NCBI GenBank assembly: GCA_053919585.1
Contig: CM132791.1
Source: Euprymna scolopes
Taxonomy: Eukaryota
DNA: 64,000 nt
Strand: one strand, 5' to 3'
Positions 1-64,000 of this stretch are shown here, one piece after another. The position numbers and the translations under genes were made by a program. The notes beneath the pieces were generated by a model, which was not told the DNA's origin, ran no database searches, and saw only the letters and a list, made by a program, of their open reading frames with translations. Within the stretch, counting starts at the first letter, position 1. Every line of letters starts with the position of its first letter.

Positions 1-3000
1 ACTGGAGGATTTCCCTCCTCACTCCATTCCATAGATACTGGAGNNNNNNNNNNNNNNNNNNNNNNNNNNNNNNNNNNNNNNNNNNNNNNNNNNNNNNNNN
101 NNNNNNNNNNNNNNNNNNNNNNNNNNNNNNNNNNNNNNNNNNNCCCCCCCTCACTCCATTCCATAGATACTGGAGGATTCCCCCCCCCTCACTCCATTCC
201 ATAGATACTGGAGGATTTCCCTCCTCACTCCATTCCATAGATACTGGAGGATTCCCCCTCCCTCACTCCATTCCATAGATACTGGAGGATTTCCCTCCTC
301 ACTCCATTCCATAGATACTGGAGGATTCCCCCCCCTCACTCCATTCCATAGATACTGGAGGATTTCCCTCCTCACTCCATTCATAGATACTGGAGGATTC
401 CCCCCCCTCACTCCATTCCATAGATAATGGAGGATTCCCCTCCTCACTCCATTCCATAGATACTGGAGGATTCCCCCCCCCTCACTTCATTCCATAGATA
501 CTGGAGGATTTCCCTTCCTCACTCCATTCCATAGATAATGGAGGATTTCCCCTCCTCACTCCATTCCATAGATACTGGAGGATTCCCCCTCCCTCACTCC
601 ATTCCATAGATACTGGAGGATTTCCTCTCCCACTCCACTAGATACTGGAGGATTCCCTCCTCACTCCATTCCATAGATACTGGAGGATTCCCCCCCCTCA
701 CTCCATTCCATAGATACTGGAGGATTTCCCTCCTCACTCCATTCCATAGATACTGGAGGATTCCCCTCCTCACTCCATTCCATAGATACTGGAGGATTCC
801 CCCTCCCTCACTCCATTCCATAGATACTGGAGGATTTCCCTCCTCACTCCATTCCATAGATACTGGAGGATTTCCCTCCTCACTCCATTCCATAGATACT
901 GGAGGATTCCCCCCCCCTCACTCCATTCCATAGATAATGGAGGATTTCCCTCCTCACTCCATTCCATAGATACTGGAGGATTTCCCTCCTCACTCCATTC
1001 CATAGATAATGGAGGATTTCCCTCCTCACTCCATTCCATAGATACTGGAGGATTCCCCCTCCCTCACTCAATTCCATAGATACTGGAGGATTTCCCTCCT
1101 CACTCCATTCCATAGATACTGGAGGATTCCCCCTCCCTCACTCCATTCCATAGATACTGGAGGATTTCCCTCCTCACTCCATTCCATAGATACTGGAGGA
1201 TTCCCCTCCTCACTCCATTCCATAGATACTGGAGGATTCCCCCTCCCTCACTCCATTCCATAGATACTGGAGGATTTCCCTCCTCACTCCATTCCATAGA
1301 TACTGGAGGATTCCCCCCCCCCTCACTCCATTCCATAGATACTGGAGGATTTCCCTCCTCACTCCATTCCATAGATACTGGAGGATTTCCCTCCTCACTC
1401 CATTCCATAGATACTGGAGGATTTCCCTCCTCACTCCATTCCATAGATACTGGAGATTTCCCTCCTCACTCCATTCCATAGATACTGGAGGATTTCCCTC
1501 CTCACTCCATTCCATAGATACTGGAGGATTCCCCCCCCCCTCACTCCATTCCATAGATACTGGAGGATTTCCCTCCTCACTCCATTCCATAGATACTGGA
1601 GGATTTCCCTCCTCACTCCATTCCATAGATACTGGAGGATTTCCCTCCTCACTCCATTCCATAGATACTGGAGGATTTCCCTCCTCACTCCATTCCATAG
1701 ATACTGGAGGATTCCCCCTCCCTCACTCCATTTCATAGATACTGGAGGATTTCCCTCCTCACTCCATTCCATAGATACTGGAGGATTCCCCCCTCCCTCA
1801 CTCCATTCCATAGATACTGGAGGATTTCCCTCCTCACTCCATTCCATAGATACTGGAGGATTCCCCCCCCCCTCACTCCATTCCATAGATACTGGAGGAT
1901 TTCCCTCCTCACTCCATTCCATAGATACTGGAGGATTTCCCTCCTCACTCCATTCCATAGATAATGGAGGATTTCCCTCCTCACTCCATTCCATAGATAC
2001 TGGAGGATTTCCCCTCCTCACTCCTTCCATAGATACTGGAGGATTTCCCTCCTCACTCCATTCCATAGATACTGGAGGATTCCCCCCCCTCACTCCATTC
2101 CATAGATACTGGAGGATTTCCCTCCTCACTCCATTCCATAGATACTGGAGGATTCCCCCCCCTCACTCCATTCCATAGATAATGGAGGATTTCCCTCCTC
2201 ACTCCATTCCATAGATACTGGAGGATTCCCCTCCTCACTTCATTCCATAGATACTGGAGGATTCCCCCTCCCTCACTCCATTCCATAGATACTGGAGGAT
2301 TTCCCTCCTCACTCCATTCCATAGATACTGGAGGATTCCCCCCCCCTCACTCCATTCCATAGATACTGGAGGATTTCCCTCCTCACTCCATTCCATAGAT
2401 ACTGGGAGGATTCCCCCCTCACTCCATTCCATAGATAATGGAGGATTCCCCTCCTCACTCCATTCCATAGATACTGGAGGATTCCCCCCCCCTCACTTCA
2501 TTCCATAGATACTGGAGGATTTCCCTCCTCACTCCATTCCATAGATAATGGAGGATTTCCCTCCTCACTCCATTCCATAGATACTGGAGGATTCCCCCTC
2601 CCTCACTCCATTCCATAGATACTGGAGGATTTCCCTCCTCACTCCATTCCATAGATACTGGAGGATTCCCCCCCCTCACTCCATTCCATAGATACTGGAG
2701 GATTTCCCTCCTCACTCCATTCCATAGATACTGGAGGATTCCCCTCCTCACTCCATTCCATAGATACTGGAGGATTCCCCCTCCCTCACTCCATTCCATA
2801 GATACTGGAGGATTTCCCTCCTCACTCCATTCCATAGATACTGGAGGATTTCCCTCCTCACTCCATTCCATAGATACTGGAGGATTCCCCCCCCCTCACT
2901 CCATTCCATAGATAATGGAGGATTTCCCTCCTCACTCCATTCCATAGATACTGGAGGATTTCCCTCCTCACTCCATTCCATAGATAATGGAGGATTTCCC

Positions 3001-6000
3001 TCCTCACTCCATTCCATAGATACTGGAGGATTCCCCCTCCCTCACTCCATTCCATAGATACTGGAGGATTTCCCTCCTCACTCCATTCCATAGATACTGG
3101 AGGATTCCCCCTCGCTCACTCCATTCCATAGATACTGGAGGATTTCCCTCCTCACTCCATTCCATAGATACTGGAGGATTCCCCTCCTCACTCCATTCCA
3201 TAGATACTGGAGGATTCCCCCTCCCTCACTCCATTCCATAGATACTGGAGGATTTCCCTCCTCACTCCATTCCATAGATACTGGAGGATTCCCCCCCCCT
3301 CACTCCATTCCATAGATACTGGAGGATTTCCCTCCTCACTCCATTCCATAGATACTGGAGGATTTCCCTCCTCACTCCATTCCATAGATACTGGAGGATT
3401 TCCCTCCTCACTCCATTCCATAGATACTGGAGGATTTCCCTCCTCACTCCATTCCATAGATACTGGAGGATTTCCCTCCTCACTCCATTCCATAGATACT
3501 GGAGGATTCCCCCCCCCTCACTCCATTCCATAGATACTGGAGGATTTCCCTCCTCACTCCATTCCATAGATACTGGAGGATTTCCCTCCTCACTCCATTC
3601 CATAGATACTGGAGGATTTCCCTCCTCACTCCATTCCATAGATACTGGAGGATTTCCCTCCTCACTCCATTCCATAGATACTGGAGGATTCCCCCTCCCT
3701 CACTCCATTTCATAGATACTGGAGGATTTCCCTCCTCACTCCATTCCATAGATACTGGAGGATTCCCCCTCCCTCACTCCAATTCCATAGATACTGGAGG
3801 ATTTCCCTCCTCACTCCATTCCATAGATACTGAAGGATTCCCCCCCCTCACTCCATTCCATAGATACTGGAGGATTTCCCTCCTCACTCCATTCCATAGA
3901 TACTGGAGGATTTTCCTCCTCACTCCATTCCATAGATAATGGAGGATTTCCCTCCTCACTCCATTCCATAGATACTGGAGGATTTCCCCTCCTCACTCCA
4001 TTCCATAGATACTGGAGGATTTCCCTCCTCACTCCATTCCATAGATACTGGAGGATTCCCCCCCCCCTCACTCCATTCCATAGATACTGGAGGATTTCCC
4101 TCCTCACTCCATTCCATAGATACTGGAGGATTCCCCCCCCCCCTCACTCCATTCCATAGATAATGGAGGATTTCCCTCCTCACTCCATTCCATAGATACT
4201 GGAGGATTCCCCTCCTCACTTCATTCCATAGATACTGGAGGATTCCCCCTCCCTCACTCCATTCCATAGATACTGGAGGATTTCCCTCCTCACTCCATTC
4301 CATAGATACTGGAGGATTCCCCCCCCCCTCACTCCATTCCATAGATAATGGAGGATTTCCCTCCTCACTCCATTCCATAGATACTGGAGGATTTCCCTCC
4401 TCACTTCATTCCATAGATACTGGAGGATTCCCCCTCCCTCACTCCATTCCATAGATACTGGAGGATTTCCCTCCTCACTCCATTCCATAGATACTGGAGG
4501 ATTCCCCCCCCTCACTCCATTCCATAGATAATGGAGGATTTCCCTCCTCACTCCATTCCATAGATACTGGAGGATTTCCCCTCCTCACTTCATTCCATAG
4601 ATACTGGAGGATTCCCCCTCCCTCACTCCATTCCATAGATACTGGAGGATTTCCCTCCTCACTCCATTCCATAGATACTGGTGGATTCCCCCCCCCCTCA
4701 CTCCATTCCATAGATAATGGAGGATTTCCCTCCTCACTCCATTCCATAGATACTGGAGGATTTCCCTCCTCACTTCATTCCATAGATACTGGAGGATTCC
4801 CCCTCCCTCACTCCATTCCATAGATACTGGAGGATTTCCCTCCTCACTCCATTCCATAGATACTGGAGGATTCCCCCCCCCCCCTCACTCCATTCCATAG
4901 ATACTGGAGGATTTCCCTCCTCACTCCATTCCATAGATACTGGAGGATTCCCCCCCCCCTCACTCCATTCCATAAATACTGGAGGATTTCCCTCCTCACT
5001 CCATTCCATAGATACTGGAGGATTTCCCTCCTCACTCCATTCCATAGATACTGGAGGATTCCCCCCCCTCACTCCATTCCATAGATACTGGAGGATTTCC
5101 CTCCTCACTCCATTCCATAGATACTGGAGGATTTCCCTCCTCACTTCATTCCATAGATACTGGAGGATTCCCCCTCCCTCACTCCATTCCATAGATACTG
5201 GAGGATTTCCCTCCTCACTCCATTCCATAGATACTGGAGGATTCCCCCCCCCCTCACTCCATTCCATAGATACTGGAGGATTTCCCTCCTCACTCCATTC
5301 CATAGATACTGGAGGATTCCCCCCCCTCACTCCATTCCATAGATAATGGAGGATTTCCCTCCTCACTCCATTCCATAGATACTGGAGGATTTCCCTCCTC
5401 ACTTCATTCCATAGATACTGGAGGATTCTCCCTCCCTCACTCCATTCCATAGATACTGGAGGATTTCCCTCCTCACTCCATTCCATAGATACTGGAGGAT
5501 TCCCCTTCCTCACTTCATTCCATAGATACTGGAGGATTCCCCCTCCCTCACTCCATTCCATAGATACTGGAGGATTTCCCTCCTCACTCCATTCCATAGA
5601 TACTGGAGGATTCCCCCCCTCACTCCATTCCATAGATAATGGAGGATTTCCCTCCTCACTCCATTCCATAGATACTGGAGGATTTCCCTCCTCACTCCAT
5701 TCCATAGATACTGGAGGATTTCCCTCCTCACTCCATTCCATAGATACTGGAGGATTCCCCTCCTCACTCCATTCCATAGATACTGGAGGATTCCCCCCTC
5801 CCTCACTCCATTCCATAGATACTGGAGGATTTCCCTCCTCACTCCATTCCATAGATACTGGAGGATTCCCCCCCCCCCTCACCCCATTCCATAGATAATG
5901 GAGGATTTCCCTCCTCACTCCATTCCATAGATACTGGAGGATTCCCCCCCCCTCACTCCATTCCATAGATAATGGAGGATTTCCCTCCTCACTCCATTCC

Positions 6001-9000
6001 ATAGATACTGGAGGATTTCCCTCCTCACTCCATTCCATAGATACTGGAGGATTTCCCTCCTCACTCCATTCCATAGATACTGGAGGATTCCCCCCTCCTC
6101 ACTCCATTCCATAGATACTGGAGGATTTCCCTCCTCACTCCATTCCATAGATACTGGAGGATTTCCCCCCCCCCCTCACTCCATTCCATAGATAATGGAG
6201 GATTTCCCTCCTCACTCCATTCCATAGATACTGGAGGATTTCCCTCCTCACTCCATTCCATAGATACTGGAGGATTTCCCTCCTCACTCCATTCCATAGA
6301 TACTGGAGGATTTCCCTCCTCACTCCATTCCATAGATACTGGAGGATTTCCCTCCTCACTCCATTCCATAGATACTGGAGGATTCCCCCCCCCCCCCTCA
6401 CTCCATTCCATAGATAATGGAGGATTTCCCTCCTCACTCCATTCCATAGATACTGGAGGATTTCCCTCCTCACTCCCATTCCATAGATAATGGAGGATTT
6501 CCCTCCTCACTCCATTCCATAGATACTGGAGGATTCCCCCTCCCTCACTCCATTCCATAGATACTGGAGGATTTCCCTCCTCACTCCATTCCATAGATAC
6601 TGGAGGATTCCCCCCCCCTCACTCCATTCCATAGATACTGGAGGATTTCCCTCCTCACTCCATTCCATAGATACTGGAGGATTCCCCTCCTCACTCCATT
6701 CCATAGATACTGGAGGATTCCCCCTCCCTCACTCCATTCCATAGATACTGGAGGATTTCCCTCCTCACTCCATTCCATAGATACTGGAGGATTCCCCCCC
6801 CTCACTCCATTCCATAGATACTGGAGGATTTCCCTCCTCACTCCATTCCATAGATACTGGAGGATTTCCCTCCTCACTCCATTCCATAGATACTGGAGGA
6901 TTTCCCTCCTCACTCCATTCCATAGATACTGGAGGATTTCCCTCCTCACTCCATTCCATAGATACTGGAGGATTTCCCTCCTCACTCCATTCCATAGATA
7001 CTGGAGGATTCCCCCCCCCCTCACTCCATTCCATAGATACTGGAGGATTTCCCTCCTCACTCCATTCCATAGATACTGGAGGATTTCCCTCCTCACTCCA
7101 TTCCATAGATACTGGAGGATTTCCCTCCTCACTCCATTCCATAGATACTGGAGGATTTCCCTCCTCACTCCATTCCATAGATACTGGAGGATTCCCCCTC
7201 CCTCACTCCATTCCATAGATACTGGAGGATTTCCCTCCTCACTCCATTCCATAGATACTGGAGGATTCCCCCCCCCCTCACTCCATTCCATAGATACTGG
7301 AGGATTTCCCTCCTCACTCCATTCCATAGATACTGGAGGATTCCCCTCCTCACTCCATTCCATAGATACTGGAGGATTTCCCTCCTCACTCCATTCCATA
7401 GATACTGGAGGATTCCCTCCTCACTCCATTCCATAGATACTGGAGGATTCCCCCCCTCACTCCATTCCATAGATACTGGAGGATTTCCCTCCTCACTCCA
7501 TTCCATAGATACTGGAGGATTCCCCTCCTCACTCCATTCCATAGATACTGGAGGATTCCCCCCTCCCTCACTCCATTCCATAGATACTGGAGGATTTCCC
7601 TCCTCACTCCATTCCATAGATACTGGGGGATTCCCCCCCCCCTCACTCCATTCCATAGATACTGGAGGATTTCCCTCCTCACTCCATTCCATAGATACTG
7701 GAGGATTCCCCTCCTCACTCCATTCCATAGATACTGGAGGATTCCCCCTCCCTCACTCCATTCCATAGATACTGGAGGATTTCCCTCCTCACTCCATTCC
7801 ATAGATACTGGAGGATTCCCCCCCCCCTCACTCCATTCCATAGATACTGGAGGATTTCCCTCCTCACTCCATTCCATAGATACTGGAGGATTTCCCTCCT
7901 CACTCCATTCCATAGATACTGGAGGATTTCCCTCCTCACTCCATTCCATAGATACTGGAGGATTTCCCTCCTCACTCCATTCCATAGATACTGGAGGATT
8001 TCCCTCCTCACTACCATTCCATAGATACTGGAGGATTCCCCCCCCTCACTCCATTCCATAGATACTGGAGGATTTTCCCTCCTCACTCCATTCCATAGAT
8101 ACTGGAGGATTTCCCTCCTCACTCCATTCCATAGATACTGGAGGATTTCCCTCCTCACTCCATTCCATAGATACTGGAGGATTTCCCTCCTCACTCCATT
8201 CCATAGATACTGGAGGATTTCCCTCCTCACTCCATTCCATAGATACTGGAGGATTCCCCCCCCCTCACTCCATTCCATAGATACTGGAGGATTCCCCTCC
8301 TCACTCCATTCCATAGATACTGGAGGATTTCCCTCCTCACTCCATTCCATAGATACTGGAGGATTCCCCCCCTCACTCCATTCCATAGATACTGGAGGAT
8401 TTCCCTCCTCACTCCATTCCATAGATACTGGAGGATTCCCCTCCTCACTCCATTCCATAGATACTGGAGGATTTCCCTCCTCACTCCATTCCATAGATAC
8501 TGGAGGATTTCCCCCCCCTCACTCCATTCCATAGATACTGGAGGATTTCCCTCCTCACTCCATTCCATAGATACTGGAGGATTCCCTCCTCACTCCATTC
8601 CATAGATACTGGAGGATTCCCCCCCTCACTCCATTCCATAGATACTGGAGGATTTCCCTCCTCACTCCATTCCATAGATACTGGAGGATTTCCCCTCCTC
8701 ACTCCATTCCATAGATACTGGAGGATTTCCCCCCCTCACTCCATTCCATAGATACTGGAGGATTTCCCTCCTCACTCCATTCCATAGATACTGGAGGATT
8801 CCCTCCTCACTCCATTCCATAGATACTGGAGGATTTCCCTCCTCACTCCATTCCATAGATACTGGAGGATTTCCCTCCTCACTCCATTCCATAGATACTG
8901 GAGGATTCCCCTCCTCACTCCATTCCATAGATACTGGAGGATTTCCCCTCCTCACTCCATTCCATAGATACTGGAGGATTTCCCTCCTCACTCCATTCCA

Positions 9001-12000
9001 TAGATACTGGAGGATTCCTCCCTCCCTCACTCCATTCCATAGATACTGGAGGATTTCCCTCCTCACTCCATTCCATAGATACTGGAGGATTTCCCCCCCC
9101 TCACTCCATTCCATAGATACTGGAGGATTTCCCTCCTCACTCCATTCCATAGATACTGGAGGATTCCCCTCCTCACTCCATTCCATAGATAATGGAGGAT
9201 TTCCCTCCTCACTCCATTCCATAGATACTGGAGGATTCCCCCCCCCTCACTCCATTCCATAAATACTGGAGGATTTCCCTCCTCACTCCATTCCATAGAT
9301 ACTGGAGGATTTCCCTCCTCACTCCATTCCATAGATACTGGAGGATTTCCCTCCTCACTCCATTCCATAGATACTGGAGGATTCCCCCCCCCTCACTCCA
9401 TTCCATAGATACTGGAGGATTTCCCTCCTCACTCCATTCCATAGATACTGGAGGATTTCCCTCCTCACTTCCATTCCATAGATACTGGAGGATTCCCTCC
9501 CTCACTCCATTCCATAGATACTGGAGGATTTCCCTCCTCACTCCATTCCATAGATACTGGAGGATTCCCCCCCCTCACTCCATTCCATAGATAATGGAGG
9601 ATTTCCCTCCTCACTCCATTCCATAGATACTGGAGGATTTCCCTCCTCACTCCATTCCATAGATACTGGAGGATTTCCCTCCTCACTCCATTCCATAGAT
9701 ACTGGAGGATTTCCCTCCTCACTCCATTCCATAGATACTGGAGGATTTCCCTCCTCACTTCATTCCATAGATACTGGAGGATTTCCCTCCTCACTCCATT
9801 CCATAGATACTGGAGGATTTCCCTCCTCACTCCATTCCATAGATACTGGAGGATTTCCCTCCTCACTCCATTCCATAGATACTGGAGGATTTCCCTCCTC
9901 ACTTCCATTCCATAGATACTGGAGGATTCCCCCCCCCCTCACTCCATTCCATAGATACTGGAGGATTTCCCTCCTCACTCCATTCCATAGATACTGGAGG
10001 ATTTCCCTCCTCACTCCATTCCATAGATACTGGAGGATTTCCCTCCTCACTCCATTCCATAGATACTGGAGGATTTCCCTCCTCACTTCATTCCATAGAT
10101 ACTGGAGGATTTCCCTCCTCACTCCATTCCATAGATACTGGAGGATTTCCCTCCTCACTCCATTCCATAGATACTGGAGGATTTCCCTCCTCACTTCATT
10201 CCATAGATACTGGAGGATTTCCCTCCTCACTTCATTCCATAGATAATGGAGGATTTCCCTCCTCACTCCATTCCATAGATACTGGAGGATTTCCCTCCTC
10301 ACTCCATTCCATAGATACTGGAGGATTTCCCTCCTCACTCCATTCCATAGATACTGGAGGATTTCCCTCCTCACTCCATTCCATAGATACTGGAGGATTT
10401 CCCTCCTCACTTCATTCCATAGATACTGGAGGATTTCCCTCCTCACTCCATTCCATAGATACTGGAGGATTTCCCTCCTCACTCCATTCCATAGATACTG
10501 GAGGATTTCCCTCCTCACTCCATTCCATAGATACTGGAGGATTTCCCTCCTCACTCCATTCCATAGATACTGGAGGATTTCCCTCCTCACTCCATTCCAT
10601 AGATACTGGAGGATTTCCCTCCTCACTCCATTCCATAGATACTGGAGGATTTCCCTCCTCACTCCATTCCATAGATACTGGAGGATTTCCCTCCTCACTC
10701 CATTCCATAGATACTGGAGGATTTCCCTCCTCACTCCATTCCATAGATACTGGAGGATTTCCCTCCTCACTTCATTCCATAGATACTGGAGGATTCCCCC
10801 CCCTCACTCCATTCCATAGATACTGGAGGATTTCCCTCCTCACTCCATTCCATAGATACTGGAGGATTCCCCCCCCCTCACTCCATTCCATAGATAATGG
10901 AGGATTTCCCTCCTCACTCCATTCCATAGATACTGGAGGATTCCCCCCCCTCACTCCATTCCATAAATACTGGAGGATTTCCCTCCTCACTCCATTCCAT
11001 AGATACTGGAGGATTTCCCTCCTCACTCCATTCCATAGATACTGGAGGATTTCCCTCCTCACTCCATTCCATAGATACTGGAGGATTCCCCCCCCCTCAC
11101 TCCATTCCATAAATACTGGAGGATTTCCCTCCTCACTCCATTCCATAGATACTGGAGGATTTCCCTCCTCACTCCATTCCATAGATACTGGAGGATTTCC
11201 CTCCTCACTCCATTCCATAGATACTGGGGGATTCCCCCCCCCTCACTCCATTCCATAGATACTGGAGGATTTCCCTCCTCACTCCATTCCATAGATACTG
11301 GAGGATTTCCCTCCTCACTTCATTCCATAGATACTGGAGGATTCCCCCTCCCTCACTCCATTCCATAGATACTGGAGGATTTCCCTCCTCACTCCATTCC
11401 ATAGATACTGGAGGATTCCCCCCCCCCTCACTCCATTCCATAGATAATGGAGGATTTCCCTCCTCACTCCATTCCATAGATACTGGAGGATTTCCCTCCT
11501 CACTCAATTCCATAGATACTGGAGGATTCCCCCCCCCTCACTCCATTCCATAGATACTGGAGGATTTCCCTCCTCACTCCATTCCATAGATACTGGAGGA
11601 TTTCCCTCCTCACTTCATTCCATAGATACTGGAGGATTCCCCCTCCCTCACTCCATTCCATAGATACTGGAGGATTTCCCTCCTCACTCCATTCCATAGA
11701 TACTGGAGGATTTCCCTCCTCACTTCATTCCATAGATACTGGAGGATTCCCCCTCCCTCACTCCATTCCATAGATACTGGAGGATTTCCCTCCTCACTCC
11801 ATTCCATAGATACTGGAGGATTCCCCCCCCCCTCACTCCATTCCATAGATAATGGAGGATTTCCCTCCTCACTCCATTCCATAGATACTGGAGGATTTCC
11901 CTCCTCACTCAATTCCATAGATACTGGAGGATTCCCCCCCCTCACTCCATTCCATAGATACTGGAGGATTTCCCTCCTCACTCCATTCCATAGATACTGG

Positions 12001-14572
12001 AGGATTTCCCTCCTCACTTCATTCCATAGATACTGGAGGATTCCCCCTCCCTCACTCCATTCCATAGATACTGGAGGATTTCCCTCCTCACTCCATTCCA
12101 TAGATACTGGAGGATTCCCCCCCCCCTCACTCCATTCCATAGATAATGGAGGATTTCCCTCCTCACTCCATTCCATAGATACTGGAGGATTCCCCCCCCC
12201 CTCACTCCATTCCATAGATACTGGAGGATTTCCCTCCTCACTCCATTCCATAGATACTGGAGGATTTCCCTCCTCACTCCATTCCATAGATACTGGAGGA
12301 TTTCCCTCCTCACTCCATTCCATAGATACTGGAGGATTCCCCCCCCCCTCACTCCATTCCATAAATACTGGAGGATTTCCCTCCTCACTCCATTCCATAG
12401 ATACTGGAGGATTTCCCTCCTCACTCCATTCCATAGATACTGGAGGATTTCCCTCCTCACTCCATTCCATAGATACTGGAGGATTCCCCCCCCCCTCACT
12501 CCATTCCATAGATACTGGAGGATTTCCCTCCTCACTCCATTCCATAGATACTGGAGGATTTCCCTCCTCACTTCATTCCATAGATACTGGAGGATTCCCC
12601 CTCCCTCACTCCATTCCATAGATACTGGAGGATTTCCCTCCTCACTCCATTCCATAGATACTGGAGGATTCCCCCCCCCTCACTCCATTCCATAGATAAT
12701 GGAGGATTCCCCCTCCCTCACTCCATTCCATAGATACTGGAGGATTTCCCTCCTCACTCCATTCCATAGATACTGGAGGATTCCCCCCCCCTCACTCCAT
12801 TCCATAGATAATGGAGGATTTCCCTCCTCACTCCATTCCATAGATACTGGAGGATTTCCCTCCTCACTCCATTCCATAAATACTGGAGGATTTCCCTCCT
12901 CACTTCATTCCATAGATACTGGAGGATTTCCCTCCTCACTCCATTCCATAAATACTGGAGGATTTCCCTCCTCACTCCATTCCATAAATACTGGAGGATT
13001 TCCCTCCTCACTTCATTCCATAGATACTGGAGGATTCCCCCCCCCCTCACTCCATTCCATAAATACTGGAGGATTTCCCTCCTCACTCCATTCCATAAAT
13101 ACTGGAGGATTTCCCTCCTCACTTCATTCCATAGATACTGGAGGATTCCCCCCCCCTCACTCCATTCCATAAATACTGGAGGATTTCCCTCCTCACTCCA
13201 TTCCATAAATACTGGAGGATTTCCCTCCTCACTTCATTCCATAGATACTGGAGGATTCCCCCCCCCTCACTCCATTCCATAAATACTGGAGGATTTCCCT
13301 CCTCACTCCATTCCATAGATACTGGAGGATTTCCCTCCTCACTCCATTCCATAGATACTGGAGGATTTCCCTCCTCACTCCATTCCATAGATACTGGAGG
13401 ATTTCCCTCCTCACTCCATTCCATAGATACTGGAGGATTTCCCTCCTCACTCCATTCCATAGATACTGGAGGATTTCCCTCCTCACTCCATTCCATAGAT
13501 ACTGGAGGATTTCCCTCCTCACTTCATTCCATAGATACTGGAGGATTCCCCCCCCCTCACTCCATTCCATAGATACTGGAGGATTTCCCTCCTCACTCCA
13601 TTCCATAGATACTGGAGGATTCCCCCCCCCTCACTCCATTCCATAGATAATGGAGGATTTCCCTCCTCACTCCATTCCATAGATACTGGAGGATTCCCCC
13701 CCCCTCACTCCATTCCATAAATACTGGAGGATTTCCCTCCTCACTCCATTCCATAGATACTGGAGGATTTCCCTCCTCACTCCATTCCATAGATACTGGA
13801 GGATTTCCCTCCTCACTCCATTCCATAGATACTGGAGGATTCCCCCCCCCCCCCTCACTCCATTCCATAGATACTGGAGGATTTCCCTCCTCACTCCATT
13901 CCATAGATACTGGAGGATTTCCCTCCTCACTTCATTCCATAGATACTGGAGGATTCCCCCTCCCTCACTCCATTCCATAGATACTGGAGGATTTCCCTCC
14001 TCACTCCATTCCATAGATACTTGAGGATTCCCCCCCCCCTCACTCCATTCCATAGATACTGGAGGATTTCCCTCCTCACTCCATTCCATAGATACTGGAG
14101 GATTCCCCCCCCCTCACTCCATTCCATAGATAATGGAGGATTTCCCTCCTCACTCCATTCCATAGATACTGGAGGATTTCCCTCCTCACTTCATTCCATA
14201 GATACTGGAGGATTCCCCCTCCCTCACTCCATTCCATAGATACTGGAGGATTTCCCTCCTCACTCCATTCCATAGATACTGGAGGATTCCCCCCCCCCTC
14301 ACTCCATTCCATAGATACTGGAGGATTTCCCTCCTCACTCCATTCCATAGATACTGGAGGATTTCCCTCCTCACTTCATTCCATAGATACTGGAGGATTC
14401 CCCCTCCCTCACTCCATTCCATAGATACTGGAGGATTTCCCTCCTCACTCCATTCCATAGATACTGGAGGATTCCCCCCCCCTCACTCCATTCCATAGAT
14501 AATGGAGGATTTCCCTCCTCACTCCATTCCATAGATACTGGAGGGTTTTCCTCCTCACTCCATTCCATAGAT
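1..14572. repeat. Satellite DNA array, 36-bp monomer ACTGGAGGATTTCCCTCCTCACTCCATTCCATAGAT (~400 copies) with C-run variants
   Basis: Uninterrupted head-to-tail monomers. Main variation is in the central C-rich segment (TTTCCCTCCTC, TTCCCCCTCCCTC, TT-Cn-TC), plus recurring point variants GATAATGG, CACTTCATT and ATAAATACT. Confidence 0.98.
44..143. other. Assembly gap (100 N) inside the satellite array
   Basis: Run of exactly 100 N with the same satellite monomer on both sides, so the true array length is unknown. Confidence 0.98.
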
Positions 14573-15075
14573 ACTGGAGGGTTTCCCCCTTCCCACTCCA
14601 TTGCATAGATACTGGAGGGTTTCCCCCTTCCCACTCCATTGCATAGATACTGGAGGGTTTCCCCCCTTCCCACTCCATTGCATAGATACTGGAGGGTTTC
14701 CCCCTTCCCACTCCATTCCATAGATACTGGAGGGTTTCCCCCTTCCCACTCCATTCCATAGATACTGGAGGGTTTCCCCCTTCCCACTGCATTCCATAGA
14801 TACTGGAGGGTTTCCCCCTTCCCACTCCATTCCATAGATACTGGAGGGTTTCCCCCTTCCCACTCCATTCCATAGATAGTGGAGGGTTCCCCCTTCCCAC
14901 TCCATTCCATAGATACTGGAGGATTTCCCCCTTCCCACTCCAATTCATATATACTGGAGGGCCCCCTTCCATTCCATCCCATAGATAATGGATGATTCCA
15001 CCCACTGCATTCCCTAGATACCCAAGGGTTTCCCCGCACTCTATTTCCTAGATACTGAAGGGTTTTCTACTCTAA
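14573..15075. repeat. Diverged 38-bp edge subtype of the same satellite, decaying into unique DNA
   Basis: About 10 copies of ACTGGAGGGTTTCCCCCTTCCCACTCCATTCCATAGAT (period 38, e.g. 14,726 to 14,764), then about 3 increasingly degenerate copies. Confidence 0.93.
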
Positions 15076-15717
15076 TATCTTCTGTCTTCAGACTGCTTAC
15101 CTTTGGAATTTCGTCCCTACTCCCTGTTTACTCAACCATAATAATATGCAGAAATGTAAATGTTATTTGAACAAATGTTTTGATCCCCTATTATAAATCT
15201 GGCCTCTATCCTAGTAGCCTCCTCAATGGCAATAAACCGTATTTATAGTGAATAAAAAATTTAAAAAAATAAAACAGTTTAGAGATTTTGTTTACAAAGT
15301 GTAAACCTATAAAATAGATTCGTCTTCAAACCAATCCTATACTAAACATGTACGATTTCAGCATAAAATGATCCAATGGTGGTTTACATGATCTAAACCC
15401 CAAGAAACAACCATTATGTTCACAAAATCCTATTTGGAATTAAATGTGCTATTGAAGAAAAAAATTAATTATCATTTTTATTCTGTTAATTTGTTTTTCA
15501 TTAAGATTTATTAAAACTCAATCCGTAAAAAAAATAAGTATGTAGATTAATTTTACTTCCATTATTGTAATGATGGAACACTAAAACGTTTATAATAGTT
15601 ATACATGTTACTTAGGTATTTTGTTGCAATAAAAACAGAATTTTGCTTTATTATCGGACTATATTTTTTTATTTTTTAAAATTATTTTTATATTTTTTTA
15701 ATTATTTATCTTTTTTT

Positions 15718-16162
15718 TAATTAACTTAATTATTTCTGTTTTGAATTAACCTAATTATTTCTGTTTTGAATTAACTTAATTATTTCTGTTTTGAATTAAT
15801 TTTAATATTTCTGTTTTGAATTAATTTTAATATTTCTGTTTTGAATTAATTTTAATATTTTTGTTTTGAATTAATTTTAATATTTCATTTTTGAATTAAT
15901 TTTAATATTTCATTTTTGAATTAATTTTAATATTTCGTTTTTGAATTAATTTTAATATTTCGTTTTTGAATTAATTTTAATATTTCGTTTTTGAATTAAT
16001 TTTAATATTTCGTTTTTGAATTAATTTTAATATTTCGTTTTTGAATTAATTTTAATATTTCGTTTTTGAATTAATTTTAATATTTCGTTTTTGAATTAAT
16101 TTTAATATTTCGTTTTTGAATTAATTTTAATATTTCGTTTTTGAATTAATCGTAATATTTCT
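15718..16162. repeat. 25-bp AT-rich minisatellite (GAATTAATTTTAATATTTCGTTTTT), ~17-18 copies
   Basis: Clear 25-bp period, with gradual change from TTAACTTAATTATTTCTGTTTTGAA on the left to the CG-containing form on the right. Confidence 0.95.
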
Positions 16163-16183
16163 TTTTCTGTTTTACAGGTAAGT
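16161..16183 (+). promoter_or_regulatory. Candidate recursive splice site (ratchet point): pyrimidine tract-CAG|GTAAGT
   Basis: CTTTTTCTGTTTTACAG is followed directly by the consensus donor GTAAGT. There is no AG dinucleotide between 15,639 and 16,175. Confidence 0.55.
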
Positions 16184-16219
16184 CTTCAATAATTCAAGCA
16201 TTGGTAATGTATAACTCAC

Positions 16220-16255
<36 letters not shown>

Positions 16256-17189
16256 ATGTGGTTCATGTTATATTAGAAGTAATTGCGAATATGATGTTGC
16301 TAATCATGTTAGATCGTTGACTTCGTGGTACATGATGGTATGGACGTTTGTAAAATGAAATTAGTCGGTTCGTGACTTCTTTTGTCTTCTAATTATTTAT
16401 TATTTGTTTAATTAAAAAAGTCTTTAATTCTAGTTTTCCTAATAAGTGGTTTTTCATGTTCGACATAATTGTTGTTTACATCATCACTTTTGGCAACCAA
16501 GATAACTCTCTGGGTTATTATTTTAATTTTAGAAATTTAAAAAATAAAATTTTTAAATGCACATTAAAGATGACTCCTTTAAGACTTTTTGGAACATTAA
16601 TTTTAAATGTACATTTTTAAAATACATTTTTTACATAAATTATATCTACATAAACAATAATTAAAAGGGGCTCATCATAAGACCCAATCGTCAGAAGTGT
16701 ATCCTTATCTCGTTTGTCTGTATGTATTTGAATACAGTATCATCATTTTTTTTTTTTTATTACACCAGAATATTCTTAAATGGATGTATTTTTCTGTTTA
16801 AATTATTTCTTTTCATCTAAAAGAATATTTAACCATGTGTGTGCATACAAGATCTTATGTATTGGTTCGGCTCTGTTCCAATTCCAAGAATTTGATTTTT
16901 TTTTTTTTAATCTGATTTCAAATGTTTAAGCTGTTGGATTAGAAAATATTGTTTTGTTTTTTAATTAGTTTACTTCAGGCTTTGTAATTAATTAAACACC
17001 AGGAAAATTTTAGTTGCATATAAATACAACAGTCTTTGAAAAAAAAAAAAGCTCTATGCAATTGCATCATTGGAAAATTTCACACAAGGTTAGTTAAGCA
17101 AGAAAATGAAATTTTCCATTAGTGACCAAGTTAGAAGTTAGGTTGATGTATAGCAGTAATTGTGTCACGGCAGAAAGTATGTGGAAGAA

Positions 17190-17720
17190 AAGCTAGAAGC
17201 GTCTCTTCCTCTGGTGTTTGGTATAAATGTGCGTGGACACTGCTTTTGAGGTTCTCTCCCCTTTACAAGGATGGAAGAGAAATGTAGTTCAAGATGTAAA
17301 TTTCTGTAAAGAGTAAAAGTCACAGAGCAAATAATGGGGTTGTTTGTTGTTTTTTATTGCTTTTTATTACTTCTACCAAAACCAGAACGAAGAAGAAAAG
17401 CCCAACATCTCTGCAAATGTTACTACCATAATTGCTGAGAGACATCACTATCCAATAAACCAACTACTATATATTAACGAGTTTGACTGACGTATACTAG
17501 TAATTGTGTCAGTAAAGGAAATACATAGAAAGCTAGAGTACCTGCCTCTGGGGAGGTTGGCATGAAAGTAAGTAGACATGCTTTTGATATTTCCTTCCTC
17601 TTTACAGGATTTGAAAAGAAATACAGTTCATTAAGATGTGAAATGCTGTAAAGATTACTGTAAAAAGTAAACCAAATCCCAGAGCAAATGAAGGAGTTAT
17701 TTTTAATTGCTTCTATTATT
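17190..17720. repeat. Old diverged direct duplication (two ~170-190 bp copies about 340 bp apart)
   Basis: Colinear shared words at ~17,190-17,370 and ~17,530-17,720: AGCTAGA, CCTCTGG, TGCTTTTGA, CTTTACA, AGTTCA-AAGATGT, CAGAGCAAAT, ATTGCTT. Confidence 0.6.
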
Positions 17721-18049
17721 GCAGTCATATAGAGGAGAAAAACCCTTTTGCTAGAATTATTATTGTGTTGAATTTCTCATTTCTTGATACTCTACACATT
17801 AAGCATGATAAAACATGAGCTAATGAGCAAATAGTTGCAAGGTTTTATACACAATTAAGTTTTATTGCCCAACAGAGGAGCACAATTATTACCAATGCCA
17901 CCCAGTTTAGTTATTTATTCAATCCAATCAACTAATTAGTAATAAGAGCTAACTATCATTAACTTGAATCTTAACATATTTATAAGTTAACAACATTAAG
18001 AACCTCATTGAAGATATTCATAGAAAAGAAATTACTATCTGCATGAAAT

Positions 18050-18890
18050 TTACACATCAAGGTATATGTATAGTTAACAGGCAAACATCCTTTGACTTTC
18101 CTGCTCTCTTTATCATTCTTCAGATAATCTGAAGTTGTTCTCACTGTTTGAGTGTTTGCAAGATTTAACTAATTTGAAGACTCGTGCAAGAGTTGATATT
18201 ATTCTTGGCATGATAAGATTTATTCTTGCTAACAGCCTCATAAATGGGAGTGACGATAGTTGGCTCGGATGACGGTTGAATAGATTTGCTTTGACAGCAG
18301 ATTGCTGTGTTCAGCAATGGTATTCAATTTTTGTGTCTTTTGTTCAGTGTTAAAGAATGAATGCAAATGTCATATGTCAGTTTTATTTTTCATGGTTCAA
18401 AACATTTGAGAATCTTTCAGCCGAATAGAGGCACGAAGGAAAATGATGCTGAATAGCATGATTCTTCTATTGTAGTCAACTGATGGTTTGTGTGGTGGAG
18501 TGATTAGCAAGCTATGCTGACAGACTTTTATAAACGAGTCTGGCTTGTGTTGAATATCCAGTTTGGTTGTAAAAAAAAAAAAAATAATAATAATAATGAG
18601 CAACACAGTTGTATAAAAACTCTGGGTCACAGCTACTACCACTGTAAAGTTACCCAACATGTTGTAGCCTCAGTCACAAAGTAGACAAAGAATAGGAAAG
18701 AACTTCAACCCACTTTTTCTTTTAACAGCATTTATTATTTCTCCATTCTCTTGCCACGCATGGCCTCTTGTTACAACTGTGATGTCACCCACATCTCTAA
18801 CGTGCTCTTGAACTTCATCCATGTCTAATGTGATCCACTTCTCAAACGTGCTCCTTTTTATAGTCTTTTTCTTTACCAGTGACGTCATTT
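18050..18890 (-). mobile_element. Possible decayed hAT-like (ZNF862-type) transposase relic
   Basis: Less AT-rich block with broken minus-strand ORFs. KFFPILCLLCD loosely resembles the KFFS(I/L)LxDxSTD motif of hAT transposases. Weak resemblance only. Confidence 0.25.
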
Positions 18891-19588
18891 TGCAAGCACT
18901 TGCATACGTGCATCTACACTACTGTTAATTCTAATTAGTCAGAATGCAAAGAATAAATAAAATTAAGTTTAAAATAAAAAAATATTACAAGTAAATGTAA
19001 TAATTAAAAAAAATTAATATTAACACTAATCTATATTAAGTTTAAAAAAATAACAATGGATTTGAAACAAAAAATTTTTAAACTACAGTAAAATAATTTT
19101 TGATTTCAAATCCATTTCAATTTCTGCAGAATTGATCTTGTTTACAAGACCAATTCCGTATACACATTTGAATTAACAGTGAACACCTCTCTGACAAAGA
19201 GAAATGTTCCCGAAATATCATATATGGAACTGCTACCAAACCTCATTAATGAAAGTAGGAATATAATGTAATAAAAGTATAAAAATGCATACATGTGTGT
19301 GTGTGTGTGTTGTATTAATAAAATTTTAATCTGCATAACTCATTCCACTATTATATCTTATTTTGTGTTTGTGTTCATCCATTACACTTCTGCATTGTAT
19401 TGTCATCTCATAAATTACCTTTATATACACACTATTTATTCTATTTTGATTTCATCCGACAATTCATAAAATGTGAAATATCTGTTAAGGCATTTTTCTT
19501 GGATAACTAAAAATAAGTTTCTGTAAAAACTTGCCATCTAATTTATGTATTTGTGATTACTACTGATACGATGCAAATTAGATAGCAG

Positions 19589-20284
19589 TGTTACAGGAAA
19601 AGGGGCTGTCCCTTTAGATAAGTGAAAATGAGATTAGGATAAGCCAAGACTCGAACCCTGTAAGCAAGGTTAAGAAATAGGATGTTAGGTATCGGAATGT
19701 TAAAAAAGGTCTATTGTTAAATTCTATTATAAATAGTTAGATACTGTTTATATTGTAAAAAGAATTGATTGGTCATTCTTTTATAAAGCTGAATATTAAA
19801 AATGTTAGCTAAAAAGAATGAACAATACAGATTAAAAAACATTGTTAAAAAAAATAGGTTAGGATAGAATTCTTTGTTTTGGAAAAACGTGTGCATAGCC
19901 ACGTGAATTGGTCACGTTTGGGGAACACACTTCTGACGTCATAGACAAAGGACGATTCTCCATATAGTTCTATGGGTTCAAATTTCAGAGTCAGTCTGCT
20001 AGTCAATCAGAGAGAGAGTTGAGTCAGTCAGTTGGCAGTCAGTGGTCAGCTGACATTTTGGAAGCGAAAGGAAGAACAGTAAACTGTGTAGATCCCGAAT
20101 TTGAATTCTTGACGTCATCAGCATTCGACCAGTCCAATGAATAAAGTATCATCTTTGTTTTTGTAAAATTGTTGTCATGTGTCATCATTTAACAACCAAA
20201 AGGTAATGTGTTAATCATCTTATTATGAACATTGCGGAACCCTTCCAAGAATATGTATCTCTCCTCCTCTCTATATGTGTTACA
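19589..20284 (+). mobile_element. Possible solo LTR
   Basis: Begins TGT and ends ACA, with an AGTC-rich block and AATAAA near 20,140 plus several transcription-factor palindromes. No matching target-site duplication found. Confidence 0.35.
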
Positions 20285-21797
20285 AAGAATATAAGAAGTG
20301 TGCATCTATCACCCTATCATCCTCTGTATATATATATAAAGTCCCAAGCATCTCAGAACAGAACTGTATATGTATAAATGTCTCTGTCTTTCCCTCCTCC
20401 TCCTCATCATCATCATCATCATCATCATTTGTGTATTATATGGCCCCAATATGAATCTCCCGTCATATCTCTTTTAATATGCCCCCACCCCCGCTATTTA
20501 ACAGCAGTACTGAAACACTTTCTTAAATGCTTATGGACATTAAGAAATATTGGAGTAGGTAAAGCAACATCATGAGGAGATATATGTAAAAAAAAAAAAA
20601 ATTAGAGATGGATGACTTGTTAGCTAATTACAAATTACGAGTAATTAGAATAATTAAAACAAGATTTTTCAATCTACTAATTTTTAGAACTAAAGTATAG
20701 CATTGTATTTTATGTGATAATAATATAGGAAAAATCTTAGCGAAACAAACGTTAATTTGCTCAACTTTGAAAGATCTTTTCATATCCGCTGTAGTTATAT
20801 TCATAGAAAGTAAAGTTCTTTTGTATATATTACTAACGACGTTGTCATCAGACATCTTCAAGGCTAGGTAAATTAAGATTACAGGTTGGATAATATGGTT
20901 TGTGAATAGCACTGACATTTTGATTTCATCTTCTGGCAATGTGGTTTAATTTACTTTACTTAAATGTGACTGAGAATGTCTCCTTGTGTGTTAGAAAATT
21001 GAAAGTATGCAACGTTTTGAAAGTACAGATTATAAAATTATCAAAATTTATAAATAAAGAAAATGGCATTCTCTCAACAGCAAGACTGCAGATTGTAATT
21101 CACTGTATGAGTAAAATAATGGCGCTGTTCATTTAAAAAGTGTTTTTTATATACTAATGAATAACCACTTACGAAGACCCAAAGCCACTTGAGAATAATG
21201 GTTAATGAGAGTATCAGTTGGATGATGAGCAATATTATGAGAAGATTGGAAACGATTTTAGATATGTTTAATTGGAATAAAATATCTAATTTAAACTATA
21301 TTACCTACTTGACATTATGAATGTTTGATTTGTGTCATGGCATTTCAACCATTTTTGGTTTATTGCACAAACAAAATACTTATTGCAAACTGTTCATTTC
21401 TCTTATTCCTTCTTTTCTTGTCTTTGTGTTTCAAATACTGATGTTAGACATTTTGTAGATGACTTCCAAATTTTCCTGTGTTGCCATTTTATTTGTGCAG
21501 CCTTTTAGGAACAGGTTATCATCAGTTGACGTCCATGTCTTAATCAGTCTACTGCATAGTCTTAAGCCACCAACATTGATGTAGGTCTTACTTTGGATCA
21601 TTTCAGATGACTAACGGTTGGCGACATGGCTGTACCAGTTTAGATGTCATTATATACGAATAAATTGGACACAAATTGGTATAACTGATGAATTGCAAAT
21701 TCATACTGTTTCCAACAATATTAGTATGATGACTACAGTAGATCAAAAAGCCAGATTCCATAATCCGTGAATTTTTTTGGTTTTATTTACATGAGAA

Positions 21798-21845
21798 GTC
21801 ACCACTTATCAAGGCTTGCATGCCACTCTAGGATAAGGGTAAAAT
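21798..21845 (-). mobile_element. 3' end fragment of CR1/Jockey-like LINE subfamily A
   Basis: CACTTATCAAGGC...GCCACTC..GGATAAGGGT matches the 3' UTR of the LINE at 23,070-23,110. Confidence 0.75.
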
Positions 21846-22299
21846 CAATGCTTCCCAACCACTGTGCTGCAGAATGATTACTGGTGTGCCGTGAAGAAAT
21901 AATAGCTGAAAGTCATTTAATTCCATTTTGTTTAATAAAGACACTAAATTTCTTTATCATGATGACACAGTTCAATTCAAAATCTACTAATTTCAGAATT
22001 TCATACATACAAATTGGCAAGTTTTTTATAGTCTATATTATAGATGAGACGATTCATCGGAATATCAGGAATCGGCATAGAAGCTGAATAATTCAGACCA
22101 GATTTTAATGCCCAAAACAATACCAGATATTGAATACAGGATATGTTGTTTTATGTGATTAAAATTCTTCTTAAATCATTTCTATTTTATTTTAGAAAGG
22201 GTTTATGAGTATGAAATATTTTTTGTAGTATGTATGTCAGGACAAATTTTAAAAATTCAATAGTGTACCGCCATGTAAAAAAAAGGTTGGAAACCACTG
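21846..22299. mobile_element. hAT (Charlie-like) MITE inserted in the LINE 3' UTR
   Basis: Termini CAATGCTTCCCAACC and GGTTGGAAACCACTG are imperfect inverted repeats. Flanking 8-mers GGTAAAAT / GGTTAAGT match at 6 of 8. Confidence 0.65.
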
Positions 22300-22675
22300 G
22301 GTTAAGTGTTGGGTAGTTGGTAAGATCACAAGATCAGTCATGTGTAACTTGGAAAGGCCTAGATTACCTAAGAGGACAGCTGAAATGGAATTACTTCATG
22401 TTGGTATCTATTAGCGATAAGACAATTATTTATCTCTAGACTGTATTAGATTACCAATTCTTAAATTAGTGATTCTGATTCTTTTAAAATCTTGAAATAT
22501 ATAGCTGTACGGTTATTTTTTTCCTTTTTTATTTTTTTTGTTTTTTTTATTTTTAATTTTCATAAAAACCTATATAATATCTGCAGAATTTTTAACAAAC
22601 ATTAAAATACACTTGTGGATGTGCTTTTAGTTTTATTGGTAATTTCAAATCAATAAATATTTATTATTTTATTAA

Positions 22676-23018
22676 TATCAACAATTGAAAATTCAAAATG
22701 TTGTCAGTATCAACCATTGAAAATTCAAAATGTTGTCAGTATCAACCATTGAAAATTCAAAATGTTGTCAGTATCAACCATTGAAAATTCAAAATGTTGT
22801 CAGTATCAACCATTGAAAATTCAAAATGTTGTCAGTATCAACCATTGAAAATTCAAAATGTTGTTAGTATAAACAATTGAAAATTCAAAATGTTGTTAGT
22901 ATAACAATTGAAAATATAAAAATGTTGTTAGTCTCAACACTTGAAAATATAAAAATGTTGTTAGTCTCAACACTGGAAAATATAAAAATGTTGTTAGTCT
23001 CAACAATTGAAAATCAAA
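22676..23018. repeat. 32-bp minisatellite (ATTGAAAATTCAAAATGTTGTCAGTATCAACC), ~10 copies
   Basis: Period 32 seen directly (22,684 to 22,716 and onward); right-hand copies diverge. Confidence 0.95.
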
Positions 23019-23027
23019 TTTAACAAA

Positions 23028-23030
<3 letters not shown>

Positions 23031-23063
<33 letters not shown>

Positions 23064-24569
23064 GTGATCACTACTTATCAAGGCCCGGAAGCCACTCAGG
23101 GATAAGGGTTATTGCAAGTACATTACGTTAGTGTGGAGATTTGATGAAGTGTTTACTTAAGGAGGCAGTTCATTAGGAATTTGTTAACATTGGACTTGAA
23201 GACATCAAAGTTGTAGTCCGGTGGGAAGCAGGCAGACGGAACAGAGTTCCACAGGTGTGCAGTTCTAAGAAAGAAGCTTTGTTCATGGAATCTACGTTTT
23301 GATTTAGGCACAGATAAAGAGTGGGGGAAATTTTTCACAGTGGATTCAGCTAGACGGGTGTTTTTCGTGAAAGATTGGCGAGGGGGGACCAGAGATTGGA
23401 GTTCAGAAGAGCACCTGCCATGGGAATAACGATAAAACAAGGATAGGTTCGCAACGTCTCTTCTGTGGGAGAGAAGTTGCAGGGTAGAGAAAAGGGCATC
23501 CCCACTAAGCCACAAAGTCTATTTTGTACTCTGGTAAGGCAGGATAGGCTGTTTTTTGCAGCTCCTGCCCAGATATGGCAACAGTATTCCATCCTTGGAC
23601 GTACTTGGCTTTTATATAAATAGAGAATTGCATCAGTAGTGAGATATCTTCTGGAGCGGTAGAAGGATCCCACCATCTTTCCAGCGACCTTGGCAACAGA
23701 CTTGATGTACGTGTTCCATTTCAGATCAGGAGTAAAGGTCAAACCCAGAAGCTTGTCAAAACACAGGGCCTCTCCCAGACGAGAGCCATCCATCACAATT
23801 GATGCCAGCTGGGGATCAGAGCATTGATGATGTAAGGATAGGAGTTTGGTTTTGGATGCATTAAAGGTAACCAGCCACATCTTCCCCCACTGAACCACGC
23901 GCTCGAGATCAGAGGAGAGAGAATCGGAGAGAACTTTGTCATTTACAGCCTTTGATGTGTTGCCGTAGATGGTCGTGTCATCAGCATAGATGTCAACGAA
24001 TGATTTAAGTATGTGTTTAGGGAGGTCATTGATGTAGATCAGGAAGAGAGTTGGGCCTAGGATTGACCCCTGAGGGACTCCAGCATTTATATTGCAGGCC
24101 TCCGATTTTTGTCCATCTACCACTACTCTTATGAGCCTATCGGAGAGAAATGATTTAATGATTGAGAAAACATTTCCAGTTATACTGTAGCTGGAAATCT
24201 TGTGAAGTAGACTCTTATGCCATACCTTGTTGAAGGCCTTTGATATGTCAAGAGCAATTGCCCTAGAAAGGAAGCCTTTGTCAAGAGATTCACTAATCCT
24301 GTGGGATATAACCGTCAGCACATCTGCGGTAGATCTTGCAGAGCGGAAACCATATTGTATGTCACTAAAAAGGTTATTCCTGCTGAGGTGGTTGACTATT
24401 TCTCTATTTAATATGGATTCCAGCAACTTACTCATAACACACAGGAGACTTATTGGTCTGTACTGAGAGGGAGATGACTTATCACCTGAATTCTTAAATA
24501 CAGGGCTAACTGATGAGGTCTTCCAGGGAGTCGGAAAGCACTTCTCCTTAAGGCAGCACTTAAACAGTT
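23031..24569 (-). mobile_element. 5'-truncated CR1/Jockey-group LINE (subfamily A): ORF2 reverse-transcriptase domain, C-terminus, 3' UTR and poly(A)
   Basis: Frame is open from ~24,569 (CFPTPWKT..YRPISLL) through QYGFRSARST, ALDISKAF, GVPQGSILGP, YADD, FNASKT and RPRMEYCCHIW. One frameshift near 23,500 leads into LSHRRDVANLSLFYRY..RTAHLWNSVP. Poly-T at 23,031-23,058. Confidence 0.95.
23153..24569 (-). pseudogene. Non-LTR retrotransposon reverse transcriptase (truncated, frameshifted ORF2)
   Basis: ORFs 23350..24435 and 23153..23515 join through a single frameshift. No endonuclease domain and no true start. Confidence 0.9.
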
Positions 24570-26612
24570 GGTTTTGGTATCTGAAAATAGGCTAAACTAT
24601 TTCTGATACCGATACTCTAAAAATGTTCCATTATTTTTGATTTCTGATTAATCGACTTAACACTAATATCTGTTTGTCCAATCACACAGCTATAGATGTT
24701 TTTACACATTGTAAGATTTAAGCAGACCTCATTAATATGAATCTTAATTCAAAAATACATTGCAGCATGTACTAATTTTTATTTATTTATTAAATATCTG
24801 AATTTTAAATATATATTTTTATTATATTTTCATTTAAAGGAAATGCTAATGCAAATTGTTTTTGTTCTTAGTGTTTAAAAAAAAAATATTGGATATACAA
24901 ATTGAGTTTCTTGCCACATGATTTTGCAGGCGTTCCTTTTTCTTTAAAAGACAGAGTTCTTTCTCTCTTGCTTTAGTAGCTGTGAATTTTGTTCAATAAA
25001 ACCTTGGAAAGAGGTTTTGTTTTAAATCTTCATTTATTTACAACACTACAATTTTTTTTTCAAACCCCCGAATTATGAATTTTTCCTCTTTTTTTTTTTT
25101 TTTTTCTCGAGGTTGGATGAATAGAGGAACTATTTTCTTTTTAAAGCATCCCCAGCTTTTCTTTAATTAATTTCATACATTGCTATTACAAAATATAAAA
25201 TAAAAATAAGGATATCTTCCGAGAGGGGATTAACTGTAGATGATGAAATTGAAAAAAAAATAAAAATAAATAAATGTTTATAAAATATGTATAAGGTTTT
25301 ATATGTAATGAGTTGTGGAAAGTATTTATTTCTTTGCTTTCTATTTATGCACTTTAATTTATAAGTTTTTTTTTAAATGGATTAGGCTGTGTTGTAATCC
25401 ATCAAATTCAGGAATTGTAGGAGTAATGTTAGCCATCAACTGAACAAAATAATAATAATAATAATGGTTAATTTGGTGAAAAGAAGCAAAACAAATTCTG
25501 AAAAAATGTGAAACATGATGTTGATAGAATTTCTTTCTCTTATTAAATATTACTGTGTGAATCTAAAATTAAATGTATACACACTAAAATTTCTGTCTTC
25601 AAAAATGATTTTAACATTTCACTGCAGTTTCACAGGATTTCCGGCTGTCACATGCTTTTTTACATTTGAATACACATTTAAAAATTAAAAGTTTAGATCA
25701 TTATTTAAATAAAGAGGCATTACAGATTTATTAGTACACTGCTGACAATTTGAAACTCTATGAAACTACAGTAAACACATCTGAAAACCCTTTATTTATG
25801 CAAAGTTTTATACACACACGCGCGCTAGCAGAGCTATCCAGTATTGCCTGAGATAAAAGTATAGCATAACTTTTATCCATCTCTCTTTCCTTCTCCCCAT
25901 ACCCTCTTTCTTTTTTTGTCCATCCCATTCCACTTTCTGAACACACACACACACACACACAATTCTAGTTGGCATAAAAGAAATAACTCTGACAAAAGAT
26001 CAGATACATTCCTTTAATTAGTGGCTTGAAAACAGATTACATGATAACATTAAAAGATGTATAATGTCTTGATAACATTAAATGATATAAATAATGTGGT
26101 GTTCTCTAAATAATGAATCTTTTTAATTTTAGATATTATAAACCCTTGTTATGCTGATTTTTTTTTAAATCTCAACTTTGTGAGTGTTTGTTGTGTATTT
26201 TTCAAGTTTTAGGTGGACATAGACATTTACCATTTATATAATAGATATAAATAATTATCCATTTCACCAACAATATGGCCCCTCTTTTAAATAAATTCTT
26301 CACTGTAGATATCTGAATCTGTTCATTTGTCTTTATCAGCAAAACATTATATATATGTGTGTGTGTATGTAAACAGGCAAAAATGTGAAGGAAACATTAG
26401 GATGTTGCACTTGACTAACATTTACCTGCATTAGCAGCTTCTTCAGTGTAATAAAATAGTCACCTGCACGTGCATTATTTCTCATGAGTTAGAAATGTGA
26501 CATTTTTGCCTGTTTTATTTTTCAAACTTTCTATATTTGGGAATCTTACATTTGTTTGCTTTCAAAGCACGTATATATGTGCATACGCACAAATACGAGG
26601 GCTTGTGAAGCG

Positions 26613-26618
<6 letters not shown>

Positions 26619-26650
<32 letters not shown>
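26619..26650. repeat. (TA)n microsatellite, representative; others at ~35.70, 36.14, 39.68, 39.78, 43.40, 44.24, 44.36, 47.76, 48.15 and 56.40 kb
   Basis: Directly visible dinucleotide runs. Confidence 0.95.
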
Positions 26651-26652
<2 letters not shown>

Positions 26653-26824
26653 CTTCAACCAATAACGGCAAAGCAGGATTATGCATCTAAGTATTAAAAT
26701 AAGAAATCACTTCAGGCAAAACCGTTTTTCCTCACTTGTTTGCTTTTATTTTGCATTTTATGCTTTAACTTTTTTCCCCCTTCATACTTGTTAATTTTAT
26801 ATTGGAATGTATCATCTGCTTAAA

Positions 26825-27248
26825 CTCTCTGTAGCGAGAAGTATCGAAATACTCCAACTACTGCATGTATGATCATGGCAAGTGCTTGACTGAACTCCAA
26901 TCTATAGTCACCCCTTGCCAAACTTTTACAAAAAAAAAACAACAGAAACACTCTAGTCGCTACAACCACTAGAAACGATTTCCTCTACTTTCTGTGCCAA
27001 AATCTAAATGCAGGTTCCATGAACAAAGCTTCTTTTCCAGAACTGTCCACCTGTAGAATACAACATGGTAGCCTTCAAATCTAATGTAAACAAGTTCTTG
27101 TTGAGCAGTCCCCATGTAAATAGTGAGGAATTCTACTCAATTTACACCATTAATGATTGCTACACTACCACCTTACATTCATTCACCCTTATCCTAGAGT
27201 GACCTTCTGGCCTTGATAAGTGGTGCCTTCTAAGTAAAAAAAAAAAAA
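26825..27248 (+). mobile_element. 3' fragment of LINE subfamily A
   Basis: Homologous to 23,060-23,470 in the opposite orientation (TCTGTGCCAAAATCTAAA, TTCCATGAACAAAGCTTCTTT, ACCCTTATCC..GGCCTTGATAAGTG); ends in poly(A). Confidence 0.85.
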
Positions 27249-28689
27249 TCGTTTTAGATTTCAGAACTTTTGTGCTAATTGGTAATTTAGATGAGATTAC
27301 TATTCTCGCCTTGGTTATTGTCACAGTGGTTCGGCCGATGCAAATTCCAACTCTATGGATTTAAAATAGCATTTAAATAAAGTTTGAAAAATAAGTCTAT
27401 ATAAAGCTGATTTCAAAGCACATTTTTAATTTCAAGTCTGGTACAAGAAAATAAAACCATCAAATTTTCCTTTGATTGTTGATCAACAAAGTAGCTTTCC
27501 CACCAAACAAAAAAAAAAAAAACTCATTCAGCTAAAATAGATAAATTTGAAATGATGGTCGTTATATGCATTTTTTTTTTTTTTTTTTTCAAAGCAAATG
27601 CATGAATAAGACAATCCAATGAGAACTTGAATGCCTACTAGACACTATCCTCAAGTGTCTAAAGTCTCTCTGTGCAGGAGATTGCCAGAACAATATGGTA
27701 TGAGGATACTTTTCCCTAGAAGTAAACCCTGACCAAATATTCAAAATCACATAATATTCGCTGCCCAATTAAGATCTCCTCATTATGGCTAACCAACATT
27801 GGCTTTTACGAGGAATGGTGCACCTTCTCCAAGTGATGTTGTCTAAAGTAACTGCATGAAGCTGGATACTCCACCAGACTAGGTAAATTCTTGTCCTGGA
27901 ATCCAGTAAGACCAAGAGACCAAAATGAAAGATATACTACAGCATATGAAAATGGTTAATTGGGGAGAGGAAAATTATGTTCTCAATTTCTTTACTAACT
28001 CAGTGTTTGAGAGATAAGGAAGTTTAATAGAACATTCGAATATCAATGTATCTCATATAGAGTTCAAGTGTTAGCCCCAGGTCGTGGGCCCCTTGATTTC
28101 TGAGAACTTCAACTGAAGCAATATAATATTTTGCTTATTCCTTTTTTAGTTTGTCCGTATATCCCACTTTGAAAAAGGCCAAATACAATTTTTTAAGGCC
28201 AAAATCTGGCAGCTCTGAACAAGAATACGATTGACCCCCCCTTTGATGTGGCCTCATTCTTTGATATAATTGTAATAATAGTATATGATCGTTATTTTAA
28301 TAGTGTGAGAAAAGAACTTGTAGTAATTTCAATGTGCAGTGGTCCTTCACCAAAAAAGAAGTCAGTAAAACATTATATAAAAAAGAACAGTTGAAAGAAA
28401 CAAATGACGGCATTTGGTAAGAAATATATTATCAAGGGAGGTAACTGGATTTTCAATATGGCCTGTTTAATTTCTGGTGAAATTGGAGGTAATTCAGAAT
28501 GTAATATTTCTATAAGTTTTATATTATGGATTTTAATGATTTTTTAGATTTACTAGATTTAACTATCTTATAATAAATATTTTAGGAAAAAATGTTTTTA
28601 ATTATAACTTAAGTTTAATTTTTCAAACCGTTTTGATAATCAAAGATTAGTAGATAGGGTTATTTCATTTTCTGAATCTATTGGAATAT

Positions 28690-30430
28690 ATTATACCCTT
28701 CTTGCAAGTTTGATCCCCCAATTTATTGGAGACAAACCTTTGTTTTCAGTGGCATTCATGCGTGTGTTCATTAGTCCGGACGATTGCCAAATAATCGTCC
28801 GTTAGTTTTTTCTGAAATTTTTTACCAAAAATTGTATTTCATTAAATAGATGTACACAGTAAAAAAAAAAAAAAAAAAAAAAATTTGCGAAAATTCCCAT
28901 TGCGTCCCCAAGGGCTCAAGAGGTAAAAAAATGTCTCAAAATGTCCAAAAATGACACATTTTCCCCCCATAACTTTTGATTCATCCATTAGATTTTCCTG
29001 AAACTTGGCCAAAAAGGTGGAGCCATTGTTTTTAATATAAATCTAGTGTGGGTGACCCTGGCAAAATTCTGGTTCGCATCCCCTTTTTTGACTTTTTTTG
29101 TTCATATTTCCCAACAAAAACTTGATATGTCTGACTGTATAGTGGTTTTGCACGGTGGTTAACTCAAATATACATGTGTTAAAGCCTGAAACTCCACCTT
29201 AATCCATTTACTCTAGGGTTTGGCATCCCCAGGGGCTCAAAAGAGGTCAAAAATGGCAAAAAATCTCACATGCGGCTTGTTTTTGATTATTTTTAGAGAT
29301 ATATTAGCCTTAATTATTCAAGAATAAGTCTTAGTGAGACCAATGTTTCGGTTATGATTACATTTTAATTCTTCAAACTATGTAAGTTTAAATAAATTAT
29401 TTTAATATTTAAGGCCTCAAGGCTACAACAATAGATGGAAGAATAAAAGATAAAATGAAATTTTCTAATTACTTAAATTTATATTAAAATTATTCTTATA
29501 AATTTTTAATATTAGTATAATTTTCATGCTATGCTAATATTAAATTTAAAATTGAGTTAAAAATTAGGTCCCATTTTATTTAAGTTATTTCAAATTAGTC
29601 ATGTTTTCCTTTGTGTAAACAAAAGATAATTTCAGGTTCTTATTTAGAAAGTTAAATGTTTTATTCATAGCTAAGGTTTCACTGCATAAAATTTACTATA
29701 TTTTAAGCTTTGCTGGTAGCTAAGCTTATAATATTTTCTAATGTATAGACATATACTTCTCGCAGTTATTTGAGTTTAATTCATATTTTTTTTATTAATT
29801 ATTATTAATGGTATAGTTTTGGTATTGTTTTAATAATAATTGTAAAACTTTAAAATTAAAATAAGTTTAATTTTTATTTAAGTTATCCTGAAATAATGTA
29901 TATATTGATTTACTCGTCCGATGTCCAGTGTCACAAAAAAAAAACAATCATCATCGCAAACATGAATTAAGGAGAAACGAATTATCCCTATATAGTCGCT
30001 CTTTTATCAGTTAAAAATCATTAAAACCCATTTCCTCTCCAAAAATTAAAAAAAAACAAAAAAAAACATAACTGTCTGTTTACGGTTTACAATTAGCTAT
30101 TTTGTTTTATAATTTAAAAAGACAAGTTGAGAGGAGACTAAGTTTTTTTTATTATAGATTGATATTAAAACTTAAAAATATATGTTAAAGTGAATTGTCA
30201 TCTGTTCCTTTATAATTTATATTAAAAATTATTCAGAAATAAAACAATGTGTTGTAACTTTAAAAAGTTAAAGAATTTAGTACAAAAAATGTTTTAAATT
30301 CGTTATTTTTTTTATTCATTTTATTTTTATTCATTTTATTTGTGTTTTAAAATTTTTCAACTATCATGGAATTTCACCGGGTTCTGCTTGTTATATATGA
30401 ATTTCCTTTTGCGCATGCAAGAAGAGATAA
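28690..30430. mobile_element. Probable non-autonomous DNA element(s), DINE-1/HINE (Helentron)-like
   Basis: Starts TTATACCCTTCTTGCA, with a near-inverted copy TGCAAGAAGAGATAA at ~30,416. Hairpin GGACGATT/AATCGTCC at 28,778-28,800. Internal repeats GC(G/A)TCCCCA(A/G)GGGCTCAA at ~28,902 and ~29,223. Confidence 0.4.
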
Positions 30431-31404
30431 TTTCAGATTTTTTATCAAGCATGTTAAAATTAGTTTTTTTTATAATAGCTAAGGCTTCAATCTGGAGCCC
30501 GGTTGATAAGAATTAATCATTTTAAGTATTAACCATGATATAATATATGGGATTTGTTTGTTCATGGTTGCAAATATATTCAAACAATTATTGAATTATA
30601 ATGTGACAAAATGTTGTGTTTAATGTGTTGTAGAAGAACCGATATAGATAAAAGTATTCTTATCTCTATTGTTATTATTATTATTATTATTACCACCACC
30701 ATCACCACCACCGCTTATCCATAAGTCTATACTCTATATAACTCATAATAATACATTTACTTTTTTCATTTGTAAGCATACAATAACTGCTACAAATGTA
30801 GGCATATACAGTATCTGTGAAAGCTATATGGACAAGCAATCATTTTGATCTAAGTCATTTCAGTTTGATAATTTACACCAACTCTTTAACCATCAACATA
30901 ATATGACCGGTTTTCAAGAGGCTGAATTCCGTATTTCTTATAATTGCTTTGTAAAAACCTTAAACAAAAAGGCGTTTTTGTTAATTTGATTCATCCTTCA
31001 AAACTAATGTTTGAAAACTTTTCTTAATATGAAGCAAAAATAAAAATTGAATTGATTTGATATCGATGAGTTTTCAGACTAGTAATTTGTAATCATTTCG
31101 TTTTCCATCTGTACAAAATCTATGATGGCCACAACAATCAAAACGTTAGAACAAAATTGATTTAGTGTTTTTAAATATTTATGAGCAATATTTCATAGTA
31201 AATGTCTGCCTAATTTAGTTTGTCTAAATTGAAAGTTGGCTGCAGATTTCTTTCAACTATTAAAAAAAGATACACTGCACGTGCCTTTGCAAAATGTTCA
31301 CCAATTGGAAAATTGCCCCCCCCCCCCGTTTTTAATTCATGTTTTAAAATATTCTTGTAAGCTAACATGTAAATTAGCATTTTTTTTTCTTCAGCAGCAC
31401 AAAC

Positions 31405-31805
31405 TTTTTTTTGTTACAAAAGAGTCATCTTTTATCAAGGCCCAGAGGCCACTCGAGGATAAGGGTTAATGAGGGTACAGTAGCCATTGGGACAATATTG
31501 TAGTCATCGTTTGTAGTGGAAATTTGGTAAGTTGGATTACATAAGGGAACTACACATCAAGAACTAGTTTACGTTGGGATTTGATCATATTGTAGTCAGC
31601 TGGATAGCAGGCAAACGGAACAGAGTTCCACAGGTGTGCAATTCTAAGAATGAATCTTTGTTTATGGAATCTATGTTTAGGTTTAGGCACAGATAAAGAG
31701 TGGAAGAAATTATTGATAGTGGTTTCAACTAGACGAGTGTTTTTTGTTAAAGTTTGACAAGGAGGGACCATAGATTGGAACTCGGACAAGCACTTGTCAT
31801 AAAAA
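31405..31805 (-). mobile_element. 3' fragment of LINE subfamily A
   Basis: ORF 31550..31789 (HSLSVPKPK..RIAHLWNSVPFACYPADYN) aligns to the C-terminus of the 23-kb LINE and has the same 3' UTR motif. Confidence 0.9.
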
Positions 31806-31954
31806 TAATGATAGATTATCTAGCCATTTAAGCAATCTTACATGTTATCTGTTATAATGTAATATAAGCAAGATCGAATATTTAAAATAGGTATCCCAAA
31901 CAAAAATTTAATTTTCATTGTATCTAAAAACTTTTAATAGATCCTTGCAAAGCA

Positions 31955-32070
31955 TAAACAATGATACCAAAGTTATTCTGGTAGCATAGTTAACCACTGA
32001 ATTATCACCATTCAAAGTTTCTTGGAAATTAAAAAAAATTGTCATCTTGCATGCTATTGGTCGAGAAACC
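31955..32070 (+). repeat. Dispersed repeat fragment, second copy at ~45,115-45,232
   Basis: AACAATG(A/G)TACCAAA.TTATT.TGGTAG..AGTTAACCACTGAA..CAAAGTT..TGGAAATTAAAAAA occurs at both loci. Confidence 0.75.
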
Positions 32071-32394
32071 GAATTTCAGTCTATAAATAAAATTGTAGGC
32101 TTCAAATAAGTGTAAATTTCTCATCAATCTCGTCTTATCAACTAATAATTATAGCCATTGTAAAATATTGGGCAATATCTCATTACCTTTTAAAAACATA
32201 TACAAAAATGACATAGAAGCATTAATTTGACTGTTCATATAAGATTCATTTCAATAGCTAACACATTGAATCCTCTTAATATGATTCATAGAACATTAGA
32301 AATCAAATTAGATTTTTCTTACAATAGTAAAAAAAACCCAGATTTTGAACAAGTAAAAACGTGCAAGAACAAAATTTTATAATAATTGAAATAT

Positions 32395-32700
32395 TATATG
32401 GTATAATCATGTTGACACACCCATCAGATCACTGAAGTTAAGCAACATTGAGCCTGGTCAGTACTAAAATGGGTAACTATTTGGGAATTCCAGGTGCTGT
32501 ATGTGTTCCCCGCTTATCTCAGCATTGTTTCCAATCTCCAGTCTTTCCAGTCTTGGGCTTGCCACTGGACCCAACTATGCTGATTCAAGAGAGGTGTGGT
32601 TGGGGATTGTACATCCTCTTGCCTCACAATTGCATGAGCAATTACCTTTACAGAGGTGTCCATTGTCTCTTGAGACTGAACGGAGGCATCGCAGTTAAAA
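32395..32700 (+). mobile_element. 5S rRNA-derived SINE-like element (5S head 32,395-32,503 plus non-5S body)
   Basis: GATCACTGAAGTTAAGCAAC..GCCTGGTCAGTACT..ATGGGTAAC..TGGGAATTCCAGGTGCTGTA follows animal 5S rRNA with many substitutions. No oligo-T terminator; continues into a ~200-bp GC-richer body. Confidence 0.75.
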
Positions 32701-33546
32701 CATTCTATTCAAGTTTTCAATTTCAATATATTCTCGTAAAAGACAATTTAAAATCCTATATTAAGCCCACAATTGATGAGTGCCCCTTTTCCTTAATATG
32801 GGGCATTTTATATGCATGAACAAATTTTTGCATTAAGTAAGAAAAATACACACACACACAAAAAATGCCACCATTTAAATAAAGAAATCACCCATCACTG
32901 AAAATAGTAAGCTAAGGAAATAACCTGAAAAAAAAAAAAAAAAAAAGAAATTAGCAATGATACAAACATTTATAAAGAAGGTAGATTAAATTTTGTTTCT
33001 CCAAATTTTATCAAGATAATCCTAAAAATAAATGAGTTATCACAAGTTTAAATTGAAAAGAATTTCACTATATTTAGCATTTTCACACTGAGCAACTAGG
33101 CGATAAATTTTTTGTTTCAAAATTTCCATTTTGATTTTTCCTTGGAGAAAAAAATATTCTGAATAAATAAAAGAACAGTTAATAATAATGAAATTGAATG
33201 CAATTAACAAAGTTAAAGTTAGCAGAGTAAAGCACAACACCTGCAAAATTGATTCAATAAAGTGATACCTACTTTAAAACCTTCACATTTAGACATGAAG
33301 AAGAACTTCGATTATTTATAACAGATTTGTTAATCTATGGTGAATGAGTGACGGCTGTTATCAGCAACAGCAGCAGCTTAAGTGTAAGAGACATGAGCAA
33401 CTATATATTTATCTATTTCTTTCCAAATCTTCTCAACTAAAGACGTACTTATACTATTTACTGCTTGCTAGTCAACAGATTCACACCTTTTTTTAAAAAA
33501 CGTTTCCATTTGTGCTGAAAATGAGACTATATGGCATCTTGGATGA

Positions 33547-34498
33547 TACAAGTTACCTTAAATAAGTTTCCAGACTGGTTTTGTACAGGCATTTGAAATT
33601 GTCATAAACACTTGAAAATTCAGCATGTTATTGCTATACGTCTTATGAGATGACTGACCAATTTTTATGATTTCAGGTTCACATGAACAGCTACAGCAGG
33701 AATCGGAATACACCCTACTAAAACCTGATTGTCACAGCTGGTGAATTTCAAAAATGCAATCTGGTTGTGAGGACACTTTAGAAGAACGATATGCAATAAA
33801 AAAAATTTTTTAACTTGAAAAAGTGCCATAGAAACGTATGGAATGCTTCAGACTACTTTTGGACCATCTTGCATGAATCGAGCATCAGTTTTTGAGTGGC
33901 ATAAAAGATTGAAAGAAGACGGGGAGTCTGTGAGGGATAATGATAGGTGTAGGAGGAGTAAGGGAAGTCAGAAGACCATAGTTCATTGGCCAAATCAAGA
34001 ATATCATGGGTAAGGACCATCGTGTGTTTATACAGACAATAAGTGCACAGTTTGATGTCAGTGTGGGAACTGTACACACAATTATTTGTGAGGAACTGAA
34101 GATTACGGAAAATTTGTGCAAAGTTTGTCCCAAGTGTGTAGTCCACAACTCCATTCTTGTCACAGACTATTTGACCAAGATGGGCATCAAGACAGTTCCT
34201 CGCCCTTCCTATAGTCCAGACTTTGCTCCCTATGATTTTTAGTTATCCCCTAAGCTCAAGGAAAACCTTAGAGGCTGTTTTTATGAGATAATTGAGGAGA
34301 TGAAAGAGACTGTGGCGAGGTTCATTGACATGCTCACATAAGAGGACTTCCATGGGATTTTCTAGAAGTTGTTGGAATGGTACAAGTGCATGGCAGATGG
34401 AGGAAATAATTTCAAAGAAGACTAGAATTTCATGTGCGCATTATCAATAAAAGTGCCCATATGAAAAAAGTCTGGAAACTTACTGAAGACACCTCGTA
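33547..34498 (+). mobile_element. Internally deleted mariner (Tc1/mariner) element with both TIRs
   Basis: TA-bounded TIRs share the AAGTTTCCAGACT core (left) and AGTCTGGAAACTT (right). Transposase relics: HTH region (RASVFEWHKR, VSVGTVHTII) and YSPDFAPYDF, the mariner YSPDLAPxD motif. The catalytic middle is missing and there are stops. Confidence 0.92.
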
Positions 34499-34789
34499 AC
34501 TAAACATCAGTAAAAGTAGATTTATTAAGAGACTTCCACGAGAACAATTAATTTCAATAAACTGTGGTTTGTATCTATGCTGAAGGAAGTTTTTGTTTGA
34601 ATCTTTAAAGCTGATTCCCCCCCCCCCCCAACCAACCCCACTTTTTCTTTTTTTCTTTTTTTTTAATTAATTTTTATGGTTTTTATTTTCTGGTGACTAA
34701 AATCAGGATTCTACATGTGGAGTTTCAGGAATCATTTCATATGGAGTTTTTTGAACTTGCAACGAAAGTGTATTGGTATTTAAATTATC

Positions 34790-34945
34790 TTTGTTATCAC
34801 GTTTCGACCACTGTAACCTTTGAACTTTTTTAGGTACATATTTTTGAACGAACATCGGGTGTAATGGATAAAGATGTCAATTAGCAGTGTCAGTTTTCTA
34901 GAAGTTGAAGGTTCAATCTTTACTACAGGCAATAACTAGAACATT
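34790..34945. mobile_element. Degenerate Penelope-type terminal motif (minus strand) next to a tRNA-like A/B-box segment (plus strand)
   Basis: ACGTTTCGACC..CTTTTTTAGGT is homologous to 62,790-62,830. GGTGTAATGGATAA and GAAGGTTCAATC resemble Pol III A and B boxes. Confidence 0.4.
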
Positions 34946-35695
34946 GATACAGAGTGGAACAATAAAATTGTCACCCTAGAAAAGACATGATTCCATTTCT
35001 GTTTGATGAAAACCATTTTTCTTTTTTTGCTGCAGACCATCTACTAGTTGGCTAGTTGTGAACAAATTCCAAGAGCAATAGAAGCCTTCTATCATGTCTG
35101 CATATTATGTAGATTTTCTCTGCATTACATGGCATTTAAATGACGATTTTTTTTTCTCCCAAACTGGAATCCTATTTTGCAACTTTTAATATTTTTAAAA
35201 AATTTCTATAATTTTCAAGTTATGAATAAAACAAGACAAAATGTTGCCTCTTCTGTTAATGAATATTAATATGAACTCCACCTCTTACAATTTTACTTGT
35301 GGTTAATCTTGGTATAGGGCTCTGTTTCCAGTCGCATCCCTGGACACACAGATACTATAAATGTAGTACAGACATCCAAATGAATTTAGCTAAAAAGATC
35401 AGAGCTGTGAAAAAATTTAGTAGGAAATGCAACATAAGATAGTAAAGTAATTGTGAATTTTTTTTTCTTTGATGCTTATTGTCTGATATTTGATGACGTG
35501 TCGTTAAAAAGAAGTAAAAAAAATTGTCAAAATACACTTTTTTGTTTAATGTCAGCACACAGTTGATAACTTTCAAGGAGATGATCTGGTGCATATGGAA
35601 TCTGGTCGAGCTTGCTGTCTGAGCCAATATGATGCTCAACCCAAATTGGTAATGAGGGTAGTACATCACTGACGAACTCTCTTGAGGCTTATGAA

Positions 35696-35740
<45 letters not shown>

Positions 35741-36138
35741 GCGTGTGTGTCTCTCTCTATATGAAATATCCAGAAAATGAAAATTGGGAATGATGTAATG
35801 CTATAAGTTTTAGTAAAATGATGCTGTGGAATAGTGAATCACCCAATAATGGCCAGTTTCTTCCAAGTTCTTTCAATCTTAGTCACACAGTTACAAAAAC
35901 ATTTTTAGTAACATATTTTGAGAGAAACAGGGATAAGTTAAGGCCTGGTCAGAAATAGGATAGTTTGGAAGTCGATTTCTAAAACCTGTTGAACACTTGT
36001 CAGCATGTAAAATTAATGTTAAACCAAATATGATGACGATGTTATTTTGTTGTTAAACTTTCATATTGGAATCTGGTTTTTGATTAAAGCCGCCTCTGGT
36101 CATTCATTGAGCTTGTATTAGAATTTACCGAAAGTATG

Positions 36139-36192
<54 letters not shown>

Positions 36193-36193
<1 letters not shown>

Positions 36194-36641
36194 TAGCAGG
36201 GGAGGGAGCACACGGTTTGCCTGGTAGTAAAATATGCTTAAATATGATATTTTAATTTGTCCAGATTTCATATATATTATAAAGTCGTGATTTCAAAAAT
36301 AAAAAGAAAAGTATTTAGGTGCCATCAGCTAGAATCGAAACCGAAAGCAAAACTGTAGCATTCAGAGCTGGTGACATTACCACTGTACCAACGTGACGCG
36401 CATATGAACCAATTAAAAAATAAACAAAGATGAATGTATAAAACGTATAATTTTTTTCGATTTTCACCCATTAACTCTTTAAAAACTATTTTAACCGGCT
36501 TCAGACCCATAAAAGAACGGTCCATAAAAAATTCAATCGTTTGAGGCCCTTAGCACCTCTCTGCGACTTTTAGTTTTGGAAGAGATAGGGTTTAAAAATA
36601 TGTAGACAAACAGACAGGTAAATAGCCTTTTATATATTAGA
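36193..36641 (-). mobile_element. Complete non-autonomous Helitron (~450 bp)
   Basis: Minus strand reads A|TCTAATATATAAAAG...CTGTCTGTTTGTCT...CCAGGCAAACCGTG..CCCTGCTAG|T: 5' TC, 3' CTAG, inserted between A and T, no TSD. Confidence 0.8.
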
Positions 36642-37158
36642 TATATAACGTGTGTGTGTGTTCTAGAATATATTTGATCTTCATAATTCCTTCTGTGTAC
36701 ATGTTTATATGGCAGTTGCCTAGTGTTGATAATGGAAATGACAAATTTCACTGGTGTTAAATTTATTTTCTGCTGCAAAATGGAGACATTACATGCCAAA
36801 ACAGTCTCCTGATGAATGTCTCTCCGATATGTGCATTTGCAATTTGTTAATATCACCATGCTAATCTGACAGTGCAGAATAGAGATGCATCTAATTGCAA
36901 ATGTGCTCTTCCTAACTGTCCTCTTGTTATTGTGAAAATCGTTTTATTATGTTTATTGTCTGGTAGTCTGCTTCATTGTGGTATCCAACTATTGATTTTA
37001 GCAATAATTTCTCTCCTTCATCATTTACTCGTTCCAGTGGCTTCTTTGTTGGAGTGGGGTGGGGGTGGGGTCATGTCATTGCAATTCTGGATGCTTACCA
37101 CGTATTTTGAAAAGATAGTGGGGGAAAATATTACACTACTTTCATAAACATGATGCAT

Positions 37159-38565
37159 TAGGAGTGTGAGAATTCGCCATTAAAAAAGGAGTGATTATTT
37201 AGCCTCGCTAACTTTCGAAGCTTATAACAATATGAATAATGTAATTTAAACCCTAATTTTTTTTTCAATAAAAGGAGCAAAGACCAAACTTTAAAATAAT
37301 AAAAGGATTTATCGAAAATATACAATATTTTTTTTTAAATTGGTTTTCTTTAAAAAAGATTTTATGAAATTCAACAAATTTTAACTTAATCTAAATATAA
37401 TAAATATATATAAATTCAAAACCTCACTTACCTATATAAAATACTACGCAATGGATGCTTCCATTCTTCATTTATGAGAATTTGTCTATATTTATATTTT
37501 ATATTCCGTGTATTTTTTAAATAAAAGAATTTTTTAAACAACTATTTGAAAAGACCGCTATTACGTAAGCATTAGCTGGTGTTAGTGAAGCAGTGTTTCT
37601 TCCTGTTTTGAAATACGAATGGATAAAAGGACCTAAAAACAACACATACACCTAAGCCATCAAGCCTTGTGCATGAAGAAATATGTGTCACCGTAATTAA
37701 ATATAATCACATTTTACTTATCAGTTTTTGCCTTTAAAAAAAAGCTACTCGGCAAAATTTTGATTTTTTTTTTTCTTCTCTCAAAGAAAAAAAAGAGTTT
37801 TTGATCTAATATATTTTATTTCTTTTTATAGAGTGAATTTCTTTTTTTAATATCTAAAAAGAAAAAAAATCATTGAATGAAATAGAAAAAATTGTCGTAA
37901 TTGTACGAAATTTTCTGGACAATATAACAAGATTATAAGGTTTCATTTAAAAAAAAATTCGTGTTTTTAAAAAAAAAAAAAAAAACGTTTTAAACTTTGG
38001 ACTTTACAGGTAAATTTGAAAATAACTTTTTTTTTTGTTTTAAATTAGCTTATTTTATTTATTGATCTTTTATTTTCAATTTATGATATATAAATTTGAG
38101 GTGAGAAAATTAATTATTTTCATTTGAATAGGCATTTCAAAATGAGGGGGTGAATTTAAAAAAAAACGCTTGTCTAGAATATTATATTCAGTTTATTGGA
38201 AAGAGTATAACATTTCAAAATGATCCTGAAAATATTGTAAAAATTGAACCATTAGAAAAATTTTGATAGATTTTTAAAGTTTAAAAATTGAAAAAGTTTA
38301 ACTAGTAAAATTCAATTGATTTCATTACGTAAAAAACATGGCTGCATAAACGTGCGCAGGCACTTTGTAAACACTGTTTTTTAAAAAATAAAAAATATTT
38401 CTATTTTTAAACAACTTTAACAGTTTATTTTGGAAGTATATTCCATAAAGAAAATAAACAACCCACTTTAAAAGGAGAAATTACAAGTTTTTTTTATATT
38501 TTATTCGCAGTTTTGTGTTAGGGGTGTCGAAATTCCCCCCCCCCCGGAAATTCTGACACACCTAG
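37159..38565. mobile_element. Non-autonomous hAT-like DNA transposon (~1.4 kb)
   Basis: Inverted termini TAGGAGTGTGAGAATT / AATTCTGACACACCTAG. Flanking 8-mers TGATGCAT (37,151) and TGATACAT (38,566) match at 7 of 8. Confidence 0.7.
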
Positions 38566-38589
38566 TGATACATTAATGCTCCAGGATTA

Positions 38590-38730
38590 AACGGCATAAT
38601 CATGTTCATGCATCGGTTCCCTTTGGATTACAAAATGGGTGACCATTTTAGAAAGACCAAGTGCTGTATATGAAAGGATAGTGACGCCTCACTGAAAAAA
38701 AAAAAATAAATTAAATTAAAAAAAAAAAAA
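38590..38730 (+). mobile_element. Internally deleted 5S-derived retrocopy with A-rich tail
   Basis: ACGGCATAATCATGTT..CATCGGTTC (5S 5' part) is joined to ATGGGTGACC..GAAAGACCAAGTGCTGTA (5S 3' part). Confidence 0.6.
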
Positions 38731-39271
38731 ACTGTAAAAACGAAGATTATCAAAATTATCTCCCTTGACCAGAATATATATGTAAATAGAAAATGCTTGT
38801 GGATTGAATATTCCTTAGAAACTTTCTACTTCGGAGAAAGCTGGTTCAACCAGCTTATGGTTAATGCTGAATAAGGTAGAAGAGAATGAGTAGGGAGCTC
38901 CAAAACTATAAATACATTTTAGACTTATTTAAAAAGTCCCTTTTTTTTTTTTTTTTTTAATGGTAGTTCATCTGATATGATTTTCATGATTATTCTAGCG
39001 CTATTTCTGAATGACATTTAGTTTCACATGGAAAATGAAATTTAAAATATTGCTTGTTTCATTTTGTTTTTCTAAATGCGCTTATGCAATTTTTTTTTTA
39101 ATGTATTTTGCATACATTTTACTTCATAATTTCGGTCACAAATTAGTTTTCAGATTGTTAATTTTAATTTAAAGAAAATAGCTTTAATAATTAAGTGATA
39201 AAATTTCAGGCTTTTTCTTCTAATGGATAATTTTTGTAGTAATTTAAGTAAAGTATACAGTTGACTCACTG

Positions 39272-39610
39272 TTTTTTTTTTAACCCCAAACAAGGCACAA
39301 TGCCACTTTGACCTATTTGGAACCAAAGCTACAGAGACACTATGTAGGGAGTTGAACAATAAGATGTCTGTTGACATTACACTTAAACTTCTACATGTCA
39401 TAACAGTATTCCAAAGTCTAGCAGTTTGAAGGAAGAAACTGTTAGAGTTGAAAAGTTTCTAGCATCTAGGGATCTCTATAGTTTATAGTTGGGATTTTGT
39501 GGCTTGTTGGGTTTGTTGGAGGTATTTCTATCAAAGGGATACAAGTGTTTTGAGTTCGTCGGAGTACATTCGATTAAAATACTTGTAAAAAGGTACAGGG
39601 ATTTTGACCT
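39272..39610 (-). mobile_element. 3' fragment of CR1/Jockey-like LINE subfamily B
   Basis: Reverse complement matches 42,950-43,267 (AGTTTCTTCCT..ACTGCTAGACTTTGGAA, AAGTGTAATGT, CAAAGTGGCA.TGTGCCTTGTTTGGGGT, poly(A)). Confidence 0.85.
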
Positions 39611-39673
39611 ATTGTGTGTCTATTTGTTTTACGTTATCGAAATTTGAATCTGATTGATTTACTATTAAAAGAA

Positions 39674-39709
<36 letters not shown>

Positions 39710-39734
39710 TGGCTTGAGGCAGTTGCCTGACTAG

Positions 39735-39770
39735 CTGCACTAATGAGCTGCGAAACAGTACTGTATGTGG
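39735..39770 (+). ncRNA. Type I hammerhead-ribozyme-like motif with G5A core change, in a 68-bp island within (TA)n
   Basis: Stem I CUGCA/UGUGG, core CUAAUGA (consensus CUGANGA), minimal stem II G-CUG-C, GAAA, palindromic stem III ACAGUACUGU, cleavage triplet GUA. Confidence 0.55.
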
Positions 39771-39772
39771 AT

Positions 39773-39819
<47 letters not shown>

Positions 39820-39825
<6 letters not shown>

Positions 39826-42100
39826 GTGTGTATAAAGTAGAAAAGGTCAAGATGTTGTAGAATAAAATTTACAATATTTTATTCAAAACAAGAAATATGA
39901 AATAAAGGTGAAAGTTTCCTTATTCCATAGAGTTTCAAAGAAAGGCTCTTCTCCTCAGAGGAAAAAAATTAGCAAAAGGTAAGTATAGATAAGTATCTAT
40001 TTTTGCTGGTTAGCTAAATTTTTTAAAACATTCGAGAAAGAAAATTGATAGAAAAGTAAGTTTATAGATAAAATGAAAGGGAATCCTCAGCAAAGTCCAA
40101 TATGTATGGTTGTAAGTATGCAGTGATATCCAAAAGTTTGCAACAGGTTTGGCGATTAGTGATTCCAAAAAGAGTTCTATAAGATATCTTTTAGAGTCTC
40201 TTTAAAAAGTATCCAGGAATGAAAAGTCTGTGTAGAAAAATCTTGTAGTGAAATGCTGTAGTAAAATCCAATGCATGAAAATAATAGTTCTTGTGCAGAG
40301 AGGCATATGAAGTCTTTTTTTTTTTTTAATCTAGAATTAAAATGGAGAAGAGTCAAAATGTAGAGAACTAGATTTTAAGCATGGACAGTTGGCAAAATAA
40401 TCTTCCATGGCCTATGTAAATGGGAAAAGAATGAAAGAATGAGTCTTAAGAGTAAACAGGAGAGAAAGATAATAAGGACAAAACAGGGATGTTTTACTAT
40501 CACGCTGTTGATGTATGTACTTATAATGGATTATAACAGGGCAGAAAAAAAGGATTAGAGCAGGAGGTGGATTAAGTAATAAGGAGGGTAAGGAGAGAAG
40601 TCTAAACTAGGAGGTGTCAGGTTACTTAGTGTAAAAGATAGTTTGAAATGAAGAAAACAGTAAAAGATAAATAAGGATGTACATTTAAAAAAGTATATAT
40701 ACATTGGTGAAAACTTTTCGATAAAGATAATAGTGAGAAATAATCCATGTATGAAAGAACTGTTAAAATTGATAAAACAAAATTAGTGAGCAGTAAAAAT
40801 GTAAGACATTCAAACTTATGTAGTTAGATAATAAGGTGGTGCGAATGTGCTAGTCTCGAGGTAGAGCTGTAGAGGAGGGGGGATAGCAAATGTTAAAATC
40901 ACTGGATTTAAGTGGAAATAAATTTAAGTGAGGATATAGAGGGATAGATGGTAATCAACATGAAAATGTGGTTCAGGAAAAAGTAAGAGATACTAAAAAG
41001 GTCGGGGAATAATGAAATATAGAAGAAATATAAATAAGGGAAAAAATTTTTAAAATAGAGTGGTAGAAAATGAAAAGGCATAAAATAGAATCATGTATAG
41101 CCGAAGAGGAAGATAGTATCAAGGCACTAAGTCGGGAGTTCTTTAGGACGAAAGGCAGAGAGAGGTAAAAATGCCAAGAGTGAATGCATTAAAAAGATAT
41201 AAAGGGAATTGAAGCTAAATGATTATTGTCTTATTAAAATGATATAAGATCAGAAAATGAATTAATGAAGCAGTAAGCATGAGGGGATAAAAGTATTTAA
41301 AGAATGGTACATAAAAGAGAAAAGGGGATTATAGTTAAAAAGGAAATTACAGGTCAGGGTGATATTGACTAAGGTGAAGTGAATGTGAGAGGTGGAAATA
41401 GTTATGTAATTTCGAATGTTTGCAGTATGAAATTAATTCGTTTTTAGAATTAATGATAATACTATGATATAAGGTGATAATGCTTACAGTTGGAGATATA
41501 CAGAGCTGCAAGACTTGGCGCCAGAAGTGTAGGATTTAGATTTTTGAGTACTAATCATTTAATAGAGGAATGTATGATTTTAGCCCTAAGATTTTTAATT
41601 CGTGTAGAAAGTGTTGCACCTTTATTGTTATTCATGTTATCTTTGTTAAATGAATGGACATGGTTTGAAATGTGGAGTTTAATTAGTGTGGAGGTTGAGC
41701 CAATGTACGTTTTAGAGCTTTAGGGGATGATTGTTGAATGTTAATCGTATGATTACTACTATTAAAATTAGGCAAAAATAAAAAAAAAAAGGGCTGCTAG
41801 AATTAGTGTAGTTATGGATATTTCGAGTTTGGGTAGTGGTTTTAGGAGAATTCTGCAATATATCCGGAGAATGTATGGAATGGTTAACATAGTTACTATT
41901 ATCGTTAGCAATTAGGGGAGAACTAATTTGAGAAGGAGTTAAAAATGAGTTTTGGGAGTTTACTTGAGGAATAGTTAAGTTAAGGTTATTAGAAACAATA
42001 GGAAGAGTATTTGGAGTCGATTTGGTTACAGTGCAAGCATAGATTACATCCTTGTGTATGCAATTATTATCTAATGGGTAGTTCAGTTTGTTTTGGCAAA
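39820..42100 (-). mobile_element. Decayed Penelope-like element (RT thumb and GIY-YIG relics) with a hammerhead-like 3' motif
   Basis: Minus-strand peptide scraps FAPPY, HQCIYTFLN, PIYIGHGR and LESLIAKPVAN appear in the order expected for the C-terminal half of a Penelope ORF. CUGAGGA-stem-GAAAC lies just downstream at 39,958-39,932. Left boundary is at (TA)n; right boundary is uncertain. Confidence 0.5.
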
Positions 42101-42224
42101 TACAGTATATTCTATATATAAAGAAGCTTTTTTAACCTTGAAAACTACAGTAAAATTATTTTCTAGTTCTTCGTTGGAAAATTATTTTGTCAATAAGTCA
42201 TTTAATCTCCTGCAATCGCTGAAT

Positions 42225-43267
42225 CAAATTCTCGATGGTCCAACATCTAAACAATATGATATCAATGCGGGAGTACCTCAGGGGTCTATAGAGGATCTTT
42301 ATTATTCCTGATATTCATAAATGACCTCCCTGATACAGTTCTTTTGGAGATGGGTATCTTTGTTGATGACACCACTCTCTATAACAGGCATGAGGGGAAA
42401 ACAAACACATATCTAAGGAAATGTTAGAAACACTAGAGGATGACCTCTAATTGGTTGTGGAATGGGGACAAAAATGGATGGTCACATTCAATGCTGCCAA
42501 GACTAAGCTTGTTTCCTTCAATAATTACAAGAAACCTTCTCTACCATCAATAGCAATGGCCAAGAACACATTACCCGAAAGTACTTCCTTTAAACGCCTC
42601 GGCCTAATGTTTACAAAGAACTGGAATAGATATATTGAGAGCATTGCCAAGGCTGCTGCGAAGAAGGTGGGCTCTCTCTCTCTACTGTGCTAGAAAATTA
42701 CTTACGCCTAAAAGTATCCTGTACCTCTATAAGGCTACCATTCGCCCATGTATGAGGTACTGTTGTCACATTTGGGCTGGTGCATCTGCTACTTGTCTCT
42801 CACTTCTTGACAGGGTTCAAAAGAGAGTCGCCAGCCTGATAGTTCCTGAACTGTCATCTAGGCTTCAGCATCTGTCCCATCGACGAAATGTAGCACCCCT
42901 CTGCCTGTTCTACGTACTTTAATGGTGAATGCTCTGACAAACTACAAGCACTTGTACCCCCTCAATGTGAATACCCCCAACAAACCGGACAATCAGCTAA
43001 ATTCCACCCCTTCACAGTAGATTCCTAGGTGTAAGAAAGCCTTGTACTCCAATAGTTTCTTCCTCAGAACTGCTAGACTTTGGAACTCGCTTCCGGGATT
43101 CTGCTTTCCCAACTGTACTGACATGCAGAAGTTAAAGTGTAATGTGAACAGATATCTTGCCACTCATCTCCCTTCATAATACCCCTGCAACTTATGTCCC
43201 TGGTAGTGCCCTCTACTTCAAAGTGGCACTGTGCCTTGTTTGGGGTGAAAATTGAAGAAAAAAAAAT
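42225..43267 (+). mobile_element. 5'-truncated CR1/Jockey-group LINE (subfamily B), frameshifted RT fragment
   Basis: Contains INAGVPQGSI, FVDD, WGQKWMVTFNAAKTK, IRPCMRYCCHIWAG and LSHRRNVA across several frames, followed by a 3' UTR and A tail. Confidence 0.92.
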
Positions 43268-43396
43268 TGCTTTCTCAAACTAATATTAATACACACAATA
43301 ATTCATGGATGTACACCCACAATATTATAAGGTAATATAATATGTTGCATATATATATTTTCAGTATTTACCGCATTGTTTAATATGCAAGTTGAG

Positions 43397-43454
<58 letters not shown>

Positions 43455-44235
43455 CTTATTCAAAGAAATGTATTATCTGGAATACAAATCAGTTAAATCA
43501 ATTTTGATAATCGTTAAAATCCATAAATAACCAGTACCTGAACAACAGATCCATTAAATGATAAATTGTTTATAACTTATTTTATTACATTTGACTGTTA
43601 ACAAATGGAGGAGGGGGACTCTTATAAACTAAGAATGGGGAGAGGGTCAAACAACGTACCACGGAAAAAGATGAACGCAACAGATAAAAGATTAGATGTT
43701 TGACTTAGTAAATTGCACATTACGACTAATCAAGAATAATTGAAATGGATTTTTTTTTTAAACATAGCTCAATCCCAATATCAAGGAATATTTTCAGATA
43801 TGTTTTGTGTGGTTAAAATTTCTATGGAGAAAAAGCCTCAGGGGAACAAACAACACCACTTTAGTATAATATTAGATTAGCACACACTGCCGTTTAATAT
43901 TATTAAAAAAAATCAAAGAATGATTTAACATAAGCTTTAAAACATGTACCTAAGAGTGGTTCCAATGTTTCCTTATAATTGAACTACTCTAACAATGCAA
44001 GGCAAGGACAACTGAAGCTGCCTGCCAGGACACTATATATACAAATGTAGGCAAATTTGGCCATATTTTATTGGTTTGAAAATATAGCTACTTTTTTACA
44101 AATTGTCATAAAATTTTAATCATAGAATAGTATTATAATCTTCAAAAAGCTTGCAAATTTTTATGTAGGTTCGTCCTATAGAACCAAAGATATGAGCATT
44201 TCAATATTCAACTTAGCTACGTGTGTGTGTGTGTG

Positions 44236-44287
<52 letters not shown>

Positions 44288-44350
44288 TCTTCGACTTCCG
44301 GTTCTTTGACTGTATGCCTCTTGTGGGCTACGACGTTGTTTGGCTGTGGA

Positions 44351-44381
<31 letters not shown>

Positions 44382-45630
44382 TCAAATAAGAAATCCTTAC
44401 AAATGAGTGAATCTTGTACTACAAAATATATAAACATGTACATATAGCAATCTTTTTTTTTTTTTTTTTCTTAGGGAGAGTTGTCATTTAATGGTAAATC
44501 GAGTTATTTGGATTTTTTTTTTTAATGTTTTAACGTTGTTAATTAATTTATGTTGAACATTCGTTTCACTTTACGAATTTACAGATACCAATTTGTTAGT
44601 GCACGCGTACCTTGATAGTGATTAATATTTAGATCTTTCAATTTTTCTGCATAAAACAACTGCTTTTAGAAATAACATAATGCTATCTATTTTAGATTTT
44701 TGCGAAACCGTTCCTTCGTGTTGCTTGTACTATAAAAGGTTTCTTTTATAGCAAATCAAATCGATGTACTAATTGAGACTGTGTATACATTTTACCATGC
44801 ATGACATATTGGTTGTCGTGCTGATTTAAGTAACTAGGAATGTTTTCGGCTTGTATGACTTATACAAAGTTTAGATCATATCACGTTCTCCTTTCAATTT
44901 TTCCTGAAGCTTTGTTCGAGTTTCCAGATGTAGGTTAAATTTCCAGTGATTTGTTGAATTTATTTCTGTGTCAGTTATGCTTTGTTGCAACGTGTGTGTG
45001 TGTACATACCGGAGATAATGGTGAATAGTTTCACAATCTCTGAATAAAAATGTTAATGAAAGTAGATATATATTATATCTATATAAAAAAATGTAGGCAC
45101 AAAGATTTTTTGCAAAACAATGGTACCAAATTTATTTTGGTAGTTCAGTTAACCACTGAACTATGACCAAAGTTCGCTGGAAATTAAAAAAAAAAAAAAA
45201 AAGGAAAGTCTTATGCGGTATTGGGTCAGAATCTTGCCGCCTCTAACAACAGAGGAAACAAAAGGTCGACTCATTTTTTTAGATGAAAGATATGCAAACA
45301 CTGTGCATGCTGGAAGTTACCAGTTCATCTGTTATCGATACGAACAGCAAGATAAAGAAAACGCCTTGAATGTATCTTGTTGAATGCTAAAGGCATATGG
45401 AAAGATAGACAATCAATGAGATAGCCACATAAAGTGAACAGATGAAAATCATTCGAACTTTTCCCACGGTGTTTGCACGCCAACCTCAATTGTTTACAAG
45501 TACTGAAAACAGTTTAACTTTTATTTTTATAAACTTTTAAGATATTTCAGCTAAAAAGTTAAAGCTCTTTCTTTCTCTCAAGCTGGTGTTTTTGTATTGT
45601 ATATATCCTCTTTTGTTCGTCCTAGCTACA

Positions 45631-45877
45631 GATCCTGGATATGACCTTAAACTATATCCAATGGTGAGCTTCCAGCTTGCGGGCTTTGGGGAGTGTGGAG
45701 CCACCCTTTAATTGCAATTGCTCCCAGGTCCACTCTGACCTGGAGTGGTAGTACCTGTTAACTTGAAAAAAAAAAAATATACATATTCTATTAAAAACTT
45801 TTTCTTCAAAATCATTGGATCCGGCATTAAATAACCTGAAAAGTGTTGATATGTCATAAAACAAAAGCAACTAACAA
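45631..45877 (+). mobile_element. SINE-like retroposon with a 10-bp target-site duplication
   Basis: CCTAGCTACA at 45,621-45,630 and 45,878-45,887; A/C-rich tail ATAAAACAAAAGCAACTAACAA; homologous inverted copy at 56.3-56.6 kb. Confidence 0.85.
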
Positions 45878-46284
45878 CCTAGCTACAAGAACTCTGTCCT
45901 GGCGATTTTTTAAAAATTCTTATTTCTCACTATGCTTTTTGTAAAATAAACTTAATTTTAACTCCTTACGTTGTATTAGTCTTCTGTTCTTACACAAGCG
46001 TTCATTGTCTGTATATCCTCACTTAACAGGTGTCTTGAGATAGAGTCCCAATTCTTCTCTTGTTTAGTTTACATGCAGACTTGAACCTGAAGACCTAAAT
46101 TTTTTCTTTGTTTTTTATTTCTATTGCGTGACCGTCTTGTTATTCCCACCAACACGCTAGTGTAACACAGTTTGCATATAATCTTAAAACTTTGGACTTG
46201 TTTGCTTTCTACTTGCATGCATCTTGTTTCCATAATCGGGTGATTCCATCTTTAACAAAAACGAGATGACAGATGAATTTATAT

Positions 46285-46532
46285 ATATGCATATGCGTGG
46301 TTCAGAGGCTAAGGAATGGGGGTGGAGAGTTGTATGTTTTGGTTTCAATTCTAGCTGATGGCATCCAAGTCAAATATATATATATATATATATATATATG
46401 TTTGTTTTTAGTTTGGATCTCACTATCACATATTACGTTCAATATAATAATAAATACATAATCTGCAAGAATTAAACTATCATATTTAAGCGTATCTTAC
46501 AACCGGGCAACGCTGGAAAGCCTGCCGGTATA
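46285..46532 (+). mobile_element. Partial Helitron-like copy carrying a tRNA-like segment
   Basis: GGTTTCAATTCTAGCTGATGGCA matches the reverse complement of 36,319-36,343. Ends with CCGGGCAACGCTGG..CCTGCCGGT, resembling the family 3' end. Confidence 0.55.
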
Positions 46533-47759
46533 TATCTAAAATTTCAGGCTTCAAACAAGCGAGAAATCTTTATAAATAATTGAATCTTGTACTTATAAAT
46601 ATATAAACATATATACATAACTAACACATGCATACATATATAGTGTGGTATAATAATTTCCCAAGTTACAAATATCAAGTTTTCTCGTTTGGTCATTTAT
46701 TAATTTTCAAAAGGTATCCATTACAATATTGTTTCGTATTGTAACTAACAAGTCTACAAAATTATGTTATTGCTGTATACTTAGTCAAGTACTCTTCAGA
46801 TATTTAAAAGACCTTTAAAAAAAAAACTTATAAAAACACCATTTTAGACAACTTACATGGTTCATGTAATCTACACACTCAGCCGTTCCTTCTCAGTTAC
46901 TCGTAACTTGATATTTGGAACTTGGAAAATTAATATACTACACTACATATGCTCTGGAACTCAATAAAAAGGCATTCATTAAGCTTTAACTTTTTTCAAA
47001 ATTTACTAAATTTATGTAAAAAAGATCTTTTTCATTATAAAAAACTTTATTTATGCAGAAGATTTTTTAATTTTTTAATCCATTATACAAACCGAGTACG
47101 TTTCAAGTAAATGATTAACACACACTCACACACAAAGTTTTCCTTCCAGCTTTGAATAAAATAGCAATTAACTGTTTAGAATGAATTGCATAGAATAGGT
47201 ATTGTGTGTTCGGCATTAAATAATCGAAAAATGGTTACTTTATTAGTGAACATGAAAGCGACAAATAAATTGGTCTTTTCTTTGTTATGCATTCTTTGCT
47301 TGAGCATCAAATATGTTGCCATTCTGGAAACCAACTTTGCCTTGAATTATAAGTCCATAAGAGATTGCAATAAATTGCAGACAATATCGTAGTTGATTTG
47401 AAAGCTTGCATAATTTGGTAATCATGATTCTGCTATCAGCTCTAATGAAAGCATCAACCTGTTTGGCCTACTCTTCTATTCACTGCAACCACTGACCTAT
47501 TCACTAAAGTCATTTTCTCCTTTCTTTCTGAGATTGCCATCAATTCTGCCGACCTTAGTCTTATAATGTGCTTATATCTAAGTGCAACCTTTTCAGAAAC
47601 GATCGTTAAATCCATTTGAGTGTTTGCAATACTATACGTTTAACAACAGATAAAATTCTTTCACAACTCTTGGAAACAGCGACTGTTTCATGCCTTTGTA
47701 ATAATCTTCAAATGATACTCATTTAAATTAATTGTTTAATTACAAATTATGGCACCGAT

Positions 47760-47807
<48 letters not shown>

Positions 47808-47812
47808 ATATA

Positions 47813-48150
47813 AATCGAAAATAAAATAAAAATAATTCGCCCCCAATCCTCCTGCACCCACCTTTTATAGCCAATTAAAAGAAAAGAATTATAAATACAC
47901 CAAGCCTCAAAGGAAAAGAAAGAAGAAAACAACAATTGCTCATGGCGATAATCAGATGCACCAATAGAAAGCGCTTGAGAAAAATATAGTCGAACAACAT
48001 CTTTTGGGTGCCATTCTATATAATATGCCTGCCGAAATTAAAAAGATCGTTCGGCAAATGGAAAAGATTTCCAGAAAGATCGAGAGAAAGGAATAACTCT
48101 GTCATGTTCAATCAGACATGTCTAAATAATGACTTGCTGCCAAAATATAA
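47813..48150 (+). mobile_element. Short Penelope-derived non-autonomous element within (TA)n
   Basis: Degenerate hammerhead-like motif CTC-ATGGCGA..CAATA-GAAA-GCGCTT-GAG (47,939-47,979), then SVMFNQTCLNNDLLPKY, which resembles the N-terminal motif of Penelope ORFs. Confidence 0.55.
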
Positions 48151-48151
48151 A

Positions 48152-48183
<32 letters not shown>

Positions 48184-48582
48184 TCATAGTAGAAGATATA
48201 TACTTTTAATGTATATATTCAATACATTTGTTTTTAAAAAAAATTGACAAATTTATTTAAGCTCAATAAAAATGGATTTACACTTTCAGAGCATATATAT
48301 CATTAATAAACAATTCTAACACCACAAGTATATTTATATAACATGCCATTTTATTAGTTATATAGTACATCTTACATGTGTTTTGTTGAATGGTATAGAT
48401 TGACTAAACAACTCATTAGCGACCCATATAAATCCATAAGAAATAATTTTTTTTTTTTTTGAAAAGGACCAAAGATAGAAAAGGAAATTAATATTCTAAA
48501 AGATTTCCAAATTTCCATCATCAACCGCGACACGTCACCCTAAATCACCATTTAAACTTAGCTTCTGTTTATTTATTAATAA

Positions 48583-48941
48583 CTAGCATGGCTACCCGGC
48601 GTTGCCCAGGTCAACATGAAGTTCTATTTGGAACACACCTACAATATTAAGGATATTAATCATTTTCATTGTGGGCAACATCGATACCCCCACAACTGAA
48701 TCAAAATAACTTTTGTTTCAATACAAATAGCGAGTGCCCAAGCAACCGCAAAAACAAGAAGAAAAAAAAAAAGCTACGTAGCCTGAAATGCGAAAAAATG
48801 GAAAAGGTAATTTGCAAATGATTTTGCTCACTGTACGATGACAACCTATGACGTTGTGACCCTGTAAAAATAACGTTTATAAGCATTAACACATGCATGA
48901 CTTGTGAAAAGTTTAAGAACAAAATGGAATTCTTTTCACTG

Positions 48942-48972
<31 letters not shown>

Positions 48973-49130
48973 GTAAAGGCACTTTTCTCACTGGCTTTTT
49001 TTTTGGGGGGGGGGTCTAAAAGTGTGGCTTAAGTTTCAATTCCCGGAACATTCAAAGATTCTGCATAGCCGTCTCAAGAAAAATAATAAAAAGAATGAAA
49101 TCCTTTCAGTTTATTCCTAAGTGATTTTGT
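48583..49130 (-). mobile_element. Helitron-like element, 3' end clear and 5' end uncertain
   Basis: Minus strand ends CCTGGGCAACGCCGGGTAGCCATGCTAG|T (hairpin plus CTAG), the same motif as 61,636-61,663. Confidence 0.6.
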
Positions 49131-50519
49131 TTGTTTGTTTGAATATTTAAAAAAAAAAAAAAAAAAGAAAAAAAAAATGTTTTTCGGTCCACACGGAATT
49201 ATTTTTTTCTCGCTAGAAACTTAGAGATTATCAAATTATCTTATTTGGTGAAGAGTTGGTTTTTTTTTTGGTTTTTTTTTATGGTTCGAAGTTTGCAGGG
49301 CAAATAACTCTAGACCTGTTTCTAAAACATCAATGTCGGAAATAATAATTTCAAATAAATCAAATTAAATTCAATATATTATCAATATAATTGTTATTTA
49401 AAGTTGATTAAATAACAATCTTAAATAGAAGACTTAAAACAATTGTTTCGCTAGAAACATTAACTAACATACAGCTATTTAGTAAAATCGATTTTCCTTA
49501 ATGCAAATTAGGTTACCTCTTAATTGTATATTTTGCAAGAATTATATTATGTATAGAAATAAATGAAATAATAAAGTAATGGACAAGAATGAGACACAAA
49601 AGCCTTTGCGTTGCTTAATTGCTGTACATCTATTTTTATAATTTACTACCTAGCTCTACTTATGTTGAAGTAGATATATAAAATATATGTCCTTATAACG
49701 TTTTATGTAGATCCATGGAATCTGTTTGAATATATTACACCTACTGATGCCAACCTCCAGGCATCTCATCAGTGCTGAAAACCACGTCGGTGGAAGTTTT
49801 GTGCCTGATCAGCAGACTTCCTCGGTGGGTGGCCTGACCAAATGCTAATAGCATTCAAAACCTGGAGTTTAAACTACTACTCGTGCATACTTGTTTTATA
49901 AAGAACTGCGGTTAAGTTAATTGAATACCTCGGGCAATTTGATGTTATTTATCAGAGATGATCCTGTTGAACGTTTGGGGGGGGGTCAATTCAGTAAAAA
50001 AAAAAAATATATTCAGAGAAATGTTATTAAGTAAAACAGATTTCTTTTTTGATGAGACTTAATTTTTTTAATAGTCTGTTTAATATTTCAGTCAAATTGA
50101 TTGTTACAAGTCCTGTTGGTCTCTTGTTTTCTTTTTCTTTTTTTTTTTTGATTTTTACAACTATGTCGTTTACTGTTGAGTTTGTATAACAGCAAATAAT
50201 TTATGACTTTAAAATTAGCATCATGTGAGATGCTGCATGAGAACGTGATTATGCGTCATCCTTTTGAATCTAGTCTTGCACATCATCACGTTCACATACA
50301 ACACTCATTTTAAAGTCATAAATTACTCGCTGTTTAAATACCTCAAGAGTAAAAGACAATTGTATGCACCCCAAGACTAACCCAACCCGATGTTGATTTG
50401 ATAAATCAAATCTGAAGTACTCATGAAACAAGAAACCTATGAAACTTATACAAACCAATTTCATTCAAATATTAGACTATTTGAAAAAAAAAAATAATTT
50501 AATGACACTTTTGTGAATA

Positions 50520-51160
50520 AATACATGCTGCCTAAAAACACACACACACACACTAGCTGTACCAAACCAAGTACGCAGTGAGGGCATTTTAGCTTACATT
50601 TTTATATTTACTTGCATATTTTTAAAAATTAGACAGAAAAATAAATGAAATTTTAGTTGTAAAGGAGACAATTTCTTATATTAATTAAGTTATTTTTCTC
50701 AATAAATTTGATTTTTAAATCATAATAAAAAAAATATTTCCATTATACCAGTGGTCCAGACAGGACTAAATTAAAAAAAAAAAATGCTGTGAAGTACATT
50801 ATAATGAAGTGTAAATATAAAAAAATCTGGGGAAAAAATCATTCTACTTAAGAGGATTGAAGAAGTAGACTATTCGAAAAACAAAACAAGACTTATTTAA
50901 TGATACTTGTGCTGCTTAAACACATGCGCACACACACACATACATTAGCTGTACTTTAGCTTACATTTATTTATTTTTTTAAATTAGACAGAAAAATGAA
51001 TAAAATTTTAGTTGTAAGGGAGACAACTCTTTATGTTAATAAAGTTATTTTCCTTGATAATTTTGATTTTTAAGTAATAATTGAAAAATATTTCAATTTT
51101 ATCAGTTGTCCGGGCAGGACTAAATCAAAAAAAATAATTGCAGTGAAGTAAATTATTATA
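50520..51160. repeat. Two diverged ~270-bp direct repeats about 380 bp apart
   Basis: (CA)n-TAGCTGTAC, TTTAGCTTACATTT, AAATTAGACAGAAAAAT, GGAGACAA and CAGGACTAAAT are colinear in both copies. Confidence 0.85.
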
Positions 51161-51399
51161 GTATCAATAACATGGGACAACAAGAACAATAAATTAAAAA
51201 AATAATTTGCTAGTCAGACTAAAGATAGGATGTATCAGCTTAAATGCTATTTAACCTTACAAGATAACTTTATATAACTTTTTTTCCCCCCAAGCTACTA
51301 TTTGTGCAACAGATCCAGCATTAAAATGGGCCTATTATCTATAGGAGGCAATTGCCAGATGTTTCTATTATAGTTTTTATTTGAATAATAATAATTTCT

Positions 51400-53840
51400 A
51401 ATGTAAACATCAACGATACACCCTAAAGTGAATTAAATTTACAAATTAAATTCAAGCGATTGCCAGCAAGGAAACATTACACAAAGCAATCAGTTTATGC
51501 TCAATATACATCCCACTAAAATACCATAAATCTAAAAGTATATTTAAATCTTTTATCCCTTTTAGGGGACTTTAATGGTTACGATTTCCTGTGGAGTGAA
51601 GATGTAAAGGTTAAAATTTTAGAAAAAAAAAAAAAATTATCAAGAGAAATGATTTATACCAACTTAATAAGTGCAAATAGATATATCACTTTATTTAATG
51701 CAAATCACGTGATCATTGGTTTAACCGTATACAATCCCCACAGTTTATATGAACTTTACTTGGAGAATATATGATAAAACTCAATCCTCCTCAAAAACGC
51801 AGAACCCATATTGTTTAACAAAGAAAAACAAAAGATGGAAAAAAAAACGTTTCGAATTCAACTGAGAAATATTTAAAGAAAAATGTAAATAATAAGAAAG
51901 TTACCATGTATGAAGCAAGCTATAAGAGAGCATTTCACAGAAATGTTAATTGTAATAGCGCAAAAAAAAAAAAAAAATCAATAGAACAAGCCTAACAGAC
52001 TGATATCAAATGCAAAAAAAAAAAAAAAAAAAGCTATCAGACTGCAGATAGCAGCTCCAGGAAAGGTGAAAAAAAAACCCCCAAGAAGCTTCAATTTGAT
52101 AGACAGCGTAAGACCTGCAGGATGATAATAGCAGTAAAAAAGAAAAATATGTGATAAAACTGCATTAAACTATGAAACTAAAAGCACTTTCGGAAAATGA
52201 AGAAAATTGTGGCTAAACCTCAAACACCAAAAAACATTAAAACACATTTCTAAAAACAATTGTGATACAACTGATAGAACGTCTAACAAATTCGATAGCT
52301 GAAGCATTTTCTAAAATCTTTTCAAATCAAAACTTTAAACAAGAATTTATAATTGCCACATAAAATGTTGAATATAAATGAAACCTTAACTAAAAAATCT
52401 TGGAACCAAAAAAAAAAAAGAAAAAGAAAGGGGGGAAATTCTACTTAAGAGGATTGAAGAATCAGAAGGTATATGGTCATTGGTAGATTCCTACTGTTAG
52501 AATTCCAAAAGTTTTGGCGTCAACTTCTAGGATTAAAAAATGTCAAACTCTACTTGTTATTTTAAAATCTTCCAATATTCTAACTGTCTTTTGATTCTTC
52601 AATGATGAAAAAATTAAATTTCGACTTTTAACATTTTCTACACGTCCAATTCTGACTCCTTTTAAAACTTCCGATTCTACAACCCTCCTACTCATATTGA
52701 GTTAAGGCTTCATAAAAAGATCTTTATTTTAATTTTCTTTATATATTCTGAGGATGGGGCATCCTACCAAATACCATACATTCCCATGCTTTTTCAGACA
52801 CTCCAACCGAGACTGTCCCTTAAAGTGTAATTGTTTGTATTTCTCTTACACTTGGTTCACCGGGTATATTTGACAATACTTTATGAAATTCTTTTTCATG
52901 AATCTGGTTGTTCATACAATTACTAGAATGATCGAAATCTTCCCAAAATTTCAATTTCTTTTCATGTTGTAGGTTATTCATATTTCTCTTCTCTTTCAGC
53001 TCCATTTAACCCAGCATCCTTGAGGGGCACTGACTTCAACTGGGGTTGTTACTTTCTTCTTCTTTTCTCATATTATTGCCAGGTGTAACAACTCTGTTTT
53101 TTAGATACATAGCTGTCAGAATTGCATAGTTATAATGGAAGGTGTGATTTCTTTTCAACTGTTCTATCTGGTATATGTCCCCAGAATTTGTTGCTATACT
53201 GGATATTCGACTTTTTACAGATTGTCCAGTGAAGATATTTACACACGTCATAGTGTCACATTGTATAGTAGCCGTCCTCAGGTTTGATGAGATGAGGTTT
53301 TTAAGGCAACTACTGAAGAAACCACTAAAATGGTTTATAACTTAATCAGCATCGAAACAACTATGTGAGACATTTATGAATCGTGAACATTTTACGGCTA
53401 TTTTCTTTGATCTAGAAAAACACACACAACAGAGAAATATGATGTTATGAGATATTTGCACAATCTCACTGTGAAAATTAGACTAGCACATTTGATAGCC
53501 ATCTTATCTGACAGAAAACTAAAAGCTTTTGTTGATCTCCTCTAACCTGAAAAACCAAGATGAAAAAATCCCACTAGGCAATTTATTGTCCATGACTCTT
53601 TTTAATATAAGAATAAACAGCATAACTAAAAACGGAGCAAATCTCTATACACGAATGGCTTCCAAATATGTTACAGCTCAAAGTATACACGCACTATTCA
53701 GTGCAAATTGTAGAAATGATTTAATGGAAAAATCAACAAATGACAACAACAGAAAATGATTTCAGAATTTCTAAAGTAAAAAGTGTGTCCATTTTCATCC
53801 TAAGAGAAAATTACACAACATCCTAGTTCTAAACGAATAC
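51400..53840 (+). mobile_element. Heavily decayed LINE (I/Nimb-like), with an opposite-strand block at ~52,460-53,300
   Basis: Endonuclease-like GDFNG..LWS at ~51,565. RT-like IFFDLEK at ~53,400, LSDRK, and LSMTLFNIRINSI at ~53,585. Confidence 0.55.
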
Positions 53841-54166
53841 AAATTACACGTGTATAGGGGTGAGCGGACATTTAATTTTATCCCCCCCCCTCGGTCTAAA
53901 ATCCAAAATGTAACAGAACATTACAATTTCTATGTGCTGTAGCTAGATTTGGGATCGATGACAGCATTTCTCTTTTCTGTTTTTATCTTCCTAAGTATAT
54001 TAATAGTTGATTGAATAATTGGATATATTTTTGATATTTTGGAGTTTTAGTAAAGTTCTCTGCTCTTCGGATCTTACTGTTTCTTCCCTACCGTTATAAA
54101 TATTATAAAAATAAACTTAAAATTAGTAACAAAACCTCAAAAAAAAAAAAAAAATGCATAATGTAA

Positions 54167-54199
<33 letters not shown>

Positions 54200-56300
54200 T
54201 TTTGTGCCAAGTTCAAATCCTACCGGATCTATGATGTTGCTTTATGCTCTGATGTAGTTCTTAAAATAGTTCTCTTGAATGCCCTTATGGCAGACTGCTG
54301 GACTACACCCTGGAAAGTCTTGCATAGAGCAGCAATGTGGGTAGAGTAAGCAGCCTTTATCATTTCCATGTTTTTGGTTGACACATATACAAACTAAATT
54401 CCTAATAAATAAATAAAAATTTTTAAATAAAAATTAGATTTTATCAGTGACAGGGATGCGAGTTGTTCACACACTGAAAAACTTGAAGAAAAAAAGCAAT
54501 TATTTTAGAATATAGAGCTGGGATCATTTTCCTATAAAAATTTAACATAAATTAATCCCATATTTCTGGACCTTTCTATCGTTTTAATGCAGTTAACAGA
54601 TACTGTTTCCGTTATGAAAGATAAACTCAGTATTTTGTGTTTGGTGATGATGAGATTCCCTTTTTTATATAAGTTTTTTGTTTAGGTATGAGCTTGCCAC
54701 TCGGACTTAGGGTTAGTAGTCGTGTTAAAAATGTTTTTTGAGGCTTCCCATTCGGTCCTAGGGTTAGTAGTAGGGCAAGTAATTTTTTTTTTCATTAACT
54801 TTTCAACATGGCACCTTCTTAAAAATTAGAATGTTCCAGATGTTGGGGTTTAACTTTTAACTTTCGGGGAGGGGTGGTTGTTATGGGATTGTGGGTCAGG
54901 TTGGGAAATTCATTATGCTTTCAGGTTTTTAGGCTATTGAAACCCCTATAGTTATCATAATACTTAAACTGCATCTCTTTTTTTCTTTTATTTGTTACAA
55001 GTTCACATAGCCGTGGGTTTTATTCATGTTTTTTTTTTTCTGGTCTTAATGAAGTTCTAAAGAACTTCCTAAAATTAAATAACATCAAAAGTTTACATGA
55101 AAGAACTCGATAAGTATGAAGCAAAATGAATCTTAATGCAATTTTTATGTCAGATCTTTTGGTAACCAAATTTAATTCATTCTATTTATTTATCTAGTTT
55201 TATTGAATTTTTTTATATAAACGTTTGAATAATTTTTCTTGAGGTGTTGATTCAATAAAAACACCCCAGTACTTCCATTAATTCTTAAAACAAGTTAAAA
55301 TGACATTTAAAAAAAAGTTCCCACCCCCTTTAGTTTGGGGATGGGATTGAATCTGAACATTTCCATTGTTATCTTCATCATTTCTATCATTTTGACTTAT
55401 TTTTGTTTTTACAATTCAATCGCTTCTTCCTTTGAGGAATTTGATATCATGTAAAAATTTCGTGAATGCAGTTGACATGAATTCTATTATGCAATTCATA
55501 TTTTCATTATCTGATGCACAGAGAAAAGGAAAAACAAATTCTAACTGGACATAAAATGGTAATTTTCCTGCCATATTCTGCTGACTCCTACTGGCAATGG
55601 AATTAGTCTAACAGATTTTTTGTTTGTTTGTTTGTTTTTTTTTGTTACATGTTTTATTTATTTTTTCTTGCTCTCAAGGAGAAACTGCCTTTTGTAACTG
55701 TGGTCCATGGGTGACTTTGTGAATTATCTCCCTTGGAAATTAGAAAAAGATCTCTTTCTGTGATTAACACAAAAGCTTCATTGTTTACCATGTTTTCCAT
55801 TTTTCTTTTCTGCCTGCATTGCATATTCATGTACTAACTTTGATAACAATTTATTTATACACTAATTTCACTGACATGTCTCGCTTCGATATTTATTTGC
55901 CTGCCAATAAGCCATTTTGTAGAAAAAGTGTGAAACCAATTGATACAAAAAAATGAAATTGCATTCCAACACTCCCATCCTTTATGGAACGGATAAGAAA
56001 GAACTGCATTAATTACTATTGTGTGTGTGAGATGTGTTCGGAAACTGTCCAAGATTCAGACAGTAATCAAACTTGAGGAAAACAACTTGTTTCATACATT
56101 TGATTTTTTCTTTTTTCTTTTTTTTTTAATATTCAGCTGGCTAGTTTGAGAGGTTTCATTAAGTTATTATTGAGGAAGATTCCTTTATTTTCCTTGCAAA
56201 TTAGAACGATCCTCTCCTCACTTGGAGTTTCTATATTAGCCTTCACGTTAACATCCAGTGTATGCCTGACTTAATTGATATCTAGGATCATGGAACTGGA

Positions 56301-56393
56301 TTTCGTTGGTGGTTTTTGTTTTATGGCATATCAACCCTTTCCGGGTTATTTAATGCCGAATCCAGTGATTTTTGAAGAACAATTTTTTTAATA

Positions 56394-56428
<35 letters not shown>

Positions 56429-56588
56429 GTCGGTTTTTATTAAACCCATAGTTGGGACCCTGACAGATACCACCATTCCAGGTCAGAGTGGACCTAGGAG
56501 CAATGGCAATTAAAGGGTGGCTCCACACTCCCCAAAGCCCGCAAGCTGGGGCCTCACCATCAGATATAGTTTAAGGTCATATCCAGGA
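56301..56588 (-). mobile_element. Second copy of the 45.6-kb SINE-like retroposon, inverted
   Basis: Reverse-complement match (CCAGGTCAGAGTGGACCT, CCACACTCCCCAAAGCCCGCAAGCTGG, AAGGTCATATCCAGGA). Flanked by ACTGGA at 56,295 and 56,589. Confidence 0.85.
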
Positions 56589-57174
56589 ACTGGAAGTGCT
56601 GAATTCAGATTATACTGGATTTATTGTGCTAATTTGTTTTGATGCAGTTTGAAAAAGGTAATTTACTCTGTGTAAAATATATCACTTTTATATCACTTCA
56701 CTATCAACTGCTTAGAGGACCTGTATTTGCTGATTTCCTAATGTATTTATTATTTACAATTAGATCTGTTTTGGTATCACTATAAAATATCTTAGTTTTT
56801 ACTTGAAATCATGTTTTAGCCCTTTTTTTTTTTATTTTTTCATTTTTATTCAGATAAGTATGAAATTACAATTCGAACTGAAAAAAATCTTTTATTGTTT
56901 TAAAAAATGGTAGTGGAATGGGGTTACCTATCTTTTGAAGTAAAGAGTTTGTGGTATTAGCGTGTGGCTTTATTGTTTTTTTTATTTTTATGTGTCTGAA
57001 CTGTATGTTTTTGGTAAAAGGAGAGAGGGCTTTTTTTTATCTCCAACTGAATGTCACTGAAGGACTTCTATCCAGTCATGGCTGATGGAACAAGTACCCC
57101 TGTGAAGTAAATAAAGGGATCCACTCTAATAAGAGGGATGAATTATAACCGTTGTAAAGAAGATAACTTAATAC

Positions 57175-57353
57175 TAGGGCTGTGACAACAGCATATTCTT
57201 ATCATTATTTTGACTCTTGAGTATATATCCGTTAATATCTTATATGTTTTTATATAGACTAATGTGGTTCTCAGTTGATTGATTGTCTTACTGTGTTGGA
57301 TATATAATTAAGAATCAAAAGAATGAAAAGAATATTCTGTTGTCACAGCCCTA
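57175..57353. mobile_element. 179-bp hAT-type MITE with long TIRs and 8-bp TSD
   Basis: TAGGGCTGTGACAACAG(C/A)ATATTCTT is inverted at both ends (25 of 26), and pairing extends to about 55 bp. TSD CTTAATAC / CTTATTAC. Confidence 0.92.
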
Positions 57354-57789
57354 CTTATTACAGAGTATGCAAAAGAAAATAAATTTAGCGATAAAGCAAA
57401 ATTCATTTAAAATATGAATAAAAATGTATTTCATTATTAACATTAAAACCTTTTAACATATTTTAACAATTTGTTTCCAATATTTTACTAACAAATTTTT
57501 TATTTGCTCTCACTGATATTTTTTTTATGTAACATTATTCTTATGTAACTTAAAACTAAATTTGTTGTGATATTTTGGACTCGTAATTGGGTATGATCCC
57601 ACACAGTCGGACGATTCTATTTATAAACGATGCTGCTAGGAACTGACAAATCGAATTAATTCACGTTCTGCTACCAACCAATCAGAAACCAGAATTGCTT
57701 CATAAATATTAAACCTTTTCTGGAGCAATTTCACATGTTACCCCCCCCCCTCCCTTCTGTCTCGACACGGTAAGAATATTTGGCTCTGT

Positions 57790-57918
57790 GGAACTGTCTA
57801 CTGCAAACAAGTCATCTCTCCAAACTTGTTTAGAACAACGAACCATCGGAAACTGTTCTGTCTACTGCAAACCAGTCACCTCTCAAGACTTGTTTAAAAC
57901 AACGAACCATCTGAAACT
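57790..57918. repeat. Two-copy tandem duplication, ~64-bp unit
   Basis: CTGTCTACTGCAAAC.AGTCA.CTCTC..ACTTGTTTA.AACAACGAACCATC.GAAACT occurs twice. Confidence 0.9.
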
Positions 57919-59601
57919 TTTATGAAACTAAACATGGCTTACACTTCTAGAATTTCCAATATTGTTCTATAGAATTTATATCCAGATTATGCAATAATTT
58001 AAAAATATTTTGTATTTTTCAATTGTTCCCCATTTAAGCAAGCAAAATTAACAATTTAGAAAAAACAAATTGTATACAAATATAAAAAAAAAACAATTTC
58101 AAATTCTGATTTTTTTTTAAAGTACTCCATTCCCTCACACACATTTGCAACAAAAGTATGCTATAAGAATATTGAAGAATTAGAATGAATAAATTTTTCA
58201 TAAAATCTTTCACCCTGCTCACTATTTTAGGGAGTTAAGTATTGAAATTAATTATAGTGAATTTCAATAGGTAACAACTAACATAAGAGATTGATTACAT
58301 CACACACTGACCATGTTTATTACCATAGTGGCATAATTCAATGAGATTTAAAATCGTAATCAATCATCGGCATCATATAAGAGAAGACTTTAGAAAGGAA
58401 AAATTACTAAATTAAATTTTTTTTTTTAACCCAACTGGAAAACAAGGTATAAAGAAAGAAAAAAAAAGATGAAAACTACATTCATATGAAAACTAAAAAT
58501 TGTTTTACTGCACAAGTCTGATATATAGGGTTGTAGCAATTACATTACAATCAATTTTCTTTGACACAAGCATGTCCTCACTTGTAGAATGATTTGAACA
58601 TGGTTCAATGAGAACGCATTTGTATGTCTCACTTGCAGTATGATATATATAAACCTTGTTTGATAAGAACACTGTGTAGGAAGCAGCTTCCGCTTCCATC
58701 TAAATCCCCCCCCCCCGCAATTTTTGCACAGTTTTAATGTTTGTGACTAGACATCATATTTCCTTTCTCAACTCTAGCCATGACTTTGGCTAAAGACGAG
58801 ATGCAAAACCTGGACTCAAACTTTCTTTGTATAGCATATAACATGTCTACACGCTCAACATATTTTGTATTCTTGTTTTCATAACTCTTTCCCAATCAGA
58901 TCTGTTGATTAAGCTAAATAAAATTGATTAAATTGTGGAAGTTTGTTTTTATAACCAAACTATGATAACCTGTTTTTCTTTATGCTTAGTAAGGCCAGAA
59001 TAATGGATATCTATACAGCAGCTCCTACAAAATAGGGATCCCAACACCTCTCTCTCTCTTTAGGATTATGTTCTATATGTTTAAAGAAACCTCTTTTTCT
59101 GGGGATTGCTTTTGTAATAGCATTTCATTGTTAATTTCCTTTGTGCTGCATTACCTTCATCCGTTTGGTATTTATTTTTATACTGATCCTATTTTTTTAC
59201 GTGCATTTGGTCTGTTGTATGTTTTACCTGAAATAAGAATGGTGAACATTTGCATTATGCTGTTGGCTATCAAAAAAGCTGCTGCAGACTGCAGATCATA
59301 ATGCTTAGATTTCTCTTCAGAGCTCTTCTGCTTTTATATTTGGTTGGTGCCATTTTTTTTCATGGGTTTGTTGGTGTGTAAGGCAATGCCAGACCCAAAT
59401 TTATTTTACCTGCGATCCTGTCACAAGGATAGTATTTATCTATCCTATGTGTTAAAATAACAGTTCACTATCACACACATTGTACATGTTAGATGTTTAC
59501 AATATAGAATCTTGATTAATATTTATATCAATGGTTTATAACTCAAAAATCAAGTATTTCCGGTAAGGTTGCAGAGTTGGTCACAAGGAGATGAAAGTTT
59601 T

Positions 59602-59687
59602 AAACATCATAATCACGTTGATACACCAGTTCTCATTAGATCACCAAAGTTAAGCAATTTTGAGTTTGGTTAGTACCAGATGAGTGA
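59602..59687 (+). pseudogene. 3'-truncated 5S rRNA-derived copy
   Basis: CATAATCACGTTGATACACCAGTTCTCATTAGATCACCAAAGTTAAGCAA..TGGTTAGTACC.GATGAGTGA follows the first ~90 nt of 5S rRNA. Confidence 0.8.
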
Positions 59688-59899
59688 GGGTTAATGCCAC
59701 TTCAGTACGGTACAGGCAGATGGAGGTTTTGGAAGAATTCTGTGTCAGATTCTTAAGAATGCATAGTCAGAGTTTTTACTCTGTTTTATAAATGTAGTTG
59801 AAAAATATCAAATCTAATTCTCGGGACAACACTAGCTAGATACAAGTAGTTTTAATATAAAAAGAGTAAAACATTATTCCTGATATTTAGATTATTTTA

Positions 59900-60700
59900 T
59901 GAGTGTAAATTTGTTGCTAATGAGCCTGGAAATTGTGAGAGATAGGAAAATAGAGCTGCTGATAAGACAAAAACAAAAATGGGATAAAACATGGGCTGAA
60001 ATGATTAAAATAAATCACTAAAAGTTGTTCAAACGATTTTTAGTTGAATAACAAACAAACAAAAATTGAGTCTGAATGTTTAAAATGAGGAATTGGATTT
60101 GTATATTTGTGAATTCTAGAAATCAGTGAGAATTTTTAGAACTCAAAATCTTTCACTTCCCGATTCCACAACCCTGTTTTATGAACCTGTATACTTCTAT
60201 AGAACATAATTTTAACAATATGCCATCGACTTACTCAAACAGCCTGTATATGCATACACCTTTCAAATTGTTCTTTCTCATTCATTTCTCTTTATCCAAT
60301 GCCTGTTTTTCCTTTTCTTGTAAGCATTCTCTATGAAATAGTTTCATATCAATATTGAGCAATCTCCTTTTTATTATCACGATCTTGCTTCAAGATGCAT
60401 AAAGGGCAACGTTCTCCTTTTCCTCCTTATTGAATTTATTTTGGTTCTACTCATGTGAACGTTTTTCATTACATGTGCCTATTTCACAATCTATCTTGAA
60501 CACGAATAAAGCCTTGTTGGCTGTGAATAGAATGGATTTCCTTTCATGGTAGTTTCCATATTCATAGCAAGGAAATATCATTTCCCTCGTTATCCCTCTC
60601 CTTCTCCTTATTGGAGAATCTTATCTAATATTTCTAGAACGATATGAAATTATGATAAACCTTCCAGGTTATTAATTTCACTTGATAAATGCTTCTGAAG
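59900..60700 (-). mobile_element. Possible very decayed LINE RT relic
   Basis: Minus-strand scraps such as QNKF and IKQGCG fall in roughly RT-like order; many stops. Confidence 0.25.
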
Positions 60701-61086
60701 GATTTCAGTCATGAGCAGAGACCTTAATTTACAGCTTGCTTCTAAACTGACACTATGAAGGTCATTCTCGTGTCATTTCGAAAACGGTAAGTAATAGGTA
60801 TGGTGCATTGAGTCATAACTAGAAAAGCTGGAGTAATTATGTTTGGCTAGTGTAACCCCAACCTCTCACTGGAAATTCCATGGTGATTCCAGTGAAATTA
60901 ATTTGTTGAAAGATTGAATTGCTACGGATGTAAGAATTTTAAATGAGGATTCATTTTACAGTAAAATGAATAATATTCTGTTTTATTATTTATTTTTAGT
61001 TATATTTTACCATTAAGAATATTTTTATACTAAAAAAAAAATAAAAACGATTTGTTGAGAACTTATTCTTACAACTTTTTATATAC

Positions 61087-62109
61087 TCTCTAGATTAATT
61101 ATGTCTCCGATTTACGAAAGGAGGTCGTCTCTATCTTTTATTCGAGTGACTTTTATATGCTATTTTTGTGCTATTTCTTACTCTCCGAGTGTTTTTTTTT
61201 TGTGTGTTTTTAAAAAAATTTTTTTTTTACATCGGCATCACCACTTATTAAGGCTTTTCCGTATAAAAGCGAAACTAAATCTGTAGCAAATGAGTCTCCC
61301 TTGCACTCATGCCAGGGACGTCCAGAAAAGCAATAAGCTTGGATCAATGCAGGCAAAACCCGTCATATCAAACGATTGCTATTCATTTGGACACTCCCCT
61401 TTTTGTGGGGAGCTGGTTTTCCCAAACATCTTGGGGAAACAAACAAATATACAGAAATGATTTCATTTTGACCTTGAAAGCCAGACTTCGTTTTTAATTT
61501 CAACCATTCTCACTTTGCTGCCCTCTTAGCCTCGCGGTAAGTTATCACGCTTTCTTTTCTGCCTTCGCCTCAAGGCTTCGAGTTCGAGCCTACTTGCCTA
61601 CCAAAACGTTTTTTTTTCTTTTACACCTCCAAACACCTGGGCAACGCTGAGCACCCCTGCTAGTCTCTAATATAAATCCCACCTGCCTGTTTGAATGATG
61701 TATGTATGTTTGTATGTTTGCCTAAAACATCCGACAGAGGCAACGTATTTTTACAAGATTGGTATCGTTTTGAAGCTCGACCCTTTGGACGACAAATATA
61801 AAAAAAATTGGCTAAAAACAATAATTCCTTCACCCTCAAATGGGCACTTTTCTACAGGGGTCGCTTTTTTTTCGCCCATATTTTCGAAAGTCATCCCCTC
61901 TTTCTGATTGACTAGCCTTAATTTAAACCTCCGTCACTTTTGGTTTGGTGATGGATGGCAACGGCGAAGGCGTCACGTTTATTTTCTTACGTTCTTTTCC
62001 TCCTTTGCGGTACGGGTTCGAGGCTGCTTGACTACTACCACTTTTTTTTTTTTTTTTTTGCTAAACACACACCTCCAAACACCCAAGCAACATCGAGCAC
62101 TCAGTCTAA
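61087..62109 (+). mobile_element. Head-to-tail tandem of two non-autonomous Helitrons (junction 61,663/61,664)
   Basis: Copy 1 ends CCTGGGCAACGCTGAG..CCTGCTAG, directly followed by TCTCTAATATAAAT and a (GTAT/GTTT) microsatellite. Copy 2 ends with homologous sequence and CTAA|T. The start of copy 1 is approximate. Confidence 0.7.
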
Positions 62110-62749
62110 TTCAAATATATGATAGATCCCAAATTAAATATCGATTTTTATTTGTGGAACACCAAACTAGAATGAATAAATAGATTTCAAAGGATGCCAG
62201 TATTTCTGCTTTCATCCTGAAAAGCAATTTTTAATTAAAAATGAATTTTTTAAACATATTTTAAAAAAATCCTAATTGATATTTCAATTTATCTAAGTTC
62301 AAGTATGCGTAAGTGCAATCAACTGTATTTCCTTATTCTTTCTCCTTTTTTATTTGATTTCCTTTTAAAATTGAACGAAAATTGAATTGCTTAATGTAAT
62401 TGCTCAAGAAACCCGTGTGATATTCAGTTTTAAACTACTTGAAATTTATCTAGCAATAATTTATATCAATTAGCATGCAGTCGTTAATTGGATCTACATA
62501 CGATCATTCAAATAAGAGCGTTGAATAGTACATATTACATTCTCATGATCAATACTAATTTGGCTTATTAGAAATATTTTATGATTCATCTCGACACTTT
62601 TATCTTTCCTCTTTTTTTTTTTTTTACTCTCCTTTGGTTCCATGCAACAAAATTGCATAAGATGTATTTCATTTCCAGTAATCAAGTGGCAGTTTACTTT
62701 GATTTACCTTTCTGAATTTTTGAGATGAGGATTGATAATTTCTATTTGA

Positions 62750-62832
62750 ATTATTCGGACAACTGTTCTCATCTTTAGTGTTATTTCCACAATGTTTCGG
62801 CGGATGTAACCTCCAACCTTCTTTAGGTGTAT
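62750..62832 (-). ncRNA. Degenerate hammerhead-like motif of a Penelope-type repeat
   Basis: Minus strand reads CAC-CUAAAGA-AGGUUGGAGGUUACAUCCGCC-GAAA-CAUU-GUG, with stem I CAC/GUG and a G5A core. Confidence 0.5.
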
Positions 62833-63721
62833 CTTTGTTGTATTACCAAATCGTACAAATGTTGTATTTCAGGTTTATATAACTTTGTCTATGTATGCCT
62901 AGTGTATACAAGGTATACGTGTTTCTGTAATCGATGCGCGTGTATCATCTAATAGTTAGAATTATAAACACAGTTACTTATCTTTGTACATGGGGTGTCA
63001 GTATGTGTCGACCTTTTACGTGTATATTTAATAGTCTTTCCATGTGTATGTGAGCTTTTTCATATATCCACGACAATAACGAACAGTCTTTAACAATGGT
63101 TTCTTCTTGACACATACCTTATTCATTGTCTCCCTCTCTTCTGGCAGCAGGCACCTGAAATGAAGGCATCCTTTTCCGAAAGGAACACCATAAACACTGA
63201 GTTATCATTTCCAGATCTTTATTTCCAAATCTTCCACGTTTTGGAGTTTGCAGCTCTTAATCTACCTTACGTTTTCCTTAGTTGGTCTGTAGATTCTTCC
63301 ATCGAACCACAGAGACAACTCCTGTTCACTCTAACCCAGTGGCTAGCTAACTCACAACTTACCTCCTCGATTTCTCGTTACAGACTAACTCTTAATTCTG
63401 ATTTCTCCTGGCTTACGTTTCTCTGACGTTAGCTAGAGTGGACAATCTTGTTTGTCACGAAAGCCACATCATTGTTTACTAAATAAAATTCCAAACTAGC
63501 TTTGTTTAAGTTTTTCCTTAATTCATAACAAAATTTCCCAGTTAAATATTTAACATAAATATTTTAACTAACATTCTTTTCTTTTAAAACATTTTTCTGA
63601 ATATCGTTTTAACTTAAATAGTTTAACAATTAATCATAATCGTTCTGACCCTTGGCACTGCCCGCCACAACATAACACAGATACTGCGCTGTGATCATAG
63701 CCAAAGGCCATCTTGTCAAAC

Positions 63722-63990
63722 TTAGGAATCTGCACATAACTTTGAATAGAATTCTTTACTTAATCCATAGGTGTAGCATGTTCTCGTTCCATCAGCCATG
63801 ACCAAGTAGAAGTCTAAATACAATTTCAAATTACTTAAGACTTCTATCCGGTTATGGTTGAGGGATTGAAAGCATACTACCTTCAAGGGTTGTGTTTGAA
63901 ATTCCGGGCAGATTCCCGAGTTTGACAAAGTACACCTGATCAGAAGTTACATAACGCTCAAGATGAGAACAATAGCCCAAATAACACAAA
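63722..63990. mobile_element. Inverted pair of segments from the same Penelope-type repeat family
   Basis: GACTTCTA..GGT.ATGG.TGA.GGA...GCAGATTCC occurs on the minus strand (63,815-63,722) and the plus strand (63,839-63,920). The plus arm continues into ACACCTGA..AAGATGAGAACA, as in the 62.8-kb copy. Another fragment lies at ~57,060. Confidence 0.6.
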
Positions 63991-64000
63991 ATACTTTGAT

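Follow-up and report, generated by a model that had tools for sequence, protein, structure and literature searches.

How cells remove introns of hundreds of kilobases is an open question. Flies use fixed ratchet points, at which an acceptor joined directly to a donor allows an intron to be removed in steps, whereas vertebrates barely do, and a lungfish preprint found no shift to recursive splicing in a 40-Gb genome. A 64,000-nucleotide stretch of the Euprymna scolopes genome (GCA_053919585.1, contig CM132791.1; hereafter the window) contains such an acceptor-donor junction, which raises the question of whether it is a chance motif or a recursive splice site within a giant intron. The initial annotation proposed the latter, and inferred that the exon-free window, including a 15-kb satellite beside the site, is transcribed on the + strand and removed stepwise at this point. 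Here, we show that the motif belongs to a strongly non-random, strand-coherent genome-wide class with the sequence hallmarks of fly-type ratchet points, from which we infer, on sequence evidence alone, that this large mollusc genome probably removes its giant introns in 60-500 kb steps.

Results

To establish whether the motif is present as described, we examined the sequence directly. The reported juxtaposition is confirmed: a pyrimidine tract ends in CAG and runs straight into GTAAGT, and a weaker donor-like G|GTAATG follows 26 nt later (Table 1). Two points of the original description required correction. First, the satellite is 1.1 kb from the site, not directly beside it, and its true length exceeds the annotated array by an undetermined amount because it continues about 3.6 kb upstream of the window across an assembly gap. 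Second, the site directly abuts a separate minisatellite, whose unit resembles the site's own pyrimidine tract and whose last, degenerate unit runs into that tract. About 650 bp of unique AT-rich DNA lie between the satellite and the minisatellite.

Table 1. Coordinates of the site and of other features. Unprefixed positions are those of the window, with negative values upstream of it; C9, C25 and so on are contigs of the assembly, the window being on C9.
Location	Strand	Feature	Observation
16158-16177	+	Predicted recursive 3' splice site	Tract with 16/20 pyrimidines, TTTT at -5 to -8, ending in CAG; matches Y11-N-Y4-N-CAG|GTAAGT
16178-16183	+	Predicted regenerated 5' splice site GTAAGT (ratchet-point donor)	9/9 match to CAG|GTAAGT with the preceding CAG; invariant in the three paralogous copies
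16178-16203	+	Putative cryptic recursive-splice exon, 26 nt	Not a multiple of 3; two of three frames contain stop codons; 80-91% identity between paralogues over +1..+45
16204-16209	+	Weaker downstream donor GTAATG, preceded by G, that would define the cryptic exon	A 13-nt run around it is invariant in all three paralogues
16146-16150	+	Candidate branch point TTAAT, inferred only	A at 16149, 29 nt before the junction
16153-16284	+	Block homologous to the two paralogous copies on C25	78-87% identity; homology between the two C25 copies extends about 130 nt further upstream
15713-16166	.	25-bp minisatellite, 18 copies	Free of AG; grew out of the sequence just 5' of the pyrimidine tract; lacking in the paralogues
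145-15065	.	36-bp satellite, 407 copies in the window	Pyrimidine-rich on +; 0 GTRAG on + and 393 on -; would be part of the intron segment ending at 16177
44-143	.	100-N assembly gap inside the satellite	Left unfilled; satellite continues upstream of it
-58704	+	AGGTRAGW with at least 16/20 pyrimidines upstream
81573	+	AGGTRAGW with at least 16/20 pyrimidines upstream	Unique in the genome
C9:34568764, 34674455, 34922158, 34987553	+	Strict sites	34922158 is the site studied here
C9:34063347	+	GTGAGT-type site	May extend the unit to about 0.9 Mb
C25:13004647, 13883988	+	The other two copies of the 35-nt core	Both donors kept
C25:12711591, 13004630, 13883971, 13995798	+	Four-site cluster containing both paralogues	Cluster spans C25:12711591-13995823
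C12:34430205-36303412	-	Largest cluster	Nine sites over 1.9 Mb
C17:112182578-112873002	+	Cluster	Six sites
C19:71855506-72410143	+	Cluster
C3:73233033-73682235	-	Cluster
C12:34430173, 34692664, 34782234, 35125845, 35776959	-	Near-identical paralogous sites	Within one cluster
C13:5952453/5963575		Near-identical paralogous sites
C21:55209243 with C23:65560658		Near-identical paralogous sites	Between chromosomes
32394-32505	+	Match to 5S rRNA	61.9 bits
23350-24435	-	361-aa ORF with reverse-transcriptase domain	RVT_1, E = 8.6e-31
-35660 to -31000; 84030 to 88140		Two multi-kb low-complexity arrays	Pyrimidine-rich on +, as is the 36-bp satellite
C9:98188781-111278693	-	Nine homeodomain exons	Spaced 1.1-2.6 Mb apart
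C9:151231200-151284428	+	Three tandem full-length PDEase_I matches	Inside uninterrupted 801-955-aa open frames
C9:74167813-74170542	+	Four homeodomains	In one 2105-aa open frame

Because the tract resembles the adjacent repeat unit, we first took the site for a chance motif in repeat-rich, untranscribed or intergenic DNA, in which an AT-rich, T-rich minisatellite edge happens to be followed by CAGGTAAGT. Consistent with this idea, the short form Y4-N-CAG|GTAAGT is barely above chance and strand-symmetric in the 5.9-Gb genome, with 1296 + 1307 = 2603 occurrences against 1154 + 1155 = 2309 for the reversed control (1.13-fold). An excess over the chance rate had been named in advance as a test of the recursive-splicing interpretation, and we repeated the search with the tract that this site actually has. 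The resulting strict pattern, Y11-N-Y4-N-CAG|GTAAGT, occurs 90 + 74 = 164 times, against 7 + 6 = 13 for the control, a 12.6-fold excess; thus, only about 8% of such sites are expected by chance, and a chance strict match is expected in about 1 of 7,000 windows. The broader form YAG|GTRAGT gives 464 occurrences against 85. By our estimate, ordinary exons that happen to start with GTAAGT, or donors preceded by a pyrimidine-rich exon end, should contribute only a handful of sites. However, 21 of the 164 strict sites, most of them singletons, are pure T16-17 runs and may be poly(A)-tail artefacts of retroelements.

The site also predates the minisatellite. The 35-nt core spanning both donors has exactly three copies in the genome, and the two on C25 carry the tract, the junction and the second donor without the repeat. 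Together with the enrichment and clustering described below, this led us to reject the chance reading as unlikely. The exact copy number likewise excludes a high-copy transposon carrying the motif. We also considered a U1 snRNA gene or pseudogene on the - strand, because the reverse complement of CAGGTAAGT equals the U1 5' end; this was rejected because there was no Rfam hit and the following bases do not resemble U1. The Rfam scan of the window, at gathering thresholds, found no ribozyme either, although a hammerhead-ribozyme-like island in (TA)n had been proposed at 39708-39775. It did return the 5S rRNA match, but about 240 bp including this stretch are 75% identical to a stretch near the C25 paralogue, in inverted orientation, and so a 5S-derived dispersed repeat is more likely than a working 5S gene.

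To determine whether the strict sites are distributed at random, we merged the complete lists from both strands by contig. Forty-seven pairs of neighbouring sites lie less than 1 Mb apart, where about 4.5 are expected for 164 random points in 5.9 Gb, and all 47 pairs share a strand; at 1-3.5 Mb the agreement falls to 4 of 7. The sites form 26 clusters holding 73 sites. In the portion of the broader list that was examined, extra sites extend the same clusters on the same strand: all 28 neighbour pairs under 1 Mb agree, as do 11 of 11 pairs joining a strict site to a non-strict one. Several clusters contain near-identical copies of one element (junction, about 30-nt cryptic exon and second donor), for example five on C12, and part of the clustering therefore reflects local duplication rather than independent selection. 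Such copies, found both within clusters and between chromosomes, may be copied cassettes or the conserved remnants of duplications. The clusters probably mark giant, unannotated transcription units and their strand.

The site studied here is one of four strict + strand sites in C9:34.57-34.99 Mb, and a fifth, slightly weaker site lies 75 kb upstream; same-strand sister sites flank it at -337, -231, -59 and +65 kb. Three extra same-strand sites within +/-420 kb compare with 0.012 expected (P about 3e-7). We read 100 kb on each side of the window and scanned all 264 kb for AGGTRAGW. Of 11 occurrences on the + strand, three have at least 16/20 pyrimidines upstream, whereas none of the 14 on the - strand has even 14/20; taken alone, this local contrast is weak (binomial P = 0.03). 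The series of steps is then about 106, 173, 75 and 65 kb; the 131 kb between C9:34674475 and 34806000 lay beyond the sequence read and may hold further weaker sites. The C9 sites share only the motif. This cluster is therefore not a product of recent duplication, and a large segmental duplication as its source was rejected.

To assess whether the second donor is particular to this site, we examined the sequence downstream of every strict site. GGTRA occurs 17-47 nt after the junction in 49 of 164 (30%), against about 5.7 expected from an empirical chance of 3.3-3.6% in the region, an enrichment of about 8.6-fold. After collapsing obvious paralogue families about 41 remain, still far above chance.

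The three copies of the core allow a further reading, in which the site is an inert relic of a small low-copy duplicated or transposed fragment (about 200-240 bp) that carries a splice-like motif by descent and lies in clusters incidentally. Homology covers only about 130-240 bp, the flanks are unrelated and TE-rich (mostly other transposons), other class members also form small paralogue families, and invariant runs of 9 and 13 nt are not unusual at 78-87% identity. Nevertheless, we consider this reading unlikely. All three copies lie on the strand of independent, non-paralogous neighbouring sites (C9:34674455 and 34987553, and C25:12711591 and 13995798), identity is highest across the junction and cryptic exon, and homology fades within about 100-130 nt on either side, which is what selection on a small element would leave. 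This comparison is among paralogues of one genome.

Other features are consistent with + strand splicing. The 539 nt upstream of the acceptor AG contain no AG, and the satellite, read on the + strand, offers acceptor-like pieces but no donors. T exceeds A on the + strand in 21 of 24 10-kb bins, but the two C25 loci do not agree with each other on this skew, and we therefore give it little weight as evidence of transcription.

No host exon was recognised in the 264 kb. Scans for long ORFs and exon-like candidates found only retroelement fragments on both strands, including LINE fragments related to the RVT_1 ORF in the window, and an exact-protein look-up found nothing; thus, that the site is intronic is inferred only from the clustering. 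Searches with guessed host families gave only two suggestive same-strand co-locations: a PDE gene on C23 about 1.1 Mb downstream of a site (PDEase_I) and a homeobox exon on C30 about 215 kb downstream of a site (Homeodomain). The same searches revealed three further loci on C9 (Table 1). The nine homeodomain exons, spread over 13 Mb on one strand, look like a hugely expanded Hox series, as expected for a decapodiform cephalopod; the PDEase_I matches appear to be intronless phosphodiesterase copies; and the four homeodomains in one frame suggest a multi-homeodomain (zfh-like) gene with a giant exon.

Discussion

The site is most likely a genuine intronic ratchet point inside a giant + strand transcription unit of at least about 420 kb, spanning C9:34.57-34.99 Mb, a reading that we hold to be more probable than not. 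Every prediction of the initial annotation that could be tested on sequence alone came out in its favour, but its interpretation is only partly supported, as no spanning transcript, recursive junction, saw-tooth coverage profile or lariat underlies it. What our analysis establishes is the motif, its non-chance genome-wide class, the same-strand clustering, the class-wide second donor and the conservation in paralogues; that the region is transcribed, that the site is actually used, and what gene hosts it remain matters of inference.

By analogy with Drosophila, we propose that RNA polymerase II would transcribe the + strand through the satellite, and that the cryptic exon would be recognised through its strong acceptor and weak downstream donor. 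The upstream exon, or the previously regenerated donor, would then be spliced to 16178, removing the ~75-kb segment that holds the satellite. In this view, that junction recreates a perfect donor, which out-competes the weaker one at 16204 and is spliced to the next site 65 kb downstream, at 81573, such that nothing from this site remains in the mRNA.

An alternative is that the site is an expressed or regulated recursive-type exon, such as an alternative micro-exon, a poison exon, or a splice site of a long non-coding or piRNA-precursor transcript, so that the 26-nt piece (or a longer one using another donor) would sometimes be kept in the RNA. The layout of acceptor, regenerated donor and second donor is the same as in expressed recursive exons of flies and vertebrates, and the unidentified nature of the host transcript leaves room for it. 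However, the length and the stops in two frames argue against coding inclusion, and the combination of a perfect regenerated donor with a weak second donor favours skipping in flies; we therefore regard this alternative as unlikely.

If the class found here is used, a 5.9-Gb mollusc genome follows the fly solution at about ten times the fly's segment length, including across satellite-filled segments. More tentatively, and with less than even likelihood, this large cephalopod-type genome may divide its giant introns with a few hundred fly-type ratchet points spaced 60-500 kb apart that also exist as families of small paralogous cassettes made of acceptor, regenerated donor, cryptic exon and second donor, such as this site with its two C25 copies, the five copies within the C12 cluster and the C21/C23 pair. 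Under this reading, new ratchet points would arise by copying existing ones as introns expand. A literature search found no report of recursive splicing in cephalopods or molluscs.

The closest known systems are the Drosophila intronic ratchet points, or zero-nucleotide recursive splice sites (Hatton 1998; Burnette 2005; Duff 2015; Joseph 2018/2021). These share the consensus (Y)n-N-CAG|GTAAGT with TT at -5/-6, which Duff et al. report in 99.5% of fly sites, as well as strong enrichment over a control, several sites per locus on one strand, host regions that are very long and, as far as read here, exon-free, and a short cryptic exon closed by a donor weaker than the regenerated one, as described by Joseph et al. 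The present site matches these at the level of sequence. In contrast, spacing is 65-173 kb at this locus and up to about 500 kb elsewhere, where fly segments average about 18 kb; clusters span up to 1.9 Mb; the 26-nt cryptic exon is shorter than the ~50 nt typical of flies; and several sites exist as families of paralogous copies within and between loci, which we did not find described for flies. Vertebrate recursive-splice exons (Sibley 2015; Blazquez 2018) also have an acceptor followed by a regenerated donor plus a downstream donor in very long neuronal-type introns, with donor competition deciding the outcome, but vertebrates have few fully silent sites and little sense-strand motif enrichment (ratio 1.5 or less), whereas enrichment in this genome is strong and fly-like. 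Finally, Shepard et al. (2009; PMC2773006) used the same kind of sequence-only evidence, an excess of combined acceptor-donor sites relative to a control strand, in annotated introns of five invertebrates. We instead used a reversed-pattern control plus strand-coherent clustering, and the class shows the kind of enrichment reported for large introns of invertebrates but not vertebrates.
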